The notes under the pieces are model-generated. The model was not told where the DNA came from. It was given only the letters and a program-made list of their open reading frames with translations, and searched no databases. A program made the position numbers and the translations under genes. From NCBI GenBank assembly GCA_951804945.1, contig OX638149.1, positions 86,552,001-86,616,000 on the forward strand: DNA of 64,000 bases, in the 5' to 3' direction. Of the stretch, positions 1-64,000 are shown in pieces; the first letter of the stretch is position 1; every line of letters starts with the position of its first letter. Origin of the DNA: Podarcis cretensis (lineage: Eukaryota).

Positions 1-849
1 TATATATGCTGCTGGGCTACAGGTTCCCCACCTGCTACTACACAATCATGTTTTAAAATTTCTGAAAAGCCAGATTTAAATAATTTACAATGGGAGTTGC
101 CCAACCTAAGCAGGCAGACACACACCCCACAGAGGGAGGAGGGGCAGGAGGGAAGCAAGGCAGGAGTCAGGTGAGGGGTGAGACTACAGGCCAGTGTGTT
201 TTAGGGAAACGATTATATGCACATGTCTGCACTGATCTCCTGACATAACAACATTCCTGAACAGCAGGAGATGGAGAGCTACAGTTTTCGCTCTAATAGC
301 CCCCTGGAGTCACTGGCCAGCCTCGAATTCCCTCCTATTCCAAAGCCATTCACATTATCTTCAGGTTCACACACGGCCATCAGGTTTCCCCTGGAGGGGG
401 GGCACGAACAGTTTAAGCCTCAAACCCAATTATTTCCCATTTGCGGTTAAAAACTCACCACTCCCGGTGGCTGAGGGCACATACACACCATTAGGCCACA
501 TTATTTCTGGCGAATTGCTCCAAAATTCCTCAGATACTCCAGTCCCGCCTTTCCAGTCCACTATTCCACCCATGAGAATTCGCTTGGAGGGGTCGGAAAA
601 TTCACCTCAGTTGTGCAACCGAAGAGTAACTAAAAGCGATTTCAACGGCAACCTTTCCCTATCTACTTTCCTGGAAGTAAACCGTCGGAGCTCAACGGGT
701 CTTACTTCTGAGCCAGGCACGTATGGGATGGAAAACTATAGTGCCTCAAGGGACCTTAAGGAAAGGGGGAAAGCAAACATCCGCGATTTCCTTCTGTGGT
801 ACTTTAGGGAGGAGGATGCATACGGACTTGCCTAATTCAAAAGGCGCAT

Positions 850-1950
850 CAAGAAAGGCGCAACTGCGCCCGCGCGCGCGTTTCCCGGGCTCAGCAGGAT
901 CCCAAGAGCCGTCTACAGAATTCCCGGGTGTGGGTGAGAGAGAAAGAACTCTTATTTACAGACGGCCGTGCGAGAGCAGCAAAAGTAGGTCCACGCCTCC
1001 CTTAACAACTCGGGAAGCGCGCGATTATATGTAGCAGCACAAACCCATTTCCGCGTGGGCGGGCAAAGCTTTTTAGAGGATAAGCGATTCCGAATAATCC
1101 CTGGGGAGGTGGGAACCCCGACGGCAGGGAGGCACCTGCGCCCGGATGAGCACACCCGTCCGGGGACGGGGCCGTGTCCAGGGAAACGGCGAGCGCGAGA
1201 CAAGGGACTGAAGGAGAGTCGCCAAATCCCAGTCCGGAGAATGCACACGATCCTTAATCCCGTCTCCGGTGCAAAAGAGAGACTCGAGAACCCCCGTCCC
1301 ATAGGGGTTTGGATCCAGAGCCACTTAATGCAGACAGCGATTTCCGCCCCCCCCCCCCAAGAAAAAAAAAATCCTCCAAGAGTCTAGTCACCCGATATTT
1401 TTTTAAAAACACAAAAAAACTGACCCGGGTTCAGTAAAGCCGTGCAAGCCGCTCCGGCGCTCAGCAGTTCGAGATCCACGCGACGAAAGACTCCGCTGAG
1501 ATTAGAGCTGGCCAGGCAGGAAGCTCCCCGCCGAAGGAGGCTTTTAGGGAAAGAAGGGGGAAAGAAAGAGCGGGCGGGTCACCAACGCTCCGGGTAGGTG
1601 GAGACTCCGGAGCCGCAAGGAGGGGCCGCGGTCGGAGGAAGCGAAGCGGCTCTTCCCTCTTCCTAGTAATTATTAACCCAGAGCTACCTGGGCCGCCGCC
1701 GCCGCCACGCGCAGTTTCTCCTCTCCCGGGGAGGGCGCGCCACTAGGCCGGGCGGAGCAAGTCGGAGTTGCTGAGCTATAGCTCGGGGCAATGGCACCGC
1801 CCCGAAACTCCCGCCTGCCTTGCCCTTGCCCTCCCCGTGCCAGATTTAGGACAAGGTGGTGGAGGGGGGAGACGCTCCCCTGGCCTGACCCTGTCGGTAT
1901 CGGACTCGGAGGCACCTGCTAACGATCGCCTCCATATGGAACGCCACACC
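850..1950 (-). promoter_or_regulatory. CpG island / 5' end of an unidentified minus-strand gene, with candidate non-coding exons (exon A ending at 1688, exon B 1540-1425)
   Basis: GC- and CpG-rich. On the minus strand: donor CAG|GTAGCT at 1688/1687, pyrimidine tract CTCTTTCTTTCCCCCTTCTTTCCCTAAAAG| acceptor at 1541/1540, donor CGG|GTCAGT at 1425/1424. Exon B has no ATG. Confidence 0.55.
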
Positions 1951-3331
1951 AAAAAAGGGGGACAAAGGTGATGTTTTTATATTGGGCCAAGCTTCCGTTA
2001 GTATAACAGTAGTACAGAAACTGCCGGGGTGTAGTAAACTAGCCGTAACGAACCATATATCAAACGTTATAATTTGTGGATTGAATCCAGACTACGAATT
2101 TTTAACCATTATATGGGTTAATTGGCTTACCAATTACAGGACGCCTGTGTTGTCAACAACTGTTTTGTGAGTTACCACAGCTAATTGCATGATTGCACTC
2201 TTCTGCATTTGCATTTGCTTTCACTCCAAACTCAGGGTGTATAATTACCCCCCTTCAAACCATGTTGTACATATGTAACATTTCATGTATCTGGTTCAAT
2301 GGATGGGGAGTCTTTGAAAACATATGCTCTAATAAATTTCTTAGCCTTTTAGGTGGCTAGAAAAAATCCTTGATTTTGCTGCAAGAGACTTCGTCCAATG
2401 CACAATTGTCCATAAAAGCTGGTTCTAGAAGAAATTTGGCACTTCACCTGTGCTACAAGATACGTTGCTGTCAATAATGGCAACACTGTAGATGGGCAGG
2501 GCTTTGAGTGAGGATAATAATGTGCTTGACCTTATGTCTGATCTGTATGTTATGGTTCTAGGTCTGTGGCTGGATATAGACTCATATGTACATTCACTTG
2601 AATAAAGTATGTTTTTAAATAATTCTTCATTTAAAAATAAAAAGGAAACAGGATTTTAAAGTAAATCCCATTAGAATCAGTGGGACTTTTCCCAGCCAAG
2701 TATTCTTAGGATTGGGCTGGAAAATGTTATGTTTCCACAAGCATTTCCAAACTACAGTAATGTCACATAGACAAAGCAAACTGCTTTGGAAAACCTGTCA
2801 CTTTTTATTTGACCATTTATACAATTTCAGCTAAGAGTGCTGAGTTAACCACTTCAATAGAAGACCAGACTATTGATCTTGTAGTATTTATTTTAATTAC
2901 AGCTGCCAGTTGCCACTTCACTCATTCACATCCATCTTTTGTTGTGTTTGGCACAAAACTCAGAGATGCCATGCCTGTCAAACAACGGATTCCACAGCTA
3001 TGGAAGAAACAGAAAACTAAACCTATAACCAATGCTTATACTGTAAATGCTTAATGGATTTTGGTAAGGCAGAAATTCAGGAACTTAGAGAAGTGTGGAA
3101 CAGTGAATTAGAAGATATTACACAGCCTAAACAATAGAATATTGCTTTAGAGTCTATACAGAGTATTTCCTTGGATCTGAGATTGATTCAGGAAAAATTA
3201 ATATTTTGAGTATATTGGACTCCACAACTTCTGTATAAGATTGTACTGTCTAGTACAGAAGGGTGTTGTAATGCTGAAAATGCCTCTTTGAGGTATATGA
3301 TGTGAGCTTATCCAGTGGTCTGAAGTTGTTA

Positions 3332-3648
3332 AAAGGTAAAGGTAAAGGACCCCTGACAGTTAAGTCCAGTCGCAAACGACTCTGGGGTTGCGACGCTCAT
3401 CACGCTTTACTGGCTGAGGGAGCCGACGTTTGTCTGCAGACAGTTTTTCCGGGTCATGTGGCCAGCATGACTAAGCCGCTTCTCCAGAGCAGCACACGGA
3501 AACGCCATTTACCTTCCCGCCAGAGCGGTACCTATTTACCTACTTGCACTTTGATGTGCTTTCGAACTGCTAGGTTGGCAGGAGCTGGGACTGAGTGATG
3601 GGAGCTCACCCCATCACAGGGATTCGAACTGCCAACCTTTCAATTTGA
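3332..3648 (-). mobile_element. Sauria SINE, 5'-truncated
   Basis: Reverse-complement (ACCTTT)n tail AAAGGTAAAGGTAAAGG, typical body (GGGTCATGTGGCCAGCATGACTAAGCC), TSD AAGTTGTTA at 3323-3331 and 3649-3657. Confidence 0.9.
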
Positions 3649-3759
3649 AAGTTGTTACTCGCCTCAATTTTGTATTGGCAAAATCCTTTATATTTGCTGA
3701 CATTTATATACTTTTTAATTATGTCCCTATAATATGAGGTTTAATGGATGGACAAAAGT

Positions 3760-3960
3760 AGGTTTTGCAAGCCTTTATGGTGGTTAAGAGACTTATATTT
3801 CAAGCCTGGAAGGATAAACAACTACTGCCAAATACACAATGGTCTGAGGACCTCACTGCCCAGCTACATGAACATATTTCATATAGGCATCAGTTTCAGT
3901 TTTGGACATCTGGAGGGCTTATATTGATGTATACCTTTAATTTAAGATTTATTTATTGAT
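3760..3960 (+). mobile_element. L1/Tx1-like LINE ORF2 C-terminal fragment
   Basis: Translation AFMVVKRLIFQAWKDKQLLPNTQWSEDLTA resembles the C-terminus of non-mammalian L1/Tx1 ORF2; followed by an AT-rich tail. Confidence 0.45.
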
Positions 3961-5604
3961 GGTCACTGTATCCATAATGTGAACTGATGGTGGTTTCTGT
4001 TACTGTTACTACTACTAATAACAATAATAATAACAATAATTTGTTATCATGTTGGTGTTTTGTGTTCTCTTTCCTCTTTAATTTTATTTCCTCTTTTTCC
4101 ATTTCCTTTTCCTTGTAAAATCTGCAAATTAAAATAAAGAAAGAAAGAAATGCCATGGGATAAACAGGTAAACATTTTATGACTGAATACTTAGCTTTCC
4201 CTGTCAGTGGTAGCAATTTACAGTCATCTTAAATAAAGCACATAACATTTATAGGTAGGCAGGCCTGATTCTAAGTTGGTGTTACTCAAACATTTCAGCA
4301 GCCCTCAGAGATCAAACATGGGTTGCAGATTTTTTTTTTTTAATGAACATCGGTCACTGTTTACACAACAGAAAGGGAGGAGCTAGAGGGGGGTTCATTC
4401 CTGAGGACATCTGTGATTGGCACGGGATTTGTCTGAATCTATCAAGTAAGGTTTATTGTGAGTAGCAAAGCAATTTCATCCAATGCAACAATCTAAGAAA
4501 TCTTTATGCACAATAAGACCTCTCCTTTGTGATTATGGTTATACACTGAAAATTAATAAAACTTATTATTAACAAATAAATTAAAAAGACCTCTCCTATG
4601 AAGTGCTTCTGTGGTAACATACATTGAAATAAATTATTCCCAGAGACTCATGTGCAACCCTGCATTGAACCTAAGGGAGGCTGATGCTGGCCCTATCTAG
4701 TGTTTTACCCTGGATGCACAGCTATTAGTCATTATAGCTAAATAGAACCTCCATGCACAGAGACAGTATATCTTTTCATACTGCATGGGGATGGCCATCA
4801 ATTTTATGCTCTTCTGGTAGACTTCCAGAGGCAATTGGCTGGCTTCTGTTGGACGAATAATGCTTATTTAGATGTGCAGTGATCTGATCAGGCATGCTAG
4901 GATGTGTAGACAAAAGTATGAGAATAAAAATGTGAAAATAATTCATGCAGTACAATATATACGTGCAATATTTTAGGAAATAACAAGAGGCCAGGGTGTG
5001 CACCATGACACTATATGATTGCATGTGGAATTATTTGAGCCAAAATAGGATGCTTGATGCCTTTTTTAAAGCTTGACTGAGTTTTCATGCGCATGTAACA
5101 AGCTGTAATCTACAGAGCTGCAAGCTACCTAAATGTAATGGCAAATATGCCAGAAAGGCAAATATATCTTCCAGATACCCAAAACATGACCCAAAATACA
5201 ACCAACCAGACGCAAGTTGCAGCATTGTAGGTGTCAGGCACCCATAATTTCTGGATTTAGTAAGTGTTAGAATGCAATCAGTGTTTGGAGAGTTAAACTG
5301 GTAGATACACTCTTAATAGCTGGATTCATCTTCCCTTGTTCAGGCCAACCTGATAATGGCTGAGTCATTAAACAAACAAAGACAGGGTGATGACCCATCA
5401 AGAAAGCCATAAGCAAAGCTCTGGGTTAACTAGAAGAACAAAGGCTAGTAGCATAGTTCAGGTTAGCAGTTTTTGCTTGATGTGAGTTGGAGGGAAATCG
5501 TTCCAATCTGTAAGCAGCAATGCAACAGAGAAGCAATATTAGTGGGGTGGGAGAGCTGAGAATAATGTCAATATATTTTTATGGTAAGCGTTGCAGGAGG
5601 TAGC

Positions 5605-5650
5605 CTAGATGATCCTTGGGGTCCCTTCTAACTCTACCATTCTATGATAT
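5605..5650 (+). mobile_element. CR1 LINE 3' end fragment
   Basis: TAGATGATCCTTGGGGTCCCTTCTAACTCTACCATTCTATGAT, the typical CR1 terminus with ATTCTATG. Confidence 0.7.
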
Positions 5651-6109
5651 GGAGGGGGGCTCTCCCATCTCACTATATAGATGGCTGCCTAGTACAGGGT
5701 TAGGAGTGATACAATGTAGGAGTAAAGCAACAGATTAGAGAGAACCCGATGGCTGGCATCCTTTAGAATTCAGGGCTGCACCTAGGATAGAAACAATAAC
5801 CTCTGGGGGTGTAACGTTGTGCACCCTTCCATCATAGGCTCAGGTTGTATATGTGTGTAAATAAACCATATATCATAAAGACACCACAGTCTCTTCTGTG
5901 CCTCATTGTCCAAAAAGGAAACACAAACACAGGGTAAAACATGCCTGGAACTCCCTGGAATCTCACATGGCTGTGAAGTTTGCGGGTGGTGTTTAACAAT
6001 GCGTTAACAGGCATGCCCCTTGGGGGAAATAGTATATCTGCCCCACCCACCCCACTAGCTTGTTCACTTCTACAGCTTCTTTTCAAGAATGTGGAGTTGT
6101 GAACCAAGA

Positions 6110-6290
6110 TGAAAGGATATTAGGTAGGACCTGAGAGACAAAGATTAAAATCCTCCTCAGCCATGAAGATCCCTGGGCCAGTCACTGTTGCTCAGCCTAG
6201 CCTCCCTCACAGAGTTGTTGTGAGGATAAATTGGGGAGTGGAAGAACCCTGAGCTCCTTAGAGGAAAGCTAAAAGCTCACATAAATAGGT
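6110..6290 (+). mobile_element. Old MIR/L2-type tRNA-derived SINE (similar copies at about 14000-14160 and 38580-38770)
   Basis: Core CTCAGCCATGAAG...GGGCCAGTCAC...CTCAGCCTAGCCTCCCTCACAGAGTTGTTGTGAGGATAAA. Confidence 0.55.
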
Positions 6291-9200
6291 ATATAATAAG
6301 CAAAAAGTTAGTAGGTGAGGGGCCCCCATTACCTGAGTATAAGCCTCCTTGAATACACATGCATAGGATTGGGCAGTGACAGGGAAGTTTCAAGAGTGGG
6401 AACCCTGATTCATAAGTGAGCATCCCTTCTCACTAGGTAGGGGGCAGGGCAGCAGGAGACAGCCCCAGACACACCATAATCTCTTCCCCCATCCACCCAA
6501 TACCACCCAGGAAGAAACAGTGGCGGGGGGGGGGGGGAGAGAGGACTTGAAGTTAAAGAGGCAATGCAAACCCCGCTGTTTCAGATTCTGCATCTCTGAA
6601 GGTGACTTTCAGTTGGAAGGTATCTCCTGCAGCCATCAGATAACTTTATGCATGCATGCAGTGTTCAAAATTCCCATTGTTCTAGGTGCATTTTGCAACA
6701 GGGAATTTCTTAGTACTGTGTCTAAGATTTCAGATTAAAACTGCAGAGTGGAAGGAAACAAGGACCTTCCAGCTACTCTGAAGACTGGAGAAGAGACCCT
6801 CTTAAGAACATTAAGGGGGTGGACAGGGGAAGGACTAGGCCATATGAAAAATGAACATATATTTTAGCTGCAGTTCATTCATTTCCAGATTTGTATTCTT
6901 GTTATAAAAAAGTGAGCCTAGACATTCCATTGTTGCCCCCATAACCTCGGTTTAAGGTGCCATTTAGTTCCTAGCTTCCATATCTCAGTTTCTAACGCTA
7001 TCTGCTTGTGCCCATTCATCAGGACCAGCAGAACGGTTGTCAGAGAGAAAAGGCTAAAATGCTGTAGGGCAAACTATGTGTGCCATTGGCACCTCAGCTT
7101 CCCTTGTAGACCTGATTTCCTAAATTTCCCATTAGTCCAATGGATAGTCAGGCCTTGAGAAGCATGGAACTAGAAAGGGTTGGTCAGGTACAGAGATAGG
7201 CAGTGGGAAGGTTGCCTTTGCCTCTCCCTGAGGATATGTGAAATACAGGTGGGTCCGCTTAGAAGCTGTCCTGGTCCACCATTGTGTCTCTGTTCCAGCC
7301 CAGGGCCTGTTCTAGCTAGTGCCTACGTTCCCAGAAGCAGGCCTTCGTCAGCCACCTGACTGGCACAATAATGCTGCCATTCTGCATAGGAAGACAGGGT
7401 GCATTGTACAGCCACAGCCGCCTAAGAGCTGTTCATGCAGCTCTTCTGCCTGAAAGGAAGTATTGTTTGAGATGACCCAGCCCTTCAACCTCTTCCCAAC
7501 ACCAGGGAGGCAGAGCTGCTCCCAGCAGACAGAACAGCGCCATTCAGAGTCCTCCACATCTCCATCCCACAGCAGCTGCTGGTGGCCCTACCCTCTCTTG
7601 GTGCTGTGAGGCCCTAGAACAACAAGGACTTAGGGAGGCAGGGCAGGCTGGACCTTGCCACTGAAAGCTGCACCTTCAGCCATGGAACACACAGCAGAAG
7701 GAAGGAGGATGAAATAATCTAAGTGCCAGCTGCTGGTTCTGTTCCCAGTTCCAGCGAGAGATTATTCTTGTCAGGGCTGAGGGATTGCACTGGTTCATGG
7801 TAGTGCTGTATGGAATGTGTGTCACGCAGTTTAGGGACCACCCAGAACCAAAACCTTGTTCTGAGAAACAACTCCCAGAATAGCAGAAGATAAGCATTGG
7901 GTAAGGTGGGGAAACTTCCTTTAATTGAAGTTTATAGTTATTTAATAACAAACAAGGCAACCAAAAACAAACAACACTTGTTTGCTAATTACAGGGGGTT
8001 TTATCAGCACAATATATTTCCACATGTATCATGTTGAAAAATGGAGATAACCTTGTCACAAAGTTGGATTAGTCACCAGAGGGCAAGGAGGATGTCCATT
8101 TATTAATACAGCTAATAAATGGAAACCATATAAAATAGTATCAAAATGTTCCCTTTTTTGCTTTACCTTGAATAACCACTCTATCCTCTGCGAAGCACTC
8201 AAGCAGTGCTACATGATCCCATATTTTAACATACAAACCGTGTTTTGTAGGAGGTGTATTCCCTTTCCAACAGCCTGTTAATTCTACTTGAGCCACTGCC
8301 AATAACACTGCTAGTAATTTGTTATGCTTAATTTCCTCATTAAGCTCACTTTTGATTGACTAGAGTGCCAACACTGGTCTAACTGAAGTTTTTTGCTAGT
8401 AATCTTAACCAGCTCTAAGAACGCTTCCTCTGAAAACTTGTTTGCAAAAGGACAGCTCCACCACATGTAGAATAGTGATCCTCTCTCAGCACATCCCCAA
8501 CTGCATGATGGAAACACTTATTTGCCATGTAGGGCAGTTTTAGAGGAATCCTAAAAGGTGGCTTGCTGGATTCTCACAAAGATAGTGTATAAACTGGGAG
8601 GGGGAGTTAGTCCACACACTATCTGATTCACTATCTTTAAACTCTCTAAAATCATTCTTCCACACCTTCTTAATGTCATCTGTCATGCCCATTACATGCT
8701 GTTAGGGAGGATAACTTTTGGCAATAACCATGCCAATGGGAGCTATGTTGCAGGTGAACATATCCCAGGCTAGCTGCTGTTCCTGTGAACAGAGCAAACA
8801 GCAGGTTGACAGAAACACTGGCAGAAAACAATATTGGAAGAAGTGCCCTAGAACACTAATAGAACAGTAAAATGAATGGGAATCTAAATTTCTGCCTTTC
8901 TATCACCAACTGGCTGATTTACAGCACTTCCTGATTTACACTGCGGTCATGTAGATTTCTCAGAAATCTTCCTAAAAACATAGGATTACCAAGGATACAG
9001 AGGTCACACCTAAGATGTATTAGAAAGCCAATATATCCTGCTGAACATATTTAGCAACAGGCATTGTCCTTAATGCTCAGTCACAGCAAACATGGAGAGA
9101 AGGTTGGATGGTTGTGGGGGTGGATAGGGGCACCTCAGCTTTGTTGCCCCATGCCTGGCACAGACGGCCATGGCAGGCAGCACCACTGCGGGTCCAGCCC

Positions 9201-9599
9201 TACTGCTTCTTACCAAACCCTGCAAAAATACCCTTCCTCCATCAAAACTCTCTCTTTGAATTCTAAAATATATTTGAATATTTTTTATAAAAAAATAACT
9301 GCTTAACTTTGGCTGGATTGTGCCCTACCATTTTGTGACCTAAATAAACTATAGCAAACTTTAGAGAGGAAATGAATGTTCCTCTTCTCTGCCGTCATAG
9401 GTAAATCAAGGGCCTCTTTTTTGCAAATGTCCTAAACTACCTGAGTTGCTCCTTTTCCCGTGTAGTTTTTTTTTTTTAAATTACAGTATAACAATAAAAC
9501 AACATTGAAACGCTTATCCGTGAAGCCATCTGCTTGCATTTCCCCCTTCGCTAGCTTACACCACTGAAGTCATTTTTCATCCAAGTCTGCCTGGCTGCC

Positions 9600-9725
9600 A
9601 CTCTTTGCCAACCTGGTTCTTCCCAGAGGTCTTGGACTACAACTCCCATCAGGCCCAGCCAGCAGATGTTTCGACAGGAAATGCAGTCCAAAACATCTGG
9701 AGGGGCGCCAGGTTGGGCAAACCTG
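9600..9725. mobile_element. Short palindromic hAT-like MITE (GACTACAACTCCCATC family) just upstream of the NUP160 promoter
   Basis: Inverted ends GCCAACCTGG / CCAGGTTGGGC; internal GGACTACAACTCCCATC ... GCAGTCCAAAACATCTGG. Confidence 0.65.
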
Positions 9726-9759
9726 CTCCATAAAATGCCCCTTCCCTATTGCGCCTGGT

Positions 9760-10360
9760 CTAACTGGACGGGCGTCTGGCTGCGCTCCTTGCCCAGCAGT
9801 CGCTCCATCTAGCCCTTCGCAGGACAGAGACCCCTCAGGCCACCTCTACTTCCCATGATTCACCGCGAAAGCAGGCTCTGTTCGGCCGCGCCCCCTTCCC
9901 ACTATCCCGTGATCCACTGCGGCTCCGCGCGCGGGAAGGGAAGATGGCGGCGGCTGTCGGGCTCCCGGAGCGGGGATATCTGGAGCTGGTGGGCGCTGAG
10001 CGGGGAGCGCGGCGCCGGGTTCGCGAGCTCGTGTTCAGCCTCCCAGGTAGAGGCGCCCGGCCAGGGAGCGGGCGGCGGACGTGGGTTGCTGGGCGGGTGT
10101 CATTGCTGTTGCACGCATGGTAAAAGTCACGCTGCTGCTGCTGCCTGCCTGGCTGACGTGCCTCCTTTGCCTTGTCCCTTGCAGGCGGCGGCTCGTCCCT
10201 CACGCCCGTTCGCTACGCCGACAGCGCCGGAGGATTCTGGTACCAAGAAAACGCGCAGCTGGGGTCTGTGACCAGGAACCGCTTCATCCACTGGTGAGTG
10301 GTCCGAGGACGTGGCCTTGCTTCTGCAGCCCACCCGCCAGTCAGTGCCACGGATCGGATC
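9760..10360 (+). promoter_or_regulatory. NUP160 CpG-island promoter
   Basis: CpG-dense. YY1-type AAGATGGCGGC overlaps the start codon (9941-9951). ZNF143/Staf-like TACTTCCCATGATT at about 9847-9860. Confidence 0.75.
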
Positions 10361-13300
10361 CTGCCCTCTCACTCCAATGGGAGAGGTTGGGAAGAGTGAA
10401 GAGGAGCTGCCCTCCGCTTCCCCTTCAGGCATCTTCTTCTGACGCCTGATCCCGTTTAGCATGTGACTAGGGTGATATACCCAAATAAACCAGATGATCT
10501 TTTTCTTTTGGTTTTGATCTGTTATTCACTAGTGAAGTGTTTTGAGCCGTTGGCTCTTCCAGAGCAGAACTAAAGCAAGCTAACAGTTTAAAATGCCTTT
10601 TTTAACCTAGTGCAGTTATGAATAGAATGGTAGGACAGCACCAGTTGTAGCTCTGTGGGAAGAGAATTCTAAAGTTGGGGTGTATCCTAAGGAAAGCATG
10701 CAGAGGAAAGGTCCACAGCCAAAAAAGTTAAGGCATTAAAATGAATGACAGGTGACTTGAGCAGTAATTGACAGTAATCTTCGATAATAACTGTATGTGA
10801 CAGCAAAATGGCCATTGAATTTGAAATTGGAGAGTTCTGTGAATGGGTACCTCAGTAGGGCATGGAAGGTTGTGTGAATTACAGTTGGGGATGCAGTTTG
10901 AAGAAACAGCTGCATGATTATGTAGGAAGTGAGATGGACGAATTAGCAAATGAAGCTGTATTGAGGAGCAAAGGCCCACAAAATTCCTTGAACCACACTA
11001 TAGAACTATTGTGTTTTACTGCTGTCTTGGTGAAATACAGGGCTAGGTCAACAGGAAGCTATGCATCTAACCATGGAGCTCAGTAGCCTCACACAATTAT
11101 GTTCCCAATGTGTCTATCTCTGCCTCCTGGCAACTCCTCCAGCTGTTTGTGCCTTTTGGCACTAGGTTCATTCCCAGTCTTGTATAGTTATTCTAATATT
11201 CCCCGTTCTGGCTTTGTGAAGGGGGAGAAGATTAAAGTGATGTTGAATCTCATAGTTGTATTTTGTGTTTGTCTGCTGCAGTATTAAAATAGCTTGATTG
11301 AGATGTTTTAGTTTGATTGTGCTGTATACCTTCCTGGACTTCCAGAAGAGGAAGGGCAACCTACAGCTTTTCCTCCTTGTGTACCACTGCACACTGGTGT
11401 GCACTGCATGCTCTTTGTATGCTTTCAAAATCTAAGGCATATAGAAATACAGGTAGCACATATATCTGACTCTTGAGATTTGCTTCTTGGTGCCATTGTC
11501 TTTCCACCATGTAAATACTGGGTTGAATTGTACTCTGTAAACCTATAATTCCTATATATGTATTTACTTGTTTTCTTTTGCAGGGCTACGTCAGGTGCAA
11601 CCTTGGAACTGGTAGAGGAATCCCTTGATATAAACCTTTTGAACAATGCTGTTCAGCTCAAATTTCAGAATTGTAGTCTCTTACCTGGAGGAGTACATAT
11701 ATTTGAGACCCAGAATAATGTTGTTATCTTGATTTCAACCAATCAGACAGTACATAGGTTGATTTTACCACACCCCACTCGGATGTATAGGAGTGTAAGT
11801 AACATTTTTTCAAAAATTCTAAGAGTGTGAATTAACACACAAGCAAATTTACAATACACAGACAACGCTATCATTTTGGATTGTGATTGCATATACTGTA
11901 TAACATATTCAGTTCAGGTAATACACCAAACTATGATTTGGAGTGTCAGAAACAAGCCCCAGGCTTGTCTCTCACCTTGTGTTTAGATTCTTTCTTATTT
12001 AGTGTTAATCATAGATGATTGTGATGTCTGAACTGGAAAACTATGGCTAACCCTTGAACCCAACTCATTCATGGTGTAAGGGTTGATTCTGGTTTGAAGG
12101 GCAATCACTAACTGCAGGTTGCTGATTTGTACATATGGTTTTATAGATTCTGAACTGACCCTTTCTGGGAATGGGCTGTGAAATATTCTGTAATTTATTT
12201 TTTTGTAATGTATTTTTTTTTGGCCACATGTTTGGTTGCATTTTTTATATAGAAAATTAAAGAAAATCTAATTTTCAAATGTTTTTATTGTTGCAAATTT
12301 ATGTTGAACAATTTGCTGGGTAAAATTTCGGTATGGAGCAAAACATATAGATAGTGCAAAGTAATCTTGTCTAAGATAAAATGCACTGAGAAGGGTGATA
12401 GGTCATTGACAGAGCCCTTGTTGGCATGCACCAGGTCTTGGCTTAAATCCCTGGTGTCTCCCATTAAAAGAATTGCAGGAGCAGATCATGTAAAAGTCCT
12501 GTTCCTGAGATCTTAGAGAGACACCAAAATTCCCAATACTGGATTAGCTGAACAGTCTGACATGGTATAAGGCAGCTTCCTATGTTCCTTTGATTGCTCT
12601 GAAGAAACTGCTTTTGTCTAATGTTTCCTTTGATACCATTTTTCAGACACTTCTAGGTCATATGTTACAAGACAAATTTGAATAGAAAAGGCATTTCCTA
12701 TTTGACTTTTCCATGTTCATACTTCAAATTTATATTTCTTATTGATAACTCAGCTTATTGGGGATTTTCTTAATAGGAGCTGATCACAGAAAGTCATGTA
12801 CAGTCAGTTTTCACAGATGTTGGAAAAGTTCATTTAAGAGATCCTTTTAACTATTGCGTGATTCCTGCAATCCCTGGTCTGTCAACTCATTCCACTGCTT
12901 CAGCAGCTTGGCTTACCAGTGATGGAGGAGCACTTTTTGCTTTGCCATCTGCATCTGGTGGGATTTTTGTCCTTAATCTGCCACCTCACAATACTCATGG
13001 TAAGTACAGAAGCTGATCTAGATAATTTATTTAAAGTTGCTTTGCATTTCAGTTATAAATCTCAGAAATTGCACATCGAATAAGAATTTAAAGGAGGTTT
13101 AAAATATTTTCTAATGTGCATAAGGCAATTGACTCCCCATATCCGCAAAACTGTTCTAATTGAGAAGTGTGTGCTGTACTAAACTAAGGGAACAAAGACA
13201 GCAGCAGAACCTGCTTTTGCAATTTTGGACACCGTCAATTAATGTCTCAAATCAGTAGTCATTTTGTCTTGAATGTTTCCACATGGGACTTCTGAAAGAT

Positions 13301-16300
13301 TATTCATCTGATTTAGTTACTGTTGTGCACCATATATGCATGCATTATTAATAAATCATTTTTGTTTTGTTTTTAGGAATGGTTTCAACTCTAGTCGTGG
13401 AGTTGAAACAGAGTTCAGTCATGCAGCGCTTGCTTACAGGTTGGATGCCAACAGCTATCAGGCTAGTATTTTGATGGCAAACAGCTCTTGAAGTCTCTAC
13501 AGTTGCCAGTGGCATAGTTGGAACAGGCTTGAATGAGCACTCTGCCTGTTATTCATTGGAGGTTATTTCTTTTCAGCAACCAAATGAGCTAACTAAAATC
13601 TATTGTACTTAGATTTTCAGCCATGTCTAGAAGTGTAATTAATTCTTGGAAGTGTAATGTGCTTTTTCTTAGGTGGCTCTCTTTTCTAAACAAGCATCTT
13701 AAGTTAATCTTGAAATTGTTCCAGTCGTCTCAGATCTGGACAAAGCAAAAGGAATGAACATGTTTTGAGGGAATAAGAACCTGCAGAAGACAGTCAGCTT
13801 TTTCTTTTCCGTATGAAGGCCAGGGATGCTGTTGGATTCAGTACTTCAGCTACAATTGCATGTAGCAGAGGTGTTCCAAATCTGCCCATAGTCCAGTGGT
13901 TAGAAAGTGTGTACGTTTGACTGTTTTTCACGGTTCCCTACATTTTAGTAAGAAGGTTGCATCCTTTTTATTTCCAGACATGATGGCTATTGTTCAGAGA
14001 GCCTGGGTGGCTAGTGTTAGGTTTGGAAGTAAGAAATTCTCTACTTAGCCAGGTGACTCAGCAGGTGGTCATCATTATCTCTTTGCCTAACCTATCATAG
14101 AGAAGAGTTGTGAAGAGATAATTCTGATACACTGAGGAAGTGTGGAACGGAAATCTGACAAATTCATGCCCTCAAACTTTGGAGGCTAAATGGCTGCATT
14201 GTGATTGATGGTTGCTTGGAATATTTAGAAGAGCAAATGTTGTAACTTTTATCTTGAAAGGGGTATGGTTTTATATGAAAAGGTAGTGCTTCACTATAAA
14301 CCAGGAATGGGGAACCTAATCTGACTGGTGGGCCAGATTCTTATCTCCCCTATACCTCATGGCACATGTTTGACAAGGTGGGTGGTGGTATCCACCTCTC
14401 AATATGATGTCACCATGACATCAGGTGAAGATTTGGCACTTCTAACTTTTAAATTCTTGTAAATTGTCCTTTTTTGTTTGTTTATTATATATAAAATTTA
14501 GTTTAAATCTTTTCCAGAGGAGACCAAGGTCCTTCAGAACTTCCTGTTAGCTTGTCTGTCCACTGTCGTGAGCATGATGCCCTCCTCTTTGCACTCTACC
14601 AGGATCATAAACTTCGAATGTGGTCTTACAAAGTGAGTGTGAAATGCTAATTTCTGATAGAATACTGTTGTCATTGCTGATGGTTGATTATTCATATGAC
14701 TAATGATACTTTCCAAATGTTGGTTTTTGGCAACATGTCCCTTTGAATATGCAAGCTATATTAATTACCTTTTCTGTGGTCTGCTGTGAACATGCACAAC
14801 CTTCAGATCTGTATCCTTTACTGTAAAGGAACACATGGTAAAGTATCTGTCTAGTATATCAAGCTGCTGTTTTGGCAGGTGTGTTTAAAGCATTTGTCCC
14901 ATTTGCAGATTGTGTTACTTATCTGGCTTCTTATCTTGGCAGGATCAAATGTGCCTGATGGTGGCTGATATGTTGGAATTTGTGCCTGTAAGTAAGGACC
15001 TAAGACTTGCTGCTGGGACTGGACACAGATTACAGCTGTCTTATTCTGAGACCCTGGGGCTTTACATTGGTGTATACTTGCATGCACCCAAACAAGGACA
15101 GGTACTTGAATTGTCTTATATTCGTAGAATTTTAATTTGCTGTTAAGTTGAGAGTCAGGGAACTACTAGTATGACCCATCAGTTTCAGAGTTTATGTGGA
15201 TAAGAAAAGTTTTCTTCAATAATTTTAAACATGTTTTGTCCAGTCCTGGAAGTTTACAAAATGGCATAGCTTTTGATCCTGGATTAAAAGATCTTGCTGA
15301 CAATTTCAAATGTATTTTGCTTTAAAAACTGGGAAATAATAGCTCCTTGATACTTGATAAGATGTATTTTGATGAAGTGCTTTCAGAAGGACTTATCAAA
15401 TGTATTATTCCAGGGAAGAACAATTTCTCATTTCCTTCTGTGGCAGATAAATTCATTGGTGTAGTTTTTTTTGGGGGAAACGTGGAGACTATTTTCTGGA
15501 GATGCAGCATACAGGATTGGTGCATTTCCTGTCTTGAGTCCCAAACCCAATTTTCTGTATCACTTTTTTTAGATCTCCAAGCTTTGCAAACAAGAAAGTA
15601 AGGTGAAGAAGGCTAGAGAAAAAAGGAAATGGAAAGCACTGTGTAGGTGTCTGCAGAGGACAAAATTACACTTTACATAAAGGAGTACTATGTCTCCTAT
15701 GCCTTGGGCATGGAGGCATTCCATTTCAAATGCACCTGTGGTATCTCCATAGGGAACCTATTGCTCCTCCTCAGAAAGAGAAAGCCTGAAAAGTGAATTA
15801 ATTGCTAAGGATGTCCTCTTCTCTACAAGTGCTAAAACAACCAACTTAAATAGCATCTGTTCAACTTGATTTTCACAGTCTAGTGCCATTACTACATCCT
15901 GAATTGTTACTGGGTATTATAATTAGAGAACTGTAATATAAGGATTGTCTAAATAGTTTACAGTTTTATTTTCACTAATGACGGAATCATTTTTTTTGCA
16001 GTTCTGTGTCTTCCAGTTGGTCAGCACAGAGAGTCAGCGCTATAGTCTTGATCACATATCATCACTGTTTACTTCTCAGGTGGGAATGAATAAGATTTAC
16101 ATTAAAATGAATGTGTCTGTCAAGAAACATCCACTCTGCACTGATAGGGGTCAGTAGAGTACTGTCTTCCATTCCATCTTCCATTCTATATGAGATCAAG
16201 CAACATGATGCGATGTTGGAGAGAAAAGGATGTGTGTACCTGCCTCCTGTATATCAGTTACTTCTGATCCATGGGATCTTCTGTGTGTAACCCCAGTATT

Positions 16301-17840
16301 TGTCTGCTAGTAATAAATTTAAAAAATATTAGTTTTTATAGATTCAACAAAATACAAGTTCTCTCCCTTGTACTGTTGTTATTTAGTTTCATTCTCTTGA
16401 GTATATTTAGGTTTGAAAATCATATTCATTGTTCTAATCCACTTGTTGTGTATGTTTTTAACTTAGGAGACCCTTGTTGACTTTTCCTTAACTACTGCTG
16501 AGATCTGGGCACTCTGGCATGATGATGAAAATAGAACCACTGTGAAATACATCAATTTTGAGCAGTAAGTTTTGTCCACCCCTGGTGTAACCATGAGCAG
16601 TAAATTGGGTGAGGAAAAAGTTACTTTAAGCCCTGAATCCAAATTAAAAAGGAGATTCTCTCAACATTAAGAGATAGCAGAAAGATACTTCAAAGAAATT
16701 AACTATAACCTATGCTGGCACTTCTAACAAGGATTTGATACCTATTGATGAAGCATGGAGTTACCATATAGTTCTGCGTAAGGCGTTTCTGGATGGCTAA
16801 GGAGGTTGACAAAAGATCAGGGGAGCCATGTTTATAATACTTAGGGTGGGCTGTGAGCAGCATGCAGGCTTGCTCAAGCAGTTAGTTTCATGCTTCACAC
16901 CTGTTTAAGCTAAGAGGTGGCGACACAAGGTGAAAATTGGAAAGGAGATTTCTCTGTCTCCTGGTAGACTTGGCATGTCATAGGAGTTCTTAGACTATTT
17001 GTTGAAACAGCCAGCAATTATATGTATCAGCCATCTTGGAGAAATGGACAGAAGCTACCTTGTCTGGGGATGTTGTGGTTTTGAAGGGTCATACACTGGA
17101 CTGGCAGGGCCAGCATCACAGAAACAGGAAGACTTCCCTCCATTTTGTAGGTGGGAGGAAAATGACTGGTTTTGGAAAGCTGCAGAGCTGCTGAAATATA
17201 GTTCCTTAGATATTCCACTTGGCATTGAGGGGAGGGGACGATGATAGTCTCTATGTGTGCATAAACACATATCCATGTAGGGGAAACCTGCATCAACAAA
17301 CTTTCATTCATCTGTTTTTAGTTTATAATTGTAGGTTTGTGGTGTCATGGGTCAAAAATATGGAAGATGTTGGTTATGTTTAATTGTTCATAGGTATATA
17401 TATTTATTTATTCTACTTGGAAGTAATCTTTTTTGAACTATAAATGTAAAGTTGGCTAAAATGGTCCATACTTGTTTTAGCAATGTTGCAGGTCAGTGGA
17501 ACCAAGTCTCTGTGCAGCCCCTGCCACCTGAAGAAGTGGATATTAGAGATGACCAGGACCCAAGGGTGAGTTCTTCAAATTAATTAATTATGAATTTGAA
17601 TGGCAAAACACAGATGAGTAGCACTTGTATGAATCCCTAAAAGTATGAACATTGCATATATATGGAAAAAACAAATCTGTGTGCTCAGTTGCTAAGAAGG
17701 AAGACCAGTGAAATGATGGATCTTTGAAAGAAGGAATTATTTTTTTTTAAAAAATGTTAGATTAGTAGTGTCAAACATGCATTTTGTTTGGTCTGAAGTG
17801 CAAGACTTTTGGCTTTGACTAATTGATGTGTAAATTTTGT

Positions 17841-17896
<56 letters not shown>

Positions 17897-20800
17897 TGTG
17901 TGTTTGATATTACTCTTGGTCTTCTTGTGTCCCAAAGTGTCTGAAAGCAAGATTCCTTTGGCCACCGGAAGCATGCCTTGTTTTGTTAAGTTCATTTTTT
18001 TTTTGTTCAAAACTTTGTGTTTCAGAAATGAACAGTTCATCAATTTCTACACTTCGTTTTACTCTTAGTTTCAAGGTTGATTTATTTTTTTCAAGGTTTA
18101 GGCAGCATGTGTGGACCTCTAATGTATTAACAATTTCACACAGTTAATATATAGTGCACATTGGAAATTGTCATTTAAACTGAAGTTGTGCAGTTGCCAG
18201 AACATAGTCATGGGACAATATTTGGACGTAGCTGTTAGTGGAAGGGAATAAAATGAATCACATGATCTGCTTGGGAAATAATTAATCATGGTGACTCTTA
18301 CAGGAAACATTTACAGAGGCCATCTTCATGCCTGGACAGTTCACAAATGCGGCTTTGCTTAAAGCTTTACAGGTGAGGAAGAACATCACCATTTGTTGGG
18401 GAGTTTCTGGAAAACCATTACAACTTAAACTAACAAGTCAATTGCACAAAATGGCAAGATTGGCATTTGAGGCAGAAGGGCAGAGCACTCCTCTGCTCTG
18501 CTCTGCCGGTTCACAGCTACAGTGGTCTACTGTCAGCAGTCATCTACTTAGAACATTCTTTTTGACACTGCTTGGCATGCTGTTAGAATTATGTGCTTTT
18601 AGGTTTAATGGTGAGAAACATCTTTTAATTTTCCCTTAGATATTTTCTCAAAGAGCTGAGCACCTCACAGACCTGTCCTGGGATGAGCTGAAAAAAGAAA
18701 TTACTATAGCTCTGGAAAATGAGGTAAGAGTTCTGTTTAGTCTTTGCCCCTCTTGTTGCTTCAACAAGATTACCTTCATTCTTGGATTCTTATTTCATTG
18801 GTTCTTTGTAATAATTGTGCTTATATTTATGTGTTCGTTTTAAGATAGGTCAAAAAATGCTCTACTGTTGTAATGCTAGTTTTTAGGGTGGTATCCAATC
18901 CAATGAAGTACTTCTGCTAGGGTTAGGTTTTCCATGTGTGTCTCCCTAGAACAAATTATGGGGGCACATGGGGAGAGGAAAGGGAGGAAATTACCTTTAG
19001 CAGCCAACATCCATTTAGCAGAGCTGGATAGCTAATCTTCGGTCTGTGTTTTTGTTCTTGTTTTCCAGTTCCAAGGAAATGTGACTGAGTATGAATTCTC
19101 ACAAGAAGTATTTAGACAGCTGCAAATAGAATTTTGGTCAAAATTCTATGCTTACTGTGTTCAGTACCAAGAAGAACTCTCACGCCCACTTGCACTTCTC
19201 TTGAATCAATGCACTAGCATGGTGTGCCTGCTTAAAAAGGTGAGAATCAGGTTAGAAAGAGGCAAATTTCAGATATTTCTTTCATAGAGCAAAATGGGCC
19301 TGTCCAACTCTGGCGGGCAATGACCCTAATTATTATGGTCTTAAGTTTCAAGAGCTCTCAGTAGTGTGTAATTATAATTTTATGTAATAAATGTCGCAGA
19401 TATAAATTTATGTTTTACTTGTTTTACATGGGACTTTTTCCTGAGCAAATGTTGCTTAGAAATTCAGATGGTCCGTAGTTTCAATAAGGATCTGAAAATC
19501 ACAGAAGCTGCTAAAAGATGGCTAGTTTGAGCTTTTCCTAAATTACAGTACACTATTTTGCCATTGTATCTTTGAATATTTATGATGCTGAGAATGTGGA
19601 CTACTCTGACTATGGGCATTTTCCCCCTTCAGATTGTTGCTTTGAGCTTTCCATTGTAAGTAAATCATCTTTTTGTGGTGTTTGAAAACTAAATGATGAG
19701 TGTATCTTCTGCCCACACAGGGATACCTGTCTTTTCTTGTGCCCTGCTCCCTAATGGATCACCTTTACCTTTCACTTGATGAACAACTGGTGAATGAAGT
19801 TGAGAGCACTGGCTTAGATGGTAAGAGAGAGTGAGTGCACGAACCCACTATAAGATGTTGTAGGCAGAGTAGAATTTAGAACATAGTCTTTACATTTTTT
19901 AAAAAAGTGTTTTATTTTTCTGATAAATAGCCAGGGTCCAGAAAGCCACTCACATCAGGCTTGCACTACTGCAGTGGAACTTCCAAGTTCTCAAAACAAA
20001 ACTTTACTTACATGGAAAATAAACTGCTTTGGTAACCCTCCTCTGTTTTAAAAGCAATTTACCATGTTAGCATGTGGAGCTTTTGCTCAAGAAGTGTAAG
20101 CATAAAGGGTCTCTGGGCTCATAGATCTAATTTCTCACCTCTTTGGATTCCTGCCCATGTTGGTTATTTTCAGTTAGTTATATCCTAGCAGGTAACAATA
20201 ACCTTGGTGCGTCTCTCTCCAAGAACTTTTAAGGAATCAGTTCATGATCACTTTCCTAGAAGCACTTGCCTCATGTCAGCAGGCAAATGGATAAATTGAA
20301 AGGCTGGACTGAGAGTTTTAAATCTATTGATGTTTCAAAATCATGCACTGTGGGAGAGCAACATAACTAGGGAAGTTCATTCTTGGTGCTTCTTAGGTGT
20401 CCTGTTGACTTTAGTAAGCACTAATGAAGTGATTTTTTTGTGTGTGTTTTGCCCCTGGATAGAATGTGCAAGCAATTATAAAGTATATTCTTAACTGGGT
20501 TTCTCCCTGCTTTTCCAGCATAGTTGGNNNNNNNNNNNNNNNNNNNNNNNNNNNNNNNNNNNNNNNNNNNNNNNNNNNNNNNNNNNNNNNNNNNNNNNNN
20601 NNNNNNNNNNNNNNNNNNNNNNNNNNNNNNNNNNNNNNNNNNNNNNNNNNNNNNNNNNNNNNNNNACCTTTTTATTGTAGAATCTGAATTTTCTCATGAT
20701 CTTGTGAGTCTCGTTCAGTGCCTTCGGTTAATTGGTGAATCAATTTCTGTGGAGATGGCACTAACAATGGAAATGGCTTGCTGCCGTTCCCAGCCGCCAG

Positions 20801-23800
20801 AGAGAGCTGCAGGACAGATCCTTCATGACTTGATTGCTAATGACACGTAAGCATGCGCTATGAGCAAAGTAGGCCATTTATAAAAAATGATTTTCTCACT
20901 CCCTCTATAGCATTTAGCTGACTGGATAAGAGAGAGAGAGAGAGGGAGAGAGTTTTATTTTCTAGCCACAAAGTTCTAGTAGCCGTAGTTCTCAGAAAAT
21001 TGGGCTCACTATTCCTTCCCCTCAGAGGGCAGAGGCAGCACAGTTGATAACCCTCCCTGTGAAGCAATGTCCTTCCAGATTATAGGCCCTGCCTTCTTCA
21101 AGAGAGTAGTCTTACGCACCAACCCCCTAAGTTATTTTTCTGTCAGAGCTGAGAGATTCAGCCTTCAATTTCTTTTTTGGTTAAAAATGTCCTCAAACAC
21201 ACTATATCTCCAGCTGAGGCCCCAGACAGTTTGAACCAAGGTCACACTACAAGCAAAATCCCTAGGGTCCCTGTGCTAAAAAGCAGCCATATAAATTCAA
21301 AAGTTGTACAGTGTTTTTGTTACTTCATTTTTCTATGAAGAGTTTTTATATACTGCCTATTACAATCTGTCTCAAGGTAGTGTACAAATTACACTCAGCT
21401 GATTGCAATAGTTTGTTCCAGATTACTTGTATCTTACAATTTCATGTTCCTCAACCCGAGGGTGTCATAGCCCATGAGACAGTGTGTGGGAAAATTAGTT
21501 GTAGGGTGTCACATATAATTCTTAATAGGGTGGATAGTGTATCTTCTGTATCATGTTTACTCCCTCATAACTGAATAAATTTTCAGTATATTTTTATGAA
21601 GCCTAACACATTTTGCTGGTTTCCTTGAAGAGAGAATCTAATAGAGGATATTCACAGTAAATTGCAAGAGATCAAAAACCCAATTGATGCTATTGGGGTG
21701 CTTATCCGGGAAATGGACTATGAGACAGATGTGGAAATGGAAAGAGGGCTCAATATTGGTGAGAGAACAGTAGCTCTACTCTCCCTCCCCCTAACATTTT
21801 GATTAAGTGAAAGCTGCTTATGTCGGTAGATGCATATATTTTTGCCTTTTCTCACCTTTCTGTCTACAGTTCAACCCCTAAATGTGCGCATGCATCTCTC
21901 ACAGCTCTATGGTAGTAGCACAACAGTAAACATGGTGTGTCGGTGTGTGTACAAGATGTCTATGACTCGCTTTTTGCTTTGTCGGGACTTGTTGATTTTA
22001 CAGCAGCTCTTGCTACGGCTTGGAGATACTGTGAGTATATTGGAACAAAGTTGACTGTATGACCTCAAGGAGTACAATCCTTACATCATTAACTGAACAG
22101 CATACATTGAATAATAATGGAATGGTTATTATTATTCAGTGGTGTTGAATAATAATGGAATGGTTACAATGGTTGCTGAATGGACATTACCGCTTAGCTG
22201 TCAGGGTGTACTGTGTTGCTGGAGCTACTTTCTTGGCAGCCAGGAAAGAACTTGGGGGCCAAAACATATCTTGTCACAGAGCAGCACATCTGAATCCAAG
22301 CCATTATCCTTATTAACAAGAAGGAGCTTAAGTTGATTCAGATCAGATAGTAATGTCATGTTTCCAACATCAGCTGCTTACTTCAGTTAGATAGGCTCTG
22401 GGTTGATTTTCCTTCAGTCCCATTCAACCCACTTAAAATAGCACTTCTGTCTTTGGCTATCTTGCTTTCAATATTCGTTGGCTTCATTCTTCTCCTTTCT
22501 AGCAACTGCTTAGGGACAGCCCTGAAGATATTGCTATAGAAAAGTCAAAATGGGGTATAAATATCTATATGGAGAAGGGGAGGATAATACCACAAGGATT
22601 TTTGCATCTTTTCTGAATAATGTGAAAATACTTGGCCATTGACAGCTATTGAACAACAACTAATACTTACGTTGTGTTTTCAGGTATTGGGCGGAGGCCA
22701 GCTATACCACACTCAACAGAACTTGCTGCATCACACATCTCATTTGATATTATCATATTACCTGATCAGGTGGGCAAGTCAACGCTTGGCATCAGATGTT
22801 CCAGTTGATGAACTGTAAGTTCTTTACCTATAGTTTGTAATTAATATGATGGATGAAGTAGGCGTGGCCATTCTCTTTTCCTTTAGCGAAAAATAGGCAT
22901 TTTGTTTGATAATAGCAAGCAGCTAATTTAGGCAGGTTCTGCTCAGGACTTTTCTGTCTGATAAGCATTTTTTCTTGGTTTCTTCAGGGAATGTAACCTA
23001 CAGCATCTTTCTGTATTAAAACTGACAGATTCTACAACTATAACACCACTCAAGCTAGGTAAGAAATTAAAAGCTTTTTGTCTCTTTTTGGTTGTAAGTA
23101 TGTTCAGTTACTGTTTTTTAAAAGTGACAATACAAGGCTTTGCTAAAAGATTAATCATGTTTATAGACATCAGTTCTCCAGTGCTCAGATTAAAATACTT
23201 TAAAGCAAGATAATGCTGAAATCGTTGCTCAGAGAACCAAAACTACTATAGCTCAGGGGCTGTTTTTAACATTAACCCAGCCACCTTTACCTGCAGTCAT
23301 TAGGCTAGATTTTTATTTTAAAATTGTTGGGATTTTCCAAATTTTAAGTATCCTACGTGCCATATTTCCTATGCCTAGATTTTTCAAACTTGAAAGTTAT
23401 ATAGATAGCTAGAAAATCTGGTCTTTACCTGTCAAAACAGTTGGTGTTGTGTCTAAAAATGCAAAGTACATCTTAAGTAAGCAAAATCTAAAAATTGGCA
23501 TTTAAGTTTACAGCCTTTCTTCCCTGCATCCCACCTAGATTTATTAGAAGTGGAATATAGAAGTTAGTATTAGGGAAACCATTAAATTGAAGAGTCATGT
23601 ACGAAACATGTTTATGGCATTTTCTCATTGTTTAGAGATACTGATGCAGACAACATCTTTTAATCTGTTTTAGTGTCCAGCCCTCAAACTATCGTGGAGC
23701 TGTTCTTTCAGGAGGTAGCCCGAAAACACATAATATCTCAACTGTTCCCACCTAACGCAGCCTTGGATGAATCAAGTTTGAGTTGGCCTCAAATGTTTTC

Positions 23801-25134
23801 TGCAATTTCGAGTTATCTCCTGCAGTTCTTGTATCCTTCAGTTGCAGCTTCTGCTTGAAACGGTGGACAGGAACTATGCTTTCTTCTGTTCCTCTAGCGC
23901 AGGGATTCTTAAACTTTCTACCCCAGGATAAAAATTAACTGGGGCCCTCCAAACACAATGTGCAGGGGCAGAATCAGCAGACAGAGGCACAGTTTGGCAT
24001 AACCAGCTGACAATTACTGACATTTTATACTAATCTTCTCTTTTGCAAATTTCTGAAATTCTTTGCTTCAGTGATTCCTCTATAGCAGGGAGTTACAGTT
24101 CAGTTTTATTCAAGTAAAATACAGACATTGGGTGAAATTCATCATTGTGCTCATTCAGTTCTTCCTGTGCAAGCATTCCAGCTTGCCAAATATATCCTCC
24201 CTCCCTTCATGCTCTTCTGAGGTATGAGACTGTGTGTGAGAGAAGTGGAGGGACCAGAAGGCACAGGAGAAGCCCCAAGCACTTCTTCCTCTGTCTGTCC
24301 TTTTGCCTCCCGTCTTCCTGTTCTTCCTCTTCCTTCCCTCACACTAAGCCTGCTGCATTGCCCATCTCTTCTCTATTTCCTCTTCTTCCTTTCTGTTCCT
24401 GCCCTCCGACTTTGCATGCTACAGCCTCGCTCTCCAACCAGCTCCTGCTCCCATGCATCCCTATGATTGTACATGTGAGGAGCTGCTGTATTGATTCATT
24501 CAAAAGACTACAGCACAGTCAAGGGACAACCAAAATGATCAAGGGGGTGGAGTGACTCCCCTAGGAAGAAAGATTGCGGTGTTTGGGACTTTTTAGTTAG
24601 AAGAGAAAAGGCGAGGAAGACGTGATATGATAGAAGTTCATAAAATTAAGCCATGGTCTTGTCATCCATTCAAGAACCTATATTCCTTATGCAGTCTTCA
24701 GATGGCCAAGCAATCCTAACTTCCTCTTTCCAGAATGTTTGATGGGGGCTTGTCAGTATGCTCAATTGCAGGTGAGATCTTTATTTGTGAAATCCTTTAC
24801 ATTAATATTTAAAGGATAGAAGGAAAATACTTAAGTAGAAAGCTAGCCCTGGTTTTGTATGCAGGGATGTAAAGGGGCAGCTGATGGATCATTGGTACAT
24901 ATGGTGGGATCAAGAGATTAACTGAGAATATGAGCAGCAACTGGGGTTCATCTTGGGCATGTCTTATAAGGAGAGTGGGAAGCGGTTTTGGAAAATTGTA
25001 TTAAATTGAACTAATTTGGCAAGATTTATAATAATTTTGAAAATCTATAAAAAGAATTGGCAAAAAGAAAGCTAGCACTGGTTCAAAGCAGTGGATTAGT
25101 TGTGGGGAAGGATGCTATGTGCATGCTGCCCTAA

Positions 25135-25170
<36 letters not shown>

Positions 25171-28100
25171 TAATAATCACTCAAAGGTAGCCCAGATAAA
25201 TCAGGCAAATGGATCAAAACTGGATATTACGGAAGGGATTCTCAATCCAGTAGAGGCTCCCACTGGCTGAATTGGGGAGGCCATTTTTACCGACCCCCCT
25301 CACCTACAGTTACAGCACAAACTCCCATGTTTTTCCATAGGGTCCCCCAAAGGTATGGAGCAGAGGTGTTTGGGGGGGCAGGGGTGTTTGAAAATGCCTC
25401 TCTTCTCTCCTCACTATAGCACTAGGAGTATTCTGTGAACAGAGTTAATCTCACAGGAACAGAGGCTCCAAGCCTAAATGTGTAGATCGGAATCCAGCCT
25501 AGCTGCTTGCCTGTTCATGTTTTTTAATTGGTGTGGGTTAAACAATGTCTGAGTACAGTGGGAAGTAAGACATAACATTGATTTGTCTGATTAGTGGATG
25601 TTTGTATATTAGGAATATATTCGTTTTCTGGGACCTTGGTGCCATGTGAATATGGGGTCATGCTGTTTTATGATGGGACGCTGCTACCTTGTTATGGGAG
25701 AAGGGCACAAGGTAAATTCTTATTTCTCTAAAAATGTTTATTGTTTGAGTTGAGAAACAAAAGGAGAGAAGTTGGTTAGACAGTAGTCATAGCTAGGAGT
25801 GAGAGATTCTCAGCTACTTTTGAGGATCTTGATGTCTGCAGAATGCTGTAGATTTGACAGCTTTGTTCTAAACAGGAGCAAAATATAAAATAAGTGTCAA
25901 TTGTGTTACCAATCTAGGCTTTATTCAGATGAATCTGTCTACTGCTTTCCTAGAGTCAGATGTTTCACTGTTCATATCCGGCCTTCAGTGGCAGCTTCGG
26001 GTGGGGTGTGGGTGTGTGCATGGACTGTTCCTAGTAATAGTTTTTAGTGGTATCCATGTTGAGTTATAATGTGTAGTGATTTGATAACCATAGCATGCAC
26101 CTGCGTGCCATTTTGTGACTGATGCTATTGACAGTTCCTCAGAATTCCAGATGTAACCACTGCCCTAAAAAGTTTGGCAACCTCTGACATACAGTATGGA
26201 ATTGATAACTGTAGCAAAACAATATGGAAGTGATCCCAGTTTATTCTGTGCTTCGGACTAACTTTGTCTCAAGCCTTGGTTTAAGTTCTTTTTTTCTTTC
26301 AGGCTCTGGACTGTTTCTGTGAAGCAGCCTCAGAAGTTGGAAAAGAGGAGTTTTTGGATAGACTAATTAGATCGGAGGATGTTGAAATGGCTTCAACCCC
26401 ACGGCTACAGTACTATGACAAGGTATTTTTGTTTCCAAGCTTTTTAACCTTTCTTGTAGAAGGGGTGGCATAACATGTACTTAACATTTTCACAAATAGT
26501 TCAGGTAAAACATTCTTGGCTGTATATTCCCCTCCCTAGGTTCTGCGTCTTCTGGATACCATGGGTCTACCTGAACTGATCATTCAGTTGGCTACCTTAG
26601 CAATCACAGAAGCAGCTGATGATTGGAGAAGCCAAGTAAGGAATTAAGTTTTGCTGTTATGGGATGTGTGTCCTTCTCATTCAGCATATGTTTGTGCCGC
26701 CACACTAATTTTCCAGCTGTTTATAGATGACTCAACATATTTGTATTGCAGGCTACCCTGAGGACATGCATTTTCAAACACCACTTGGATTTAGGACATA
26801 ACAGTCAAGCATATGAAGCCATGACCCATAACCCAGATTCTAGCAGGTAATACTTCATATATTTTAGGCATTGATATACCCTATTTTTATGAATCAAGTG
26901 CCAACCACAGGTGGTTGGGGTTGTTTGGTTGTTTGGTTGTTTTTGTTTTTGTTTTGGCTCTTTAAAAAACCCTGAAAATATTGCCTAGGTTCTAAAGAGC
27001 CTAGACATTTAAGACATTTATATACTGTTTAAATGTGTACACTGCTTTAAAATGTGAAAAACCAGTCCACAGAATTCACAGTCCATGATAGCAAAGAGTT
27101 ACCTCTTTCTTTCTCCCTTCTAGGCAGCTGGATTGTTTACGGCAGTTGGTGGTAGTTCTCTGTGAACGCTCCCAGCTCCAGGATCTTGTGGAGTTCCCCT
27201 ATGTGAATCTCCACAATGAGGTAAATGGTCTGCTTTTGTTAGCAGTAAGGTAGTGGTATAAGGAAATCTTCAGCTATGTCTAACTGTTGTTTGTATTATA
27301 GGTTGTGGGAATAATTGAATACCGTGCTCGGGCAGTAGATCTGATGACACATAATTACTATGAGCTGCTATATGCTTTCCATGTTTATCGCCATAATTAC
27401 CGGAAAGGTATGACAGATTATATAAAAGAGAAAATTGCCCCACCTGTTAAAATGTCAATTCTTGTGGCATTGAATCAGATGATGATTTGTTTCCCATTAA
27501 TGAGCAGTCTGTGCATGTGGTGAAAGAGTGCAGCCATGATAGCTAATCTGTGCTAGAGCAGGGGTTGGCAACCTAAGGCCCATGGGCCACAAGCGGCCCA
27601 CGGGGGTTGTTTAACTGGCCCACAAGCTGCCCCCGAACCGAGCCGCCTGCTCGGCAAGACCCTGTGCACTGCACTAAACCAGCGTGGCGCGGGGACTCAC
27701 TTCTGCGACGCTGGAAATTGTGTCTGCGCGTGCGCAGATACCAGAAATTGTGGGCACGCACACACAATCCGGCCCACAGTGAGATCTCCACTGGAGTGAA
27801 TTGGCCCAGGCGAGGTAAACCTTGCAAACCCCTGTGCTAGAGGATTAGAAAAGCCACCATGTTTCTGTGATAAACACTAATGAGAGGGCCATGAAGGGGG
27901 GAGTATTTGCAGGGGAGAATGGTATGTGAGAGGATGCTCAACACTTTTGCTGCCCACTAATTCTCTACTGCATATATGCTCCAGGTGTATGATTGGAACT
28001 ATATATTTACTGAATATGTTCTTAGTTGAATGGAAAAAGTATATAATAGAAAAGTGTCGGGTGTTTTTGAAAGCTGAACACCATGGTGTAGGCTATATAC

Positions 28101-31100
28101 GCATCTACGCTAAACTGCAAAACCCAGATTACTTTGAGGGAAGGCAGGGCAGTTAAACTAATATAAGGCTGCTGTACCCTAACTTCATCCATTTATTTCC
28201 TCAATACTGACAACCTTTAAAATTAAGAATATCTCCTGTTTTAGTGTCCAGCTCTGAAGTTTTACAAATTTTAATTTCTCTTTTGGTTAGTTTTTCCTCC
28301 TCTCCACTAGATCATAGGTGATTTTCAAGTTGTTTCTACTTTAAGTTCCTACTACAGCCTGTTCTAACCTGAAGCTGTTATATTTCAGTTGGGGAAGAGG
28401 TGACTGTTGTATTGTCTTATTTCTTTCCTCAGCCGGAACAGTCATGTTTGAATATGGAATGCGCCTTGGCAGAGAAGTCCGTACCCGCTCTGGACTGCAG
28501 AAGCAAGCAAACTGTTACCTTGCAGCTCTTAATTGTTTGCGGCTCATTCGCCCTGAATATGCATGGATAGTTCAGCCAGCTTCTGGTGCAGTGGTATGAA
28601 ACATCCCCTTTTTCAAGATTTGATCTCACTTTGATTATTAGCAGTCTCTTTTTCATGAAGACCTTGGCTGCTGTTTGCAAGTATGTTTAAGATGGCAGCA
28701 ACCTCTGTCACACTGCCTGGTTCACAGATCACATTAAATCATGTTTAACTCTAGTTTGACACAGATTTGCAATGTCCTCATACAGAAGTACTCAGAAATT
28801 CCTGCTTTGCTTCTCCCACACTCCTAGTCATTGTGCCCTGGGAGCAACAAAGTGAAAACTTTGACTTGTCATGTCATCCAAACCCAGGCCCATGATCTGA
28901 TTCTCCCAAAACCAGCCTTTCTCAGCCTTGGGTTCTCAGATGATGTTGAACTACAACTCCTATCATCTCTGACGAGCTAGCTAGGGATGTGAGTTGTGGA
29001 CCCACAACTGAGAAAGGCTGCTCTAAACAAACCACAAGCAGTAGCAATATATGTTCACTACAATGCAGCTTGTTCACATTAAACAGGTATTAAACATAAA
29101 TTGGTTTAACATAATGTGCAAACACAGCCAGTATGTCCACTGCTAATTCTTGTGCTGGCGTCCCAATAACAAATAATTAGAAATAAAGTAGCTTGTCTTG
29201 TACGGTGGAACCTTGGAAGCCGAACACCTGTAAACTCGAATGTTTGGCTCCCGAACAATCGAAAACCAGAAGTGATTGTTCTGGTTTTTGAATGATTTTG
29301 GAAATTGAACGTCCGGCATGGCTTCTGCAGCTTCTGATTGGCTGCAGGACGCTCCTGCACCCAATCAGAAGCCACGCCTTGGAAGTTGAACATTTTGGAA
29401 GTTGCACAGACTTCCAGAACGGATTCCGTTCAACTTCCAAGGTACATCTGCATTAGCATTTCATTGGATGCAGGCAAGTGGTTACACAGCTATTATAAAT
29501 ATTCATAGGGTTATATTCTATGTAGCATGCAACAAGATGTTCCATCAGCTCAAGGATTTCTCCTTGTGCAACTGAACTTAATCCCCCCATCGCCCTCCCC
29601 CACATGCCCCCTAGATCTGTTCTGAGGTTTCCCCAAACCTTCTAGAGCAGATATGGGGTCATGAAGAGAGGGGAATCACATTGCACTAGCACTAACCTTT
29701 GCACTAGCACAACTATTCTGCCCATAGTAATGTTCACTGAATAAAAATATGCAGAATAAGTAGATAATGCAAGTTTGCTTCCTTTGCTTAATTGATTCCG
29801 GCTACAGAATTTGCCATTTTCTTGCAAGTCAAACTGAGGATGTCACTTTGCATGTTTCTGCACTGAAATCTTGGGAAACATAGACAGAATCCTGGTGGTG
29901 CTTAAACACTAGTGAAGATGTTGTTGTAGAGACTGAAGATTTGTATTTCCAGTTGTTTAGAGTGCTTATCCTATCTCACACTAGTATGAACGTCCAGGAG
30001 CATCCCCCAAGAGAAGTCATGATGGAGAGTGTGCTGCTGCCCCAAGTGAGTCTTCTGCTGTTCCACTTTCTCAAATGCAGATAATTCCAAATGTCTACCC
30101 TTAAATTCTGATCAACCAGCTTAATTTTTCTGACTTACTTGCTTTCCAGCTTATGTTTGGGTAGTTTTGATTCATGTTTGCAGGGCATTTGCCTTTAGTC
30201 TTGTTCCTTCCTGTCCTCCCCTATCTCCCATACCCTCCCATATCTTGTCTACATATTTTTATCTGTGTTATGCTAGTTATCTGGGATGTCTCCTTGAGAT
30301 GTGAGAGTCTGGTGCATTGGTTTCTTACCCACATAGCTCAGTATTTTGAATTGATCGCAATAACTGTGCAGTAGACAGTGTTGTCTGAGCTGTTGTTGGG
30401 GGCAGAATAGGTATGAGCTATGAAAATACAACCACTATTCTGGAGGGCCAAAAGGGCACAAGAATGGCAAGTTAAGAAGACTTCTATATTTTCATTAGTG
30501 CTGAGGGGAACATTTTTCTCATCACTGCAGCACTACAGGAAGAAAGGATATGGGAATTTTACAGCCTATGATTTTAAAGGCATTTCTTTACACAGGAAGG
30601 CAGGGAAACATATGATAGTCTTTTGGGTCAGCCATGTGACCCTAGATTCCTCCTTCAGTTCGTTCCCTGTTTTCACCCTGGACTTAACCTTTTTCTTCCA
30701 GCTCTCTTCAGCCTCCTCCGGATGTACAGTGGTGCCTCGCAAGACGAAAAGAATCCGTTCTGCGAGTCTCTTCGTCTAGCGGTTTTTTCGTCTTGCGAAG
30801 CAAGCCCATTGACAGCTTAGCGAATTAGCGCTATTAGCGGCTTATCGGCTTAGCGGATAAGCGGCTTAGCAGCTTAGAAAAGGGGGGGGGGAGGGAAAAA
30901 ACCCCGCAGGAACTCGCAAGACATTTTCATCTTGCGAAGCAAGCCCATAGGAAATTCGTTTTGCGAAGCACCTCCAAAACGGAAAACTCTTTCGTCTAGC
31001 GAGTTTTCCGTCTTGCGAGGCATTCGTCTTGCGGGGCACCACTGTAACTCTTAACTTTGGATCTGTGTGCATTATTCTATTTCACAGCTGCCATTGGTGT

Positions 31101-34100
31101 TAGTTTTGGAATGCTTCAGCATCTGTCTTATACTTTCATCTAACATAATTAAAGGAAGAGCCTTGGGTCACATGGCTGGCCCAAAAGACTATCATATGTT
31201 TCATTGCCTACTAGGGTTATTGGTGGATATAATCCAGCATATTTGATGTCTTGCCCTAGTTAGAACATTCATGGTAAGGGCCCAACATTCCTATTTATGA
31301 TAATACCAAAGAAAATTCTGATGTCCTTGTTCAAATAGGAAATCAGGATAAATATAAATATTAATTTGCAGATGACTTCAATACATCCAGCTAATCAGCT
31401 GCCCCCTTATAAAGTTAATGATTAGTGGGAAACCTTTTATGTGTAAAAAGTTGGGGTTGACTAAAAGAAAGCTAGTATAGTAGCTGTTCATCACTCAAGA
31501 GCAGAATTTTGCCTTTTTATTGCCTGGTTTAACTTTGAATTCTCAATAGTAGACTCTTGAAGTTGCCACATTGTAAATAAATGATTATTTTGGTACAGCG
31601 GGAAGCCGGATTGAAATCTTGGAGCTGCAGGATTTGGAAAAGGAATGTGTGCTGGCTCGCATACGGCTAACTTTAGCACAACATGATTCAACAACAACTG
31701 CTATTACAGGTAAGCTCAGGAATTACGTTCATACTACTTGGCTTAATAACTGTACAGAGGGTGAGCAATTTAATCTCTGTGTGGGAGATCCGTAACCCAC
31801 AAGAAATGTATTTCCACATCCTCCCGTTGCTGTTTGTGAGATGTGGAATCCAGTCTTAATTTGTGAAACACTCACTACCGTTACTATGCTGCTGCTACAT
31901 TTGCAGCAAGAGGAGATTCTGCTAAATAGTGTTCTGTGATCTCATATCCACAGTAGGCATGGTCTACTCAATTATGAGAGAGAGGGTGTGTGGCTTTGCA
32001 TCTATAAGAACTGAATGCTGCAATTACTCTGTATACAAGCGTGGCAGATAGAGAGAGTTGTATTAAATAGAGCACTAATGTTAAAGTTCCATAAGTGCCC
32101 CTTAATCTGTTCTGTGGGTTCACTCAGCACCCCAGAGCGGATTTGGGGGTGGCAGCACACACGTGGGGGAGGAAAAGGGGAAATCCCCTTGTACTTGTGC
32201 TAATCCTTGTGCTAGTACAAAAACTTATTTGAATATCGCCCACTTATATACATATGTGTGCGGTTGAGATGATGTAATTCTGTTATGTTATCTACCTAGG
32301 AAACTCATCCCCCAAGGAGCTGGTAACCCTGTTGGTGCAGGCTGGTCGTTTTGACACTGCCATTTCTCTCTGCCAGACCTACAACTTTCCCTTAACACCT
32401 GTGTTTGAGGGACTTACTTTCAAGTATGTAACATATTATTGGACTTAAGTACATAATGTGAGTAGTGAAATATCTATTGATGTTTTGGAAAAAGTATATT
32501 TGGATTTGAAAGTACGTACTTTTAAAGTAAAATCATACACTCTTGCTTTAAAACTATGTCTAAGCCCGAGTAATATGAGAATGTGATATGAAGTGGGAGT
32601 GATTATGGCAGCAATGAGTCTAGAGCATTTGATGTATTCTTGCTCATAAGCTTACATTTTGCCTTGGCCAACTCTCATTTGAGAGTCTCAAATATCCTTG
32701 GAACAAATTGCTGGGTAATCAAGCCCTGAAACTATTACCAATACACGTTTTCACTTTCACTTAAGCTTCTGTGCTTGGTTTGTACAACCTCTCAATCATT
32801 TCCTGTTCTGTTGATGTTACCATTTTCATAGGTATCAGTCTGATTTCAACTACCTTGGTAGCAACTAAACCAGTGACACTTGTGCTGGCGGCTAAAATTG
32901 TGGCAGGATGTTTTAAAGATGGGTGACAGTCACTGATACAGTCCTGAATAAGCAAAGATGTTCCATGAATAGTAGAAGCATTCAGTAAGCTCACTGATCT
33001 CCTTATCAAGCACAGCCAGGTGCATATGTAGGGTTCTAGAGCACAGCCATTACTTCAGCATCTGTAACTGAAGCAAAGAGCAATTATATGATGGAATGTT
33101 TGGAAAAGTTCAATTTCCTGCTCAGGTGAACTTGATTGTTTCTCAGCCAGAGAATCTAATAAAGTTGTTAGAACAAAGCAGGGATAACTCCATATGGGGT
33201 GGGTGGGAAGAATTCAACCGGTTTTTTAAAAAATAAATAAAAAGGGTTAGAATTACTATTGTACATACAGTATCTGAATGTACCTGGTTATTTGTATTCC
33301 AGATGTATTAAACTCCAGTTTGGAGGGGAAACAGCATTAACAGAAGCATGGGATTGGCTAGCTGCAAATCAGTTGTCATCAGTCATCACAACCAAGGAGA
33401 CCAGGTACTGTGATATATTTTGCAGGAAAAGAAAGCAAGTACTTTGTGGTCCAAGAAATCTGCATGGAAATAAATATTTCTTGCTAATAAAATACCAGAA
33501 ATTGCACTTCAGGATTGTGGTTGTCCTGCTTCATTTAGTCTTCAACAAACCATCTTGAAGCAGCAGTAGTAAAGTGTTCATTCATGCTTTCTTTTTTGCT
33601 TTGTATATTTTGAAGGATGGTTTAAGTGCAAATGTTAAGGACATCCTGTAGTGGCTCTTGTACTTCAGATAAAACCACATGGCAACACTTTCTAGGGGTC
33701 CAGAAACTTTGGCTTAACTGAATTAAGAACAGAAGAAAACAAGATCACATATAAAAAGTTGAGCAAGAAATTGTGGAAAGGGGATGTGTAGACTCCCCTG
33801 TGAACCATCAAAAGATTCAGGAATGGAGATTTTCACTGGCAGACAGAAACATGCATGTATCCATCCATCTGTTAATGGTATTCCAATTGTGTTGCAGTGC
33901 AACAGATGAAGCATGGCGTCTTTTGTCCTCCTACCTGGACAGATATAAGTCTCAGAACTGTTCATACCATCGCTGTGTAATCAACAAGTTGCTGTCTCAT
34001 GGAGTGCCCTTGCCTAACTGGCTTATCAACAGTTACAAAGTAAATACCTGATCTGTGCACAATTAAGCTGGTGTTCAGTGGAGGATAAATGTACAATGCT

Positions 34101-36816
34101 GGCTCATTACTTCCCTGTTGACTGCTTTAAAAGTGTGATAACTGAGTTTCAGTGACACTTGTTTGTAGCTTGAGTAATTGTCAAATAATAGTAATTCAGG
34201 AGCTAAAATCTGCACTGTGGTGAGTAAATTGCATGTTCTTAATGTTGTAAATGGACGCAGGTGGCGCTGTGGTCTAAACCACTGAGCCTGGGCTTGCCGA
34301 TCAGAACGTTGGTGGTTCAAACCCCGCGACAGGGTGAGCTCCCGTTGCGAAGTCCCAGCTCCTGCCAATCTAGCAGTTCAAAAGCACGCCAAAAAGTGCA
34401 AGTAGATAAATAGGTACCGCTCCAGCGGGAAGATAAACAGCATTTCCGTGCACTGCTCTGGTTTTGGTGTTTTGTTGCGCCAGAAGTGGCTTAGTCATGC
34501 TGGCCACATGACCTGGAAAAACTCTGCAGACAAATGCTGGCTCCCTTGACCTGTAAAGCAAGATGAGCGCTGCAACCCTAGAGTGGTCTGCGACTGGACT
34601 TAACTGTCAGGGGTCCTTTACCTTTACTTTTTTAATGTTGTAAATGAAATGGGAACTTTGATGTTACAACTTGTGACTTTTGCATTTTACCTTATTTTTA
34701 TTTTATAGCATTTTACTTTATTGTACACTGCTTTGATGCCCACAAGGCTGTGAAGTGGTTTATGAATTTGTATAATAAAATAAATATCAACCAAACATTT
34801 CAGATGATAACAAAAGCCTCTGAGAGATCTGGCAGAACCAACAGCAACACGCCCTGTCTGGTGTAGGTCATCCACCATGGTACCCAAAGTCATTTCAACC
34901 CCAGTAAACAATTTGGATTTTTCATTTTAAGCCTTTGTTAAATAAAGGAAATAATTTGCAAATGTTTAAGGGGGTAGAAATGGAAGCAACACAGGGATCT
35001 GAAAGACAGGGAAGCAAGCTAGCCATGGCCTTGACTGCAAGAAATAAAAGAGTTGTGCTTCTCCAGAACAAATCAGTCCAGAATTTTACAAGAATTTCTG
35101 CAATGGGTTATTTTTCAGGATGTGTCTTGTGTTGGGTTCTTATAAATCTCACCAGTAATGAGGGCTACCTGTCATCCACTAAGCTTCTTAAATATAAAAA
35201 GACTTTCCAGTAAGTGTCTGCTCAGTTTCATTTGTTTCTCTACAGATGGTAGATGCTGCTGAACTTCTCCGCCTCTATTTGAACTATGACCTCTTGGAAG
35301 AAGCTGTGGATTTGGTGCTGGAATATGTGGATGCCTTACTTGGGAAAGGACCTCATTACTTTGGCATTGAGGTACAATTGGGTATTCAGTTCATTCCACC
35401 ATATATATTTTTTACAAATGAGAAAAAGTGATGGAATGCACCTAGCTTGAAGAATTATGGAAAAACTAAGAAAAAAACAGACAAGGAGTTCTCCTGGATG
35501 ACCATGTTGCAGCCTAGAGACCTGGCCAAAGTGACTCATGCCCTAGTTTACATTTTTTGCACTTGGGATGTTTCTCATTCAGCTAATGTCTCATTCAGCT
35601 ATATTAAAGGTTTTATTTTCTTTTTAGTTCCCATTATCAGCTACAACTCCAATGGTTTGGCTTCCATATTCTGCAATTGACCAGCTTCTTCAAGTGCTAG
35701 GAGAAAATGCAACCAATCACCATAACACAGTGGTAAGTATGTCTGATGGAAAATAGAAATCAATGTGTCCAGTGCTATGGATTGTCATATCTTACTGTAT
35801 CACTTTGAATGTATGTAACCTGGTTATGTTCACAAGGTGCTTTCAGCTGTGTGCTTGACCATATGCCTTTTGATCCTTGGCTTATTAAATATAACCCAGG
35901 GGGGTTGGGCGACAGATTAGGTCCAGGGTGTGACTTCATGGTGTAATGGATGGTCCCTGCCATCATGAAAATGCTGTGGTGTGGATACTTCTCAAGAAAC
36001 CAGGCCTGGACCCATTGCTTTGCCTAGCTACCAAGCAGCTGCAAATGCACTCTTCTTAGAAAATGTGGTGGATAAGGTTAAAGTGGGGCAACTACAAGCT
36101 TTCTTGATACTGAATGTGTTTGATATTAATATATAGGATATGATTACAAATACTGTGCTTTGGTCAAGAGGCATATGAAGATTATTGTTGAACCAGAATG
36201 TGGTAAAATGTTTTCATATATAAATCAATTATATCTGTCTCCATGCCATTTTGGTTACTGATTATTACAACAGTTTGTACACTCAGTCTCCTGAAAAAGG
36301 TATAAGAACCAGCATAGAGAAATGTCTATCCTCCAGCAAATTAAGTTTCACTTGGGAAAATGCAAAATACTATAATAAAACTTACCTGCTGCAAGTCCTC
36401 CCTCCCCCCGCCCCAGTTTCATGACTAAGGGAGTTTATAAAGCTTATGTGTATATCATGAGCTGGACCTCAATTCCATCTGCTGCCCTAATGCTTTCTGA
36501 AGGGAAGGGGTTGAAACCTGAACTATGTAACCAACTGCTGGGCGTCAGAAAATACTGCAGGAATCTTTAGCATTTTCTGTTGAAATTAAATTGTTATCAG
36601 CTGCTTTGGGAGTCAGTACAGGCTGCAAAATTTGGTATAAGGCAATAAAGGGCAGTTGTATCTCTTGCATGCTCAATCCCTCAACTATACCTATTAACAG
36701 AAAATGATTGTACTTCTGTTCCTTTCCAGCTATATCAGAAGGTGCATGACAAATTAGAGGTCTACCAAAACCAGGTTGATAAGGCAACTCGGGATCTTCT
36801 GTATCGTCGGAACTAG
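9944..36816 (+). CDS. NUP160: Nuclear pore complex protein Nup160 (Y-complex/Nup107-160 subunit), 36 coding exons, 1401 aa
   Basis: Exons: 9944-10046, 10185-10293, 11584-11794, 12777-12999, 13377-13461, 14518-14632, 14943-15101, 16002-16079, 16467-16564, 17481-17565, 18304-18372, 18640-18723, 19069-19239, 19721-19820, 20681-20846, 21631-21758, 21870-22030, 22684-22814, 22988-23058, 23674-23830, 24702-24771, 25613-25711, 26303-26422, 26540-26635, 26752-26846, 27124-27220, 27302-27407, 28433-28593, 29985-30045, 31599-31709, 32300-32423, 33303-33404, 33898-34039, 35246-35371, 35628-35732, 36730-36816. Total 4206 nt with consistent phases. Translation MAAAVGLPERGYLELVGAER...TRNRFIHW...LELVEESLDINLLNN...VDAAELLRLYLNYDLLEEAVDLV...KATRDLLYRRN* is colinear with vertebrate NUP160 as I recall it. 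Confidence 0.97.
12390..12590 (+). mobile_element. tRNA-derived SINE with CR1-type tail
   Basis: Degenerate tRNA-like head and tail GTCTGACATGGTATAAGGCAGCTTCCTATGTTCCT. Confidence 0.55.
13462..14517 (+). other. Non-canonical GC-AG intron (NUP160 intron 5)
   Basis: Donor ATC AG|GCTAGT and acceptor TTTCCAG|A GGA GAC. This join restores TAIR-GDQ in frame. Confidence 0.8.
17840..17903. repeat. Compound (CT)n(GT)n microsatellite
   Basis: Directly visible. Confidence 0.95.
20528..20665. other. Assembly gap (138 N) in NUP160 intron 14
   Basis: Run of N. Exon phases on either side are compatible, so no coding exon appears to be missing. Confidence 0.99.
23831..24701 (+). other. U12-type (minor spliceosome) GT-AG intron (NUP160 intron 20)
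   Basis: 5' splice site |GTATCCTT; branch-site-like TTCCTTAT at 24683-24690, about 11 nt before the AG; no long pyrimidine tract. The join restores LQFL-WPSNP. Confidence 0.9.
24505..24650 (+). mobile_element. CR1 LINE ORF2 fragment inside the U12 intron
   Basis: Degenerate translation TKMIKGVE*LP*EERLRCLGLFS*KR...DMIEVHKI matches the CR1 C-terminal motif ATKMIKGLE..YEERL..LGLFSLEKRRLRGDMIEVYKI. Confidence 0.75.
25135..25175. repeat. (AAT)n microsatellite
   Basis: Directly visible. Confidence 0.95.
27559..27834. mobile_element. Non-autonomous hAT transposon (MITE), 276 bp
   Basis: TIRs CAGGGGTTGGCAA / TTGCAAACCCCTG; perfect 8-bp TSD TGCTAGAG at 27551-27558 and 27835-27842. Confidence 0.92.
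28913..29020. mobile_element. Short hAT-like MITE (ACTACAACTCC family)
   Basis: Perfect 13-bp terminal inverted repeat CAGCCTTTCTCAG / CTGAGAAAGGCTG. Confidence 0.7.
29203..29450. mobile_element. Tc1/mariner (Tigger/pogo-like) MITE
   Basis: TA|CGGTGGAACCTTGGAAGCCGAAC ... GTTCAACTTCCAAGGTACATCTG imperfect TIRs; internal palindrome GCTTCTGATTGG...CCAATCAGAAGC. Confidence 0.75.
30727..31044. mobile_element. Tc1/mariner (Tigger/pogo-like) MITE, 318 bp, young
   Basis: TA TSDs; 22-bp TIR CAGTGGTGCC(T/C)CGCAAGACGAA; CpG-rich; internal (GCGGCTTA)-like tandem repeats. Confidence 0.92.
34253..34631 (+). mobile_element. Sauria SINE, full length
   Basis: tRNA-like head GGACGCAGGTGGCGCTGTGGTCTAAACC...GGTTCAAACCC, tail CCTTTACCTTTAC, TSD TTAATGTTGTAAAT(G) at 34239-34253 and 34632-34646. 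Confidence 0.95.
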
Positions 36817-37061
36817 CAGATGGACCTGGATTGTGTGACTTTACTTAATCACCTTGTGCCTGGTGGCCCTTCAGGCAAAGCTACAAAGAAAGACTGTGCT
36901 AATGTGCATAACTGGCATGAAGTATGTGTGAAGCATTTGCTTTGCATGGATTAGCTGGAGTCATAGGGAACCCTGTGCGCTGCTGGTGGTGCTATTATTA
37001 CAAATTCTATTTTTTCACAATGAACCAAACATTCCCTACCAGGGAATGATAGACTTTTTAA

Positions 37062-37267
37062 AATAAATATGTTGGGGACGCTGAATTACATTTAAGCTTT
37101 TAAGCCTGTGCCGAACTGGGTGCTAATCATTTCCAGCAATGAAACCCTGGGTTGTACATTGCATGTTCCTACCATCTTTCTACTGAATTATTCCTTATAC
37201 TGTACTATATATGGGAGCTAATGTTGGTCTTATTTATTGTGACAGTTTTTGAATTATCTTTAATAAA
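37062..37267 (+). terminator. Candidate NUP160 polyadenylation signals
   Basis: AATAAA at 37062-37067 and 37262-37267 downstream of the stop codon. Confidence 0.5.
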
Positions 37268-38142
37268 ATGAAATCTTTGTTTAAAAATCCAGAGTTGTTT
37301 TTGACAATAGCTTATTGCAGTGCATCTTCCCATAGGGAAAGATGTTTTTTGAAGGAGACAAATAGAAAGTGTGATCTGATATTTCCATTGAAGGAGGAAA
37401 TGGGAACAGATAATGATCAGTTATTTACTAGTTCTCATTCGACGTTTCTATTCCTGACTGTACTGACAATTTTGTTCCAGTGGAAAATTTACTGAAGTAA
37501 TGTCAATGCTTCATAATTGTGCAATATTTCTTTTGCAACTTTGAGTGTAAATGACATCATCAACAACACAAAAACTAAGTGCTAGCATTATCTGAGTTTC
37601 GAATGGTAAGATGCCATTTTATTGATGGTTGGTATGGGTTATGACCATATTCTCTCAAGTGACATTGAGACCAGTGTCCTGATCTGCAGGCCCAAAGGAG
37701 TGCCTGTGCGAGCGGATTGATGCAGGGATACCAAAGGAGGATGTAAAAAATGTGAAAATGGCCACTTCCAGTGCTTTATTAAAGAAAAGTGATCTTGCAT
37801 CACAGCCAGCAGAGCCCTGCTGCTTTTACAGACTCTGAATGGGCACCAAGCAGTTGTCATGACTTGTTTGCAAGGCGCTAATATGTTAAGAATTACATAT
37901 ACACATACTTTTTGGAGAGGCGAACCATTGCTGGAGCTGCCTTGTCAATATGCTTGTCCAGCTCAGAAAACAAACAAAGCAGTTAGACCCCTGCGCAACT
38001 GAGATAGCGTTTGAGCATAGATGTGGGCCTGATTTTCTAGCTGGTTTCTTACCAGTAAAAACTAGAATGGAATACGAAGTGTATAACATGAAGAACTGTT
38101 TTCAGACCAAGGGCTACATTACCCTGGGGCAAAGCTGTAGAG

Positions 38143-38258
38143 CAGGGGTGGATTACCTGTGCTCAGCTACACCTCCCATCAGCCCTAGCCAGTATACCTG
38201 AGGGACAGAGATGATGAGAGCTCAGCAACATCTGGAGGGCACAAGGTTAACCACCCTG
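38143..38258. mobile_element. Short hAT-like MITE
   Basis: CAGGGGTGG...CCACCCTG ends; degenerate TSD CTGTAGAG / CTATAGAA; core GCTACACCTCCCATCAGCCC. Confidence 0.65.
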
Positions 38259-39489
38259 CTATAGAATGCCATGCTGCAGTAGTGGGTGAGGCTTGACACA
38301 ATCACATCCTTATCACAGAGCTATTTTCCATGGAAATAAAATATGTGTATTTAGGTCAATCACTCTGAAGTATCACCTTCCATTTTCTCCAAACGCTTTT
38401 TTAAAAAGTTTGTTACTTAAATAAAGTTTTTCCTTTATCTGTTCTGTTAATTGTGTAGCAATCCCAGCAAAAGAATGCATATGTCAATGCATAGTCTCAA
38501 ACATCTAAATGCAATTGTATTTTTATCCTGAAAAGTAGCTAATTTTTACAAATGCAAACAGACGATGGCAATATCACTGAGCGCTGTAGAGGCTTAAGAG
38601 TTGGGCTGTGTTGCCTAGGTTCAACCCTCACCTCTCTCAAAAAAACCATGAGGCTCATTGGGTGACCTGGGGCAGTCACTACTTCAATGAGAGGACAAAA
38701 TGAGAGTGGTGGCATCCTCTATGCCGTCCTATGCTACTTGGAGAAAAGGAAGAATATAAATCGGAGTGGGAAGGAACCTCTAGGCATCCAAACGTTGGGC
38801 TCCACCTCCCATCAGTCCCACCCTGTGTAAGTGACAGCCTCGGTAATAATATCCCAACATCTCCAGGTCCCATTGCTGACACTCAAGTATATATATTTCA
38901 AAGGGGTGATTCCTGTCCTGTTTTGAATCGCCATTGCCCATACCCTCTTGTTGTGCACTCAATTTCGCTCAATCTTGCATGTGACGAACCCTGAAAATGA
39001 AGTTCTAACTCTTTTTGACTGTTAAGCAACGTCCGGGGCTGTCACATGTTTTGTTGTTGTTGTTTTTTGCTTTATTAACAATCTCTTATATGACACATTT
39101 CATGTAGCCTATCTTGTATAACATATACATATACATATGTATTGTACATCTTCTTGAGTAAACATATATATAATCCGTGTAAGAAAAAACCATATACAAG
39201 TATTTTGTTTACTTACATAAATTAAATTGATTTGTATTTTTACTATCTTTTGTTGTCATATTTATTTATTAACATGAATTAAAGAAAGAAAAAACCAGAA
39301 AAAAAGAAAAAGGTGTAGTTGGACCTCCTATCCTAGCCGTATTCTATAATGAATATACAGTATCTATCATTATTGAGTTATTCTTTATATTCCTTCTACA
39401 TTCTTACAACAGTTAGTACCTTTTGTCGCTAAGTCACATTATACGTCCCATGAGGAGTGGGTGCATCCGGGGCTGCCTTGCAAGTTGCT

Positions 39490-40084
39490 GCTTTGGCGAT
39501 CACTCGTAGCCAAGTAAGGTTGTCTTCCATAAACACAGTTTTAACAATGAGTCCGTAAGTGACTGTGGAGGCCAATTTTGGACCCACACATCCTTCCACA
39601 GTGGGGACATTGGTTTCCGGGCGGGAGTTGATCACGGTGTGGATTTGCCAAGCCTGCCTTCCTCTTAGCACGTTTCTCCCTTGTGTCCTGAGTTCGAGTG
39701 TCTTCAAAGCTCATGACACCTTTGGTAAAGGCTGTTCTCCAACTGGAGCGCTCGCAGGCAAGTGTTTCCCAATTGTTGGTGTTTATACTACATTTTTAAA
39801 TATTTCTCTTATGACAGCCTTCCAACCTCTTTTGTTGACCACCAGCATTACGCTTTCCATTTTTAAGTTCGGATTAGAGTCATAGCTGTCAACCTTTCCT
39901 TTTTTTTTGCGGGAAATTCCCTTATTCCAGAGTCGTTTCCCGCTGCTATCCCGGATTGTTAGATATCCCGTAGACTGTCCCCGGGACAGGTGAGGCTGCT
40001 GATCCCTTATTTTCGAGGCTGCTGATCCCTTATTTTCAAATCTGAACGTTGACAGCTATGATTAGAGTAGTTGCTTTGGAAGAA
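39490..40084 (-). mobile_element. RTE-clade LINE 3' fragment with C-terminal C2H2 zinc finger, interrupted by a hAT MITE
   Basis: Minus-strand translation LPKQLL*SELKNGKRNAGGQQKR...NWETLACERSSWR...NQCPHCGRMCGSKIGLHSHLRTHC*, stop at 39543-39541. Confidence 0.85.
39881..40060. mobile_element. hAT MITE, 180 bp
   Basis: Perfect 13-bp TIR CATAGCTGTCAAC / GTTGACAGCTATG; perfect 8-bp TSD ATTAGAGT at 39873-39880 and 40061-40068; internal 23-bp tandem duplication. Confidence 0.95.
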
Positions 40085-40780
40085 GGATGCGCTAAGAAAT
40101 GTCTCAACGGCGAGGTTCGCGCGCCTGCCCTCGCTCGGGGCGCTTGTCAGGGAAACCGGCGCCGCGCCTGGCAGGCGGGTCGGCGCTGGGCGCAGGCCCC
40201 GCCCCGGCATCCCGACACCCTTTGCGCCCCGCCCCACCCTCGGCGGACAGGCAGGCCCAGGCGCCGCTCGCTTCTCTCCGCCTCGTCCGGCCTCTTCCCT
40301 CTGCCTTCTCCGGCGGCGTCTCCTTCGCGCGGGCGGAGTGAGGCTCGGAGCAGCTCCCATGGGGAAGAAGTCGCGGCCGGCGCCAGCGGGGCGCAGGCCT
40401 ATCCTCCAGCTGTCGCCGCCTGGACCTCGCGGAGGCCGGGAAGAAGCGGCACCGGGCGAGGGGGACTCGGCGTCGGAAGCGGGTGAGGGCGCGGGCAGGC
40501 AGGCCGCGCGGCCTAGGCGCTTGGCGGGGGGCTTCGTGTCCCTTCGGGGATTCTGCTGAAAGAGTTACCTGGTCTTGTGACGCTCAATGAGGCGCTTCCC
40601 CACCGCGAGAGCACGGGGTTTTTTTTGGGGGGGGGGCGTTTAAGGGTTTGTTTATAAGGCCGCCTCTCAGCCCCCCTCCCACCCCCGGCGCCTTCGCCGC
40701 AGTAGTTTGGCCCCTGTGGTTGATCGTGTCACCCGGGTGGGTCCGGCTTCTGGCCCCGTTCCTTGCACTGGCGCATCGTT
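40085..40780 (+). promoter_or_regulatory. FNBP4 CpG-island promoter
   Basis: CpG-dense region spanning exon 1, with GC boxes (CCCCGCCCC) at about 40197 and 40227. Confidence 0.8.
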
Positions 40781-43700
40781 TCCACTATGTCAACACCATT
40801 ATCCTAGTCCTCGTTGTTTATCTTACGAGGTTCCCAAGGGCTCTTTCAAATTCATAATCTCGGTCGCCCTTCCCACTATTGGATGACCTGGGCCGTTGCT
40901 TTTGCCCATTTTGCAGACGGGAAGTCTGAGGCTGGGAGATCCTAACTTGTTCCAGGTCTCCTAGTCAGTTTGCCTGGGTTTGTTGGTACTCGCTGTGCTT
41001 CCTCAGAGCCCCCCCCCCCACTCCTTTCCCCGGCTCTTGTTCTTCGATATGTTTAGCTTAATTCTATTGTCCCTTTAATCTAGTTAGCAAAAGCAGTGTA
41101 AAGAAATAAAGCTGAAATCCTGTGCGGGCTTACTTGGGAGTTAGCATCATTGAGCACAATGGAATTAAATTTCCAGGTAAATTCCCTGTCTTTCTAGTCA
41201 TGACCCTCTCGTTCTCCAAGGTGGTGCTTGCTCTATTCTGTACACAAAATACACATATACATGCTTCCTTTTTTCCCTCTTGATCCGACCTGTGCCTGTG
41301 GGATTAGACTACTGAACAGGAGACACAATGTTTCTGAGTTCCTGTTCAGTCTCCTGTTCTACCTAGACTACTTGGTTCCTGTGCAACTTTAGTTTGGGCT
41401 GATGCTGCCATTTCAATAGGGATTAGTGTAGTGCTCTTGTGCATATTCGTATAGCAGGTATATTGTGAGAAGTATTGGTGTATGATGAAGGAGGATGCTG
41501 ACACCATGTTACTCTACGACATTAGTGGGGTATCTTTGTTCCACAGGCTCAGTTAGGCCCACCAGATCCTTTCAGCCAAGCCACCCACCTGCCCTACATC
41601 TGCTGTCTATTACAGACAGAGCTTGGATTAAAGGAGCTTTTTCTACGATATTCCTTGCACAGGGCTGCCCAAGCACTGGCTATCAATGGATTGTCAGAGC
41701 TTGGGAAATTCTGTGCACAGGTTGTACATAATCAGCTGTGAGGCTGCCAAGCGTCATGCATAGTGCTCCACAAGACTCAGTGATCAGCTAATCATCACTA
41801 AACCATATAGGCAAAAATGGGTCATCTGTTGTAATTGTGATGCCTGGTGATTGATAGGTAGACAGCCCCACCCACCTGTCAAACTTGGCCTGTGGGGTGG
41901 GTAGGAGAGAGAATGATCTGGACAGGTGACTGGATGCATTTTCTATTTGTGCTCTCCAGCAATCCTAGTACCAGTACAGTGTAGTATAGTTTATATTATG
42001 TACATCCCCTTATTCTTGGGTGTTCTCATTTTTATTTATGTAATATATATTGTATTTATATTTTGCCAATTTCCCAGGTGGCATTCCAGCCAAGCACTAA
42101 CCAGACCCAGATATGCTTTAGTATGTTCCCTGTAGCTTCAGAATATGGGTGTTGTAGGCATGTATAGAAACATCAGTGTATAATTAAATCTGCATCTTTT
42201 AGCTTATTTATTTATTTGTTAAAATTTCCATTGTTATGCACCCCATTGTTATTTAGACTGCAAGCTCTATTTGTTTCTGTTGGGGGTGTTGTTTTGTAAA
42301 GCACAATGTACACTGATTTGTGCGTGCATGTACACATTTATAAGTTTTCTTACCAACCCGTCACCAGAAACACCCATGGGTGGTTACAACAATATAATCA
42401 TATAGTTATTAAAACCAAGTAAAATGTTTATGGTTATAAAACGTAGAGCAGGAAACCCAACCAAAACAGTTTAGATTCACCATAAGAGGAGAGTGCCGCA
42501 AAACAATATACCTTTACTGTCAAAGCCTAGGTCTTTTCAGCATATGGCAGAAACTACAGTGAGGGGGAAATATGTTTGATCCCCCGCTAAATTTGCCCGT
42601 TTGCCCTCTGACAAAGAAATGACCAGTCCATAATTTTAATGGTAGGTTTATTGTAGCTGTGAGAGACAGAATAACAACAGGAAAACCCCCAGAAACCCAG
42701 AAGACAAAAGTCAGAGATTGATGTGCATTATAATGAGTGAAATAAGTATTTGATCCCCTATCAACTAGCCAGATGTCAGGCTACCTGGTATCTTCACTGT
42801 ATGTAAGGAGCTGAGATTAGAAGCACCTGCTGTAAGGGAGACGTCTTACCTGTAATCCCAGCTCGTTACAGTACCTGTACAAAAGACACCTGTCGACAGA
42901 AGCAATCAATCCAGCAGATTCCAAAGTAGCCACCATGACCAAGTCCAAAGAGCTGTCCAAGGATGTCAGGGACAAGATTGTAGACCTGCACAAGGCTGGA
43001 CTGGGCTACAAGACTATTGCCAACTAGCTCGGTGAGAAGGTGACAACAGTTGGTGCAATAATTTGCAAATGGAAGAAACACAAAATAACTGTCAGCCTCC
43101 CTCGGTCTGAGGTGCCATGCAAGATCTCATCTTGTGGAGTCGCAATGATCATGAAAACGGTGATGAAGCTACCCAGAACTACACGGGGGGAACTTGTCAA
43201 TAATCTCAGGGCAGCTGGGACCATAATAACCATGAAAACAGTTGGTATCACACTACGCCGTGAAGGACTGAGATCTTGCAGAGTCCGCAAGGTCCCCTTG
43301 CTCAAGACAGTACATGTTTGCCAATGCACATCTGAATGACCCAGAGGAGAAAGTGTTGTGGTCAGATGAGACCAAAATCGAGCTCTTTGGCATCAACTCA
43401 ACTCGCCATGTTTGGAGGAGGAGGAATGCTGCCTGTGACCCCAAGAACACCATCCCCACTGTCAAACATGGAGGGGGACATATTATGCTTTGGGGGTGTT
43501 TTTCTGCTAAGGGGACAGGACACTTTCACCGCATCGAAGGGACGATGGACGGGACCATGTATTGTCTAATCTTGGGTTTGACAAAAATCGAAAGTCTGTG
43601 AAGGGAGCTGAAGGTTCGAGTAGCTACACATCAGCCTCGAAATCTTACTGACTTGGAGAGGATCTGCAAAGAGGAGTGGGACAAAATACCTCCTGAGATG

Positions 43701-46700
43701 TGTGCAAACCTGGTGGCCACCTACAAGAAACGTCTGACCTGTAATTGGCAACAAGAGTTTTGACACCAAGTACTAAGTCATCTTTTGTGAAGGGATCAAA
43801 TACTTATTTCACTCATTATAATGCACATCAATCTCTGATTTTTGTCTTCTGGGTTTCTGGGGTTTTTCCTGTTGTTATTCTGTCTCTCACAGATACCATA
43901 AACCTACCATTAAAATTATGGACTGGTCATTTCTTTGGCAGAGGGCAAGTGGGCAAATTTAGCATTGTTTGCATCAAATACTTTCCCCCCTCACTGTATA
44001 TGACAAAAACATCTGGGAAGTAAGTTCCACAATTAGAGGCTGCTTCAGGGAAAGCCCTCTCCTGGGCTGCCATTCCCCACACTGAGGGTAGCAGAACTTC
44101 CAAGAAAGCCCGCTTTGCTGATCTTAGTAACCAGTATAGTCTGTTGGGAAGCTGTCTTTCAGGTATTTGGAGCCTAAGTCACTTAAGGCTTTAAACAGCA
44201 ATGTGAGAAGAATGTTTTGCAGCAGCAGTCCACAGAGAGTAGCTGCTATGCAAACAATGCTGGGAGGAACTGATAATATATTTTCTCAAGTGTGAAAGCC
44301 TATTTGAAAACTGTTTTAGGATTTTCCCAGGTGCATGTAAGAATGGTTTTTATTATTTATTTACTCGTGTTTCATACCCTGCAATTTTTAGCCCTGAAGC
44401 CTTTTCAGGCAGCTTATAAATAAAAGCAGCAAAGAATAAGTGCACAACTGTAAAATTCCATAAAATACATTACAGTAGAAAAACAATATAGCATCACTAT
44501 CCAAAAAGCTTAATAAAGAACCAGGTTTTCACTGCCTCTTTCAATGGTTTTCCTGAGGTGGGAGTTCCAAATGATTGTGTTGAGCTGAAAAGGCCTTGTA
44601 AATTCTTGTTGATTTATTTGCTGTAGCCTTTCTCTGATATTGATTTTATTTATCTGTCTGTAAGGGTATTGCCAACCTAGCAGTTCGAAAGCACGTCAAA
44701 GTGCAAGTAGATAAATAGGTACTGCTCCGGCGGGAAGGTAAACGGCATTTCCGCATGCTGCCCTGGTTCGCCAGAAGTGGCTTGGTCATGCTGGCCACAT
44801 GACCCGGAAGCTGTACGCCGGCTCCCTCGGCCAATAAAACGAGATGAGCGCCGCAACCCCAGAGTCGGTCACAACTGGACCTAATGGTCAGGAGTCCCTT
44901 TACCTTTTTTAAAGGGTATTTATAAACTAGTAACACATAAGAAAAATGTCAAGTTGATTGTGTTACAGGCTATCCCCAGCTAATGGGGTCCAGGAGGAAG
45001 GACGTGGTGTTTTGTAGGGTGGTGGTAAGGGGATGGATTAGAGATGAATAGAATCAGATGAGTGATTTTGTGCTGTAGTAGCACATTTAAGGTCAGGCAC
45101 AATCATTAAAACACTGTGTGGAATTTGTGTCTTCTCACTTGAAACAGCACAGAAATTACCCAGGTGGAATGTCTTAACACTCCGGCAACCACATTCTACA
45201 TTGCGTTCAGTAACAATGATTACTCTAACTGGGGGCAAAGATTGTGCTTTCCCACAACAAAGTGTTATGATGCAAGTGCTATGAAAATCAGAGAAGGTGA
45301 CTAGATGTCATGCAGCTGTTTATACATTGCACAGTAAAATGAATCTTCTGGCAAGTAGCTAAGAAATTATTAGAATGGTGTAAAGATGCCTCTACCAAAA
45401 ATGATGTTATGATTGTAATTGGCCAAAACTGAAGTTATAGTTAGTTTTGCTCTTTTTAGCAGCATGCTGCTGTCTCTAAAACTAATTAAAAACAATAAAA
45501 AGCTAATTAGCATAGGGGCTTGTGCCCTAAATAGAGAGTTTCCCTATATCTATATCTCATTCCAGTGTGTCTTAAGTATTTTTTCCCCTATCCCCTAGGA
45601 TTGCTAGTTAAATATGTATGCTAATTAAATTATATACCGTTTTACTCTCTTTAAATGTTGCTTTTGTTTTAGTTATGGTAGAATTTTTGCTATTTCTTCA
45701 AATTATGGCAAATATCTAATGATGTTGTATTTACTGTCATATGTTTCTGCTGTAGAACTGAATTTTTGAACTTGTGTTACCTTTGTTTTAGTTTTTGTAA
45801 TTTTGTATTTAATGCTTATTTTACCAATTTAATGCTGTTAGCCACTTTTAGGGGTTTGTTTTGAATTGAAAAATACAAGTGGGGACCCACAGCAACTAAT
45901 GTAGTGCTGTATTTAGTTCAATAAACAAATTGCTGGTTTAAAGCTTTTAAAATTTGTTGGGGGGAACTTTAATTGCTGGACCTGTGAGTTAAAAGTAGGT
46001 ATTCATTTTGGAGCTTTTTTGATTCACAAATGTTACAGTAATAGAAAATTAAAAATAAAGTGTTAAGGATGGCATTTCTAAGAATGGTTGTATTCAGATG
46101 ATCATATCTTAACTTAGTGAGCTGAGATATGAAGAAAGCTTTTGCCTACTCATGTGACCCTTTTTCTCCTCTCTTCATGGTATGAGCAAACCAAGAAGGC
46201 ATCAACTATAGTTTCCAATTTCATCTGTTTCTTTGCATTTGATTTTTCCAGACGAATTTGAAGTGACTGAAGAGGCTCCAAGGACAGCCCCAAACCCACC
46301 TCAAGCTAGCATGCCTCTTGGGCCTGTAGCTGTCAAACCAACAGGTAGCAAATTTCTCAATTCCCCTTTTAGTGTACTAACTTAATCTGCAGTTATAAAG
46401 GTCAAGTTATTGGTATACAGTGGGTGTGTACCAATCTTAAGAACAGTGTGAAAGCAACAAACAAATCCTTGTGAGAGAAGGATGCTGTCATGGACTGGCT
46501 GGATGCAGAGGAGTAGTCAGAGGCACCAGCTGGGGAACCCCCAACGGAAGAAGGCTCAGAGCCTTCTTGGTGGTGGGACGATGACGAGTGGTCCGAGGGA
46601 GAAGAGGGAGCAGACTGAGAGGAGGAGGTGTCGGAAGATGAAGAGGCAGCAGGGTTTAGTGAGCAGGAAGAGGCTGTGGCAGAGTGCAGTTCAGACTCGG

Positions 46701-49700
46701 ATAGGAGAGGAGGGGGACCAGGAGATAGAGATGAGGCAGGCTGCTGAAGAATGCAGGCAGTTTCCCCCGCCTGCTGCAAGTAGCTCCCTTTCCCCTTGGT
46801 CTCCCAGAACATGCAGAGAAATTAAGAGAGCAGAGCAACGAGAGACAAGATGATGAAGCTTTAAGCTGCTGGGGAAGGAAGGGTGGGGGAAACCTTAGAG
46901 AGCGGTGGGAAGACAGATCCTCAATCCTTGGAACTGCTTCATTGGGGCAAGACCTACTGGGAAGGGTAGCTGTGGCCACCAGGACTGAACTGTTTTGTTT
47001 CTTTGAATAGAGTTGACTTCACTGACATCATTTGCTATATTCACTCACATCATTTGCTATATTGTTTTATTGTTGACCTCTGCCTGACTCCAGCTCCTGA
47101 CAGATGCCTTTAGTGTTGTTTATTAAACAGACGTTTTGTCTTGTGTTTTACCTTAGAAATATCAGGGGTACTTTACTGTGGCTTGTTGCTCATTTTTAGA
47201 GGGGGCTGATTGGATTTAGAGATTATAGAAGGTTGTAAACATTAAGAATTTTGGTCTCAATGCCATCTTTAATATGAAAAAAAAAACCTCAGTCTATTTA
47301 TGTTTGACTGAACTCGTCATTTCAGGACTATGGGACGACTACTTGCTTTTTCAGATTTTTCCATGCAACCATTCCTTGAAAATTAGGGCAGATGAGCTGT
47401 TTATTATTACAGGAAAAACCTGGAAAGCATCTTTCCAGTGTTTATTTCACATTCTAGTGATAAAGCAAAGACAACAGGACTGTCTTTTGTGGATAAAAAA
47501 AGAATTTTGACATTAGTGCAAGGCACTCTGATGTTTCTGACAGATAATTTATTCTGTGCAGTGAGGTGAGACTTGGGAAAGCAACACTAGTGCGAGTGTC
47601 TGCAAGACTGGTTGTATCCAACGTTGCTGTTTCAGTAGCACAGCTGACTTCCACTTGTACAATGAAACTTTCTCCTCCTATCCCCTGCAGCCCCCTGCAC
47701 ATCCTCAAAAACTGGAGGACTCTCTGGAGCAAATTTTCAGGGCTTCTTGGCCTTTTGGCTAAGATCAAGTGTAGGTTATTTTAATACATTATCTCAGTTA
47801 TGGTCACATTGACTTTCTGTTCTAGGTGGCTTATGTTTACTTGGCGCTTATGAAGACAGCGATGAAGAAGACAGTGAGATGTCTGAGAAACCAGCACAGT
47901 CTACAGATGCAAATGGCAATAATTCAACAGACATTGACAGTACCCTGGCCAACTTCCTAGCGGTTAGTAGGAATTCTGTTTTGGTTCATTAAATAATTAA
48001 TCCTGTTGGGTAGAACTTGGGTAGAACGTACAGATATTCACAGCAATACATTACAGTTTCTATGAAAAGGTGTACAACCTTAGACTGATGGATAGATGTT
48101 TTAAATCTTTGATGTATGGGTTGAGCAATTTCTCTTTCTACGTTATTACCAAATATTTAAATGCTCTTAATTTTTTGAGTCAAATGATGTCCTGTTTTAT
48201 CTTACTTGTATTTTTAAAGGAAATAGATGCAATTACAGCACCTTCACAGCCTGCTGAGAACACTGTTCCCTCCACTGCTCCACCTCCAACTCCTCCACGC
48301 CCAGAACCCAAGGAGTCTGCTTCCAGTCTAGTTTTGGCAACTGCAAATGGAACAGACCAGGTGGCTGAGTGGCAGTATGACACTCAGTGCTCCCTGTCAG
48401 GAGGTGAGCTCCATGTAATAGCTTGTGCTACTACACAAGCTTGTATACTAGAGGCATTGCAAGGGTTGATAACCCATGAATTACCATGTCTTTTCTAACT
48501 GAAAGCAATTTGGTTGTGGTGTGAAGATGAAAGTTGGGAGCCTTTTTTGGCTAATCTGCCCAGGTCTATGACTTCAAAGGATTATTAAAGGCAGCTGATG
48601 AATGTTGGGTGGGATAACAATTGAGAGTGATGAGAGAGGATATAATTGCAATCTTCTCTAGGTATATAGAGCAAAGCTGAGGATACTCAGATTGGAGAGG
48701 ATGCTCACTGAAGTCTTGCTTTCTTCCTATAGTTGGAGTGGAGATGGGAGACTGGCAAGAAGTTTGGGATGAAAACACAGGCTGCTATTATTACTGGAAT
48801 ACTCAGACTAATGAGGTTACCTGGGAGCTGCCCCAATACCTTGCAACACAAGTTCAGGGCATCCAGCATTACCAGCCCAGGTAAGAATGGCACAGAAGAG
48901 GAGAGTGAATTGGTACTTTTTTAGTTTCCCTTGCTGAATTTGCTTTTCTCTTAGTTCTGTGGCAGATGCTGAAGAAAACTGCCAAGTGGTTGCAGACCTA
49001 AGCTCCCAGGGAAAAGGTGGTGGTGCTACAGCTGCCAGCAGTGCTGGACGGAGGGCAACTCTTGTGAAGCGTGAATTGAAGAAGGTTAGTATTTGCCTGA
49101 CTGGCTTAAAATAGTTGTTTTTGAATGGAAATTTAAGAGAAGAAAAAACAGCAACCCCACTTTTCTCTATTATATTTGTTTTGCACTGTGTAGGCATCTG
49201 ATTTATTTTTCCAGATGGCAAGAATGAACTGCATGCACTTTAGAGCAAGAACTCCCGTGCAGAGCATGTTCACAGCATAAGTCATATTCTCGGGGTTTTA
49301 TAAATAAATTATAGACAGATCTGTCTTGTTGCATATGGATAATTCAACGGAGTCATAAAAGGATGGGAGGGATTGGATAGCTCAGTGGAAGAGCACAGCG
49401 TTTGTATGTATAAGTTTCTCAATTTGTTTCTGGCATTTCTGTTTAAAAGGATATCAATTACTAAGTCTGGAAAATAGGACTTTTATGCTCTGAGCAATTC
49501 TCATCATCTCATTGGAAGCTCTGATTCCAGGGCCTTTGTTAAATGCTGGGCACACACACTAGCAAACTTTGCAGAATGAGAACTAGAAACTTGTTTTTCT
49601 TTAAGGAGGTTATTCATGTTCTCTGTGACTGATTGCAGGAAGCTAATGATTTAGTGCAAAATCATATTGCCTTCACAGGAAGTGAATGAAGGTATTCAGG

Positions 49701-52700
49701 CCCTTTCAAGTAATGAAGAAGAGAAAAAGGGAGTGGCTGCATCACTGCTGGCTCCACTACTTCCTGAGGTGGTGAAGGAGGAAGAGGAGCGCTGGAGGCG
49801 GAAGGTTATCTGTAAGGAGGAGGTGGATCCATTGGTGGAAGATGATGTAGCACCAGAGCAAGTAGCAACTGTTGCTGATCAGCAGCTGGAAGGCAACCGA
49901 GATATTGGGGAAGACCCTTCTCAGGAGGACCTGTGTAGTGTGGTGCAATCAGGGGAGAGTGCAGAGGAGGAAGAGGAGCAGGATACTCTTGAGCTAGAGA
50001 TGGTATTGGAGAGGAAGAAGGTAAGTCATTTGCAGTGAAGTTGTGGAAACTTTTCTATGAGCCATTTGCCTCTCTCTGCTGTCTATTTGATAAATGGCCC
50101 ACTACTGAAACTTCACTGAGGGCTATGCATGATTTTTTTAAACAAATCACTGAATTGATGCAGAAATTTTGAGAACAGCAGAGGGCAAGGCAAGTTGTTT
50201 CCTTCATTCCTCGTTATGTTGCAAACAACAGTCATTAGCTGTCTCAAGGAGGTGTTGCTTTTTCTAGTCACAAAGTACTGTGCTGTGGTTTCAGTAGTGT
50301 AACTCTTTGAGAAGACTTTTTTTTATATTGTGTCCCCTCCCCCCTTTCCAAGGTTGTGGCTGGCCTGCCATTGGTCTTTAATTTTGATTGATCAATTTCA
50401 GTTATATACCACCTTTCTGCCAAAGTATTCAAAGAAGTTTATAGCTTTAAAATACTTAAACAAATGAATTATATAAAATGTAAAGTTGGTCCTGTTGTGG
50501 GGAATGCACAGCTCGACTTGAGTAGGCCCTGATCCTATCTTTGCTTGCCTGCCTCCTCAACTTGATTCTTCCTTTTCAATATATGACGGTTTAAGAAGGG
50601 TGCACAAGTAGCAATCCTGCATCTGAAACCTCTTAAAACTATACAAGCAGCCTGAGTTTGTCTCTAATCAGGTGCAGGCGGAACCTTTGCATTTAACAGG
50701 ATAACTTCATGGAAAAGATAAATGTCTTATTTTTCTGCAATGTTGAAGCCTACTGCCTCTGAAGTAATCTCTGTCCAGAGAAGTTGTACTAGGGGAGAAT
50801 GGACATGTAGACAAATGTAGAGGAATAGGAAGAGAAACAAATAAGTTGCTCCCCAGCACTGAAGTAATGTTTTGCCTTATAGGCAGAGCTACGTGCTTTA
50901 GAAGAAGGTGATGGGAGTATTTCGGGTTCCAGTCCACTTTCTGATGGAAGTCAGTCAGAGTTAGCACGACGGTTGCTACCCAAGCAAGGAAAATGGAAGC
51001 TCTTTGGGGTTGCCAGCCCAGAATCCACCAGCCGAGGGTCTAGCAAGACAGGTCAAGAGAGTCCTGAACCTGGACAAGCAGGTAAGAGTCTCCTGCTTAG
51101 GATCCTTTTTGGTTCTTCAGTTATATCTAGTGCTACTAAGGAGGGAAACTATTGGTGGAATTTAGCATTGCACTATTATGAACATTCTGTCTGTGCAACC
51201 ATTTTAGCATGTCAGATGGAACAATCCCTCCTCTCCTCCCCCTGTGTGCTGTTTGGCACGTTCTCCAGACCTCCACCCCTGAGCCAGTTTGAAAGTACAG
51301 GGGACAGGGGGAAACCTTGTTGCATAAGGAGAAACCCTTGCCCAGAGCTTCTGCTGATGGGCTCCTTAGGTGAATCCCACCCTTAAGTTTTTAAAGTGGG
51401 TATTAAGTGTGTCTCCCCAAGATTGAGGTAGGAAGATACTGGTCACGCCAATAATTCCAATCCAGTGTCTGAAATGGTCTTTTGTGTTAAAGAAAAACAT
51501 AATACAACATAGTAGGTTGAAAAGGCAGGATTCTCCTCCCCACCCTTCCCCTAGTAAATTGCCTATCATTCTTCTTACCTATGCCAGTCCATTGTAAAAG
51601 GGAAGATATACTGGGCACTAAATGGAGAATGACTTACAAACACTCCCCACCCCCTCTTGTTTTCTGTTCAGCGGTGAAAGAAGAACCAGAAGTGGCTGAG
51701 CAGAACTCGGACAATGAGCCAGACACAGAGGAATTGCAAGACAAAGTGAAAACACAAGGGACTTTCAAAGCAGAAGATGAGGAGCAGGACTTAAAGGTAT
51801 GTGGGTTTATGGTTCTGCTGTGAAACCTAAGCAATATTACTTGAGGCAGTTCACACATTTCCAAATGTCTTCAAATTGAGTTGGCTTTTTTCTCCTTTCT
51901 ACTTTCTTTTCTTCAGTCAGTTGAAATTGCCACACAGGTATCGGTCCTTTTCATGGCATGATTAGGTGCTGCTATACTGATTGGAGATACCAAAAGTATG
52001 CAATTGATTATTGACTGTTTGGAATCTGAGCACACAATGAATGTGTACACATGAAGTTTGTAGTTCAACTCAGTTTGAAACTGCCACCCTTCTTGTGGGT
52101 TATATTGGCCTTTAGATCCCTATCAGTACTTAACCTTGGCTAGGAGACTTCAAAGCTGTGTAGCTTTATTGTGCAGAGTAGTTTTGAAATTCTTCTAGGT
52201 TATTATTCCGTAGGGGTGCTTCTGATACTGCTTTTTAGTGACGTGTGTCAGGTATTAGTAGCAAATAATGTATTTCTTGATGGGAATTAGGAAGGTCTGG
52301 CACTTAAATGCAGTTGTTAATGTCTGTCAGAAATACTTAGTTGGAAATAACATTCAGCCATTATGTTCTTTGTGTGTTCCCTGTACCTATTATCCCTGTA
52401 TTAAGTGTTGCTGTTTAGAAGATGTTGGCACTGGGAAATGGGACAGTCTCTTCTTGTGTGAGAATAAATTGAAAATAGTTGCATTAGCCATATGGATTAT
52501 CCATGTGTAACACTCGAGTTAAAAGTAGAGAAAATATTAGATAGCCTCAACGTATTCCTGCAAAATGGCTGCTAATGCTGTGGGCAGAGCATACTTTCAG
52601 AATTTGGCACAATTTTTTGCCAATTGTAAGTTACTGGTCAGATCACACCTCTTTTTGTTAAAACAGATGGTGTCTTGTACACTTCAGCATTGCAATTGCC

Positions 52701-55700
52701 TTGTGCATTGTGACTAGCACAAAATTATTGACCCCTTGCTTGCTTTACTTCTGGCAGTTTCAGATTGGAGAGCTGGCCAACATGTTGATAAGCAAGCTGG
52801 AGTTCTTGGGCATCAGTAGACAATCCATCTCTAACTTCCACATGCTACTGTTGCAGACTGAGGTAACGAAAGTTTACCTTTTATTGAAAATTAATCATAG
52901 GGAGCCAAACAACTGGCAGCATTGCAGTGTGATAGGAATCTAGGAAGTTTTAAGTATTATGGCATGGATAACAGGCTTCCTCTCCCTCATTCCTTCCCGC
53001 TCCCTCCCCCTTGGCCCTCAAGCGGAATGCTTTAGTCCAGTAACGTATCTGAGGCTTTCTTGATCTATATGTAGTTCTCATCATGTTCTCTGTCATTAGT
53101 GCTGACTCTTGTATTAGTGCTACTAACACTGGGTGAGATTCATCTAACCAGTCTTGATTTTCCTTGTGCAACTGGGCTTCCCAGCCCTCTCCCTTGCATG
53201 CCCCCTGTGCCCTCCAAAATTGGCACAGGGGGGTCAGTAGAACCCACAGAACAGCATACATTGGGTTAGGAGAGGAGGAGATGGTTCTATCTGGCAAGCT
53301 GTCATGTGTGTGCAAACACAACAACTGACGTTGAATTCCACCCACTGTGTAGAACTGCAAAGTTAAGTGGAAAGTGATGTGCATGAGACCAATTGTCTCT
53401 ACAGGTTTTTCATTATTTTTCCTTGCCTGCTTGGTATAGACCCGTATTGCAGATTGGCGGGAAGGAGCTCTCCAAGGAAACTACCTCAAACGCAAATTGC
53501 AAGATGCAGCTGAACAGCTAAAACAGTATGAAATAAACGCCGCCCCTAAAGGCTGGTCCTGCCACTGGGACAGGTACGCACTCTTCTCCCCTTTTCACCT
53601 TTCACCTTTGACATCTCAGACATGATTTGTGACCATCACCACCTGCCGACGTGCCGTCATCTGTCTGGAGACTGAGAGCAGCTGCACTTAGCGGTGCTGA
53701 GCGGGCAGAGAGCCTCTGGCACATACAGAGTTTCAGCCAGCCACAAAAATTGGAGAAATATAAAGTCTGTGTTAAGTGTGTTGAAATGGATTTGATTCCG
53801 CGATTGGACAGAGCTGGTGTTTACTCTTGAGTGTAAATGCGCTAAGGAGGGCGGGCTTGGGGGGTCGCGCATGCGAGAGCTCTGTGCACATTGCAGGATC
53901 TCAGGAACTCCGCTCCCAAGTAACGCCTGTGTCCTTATGGAAAGCTCCCTCACTGAGGATCTCAACGAAGAACAAGATAACTGTCTCCTGCCAGCAGGTC
54001 AGACCAAACTATTTCTTCTTATATTTGGCTTTCTTGATTCTTTTTGTTTATTTGAAATCTTTGCTCTTTTGTTTTTCAGCTCCCAGATCCTCTCCCTCTC
54101 AGTAGCAATTCACTATGTCTGACACCAAGAGTATCATAAATGTGACTGCAGCAGTCCATGGGGGAGCAGCCATCTTTCATAAATTGGGCTGTTTCTCTTT
54201 TTGCTATTCTGGAAGGAAATGAATCCTGAGACTACCTAAAAAGTCTATTTCCTAATGCATCCTTGAACCTTTAATTGCACATCAGCCACAAGCTGCTTCA
54301 ATAACCCTCTACTTTTAGAGTGGAGGGTCAGGGCTGTGATCACAGAGCCAGCAGCGCAAACAGTTTGGAGTAAGCCCATCTTGCAAATCCTTCCTCAAAG
54401 CTGTTTGTTGCCTTTGTGAACAGCAGTCCTACTGTAAGAGGTTCTTCCTGTGAGAGCACTCCGCTGTCGCGGGAGAGGACTATATCATTGTGTCAGTGCA
54501 GGGGCGAGAGCGTAAAACCTTGTTTTCTTTCTTGTGATTTAGGGATCATAGACGCTATTTCTATGTTAACGAACAATCAGGCGAATCCCAATGGGAGTTC
54601 CCAGATGGGGAGGAGGAAGAGGAGGGGCAGATCCTAGAGAATAAAATGGAAGCTCTTCCTAAACAAGGACTAAAGGAGAAAATGGAGTCTGGTGCGGAAT
54701 CGTCTGATAATACTACAGGTACTGGACCTTGAGGGTTTGCTAAAAGAAAGTTAATCCAATTTGGAATAATGTTTTTAAGAAGGTAGGCTCCTTGTTATTA
54801 CTTCTCGTAAGTATATTCAATGCCCAAAGGCAGTTGCTCAGAAATCCTTCTTTATATTGCAGTATTCAGCCAGGTGGAGATGAATTGAAATTAGTGCATT
54901 ACTTGCAAAACAGTTTTCTGTACTAGGATGGGGAACCTGCTGGCCTCCAGGTGTTGAGTGCCCATCAGCCACAGCTAACAAGCCCTGTGGTCCTGTGTTA
55001 GGACCTGTGGTCCTGTGTTTAGCAATATCCATAGTGCCACAAGTTCCTCACTCTCATCTTTACCCACCTCTAGAGATATCACTGCCGATTGTTATGCATG
55101 TGGTTCATATAGCATACCCGCTATGCCATATTGACATGGGAAGTATAAATTCTTTCTGCTTGTATTGTTTTTCCAATTTGGTTTTTAACATTGGGGGCTG
55201 GTTAGTGGGATCATTGTAATACTTTTCCAAGGAAGTTTTTCTTCTCTGAAAAGAAGCAGCATAATAGTGGAAGGAAAGTTATAAGTTGGGTGGATAGTTC
55301 TTGCAGGTATGGCGTAATTAAAAAAAAACCTACATGTTCTTTCTCTCTCTCTCTCCCCCCCCCCCCCCATTTTTAGGGTCTCTTCTTAAAGAGCCTCTTT
55401 CTAGTCAAGCTGCAGCTACCTCTCTTGTGCCTCTCAGTCCATTTTGGACTGTGCTCCAGCCCTCTGTCCCTGTACTTCAGCCCCCTTTACCTTTGGAAAT
55501 GCCACCACCGCCACCACCCCCTCCAGAGTCACCCCCTCCCCCTCCCCCTCCCCCACCCCCTCCCCCACCAGGGGAAGATGGGGAAATACAGGAAGTAGAG
55601 ATGGAGGATGATGGAGATGAGGAACCACCAGCACCAGGAACAGAGGAAGATGCTGTACTGAAACCTCTTCTCCGACCAGCAGTTGCCAACAGCCAAGTAA

Positions 55701-58700
55701 GTTAGTGCAGATGGACCCTCTAGCAGTTCTATAAAAGCTAGTATCAGGCGTGGATTGTATGCAGCTTTGACCTGTGAATCTTCTGCATTCTTGCATTTTA
55801 TAATGTAAAACTGTTGTAAAACTGTCTTGCCCTCTTTGCCGCCTGTAGCATAAACTTTCTACTACAATCTTCTATAGCAGTCAGTAAATGAAAAGTAGTT
55901 TGTTTCTGCCATTCAAGTTTTGTGCCAAAGTCCCTTGTAAAACGTGTGTCAGAAAATGGATTTGTGTGACCCATATACAATAAACATGCTGTGATAGTGA
56001 TGTTGCAAAGAGAGAAGCCAACAGAATGATTTCAGATAGAGGAGATGAATTTTGCTTTTTCACAAGAACTAAAATTGCCCGTCAGATAATCTGCAGTGAT
56101 TTGATTTGTTAGTGTAAAAGCTCCTACACATCCAAGACAATTTCCCTGAAACAACATGGAATTTTATAAGAAAAGACATGCATGTTCCAAAAATGTACAG
56201 AGACTATTTAAAAGAACCAAACTAATTGACATCTATCTGCTTCCAGGCCAACTCTGAGGCCAACGTATCTGCACCTCTCTCCACTAAATCTCTTAAGAGA
56301 AAAGCTTCTGAAATCAGTGCTGGACTGGTGCAACGAGCAGCAACCATTGGAAGCTGTCCAGTGCTTTACGGGCAATCAGTCATAGGTGTTGGTGAGTAAC
56401 ATCCACATCCTTCTTCTTAGCTGCTTGATATCCCTGGAAAAGTGTTTTGGAAATAATTCCCATCCCCCCCCTTTGTGTATACAGGCCCTCAGACCCCAGG
56501 GGTGAGTTTGCAACAGAGTTTCCTTGGAGTAACGCAGCCGGCACTCATGAACTATTCTGAGTGTAGTGTGCCTGTTGGTCTTTCTGCCAGCACCACACAG
56601 CCAGTTCCTACACAAGGAGCCGCTCCTGCCACTAGCACTACAGAACAGCTGTCGCCGCCTCCACCGCCTCCTCCACTGTCCCCACCGCCACCCAAAACAC
56701 TACCTCCAGAGAAGTCAAAGAAGCTTAGGAGAGCTGGCAAGGTGAGTACTTAAATTTGTACTTCCTGTCGTTGTGCATGCCAGAAATTGGACAAGCTTCA
56801 TATAGGTTGAAATGTGTGTTATTTTACTCTGCTAGACTTTAGAACTGATACATCTTGTTTGACAATAGGTACAGAATGAGTAACTTGGCAGCTTCAAAAC
56901 TGGAAGCTGTTGGGATTTCAGAAATACATTAGAGAAGAAGGTGCTCTTTTTAGGTCTTTGAGTCCACCAACTCCCCTGAGGCCTAATCACCTTAGAGATA
57001 CCAAGCTGGTTCTGTTTGTTTTCTTGTTTGGGGGCCATTGTGGCTTTTGTGCTGGGATGTGTGCTCTGCTAGCCAGAACGCTTTTTATGATCTACTCTAA
57101 TGTGAGATTAAGCAAAAAGAATGGGTAAAATCATTGTTTTCCTTCCTGTCTTGCCTACCTTATTCCTAACAAGAGTGAGAATGAAGAGTTCATGGAGGCC
57201 TATCTCTAGTCATCAGGGTAACATGCTAAATATTTCCCCGCAGAGGAAAAAAACCAAGACGAAGATGCCCTCTCTTGTAAAGAAGTGGCAGAGCATTCAG
57301 CGGGAACTGGATGAGGAAGAAAACTCCAGCTCAAGTGATGAGGATCGGGACGTGATCTCACAGAAGAGAATTGAGGAATGGAAACAGCAGCAGTTAATCA
57401 GGTATGAGAGAGACAGCAAGATACGGTCTGATAGCACCCCACTCCTTGCATCGCCCAGTGTGATTTGCTTTAGGTAAATGATTCCAGATTTCTGTGCAGT
57501 GTCAACTGTCAGCCCATGGTTTCTGGTTTAAGTGACTCGTGCCACTGCAGGGTTTAGGTTGGTCTATTTGTAGCTGTTCCTTTTTAAAGGAAGATTGGAG
57601 AGTCTTGTCATGTTTTCAGGGGCATTGGGCAAAACTGAAGATGGGGAATGTAACACATGCAGAACAGAAGTGGATATGGGGGTTTCAGTAGCAAGCTTGT
57701 AGGCCTAATTTCCAGAAGTCACAGCACAACCTTGGGGGAAACCTTGTATGTGAGGCAGAAGAGAAAGAAATGTTATGTACTTGCAGCATTCCTTTAAAGC
57801 ATGGGTGTCAAACACAAGGCCCGCGGGCCGAATCCGGCCCGGCAGACCTCGTCATGTGGCCCGTGTAGCCGCCACCGGCCGTCAGCTGACTACAAAGGAA
57901 TTAAGGGCCACCATGCTTCTCAGATCTCCTTGTAATGTGAGATTCATTATTGGCCTCCTTGTCCTTGTGCAACATACAGGGAAGACTTCGTGTTGATGTA
58001 TACAAATAGCAATGTGTGAGAAAGGGATTTGCGTGAGAAACCACCCTCAGGTTCTATATGCTTCCTGACTTCTGCAGTATAAAATCCCTTTGCCTGAAAC
58101 CTGCCTTATCTTATCATGAGCACATTTTTATCTGTAGCCTGCACAGAAGCTGGCTAATCATGGTGTGTAAAAATGACATCATAAAGCATCTCTTAGTGCC
58201 ATATAATTATGCATTTCCTGAAATATTCAAGAACCAAAATAGCATAGGGCAGATTGCTTCCATAAACTCGGCATTTCTGACTTGTAAAAAAGCTCAATAA
58301 CTTCAATCCCAAAAAAAGGTCAACAACTTTGGTTGGCCCTCACGCATGTTCACTTCATCAAATCTGGCCCTCTTTGAAAAAAGTTTGGACACCCCTGCTT
58401 TAAAGAGTTAGTTTCCTCTTGCATATGAAGTGATTTATTAATTCTGTGACATTCCTTATATGCAGAATGGATTTAATGTGCTATATCATACTATGTATTG
58501 ATAGTGAATGTGGGTGGTACGTAACGCATCCCATCATTGCAAGGATTTATATTTGCACAACAGAACTCCCCTCTTCCTCCCCCCATGTGCCTGCTAAATC
58601 TGTTCTAGGGTTCACTTAACCCTCCAGAAAGATTTGGGGAGGACAGGAACAGGGGAGGAGAGTAGGAAACATTTCCATTGTACAAGCATAAATCTTTGCA

Positions 58701-58951
58701 CTGGCAGGACATGCTAGTTGGTATTGCGTAAACATGAAAGCAGGTTCTTTGGGGGATCGGTTGCCTTCACAAATGGGCACAGTCTGGAAAATATCAGAAA
58801 TCTTGATTTCTTTAGTTCTCCCAGTGCTGACTGGCAATCCTAATGTTTTGTTCTTCACAGTGGTATGGCAGAGAGAAATGCAAATTTTGAGGCTTTGCCT
58901 GATGACTGGCGATCTCGACTCAAGAGGCGGAAAGCTACTTCAAGCACATGA
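40359..58951 (+). CDS. FNBP4: Formin-binding protein 4 (FBP30), two WW domains and polyproline tracts, 17 coding exons, 955 aa
   Basis: Exons: 40359-40482, 46252-46344, 47826-47962, 48220-48403, 48733-48880, 48955-49084, 49679-50020, 50883-51081, 51672-51796, 52758-52862, 53440-53573, 54543-54718, 55377-55696, 56247-56391, 56485-56741, 57244-57401, 58861-58951. Total 2868 nt, all GT-AG, phases consistent. N-terminus [24 protein letters not shown]; WW1 [29 protein letters not shown]; WW2 [30 protein letters not shown]; C-terminus [19 protein letters not shown]...[19 protein letters not shown]. Confidence 0.97.
42557..43996 (+). mobile_element. Tc1-like DNA transposon (IR/DR type), 1440 bp, defective
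   Basis: TA TSDs; TIRs of about 200 bp (42557-42758 and 43792-43996) starting CAGTGAGGGGG, with an inner direct repeat AAATAAGTATTTGATCCC. Confidence 0.95.
42935..43776 (+). pseudogene. Tc1 transposase pseudogene
   Basis: [42 protein letters not shown]...[14 protein letters not shown]...[17 protein letters not shown]...RELKVRV...CKEEWDKIP. Stop at 43025, frameshifts, and an internal deletion near 43576 removing the second catalytic Asp region. Confidence 0.92.
44671..44910 (+). mobile_element. Sauria SINE, 5'-truncated
   Basis: Body matches the copy at 34253; tail CCCTTTACCTTTTTT; TSD AAGGGTATT at 44662-44670 and 44912-44920. Confidence 0.92.
46486..47102 (+). mobile_element. Solo LTR (Ty3/gypsy-like), 617 bp
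   Basis: Termini TGTCATGG...CCTGACA; perfect 5-bp TSD GATGC at 46481-46485 and 47103-47107. Confidence 0.85.
57800..58397. mobile_element. Non-autonomous hAT transposon, 598 bp
   Basis: TIRs CATGGGTGTCAAAC / GTTTGGACACCCCTG; subterminal GGCCC repeats; perfect 8-bp TSD CTTTAAAG at 57792-57799 and 58398-58405. Confidence 0.92.
58538..58700. repeat. Foldback (hairpin) interspersed repeat; related copies at about 18915-19020, 25270-25420, 29551-29710, 32095-32220, 51220-51345 and 53150-53290
   Basis: Arms TGCAAGGATTTAT/ATAAATCTTTGCA, CTCTTCCTCCCC/GGGGAGGAGAG and AAATCTGTTCTAGGGTT/AACCCTCCAGAAAGATTT pair around a short loop. Confidence 0.7.
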
Positions 58952-60187
58952 GTCAACTTTGTTGTTATTTTGTTTTTTAACCACACATGTACAGTTCAGA
59001 AACTTTTACTGTTGGATAAATGTAACTTTTTGAGGATACATATTTTTCAGTTGAACGACCTGACAGAGAAATTGCGTGGACTTGTGAATCCTTTTAGAGG
59101 TGTATTTGGCAAATAGGCTTATGAAATAATGAATAGGCTTGACCACTCCTGTCTTAAACTCCTCCTAATCCCAGTTCACACAAAGGTGGAATACCATTAT
59201 GTCCAGTTCCTGGGTAGAGCTGGTACCAGAATTTATTAATGCACTTTGTGGAGTTGGAAATGGAACCTGCCGTTTTGACTCTTCCTTGCTAAGCCCAAAA
59301 GTGTTCTTCCACTTCCTGGAAATATTTCTACAAGATGATGACCATTTGCAATTGGGTGTTACAGAACATGCAAATTAAAGATGCACATTCTTTTCACAAC
59401 AGACACAGTTCTGCATGATTTGAACCCCTTGTTCCATTCCTAATGTTTGCCAGCACCTTGGTTTTGGTAGCATTGCTCTTCTTGCTAGATTTCATAGAAT
59501 CAGTTCTTGTTTCTGTCCTAGAACCTGTATCAGACTAGCTATTTTTCCTGTAATGTTACCCTAGAATATACTTTTGGTGCTGTAACATGCTAATAGTTTC
59601 ATTGATGTGGCTATAGTGAGGTGGGACAGAAAGCAATTTTCAGCCTCCTCCACTGAGCACTTGATCACTGACTGGTGGGTTGTTCCTAATGCCTTCATTG
59701 GTGGGCAAAGAGAGGTAGGGGTAGCTGGCTCAGCACTTAAGTCAGCACAAGCCAGTCAGCAGCTGTGTGCCTGCACATTGCTGCATCAGCTGCTCCTGTC
59801 TCTGAATGCTCACTGGTGAATGCATGGGGTGGATATGTTCTCCCTTGCTCACTATCCAGCACTGTTCCCCATCTCAGTAGCTGCTGCTTGGTGGATGTGT
59901 ACTAGAAGCCATTAGCAGTGAGGAGAGGGAAAATTAGCATTTCTCTGTTACTCAGTTCTGAGCCCCTCTTGTCAGGTTCCAGCAAAAGTAGGGTCTTTGT
60001 CTACATTTAAAGCCAGGCTGAATATTTATCCAACCTGTCAATGTGTTGCGTCTTTTCCCTTGTTTACTTTTTTAAAAACGGAATCAAGTGGTATTGATTT
60101 TCTGTAAATGAAAGAAAAGGCAGTTTATGGTTGAACGCTGTTTGTATTTCTCCAGTTTCTGGCTTTGTAAATTTGTACATATACATT

Positions 60188-60193
60188 AATAAA
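60188..60193 (+). terminator. FNBP4 polyadenylation signal
   Basis: AATAAA preceded by several TGTA motifs and followed by a T-rich tract; implies a 3'UTR of about 1.25 kb. Confidence 0.65.
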
Positions 60194-61785
60194 ATCACTT
60201 TTTATACTTCAGAACCTTCTTTATTTTTCTTTGACTCTATTGGCAGCATTAATTGTAAAGTTCAATGACATATGCTTGGGAATGTGATGTTTTATACCAC
60301 AGAGGTGGTTGGGGAGTAGTTGATACCAAAAACATGCTACTGCTCTGCTCAGTAAAACCATAGAATTATAGAAATTATATTCCCTGCTTCCAATAATATT
60401 TTTGAAAGGGAGGGCAGTAATAAACAGAAGCTATACAGAGGGATTTAAAGTTATCTGATGGAATACTTTTTGAAGGCTTGTTTTGGTTATTTTTATCCTT
60501 AAACAGTGCCTCTCATCACTGACTGAAGAAAAAGAAATCTGATCTTATTGGTTTCCTAGAAAAACATGCTTCCTGAAAATCTAGCTAAACAATACTTAGT
60601 TTTTATATATGCCTAAACTTAGCATAGTCTAAACTTACAGACAGTCCTGTAAGGTAGATTAATGTTAACCCCATTTTTTAGATTGAGAGTGGAGGCTGAA
60701 AGAGAGTGGCTTGTCTAAGGTCCATCATTTTTAGAGCTTCCACTGGCTTTTGCTGGCAGGAAAGTAGGAACTGAAGGACAGTGGCATACCAAGTAACTGA
60801 CTCCCCACTCCCTGCATCCCATCTCTTCCTATTTTTCCACTTAAAACTGTAGTTATGACAGCATGGTGCTTAAATGTTGTGATCTTACTTAAAGCATTTT
60901 CCTCTTTTATCGAAAAGCATAGTGTACAAGTATACAAAGAAATTGATTTAAAATTTCTACTACTACTGTCATCTAACAACTAATTTCTTACAAGTTCATT
61001 TTTTAAAGGAAGGAAATAAACTTTTCCATAGAAGCTAACCCATAGGAAGAAAGGACTCCCAAGATTTTGTCAAAAAGTCCTGACTTTTTCGTTCATGCTG
61101 TCCGAATGCTCTTTTCTGTAATACAGCAGTTGAAACCTGGATGATTCTGTCTCATGGGAAGGTAGTCTTTTTACAATTAGAAATACAATCTAACCATAAT
61201 TGCTGCTCCTCACTTTAATCTACACTCTGCTGGAAGTTTCCATAATTGCAGGGTAATTACAAGTGAAATGTAAATAAACAGCACTCAGAATAAAATTACA
61301 GTGTTTAAATATTTCCTGCATCTATTTTTAAATGATTCTCTGCAAATTTCCTTTTTCTGTAGCTCAGTAATTGCCTTTATTTTGCTCAGTGCATGGGTGT
61401 CTCCAAGTGTGGACAGGGAAGCAGTCCCCCCCCCCCCCCACGCAATCAGTAAAAAAACCCAGCTTCTCTCCCATGGGTGTTTTTGTTGAGATTCCTGCAT
61501 TGCAGGGGGTTAGGTCCCTTCCAAATCTGCAATTCTAGTGTTTCTATCCAGAGTGGAGTCTTCAATGCAGTAGAATGGTGCCTTGTACACCTCCTTGCAA
61601 CTCTTGCAGCCAAACATATTGCTCTACTTTCCATTGGACTACAGCAGCGAAGTCTTGTCGTCTGGCCAGACCAGGACCTCCATACAAACTGCCCAGGCTT
61701 GCTGGGGGGGGGGGAGTCACTTCGGTGCTGCTAATGCTATGATACTCCAACGGTATAACTTCACCCCCAGCTATGCTCTCCATTG

Positions 61786-63158
61786 CATTGGAGCCAGCTC
61801 TTAGGGGCTGAGGTCCCTTCAGGCCCCCCAATAAATATTTGAGGGGGGCAGCTCCCCCGCAAAAGTTGATGAGCATTGCCATTCAAATGGTGTCTGTGTG
61901 CTATTGTGATTGATTATGTGGAGCGGGGCTTAACTATCCCCCCATATATTATTATTATTTATTATTATAATTGTTGTTGTTTAGTCGTTTAGTCGTGTCC
62001 GACTCTTCGTGACCCCATGGACCAGAGAACACCAGGCACTCCTGTCCTCCACTGCCCCCCGCAGCTTGGTCAGACTCATGCTGGTAACCTCGAAAACACT
62101 ATCCAACCATCTCGTCCTCTGTCGCCCCCTTCTCCTTGTGCCCTACATCTTTCCCAACATCAGGGTTTTCTCCAGGGAGTCTTCTCATGAGGTGGCCAAA
62201 GTATTGGAGCCTCAGCTTCAGGATCTGTCCTTCCAGTGAGCACTCAGGGCTGATTTCCTTCAGAATGGAGAGGTTTGATCTTCTTGCAGTCCATGGGACT
62301 CTCAAGAGTCTCCTCCAGCACCATAATTCAAAAGCATCAATTCTTCGGCGATCAGCCTTCTTTATGGTCCAGCTCTCACTTCCATACATCACTACTGGGA
62401 AAACCATAGCTTTAACTATACGGACCTTTGTTGGCAAGGTGATGTCTCTACTTCTCAAGATGCTGTCTAGGCCTGTCATTGCCCTTCTCCCAAGAAGCAG
62501 GCGTCTTTTAATTTCGTGGCTGCTGTCACCATCTGCAGTGATCATGGAGCCCAAGAAAGTAAAATCTCTCACTGCCTCCATTTCTTCCCCTTCTATTTGC
62601 CAGGAGGTGATGGGACCAGTAGCCATGATCTTCGTTTTTTTGATGTTGAGCTTCAGACCATATTTTGCACTCTCCTCTTTCACCCTCAATAAAAGGTTCT
62701 TTAATTCCTCCTCACTTTCTGCCATCAAGGTTGTGTCATCTGCATATCTGAGGTTGTTGATATTTCTTCCGGCAATCTTGATTCCGGCTAGGGATTCATC
62801 CAGCCCAGCCTTTCGCATGATGAATTCTGCATATAAGTTAAATAAGCAGGGAGACAAAATGCAGCCTTGTCTTACTCCTTTCCCAATTTTGAACCAGTCA
62901 GTTGTTCCATATCCAGTTCTAACTGTAGCTTCTTGTCCCACATAGAGATTTCTCAGGAGACAGATGAGGTGATCAGGCACTCCCATTTCTTTAAGAACTT
63001 GCCATAGTTTGCCATGGTCGACACAGTCAAAGGCTTTTGCATAGTCAATGAAGCAGAAGTAAATGTCTTTCTGGAACTCTCTAGCTTTCTCCATAATCCA
63101 GCGCATTAATATACTGCTCTATATCTGGACGTCTCAGGTACTCAAGTTGCCACACCTG
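61786..63158. mobile_element. Old hAT-type MITE split by a BovB insertion
   Basis: Perfect 8-bp TSD CTCCATTG at 61778-61785 and 63159-63166; degenerate TIRs CATTGGAGCCAGCT / AGTTGCCACACCTG. Confidence 0.75.
61971..63106 (-). mobile_element. BovB (RTE-clade) LINE, 5'-truncated, with reverse transcriptase ORF
   Basis: ORF 62099-63106: FCFIDYAKAFDCVDH...GVRQGCILSPCLFNLY...NLRYADDTTL...RRIDAFELWCWRRLLRVPWTARRSN. 3' end GGGGTCACGAAGAGTCGGACACGACTAAACGACTAAAC followed by an (AAC)n tail. Frameshift near LMRR (about 62185). Confidence 0.96.
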
Positions 63159-63329
63159 CTCCATTGTGTCTCGAGACAAACAGATGCCCCCCCCCACCCC
63201 CCAAAATGGCCCCAGCCTACCCCGGACTGAGACATAAGACTGTGAAACGACAATGATCGGACAGAAGCAAGAGGTCCCTCCCCACCTGCACGAAAAAAGC
63301 CCCAAACCCCACCAGGCGAGAAGCTATCC

Positions 63330-63790
63330 TAGTTCAAGCAATGGCTTGTACCGCTGCCACTCCGCACTGACGGACCAATGAACGGCTAGTCCCACCCCCA
63401 TCCTGCCTAGTTCTGGCGTGGCTGGTAACTAGGATACTCTGCCCCCCCACTCCTCTGAGTAGTGGTAGCTAAGACTGAAGAGGGGAAGAAGGCGGCCGGG
63501 GCGGGGGGAGCGCTCCTGAGAGCACTGAGGGGCGGGCACGAGAGTCACATATCTGGTAGGCAGCAAGTCCTGCCACTCCCTGCCCCCCGTCCCGAGATTG
63601 GGCGAATGTTATTGGCTAAGCCCGCGAGCGAGCGAGCGACCTCCCGTCGACGGTTATGAAAAGCAGGCGCGCGCGCCGGTCCCGTGTGCGTCTGCGGGCG
63701 TTTTGTTGTGAGTGACCAAAGCAGTGTCGCCATAGAAGCCTTTCAGCTTCGTATGGGTCGGCAGAAAGTGTTGCCAGGCGCTTGAGGTAG
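63330..63790 (+). promoter_or_regulatory. CpG-island promoter and probable non-coding first exon of the next gene (AGBL2/CCP2 by human gene order; unproven)
   Basis: CpG-rich. CCAAT/ATTGG boxes at about 63375, 63597 and 63611; GCGCGCGCGC; X-box-like GTCGCCATAGAAGC 63726-63739; donor GAG|GTAGAA at 63786/63787. Confidence 0.55.
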
Positions 63791-64000
63791 AATAACTTTC
63801 TTTTGGCCTTAGTCAGAGGAAGCGCAGGTCACCTTTTTAAAAGCCTGCTTTGAAGCCTCTTCTTCCGTATCTATCATTTATCCATACAGTAATATCCCCG
63901 TCCCTTTGTCAAAATTAACCTTCTCTCTCACACACACACAACGCCACACCGACTTCGCGGGGAATCTCATGGGTGGAGACTGGCAGAATAATCAGCCTTT

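Follow-up and report, generated by a model that had tools for sequence, protein, structure and literature searches.

The window analyzed here is a stretch of 64,000 nucleotides from the lacertid lizard Podarcis cretensis, which carries the gene for FNBP4. We modeled this gene as 17 exons that join into an open reading frame of 955 amino acids, with two WW domains, WW1 at residue 187 and WW2 at residue 568; among the best 120 of 324 homologues, the closest named proteins are the FNBP4 of Zootoca and Podarcis, to which exon 7 is 99% identical. As the earlier note on this DNA had proposed, the 969-nt intron 11 (53574-54542) lies in the middle of WW2, and the gene model places the split at CHWDR/DHRRY. 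The intron and its surroundings contain the following features:

53440..53573, forward strand: exon 11 of the gene model, 134 nt, ending in the first half of WW2 in phase 2, with the donor CAG/GTACGC
53574..53896, forward strand: 5′ half of the intron, 323 nt, CpG-rich (13 CpG, o/e 0.61); 311 nt in mouse and 317 nt in human
53623..53625, forward strand: TGA, in the gene model the first in-frame stop upon retention, giving a 590-aa product with a 17-aa tail
53897..53997, forward strand: frameshifting cassette exon (poison exon, candidate decoy), 101 nt, with a weak acceptor and the donor CAG/GTCAGA
53998..54079, forward strand: inner intron, 82 nt, with a long pyrimidine tract and a strong acceptor; the mouse counterpart has 87 nt
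53998..54542, forward strand: 3′ half of the intron, 545 nt; 560 nt in mouse and 555 nt in human
54080..54122, forward strand: sequence after the inner acceptor, with TAG 54103-54105 met after the cassette and TGA 54120-54122 met directly from exon 11
54543..54718, forward strand: exon 12, 176 nt, carrying the remaining half of WW2; the frame shifted by the cassette meets TAG 54635-54637 and a second stop
55458..55480, forward strand: internal AGs of exon 13, of which 55459 skips 83 nt and 55480 skips 104 nt, matching frame-restoring joins in bird models

When scored with matrices derived from the 16 donors and acceptors of the lizard FNBP4 gene itself, the inner donor at 53997 and the inner acceptor at 54079 resemble constitutive sites, and the acceptor reaches 11.8, a value equaled by only one other cryptic AG across the 16 introns. 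Thus, the 82-nt inner intron between CAG/GTCAGA and this acceptor, which had been proposed from the letters of the sequence, is well founded. The same proposal overlooked the acceptor of the cassette, which, placed at the AG at 53895-53896, divides the intron into segments of 323 + 101 + 545 nt; this site is weak (2.5), and 14 AGs of intron 11 score as high. The third signal that had been put forward, a CAGCAG acceptor (54421..54426, forward strand; sites 54423/54426), lacks support: its AGs score 1.4 and −2.1, 19 AGs of intron 11 reach at least 1.4, and the peptide that its use would generate is carried by none of the best 120 of 324 homologues. It is probably not part of the module. Hence, the anatomy first described for this intron is right as to the inner donor, the inner acceptor and the stops, but lacks acceptor 53896 and the 101-nt cassette and includes an unsupported CAGCAG site.

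Direct splicing of exon 11 to exon 12 is the only route that restores both WW2 and the open frame. In the gene model, retention runs into TGA 53623 to give a protein of 590 aa, and the junction of exon 11 with 54080 leads to TGA 54120 and a 587-aa product, both as anticipated in the earlier note. The 101-nt lizard cassette is itself open in frame, and its stop is reached in exon 12 (TAG 54635), with five junctions at least 55 nt downstream, a position typical of a poison exon. Whether the intron is retained, the cassette is included or the inner acceptor is used, the frame soon meets a stop that is followed by five or six further junctions, and in all ten modeled alternative routes the distance from the stop to the last junction is at least 961 nt. 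Because of this position, and because the corresponding mammalian RNAs are nuclear or NMD-sensitive, it is improbable that the WW1-only protein of 590 aa is what the module chiefly yields, although its predicted length and stop were correct.

The orthologous intron of mammals, as far as it is covered by the accessible parts of the cited papers and their supplementary tables, is divided in nearly the same way, with 311 + 103 + 560 nt in mouse and 317 + 103 + 555 nt in human (Boutz 2015, PMC4281565; for human also PMC12017769), and both halves are on the detained-intron lists of mouse ES cells and human lines (PMC4281565). The human cassette (chr11:47732117-47732219; PMC12017769, PMC13247117), with a stop 22 nt into the exon, appears on a Parra-derived list of cassettes within retained introns that are candidate decoys (PMC12017769). 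It is classed as an internal cassette exon, and upon UPF1 depletion in HCT116 cells its inclusion changes by a dPSI of +0.42 (adj P 5e-15), with a log2FC of 1.96 for the FNBP4 gene (PMC13247117). An additional exon between exons 11 and 12 had been validated in human cells, by RT-PCR (Chen and Zheng 2008, PMC2467489) with primers that, in the part of that source available, map to FNBP4 exons 11 and 12; further, a human junction shifts in muscle after weight loss (PMC12534703), and mouse Fnbp4 RNA is nuclear-enriched 19.0- and 38.4-fold (PMC1800850).

A regulated version of the same event is recorded in mouse neurons, where the accessible tables of Mazille 2022 (PMC9627664) list two retained introns of 87 and 560 nt with a common donor between exons 11 and 12; by simple arithmetic, the upstream block of 548 nt in that row equals 134 + 311 + 103. 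The PIR of the 87-nt intron (chr2:90767956-90768042) falls from 0.91, the value after transcription block, to 0.54 with bicuculline, a change labeled "more spliced", and the 560-nt event is "uncertain" with both stimuli (PMC9627664). When the mouse primers given in that source are placed on the lizard sequence, they match the cassette at 19/26 and the inner intron at 25/27 positions, the next best match in the window being 18/27, and the primer for the mouse 3′ part has no lizard match (13/24 locally). The exon-exon forward primer maps within the cassette. For the semi-quantitative forward primer, DNA alignment slightly favors 54204 (28) over the cassette start (22); it probably also lies at the cassette start, since its translation, SGSNYS followed by a stop, fits both the ISGS start of the bird cassette and the position, 22 nt inside the exon, at which the human cassette stops. 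With one forward primer in the cassette and the other probably there as well, we infer that the "spliced" product from mouse neurons contains the poison exon, which suggests that the validated activity-induced intron excision would not yield the productive mRNA. The parts of intron 11 are length-matched between lizard and mammals, unlike intron 12, which has 658 nt in the lizard and about 6.6 kb in human. The human intron 12 (6.6 kb, retained) has a second cassette of 100 nt (PMC12017769), and pieces of intron 12 are on both the mouse and the human detained lists (PMC4281565), in the accessible parts of these sources. Lizard intron 12 (54719-55376) displays several cryptic donors, at 54782, 55200 and 55306.

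We also recovered the cassette in other sauropsids. Among the best 120 of 324 homologues, which constituted our survey, 91 show the normal join of exons 11 and 12, 21 (20 birds and one turtle) join exon 11 to a cassette at the boundaries of 53897-53997, two, both from birds, terminate with the 17-aa tail of the retention route, and six do not reach WW2. The cassette peptides of the 20 birds and the turtle start and end like the translation of 53897-53997, and the retention tail is identical at 17/17 positions in P0264, a contig protein of a skink cluster that joins exons 1-11 to this tail, and at 12/17 in the two birds. In the penguin model P0207, the cassette is spliced to the inner acceptor, with the same short tail and stop as in the corresponding lizard route. 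No cassette was found in any of the 19 squamate representatives or listed cluster members, which is expected if such forms contain stops but lends the module no support. Six contig ORFs called through the TGA match 53622-54320 with 84-93% aa identity in most segments and 71% in one, falling to 54-63% further 3′, where frameshifts confound the comparison; we regard this profile as weak support for the module. As evidence of splicing we disregarded two read-through models, P0067 and P0092, as well as P0157, a model from alligator. In P0157, a 10-residue in-frame insert between the two halves of WW2 corresponds to the 3′ end of the cassette (53970-53997) read in another frame, which has a TAA in the lizard; in the parrot model P0250 the cassette is nine codons shorter at its 5′ end, suggestive of an alternative acceptor inside it.

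The length of the cassette is 101 nt in lizard and turtle, 98 nt in birds and 103 nt in mouse and human; it is never a multiple of three, with a remainder of 1 in mammals and 2 in sauropsids, and the middle of its peptide differs among lizard, bird and turtle. These non-triplet lengths, the differing remainder and the unconserved peptide point to a cassette that acts at the RNA level.

Taken together, intron 11 contains a frameshifting cassette set between two intron halves, in the layout seen in mouse and human, and we consider it highly probable that this arrangement is a switch, built of detained introns and a poison exon, that keeps the amount of full-length FNBP4 in check. Mammals and sauropsids share the three internal sites as well as the lengths of the segments. 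Against this reading weigh the weak acceptor of the lizard cassette, the lack of the cassette in the squamate models surveyed, the "uncertain" class of the mouse 560-nt event, the absence of FNBP4 from the catalogues of unproductive splicing named below, and the bird models, most of which predict a full-length protein instead of a stop. The mouse and human orthologues are abundant in poly(A) RNA in which the other introns are spliced, as is characteristic of detained introns; the human orthologue rises upon NMD block, and the position and splice sites of the exon are conserved in mammals, birds, turtle and lizard, as is characteristic of poison exons. Moreover, the Parra-derived table includes the human orthologue among unannotated cassettes that have junction reads within retained introns, by analogy with which the FNBP4 cassette is a candidate decoy exon. 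By the same analogy with mammals, nuclear detention and NMD are the likely outcomes in the lizard too. The notion of a constrained unproductive-splicing switch, with which the study of this intron began, is accordingly borne out by mammalian detention, the NMD-sensitive cassette, stimulus-regulated excision and the bird and turtle junctions, although the anatomy on which it was built was incomplete. Mechanistically, a cassette with a weak acceptor, a usable donor and a strong acceptor 82 nt downstream could capture U1 and U2AF/U2, and the captured factors would then compete with the pairing of the outer sites, as in the decoy exons of SF3B1 and OGT. Signals that alter splicing might thereby change how much of the RNA is kept in the nucleus, how much decays and how much becomes productive mRNA, with the balance possibly being set by FNBP4 itself.

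Splicing factors often autoregulate via such exons. An add-on that is compatible with the detained-intron and poison-exon switch, and that we entertain only tentatively, is that the FNBP4 protein promotes recognition of its own cassette, in a negative autoregulatory loop. Consistent with this, the accessible parts of the literature describe FNBP4 as nuclear (PMC12159680), and its tandem WW domains and proline-rich stretches are like those of PRPF40A/B and TCERG1 (PMC11079029). However, the activity demonstrated for FNBP4 in the former source is formin inhibition (PMC12159680), neuronal stimulation already shifts the mouse event in the available data (PMC9627664), and the FNBP4 literature, at the level of titles and the starts of abstracts, yielded no report of autoregulation and no paper pairing FNBP4 with "poison exon".

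A different fate of the cassette is suggested by gene models from birds. A query made of the bird cassette and the shifted-frame region that follows it returned 43 proteins, all from birds; it returned no crocodilian, mammalian, amphibian or fish protein, in a search that also missed the known turtle form and is thus insensitive. Among further cluster members, 43/67 have the cassette and 2/67 variants of it; chicken (XP_040557412.1 and XP_040557413.1), ostrich, emu, kiwi and crows are represented here, and three parrot models rejoin the normal frame seven residues later. Of the 43 bird models returned by the query, 37 regain the normal frame inside exon 13 (36 recognized by script and the 37th, from a cuckoo, by eye), and the remainder comprise three that continue in the shifted frame, two read-through models and one that uses the inner acceptor. 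The rescued models predict a near-full-length FNBP4 without WW2. For this to happen exon 12 has to be read in two frames: its shifted frame is open in the bird annotation, where only one or two at-risk sites give a 0.38-0.5 chance of an open frame anyway. In the lizard, exon 12 is not dual-coding, with two stops in the shifted frame, and the exon 13 rescue is useless since TAG 54635 and the second stop close the shifted exon 12. Exon 13 of the lizard has two more strong internal AGs, 55391 (8.5), which skips 15 nt in frame, and 55437 (9.5), which is frame-shifting.

From these models one could propose that birds turned an amniote-wide poison exon into an isoform switch, with a compensating exon 13 splice, a dual-coding exon 12 and a full-length nuclear FNBP4 that has WW1 without WW2, whereas lizards and mammals send the cassette to decay; in mammals, the "splicing completion" that activity induces in Fnbp4 would then channel detained RNA into the poison form instead of into protein. 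We deem this scenario rather unlikely. The bird isoforms are gene models that might have been copied across species by homology-based annotation and that do not show both events on one molecule. If the bird isoform is real, it would be an example of a poison exon becoming a domain switch.

A broader version of this idea, which we consider improbable, holds that the main output of the module is protein diversity, in the form of a truncated FNBP4 with WW1 alone, for lizards and mammals, or, for birds, of a nearly complete FNBP4 that lacks WW2. The length of the 17-aa retention tail and its stop do stay the same between lizards and birds, and the accessible part of one study indicates that WW1 alone drives FMN1 inhibition and that the 1-629 fragment of FNBP4 resides in the cytoplasm, as NLS1 is located downstream of it, whereby a truncated form would acquire a distinct location (PMC12159680). 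Likewise, the regained frame in 37/43 bird models extends from ostrich and chicken to crows. Set against this, every lizard route satisfies the NMD junction rule, the human cassette is NMD-sensitive in the available tables (PMC13247117), and the middle of the cassette peptide differs between lizard, bird and turtle; the shifted frame of bird exon 12 would stand a fair chance of being open anyway, and the possible copying of annotations and the lack of a tie between the two bird events on one molecule weigh here as well.

The composition of the intron raises a further alternative. Its 22 CpGs compare with five in intron 10 and four in intron 12, in agreement with the hand count of about 20 against 4-5 in the flanking introns in the earlier note; from 12 other short introns of the gene (introns 1, 2 and 16 being excluded, of which 1 and 16 contain repeats or a CpG island edge) about 7.3 would be expected (Poisson P = 9e-6). 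The first 323 nt hold 13/22 of these CpGs, with a GC of 0.51 and a CpG o/e of 0.61, as against 0.27 in the exons of the gene, and near 53800-53875 this half bears GGGCGGG, GCGCATGCG and ATTGG, which we take to resemble Sp1, NRF1 and CCAAT sites. One might therefore read the CpG-rich 5′ half as an internal promoter or enhancer and the cassette as an alternative first exon. We regard this as very improbable: in the models from birds and turtle, exon 11 is joined to the cassette at its acceptor, the ATG at 53937 belongs to the frame closed by the stop at 54635 and is missing from the peptides of those models, and the available human data show an internal cassette (PMC13247117). A DNA-level role of the 5′ half could nevertheless coexist with the splicing module. 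A reading of the sites as cryptic signals that arose by chance, and of the additional isoforms as splicing noise, which the frequency of weak acceptors like 53896 and 54423 in every intron of the gene might suggest, is largely refuted by internal sites and segment lengths kept from mammals to sauropsids and by events that are abundant or regulated in mammals, and we give it next to no credence.

The search of the intron against its own genome gave a single match, with no repeat detected, which speaks against a repeat or duplicated origin and agrees with the previous finding of no recognizable TE. A structured RNA, a snoRNA host or a conserved fold can also be rejected: an Rfam search gave no match at E up to 1, the fold at 53780-54060 is not unusually stable (z = −0.28), and the inverted repeats of the intron are short ones only.

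The class to which we assign this module, a detained intron with a poison exon, is known. The conserved poison exons of the SRSF family are frameshifting, flanked by detained introns and NMD-coupled; the FNBP4 module has the same build, but its autoregulation and a role of FNBP4 as a splicing factor are hypothetical. The nearest relatives are the mammalian FNBP4 events themselves, which are already present in supplementary tables: in the accessible portions of these sources (PMC4281565, PMC9627664, PMC2467489, PMC12017769, PMC13247117) they concern the orthologous intron, with the same three internal sites and near-identical lengths, the difference being that the lizard cassette of 101 nt is open, with its stop in exon 12, and the human one of 103 nt has its stop 22 nt in. 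Decoy-regulated retention in SF3B1 intron 4, OGT intron 4 and ARGLU1 (PMC6097662, main text) likewise features a conserved cryptic non-coding cassette with weak sites in a retained intron that becomes visible on NMD block; in contrast to these, the FNBP4 intron measures slightly less than 1 kb, inclusion of the human cassette is high (dPSI 0.42), and a nested intron of 82-87 nt directly follows the cassette donor. The bird models parallel the dual-coding isoforms produced by non-triplet splicing, in the part of that study available (PMC13247117), in reading exon 12 in two frames, but they require two compensating non-triplet events known from annotation, and the lizard stops block this route.

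FNBP4 is absent from the supplements of the Mironov 2023 catalogue of unproductive splicing (PMC10123112) and from the searchable supplement files of Neumann 2020 on temperature-dependent AS-NMD (PMC7726792), and it goes without mention in the main text of Parra 2018 (PMC6097662). In the openly accessible literature and supplementary files that were searched, we found no dedicated study of the FNBP4 module or the bird isoform and no cassette-deletion test of FNBP4; nor did the accessible parts of the sources contain a text that joins the intron 11 events into one module or reports them beyond mammals. What the present analysis offers is to unite scattered table rows into one compact module of less than 1 kb and to add lizards, birds and a turtle to the mammals in which it had been recorded. 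Its compactness makes it an easy minigene for studying what share of the RNA a decoy exon and a short nested intron assign to detention, to decay and to translation.

Several other features of the window deserve brief mention. Judged by eye, a possible acceptor at 49638 (TTGCAG/GAAG) lies 40 nt upstream of exon 7. A CpG-rich segment in intron 16 at ~57800-58400 looks like a short DNA-transposon remnant and lifts the CpGs of that intron to 21. Intron 1 contains, at ~42550-44000, what by eye we take to be a decayed Tc1/mariner-like element, with terminal repeats and broken transposase-like text, and the segment at ~61990-63100, downstream of FNBP4, is presumably a LINE-like reverse-transcriptase fragment, likewise recognized by eye.
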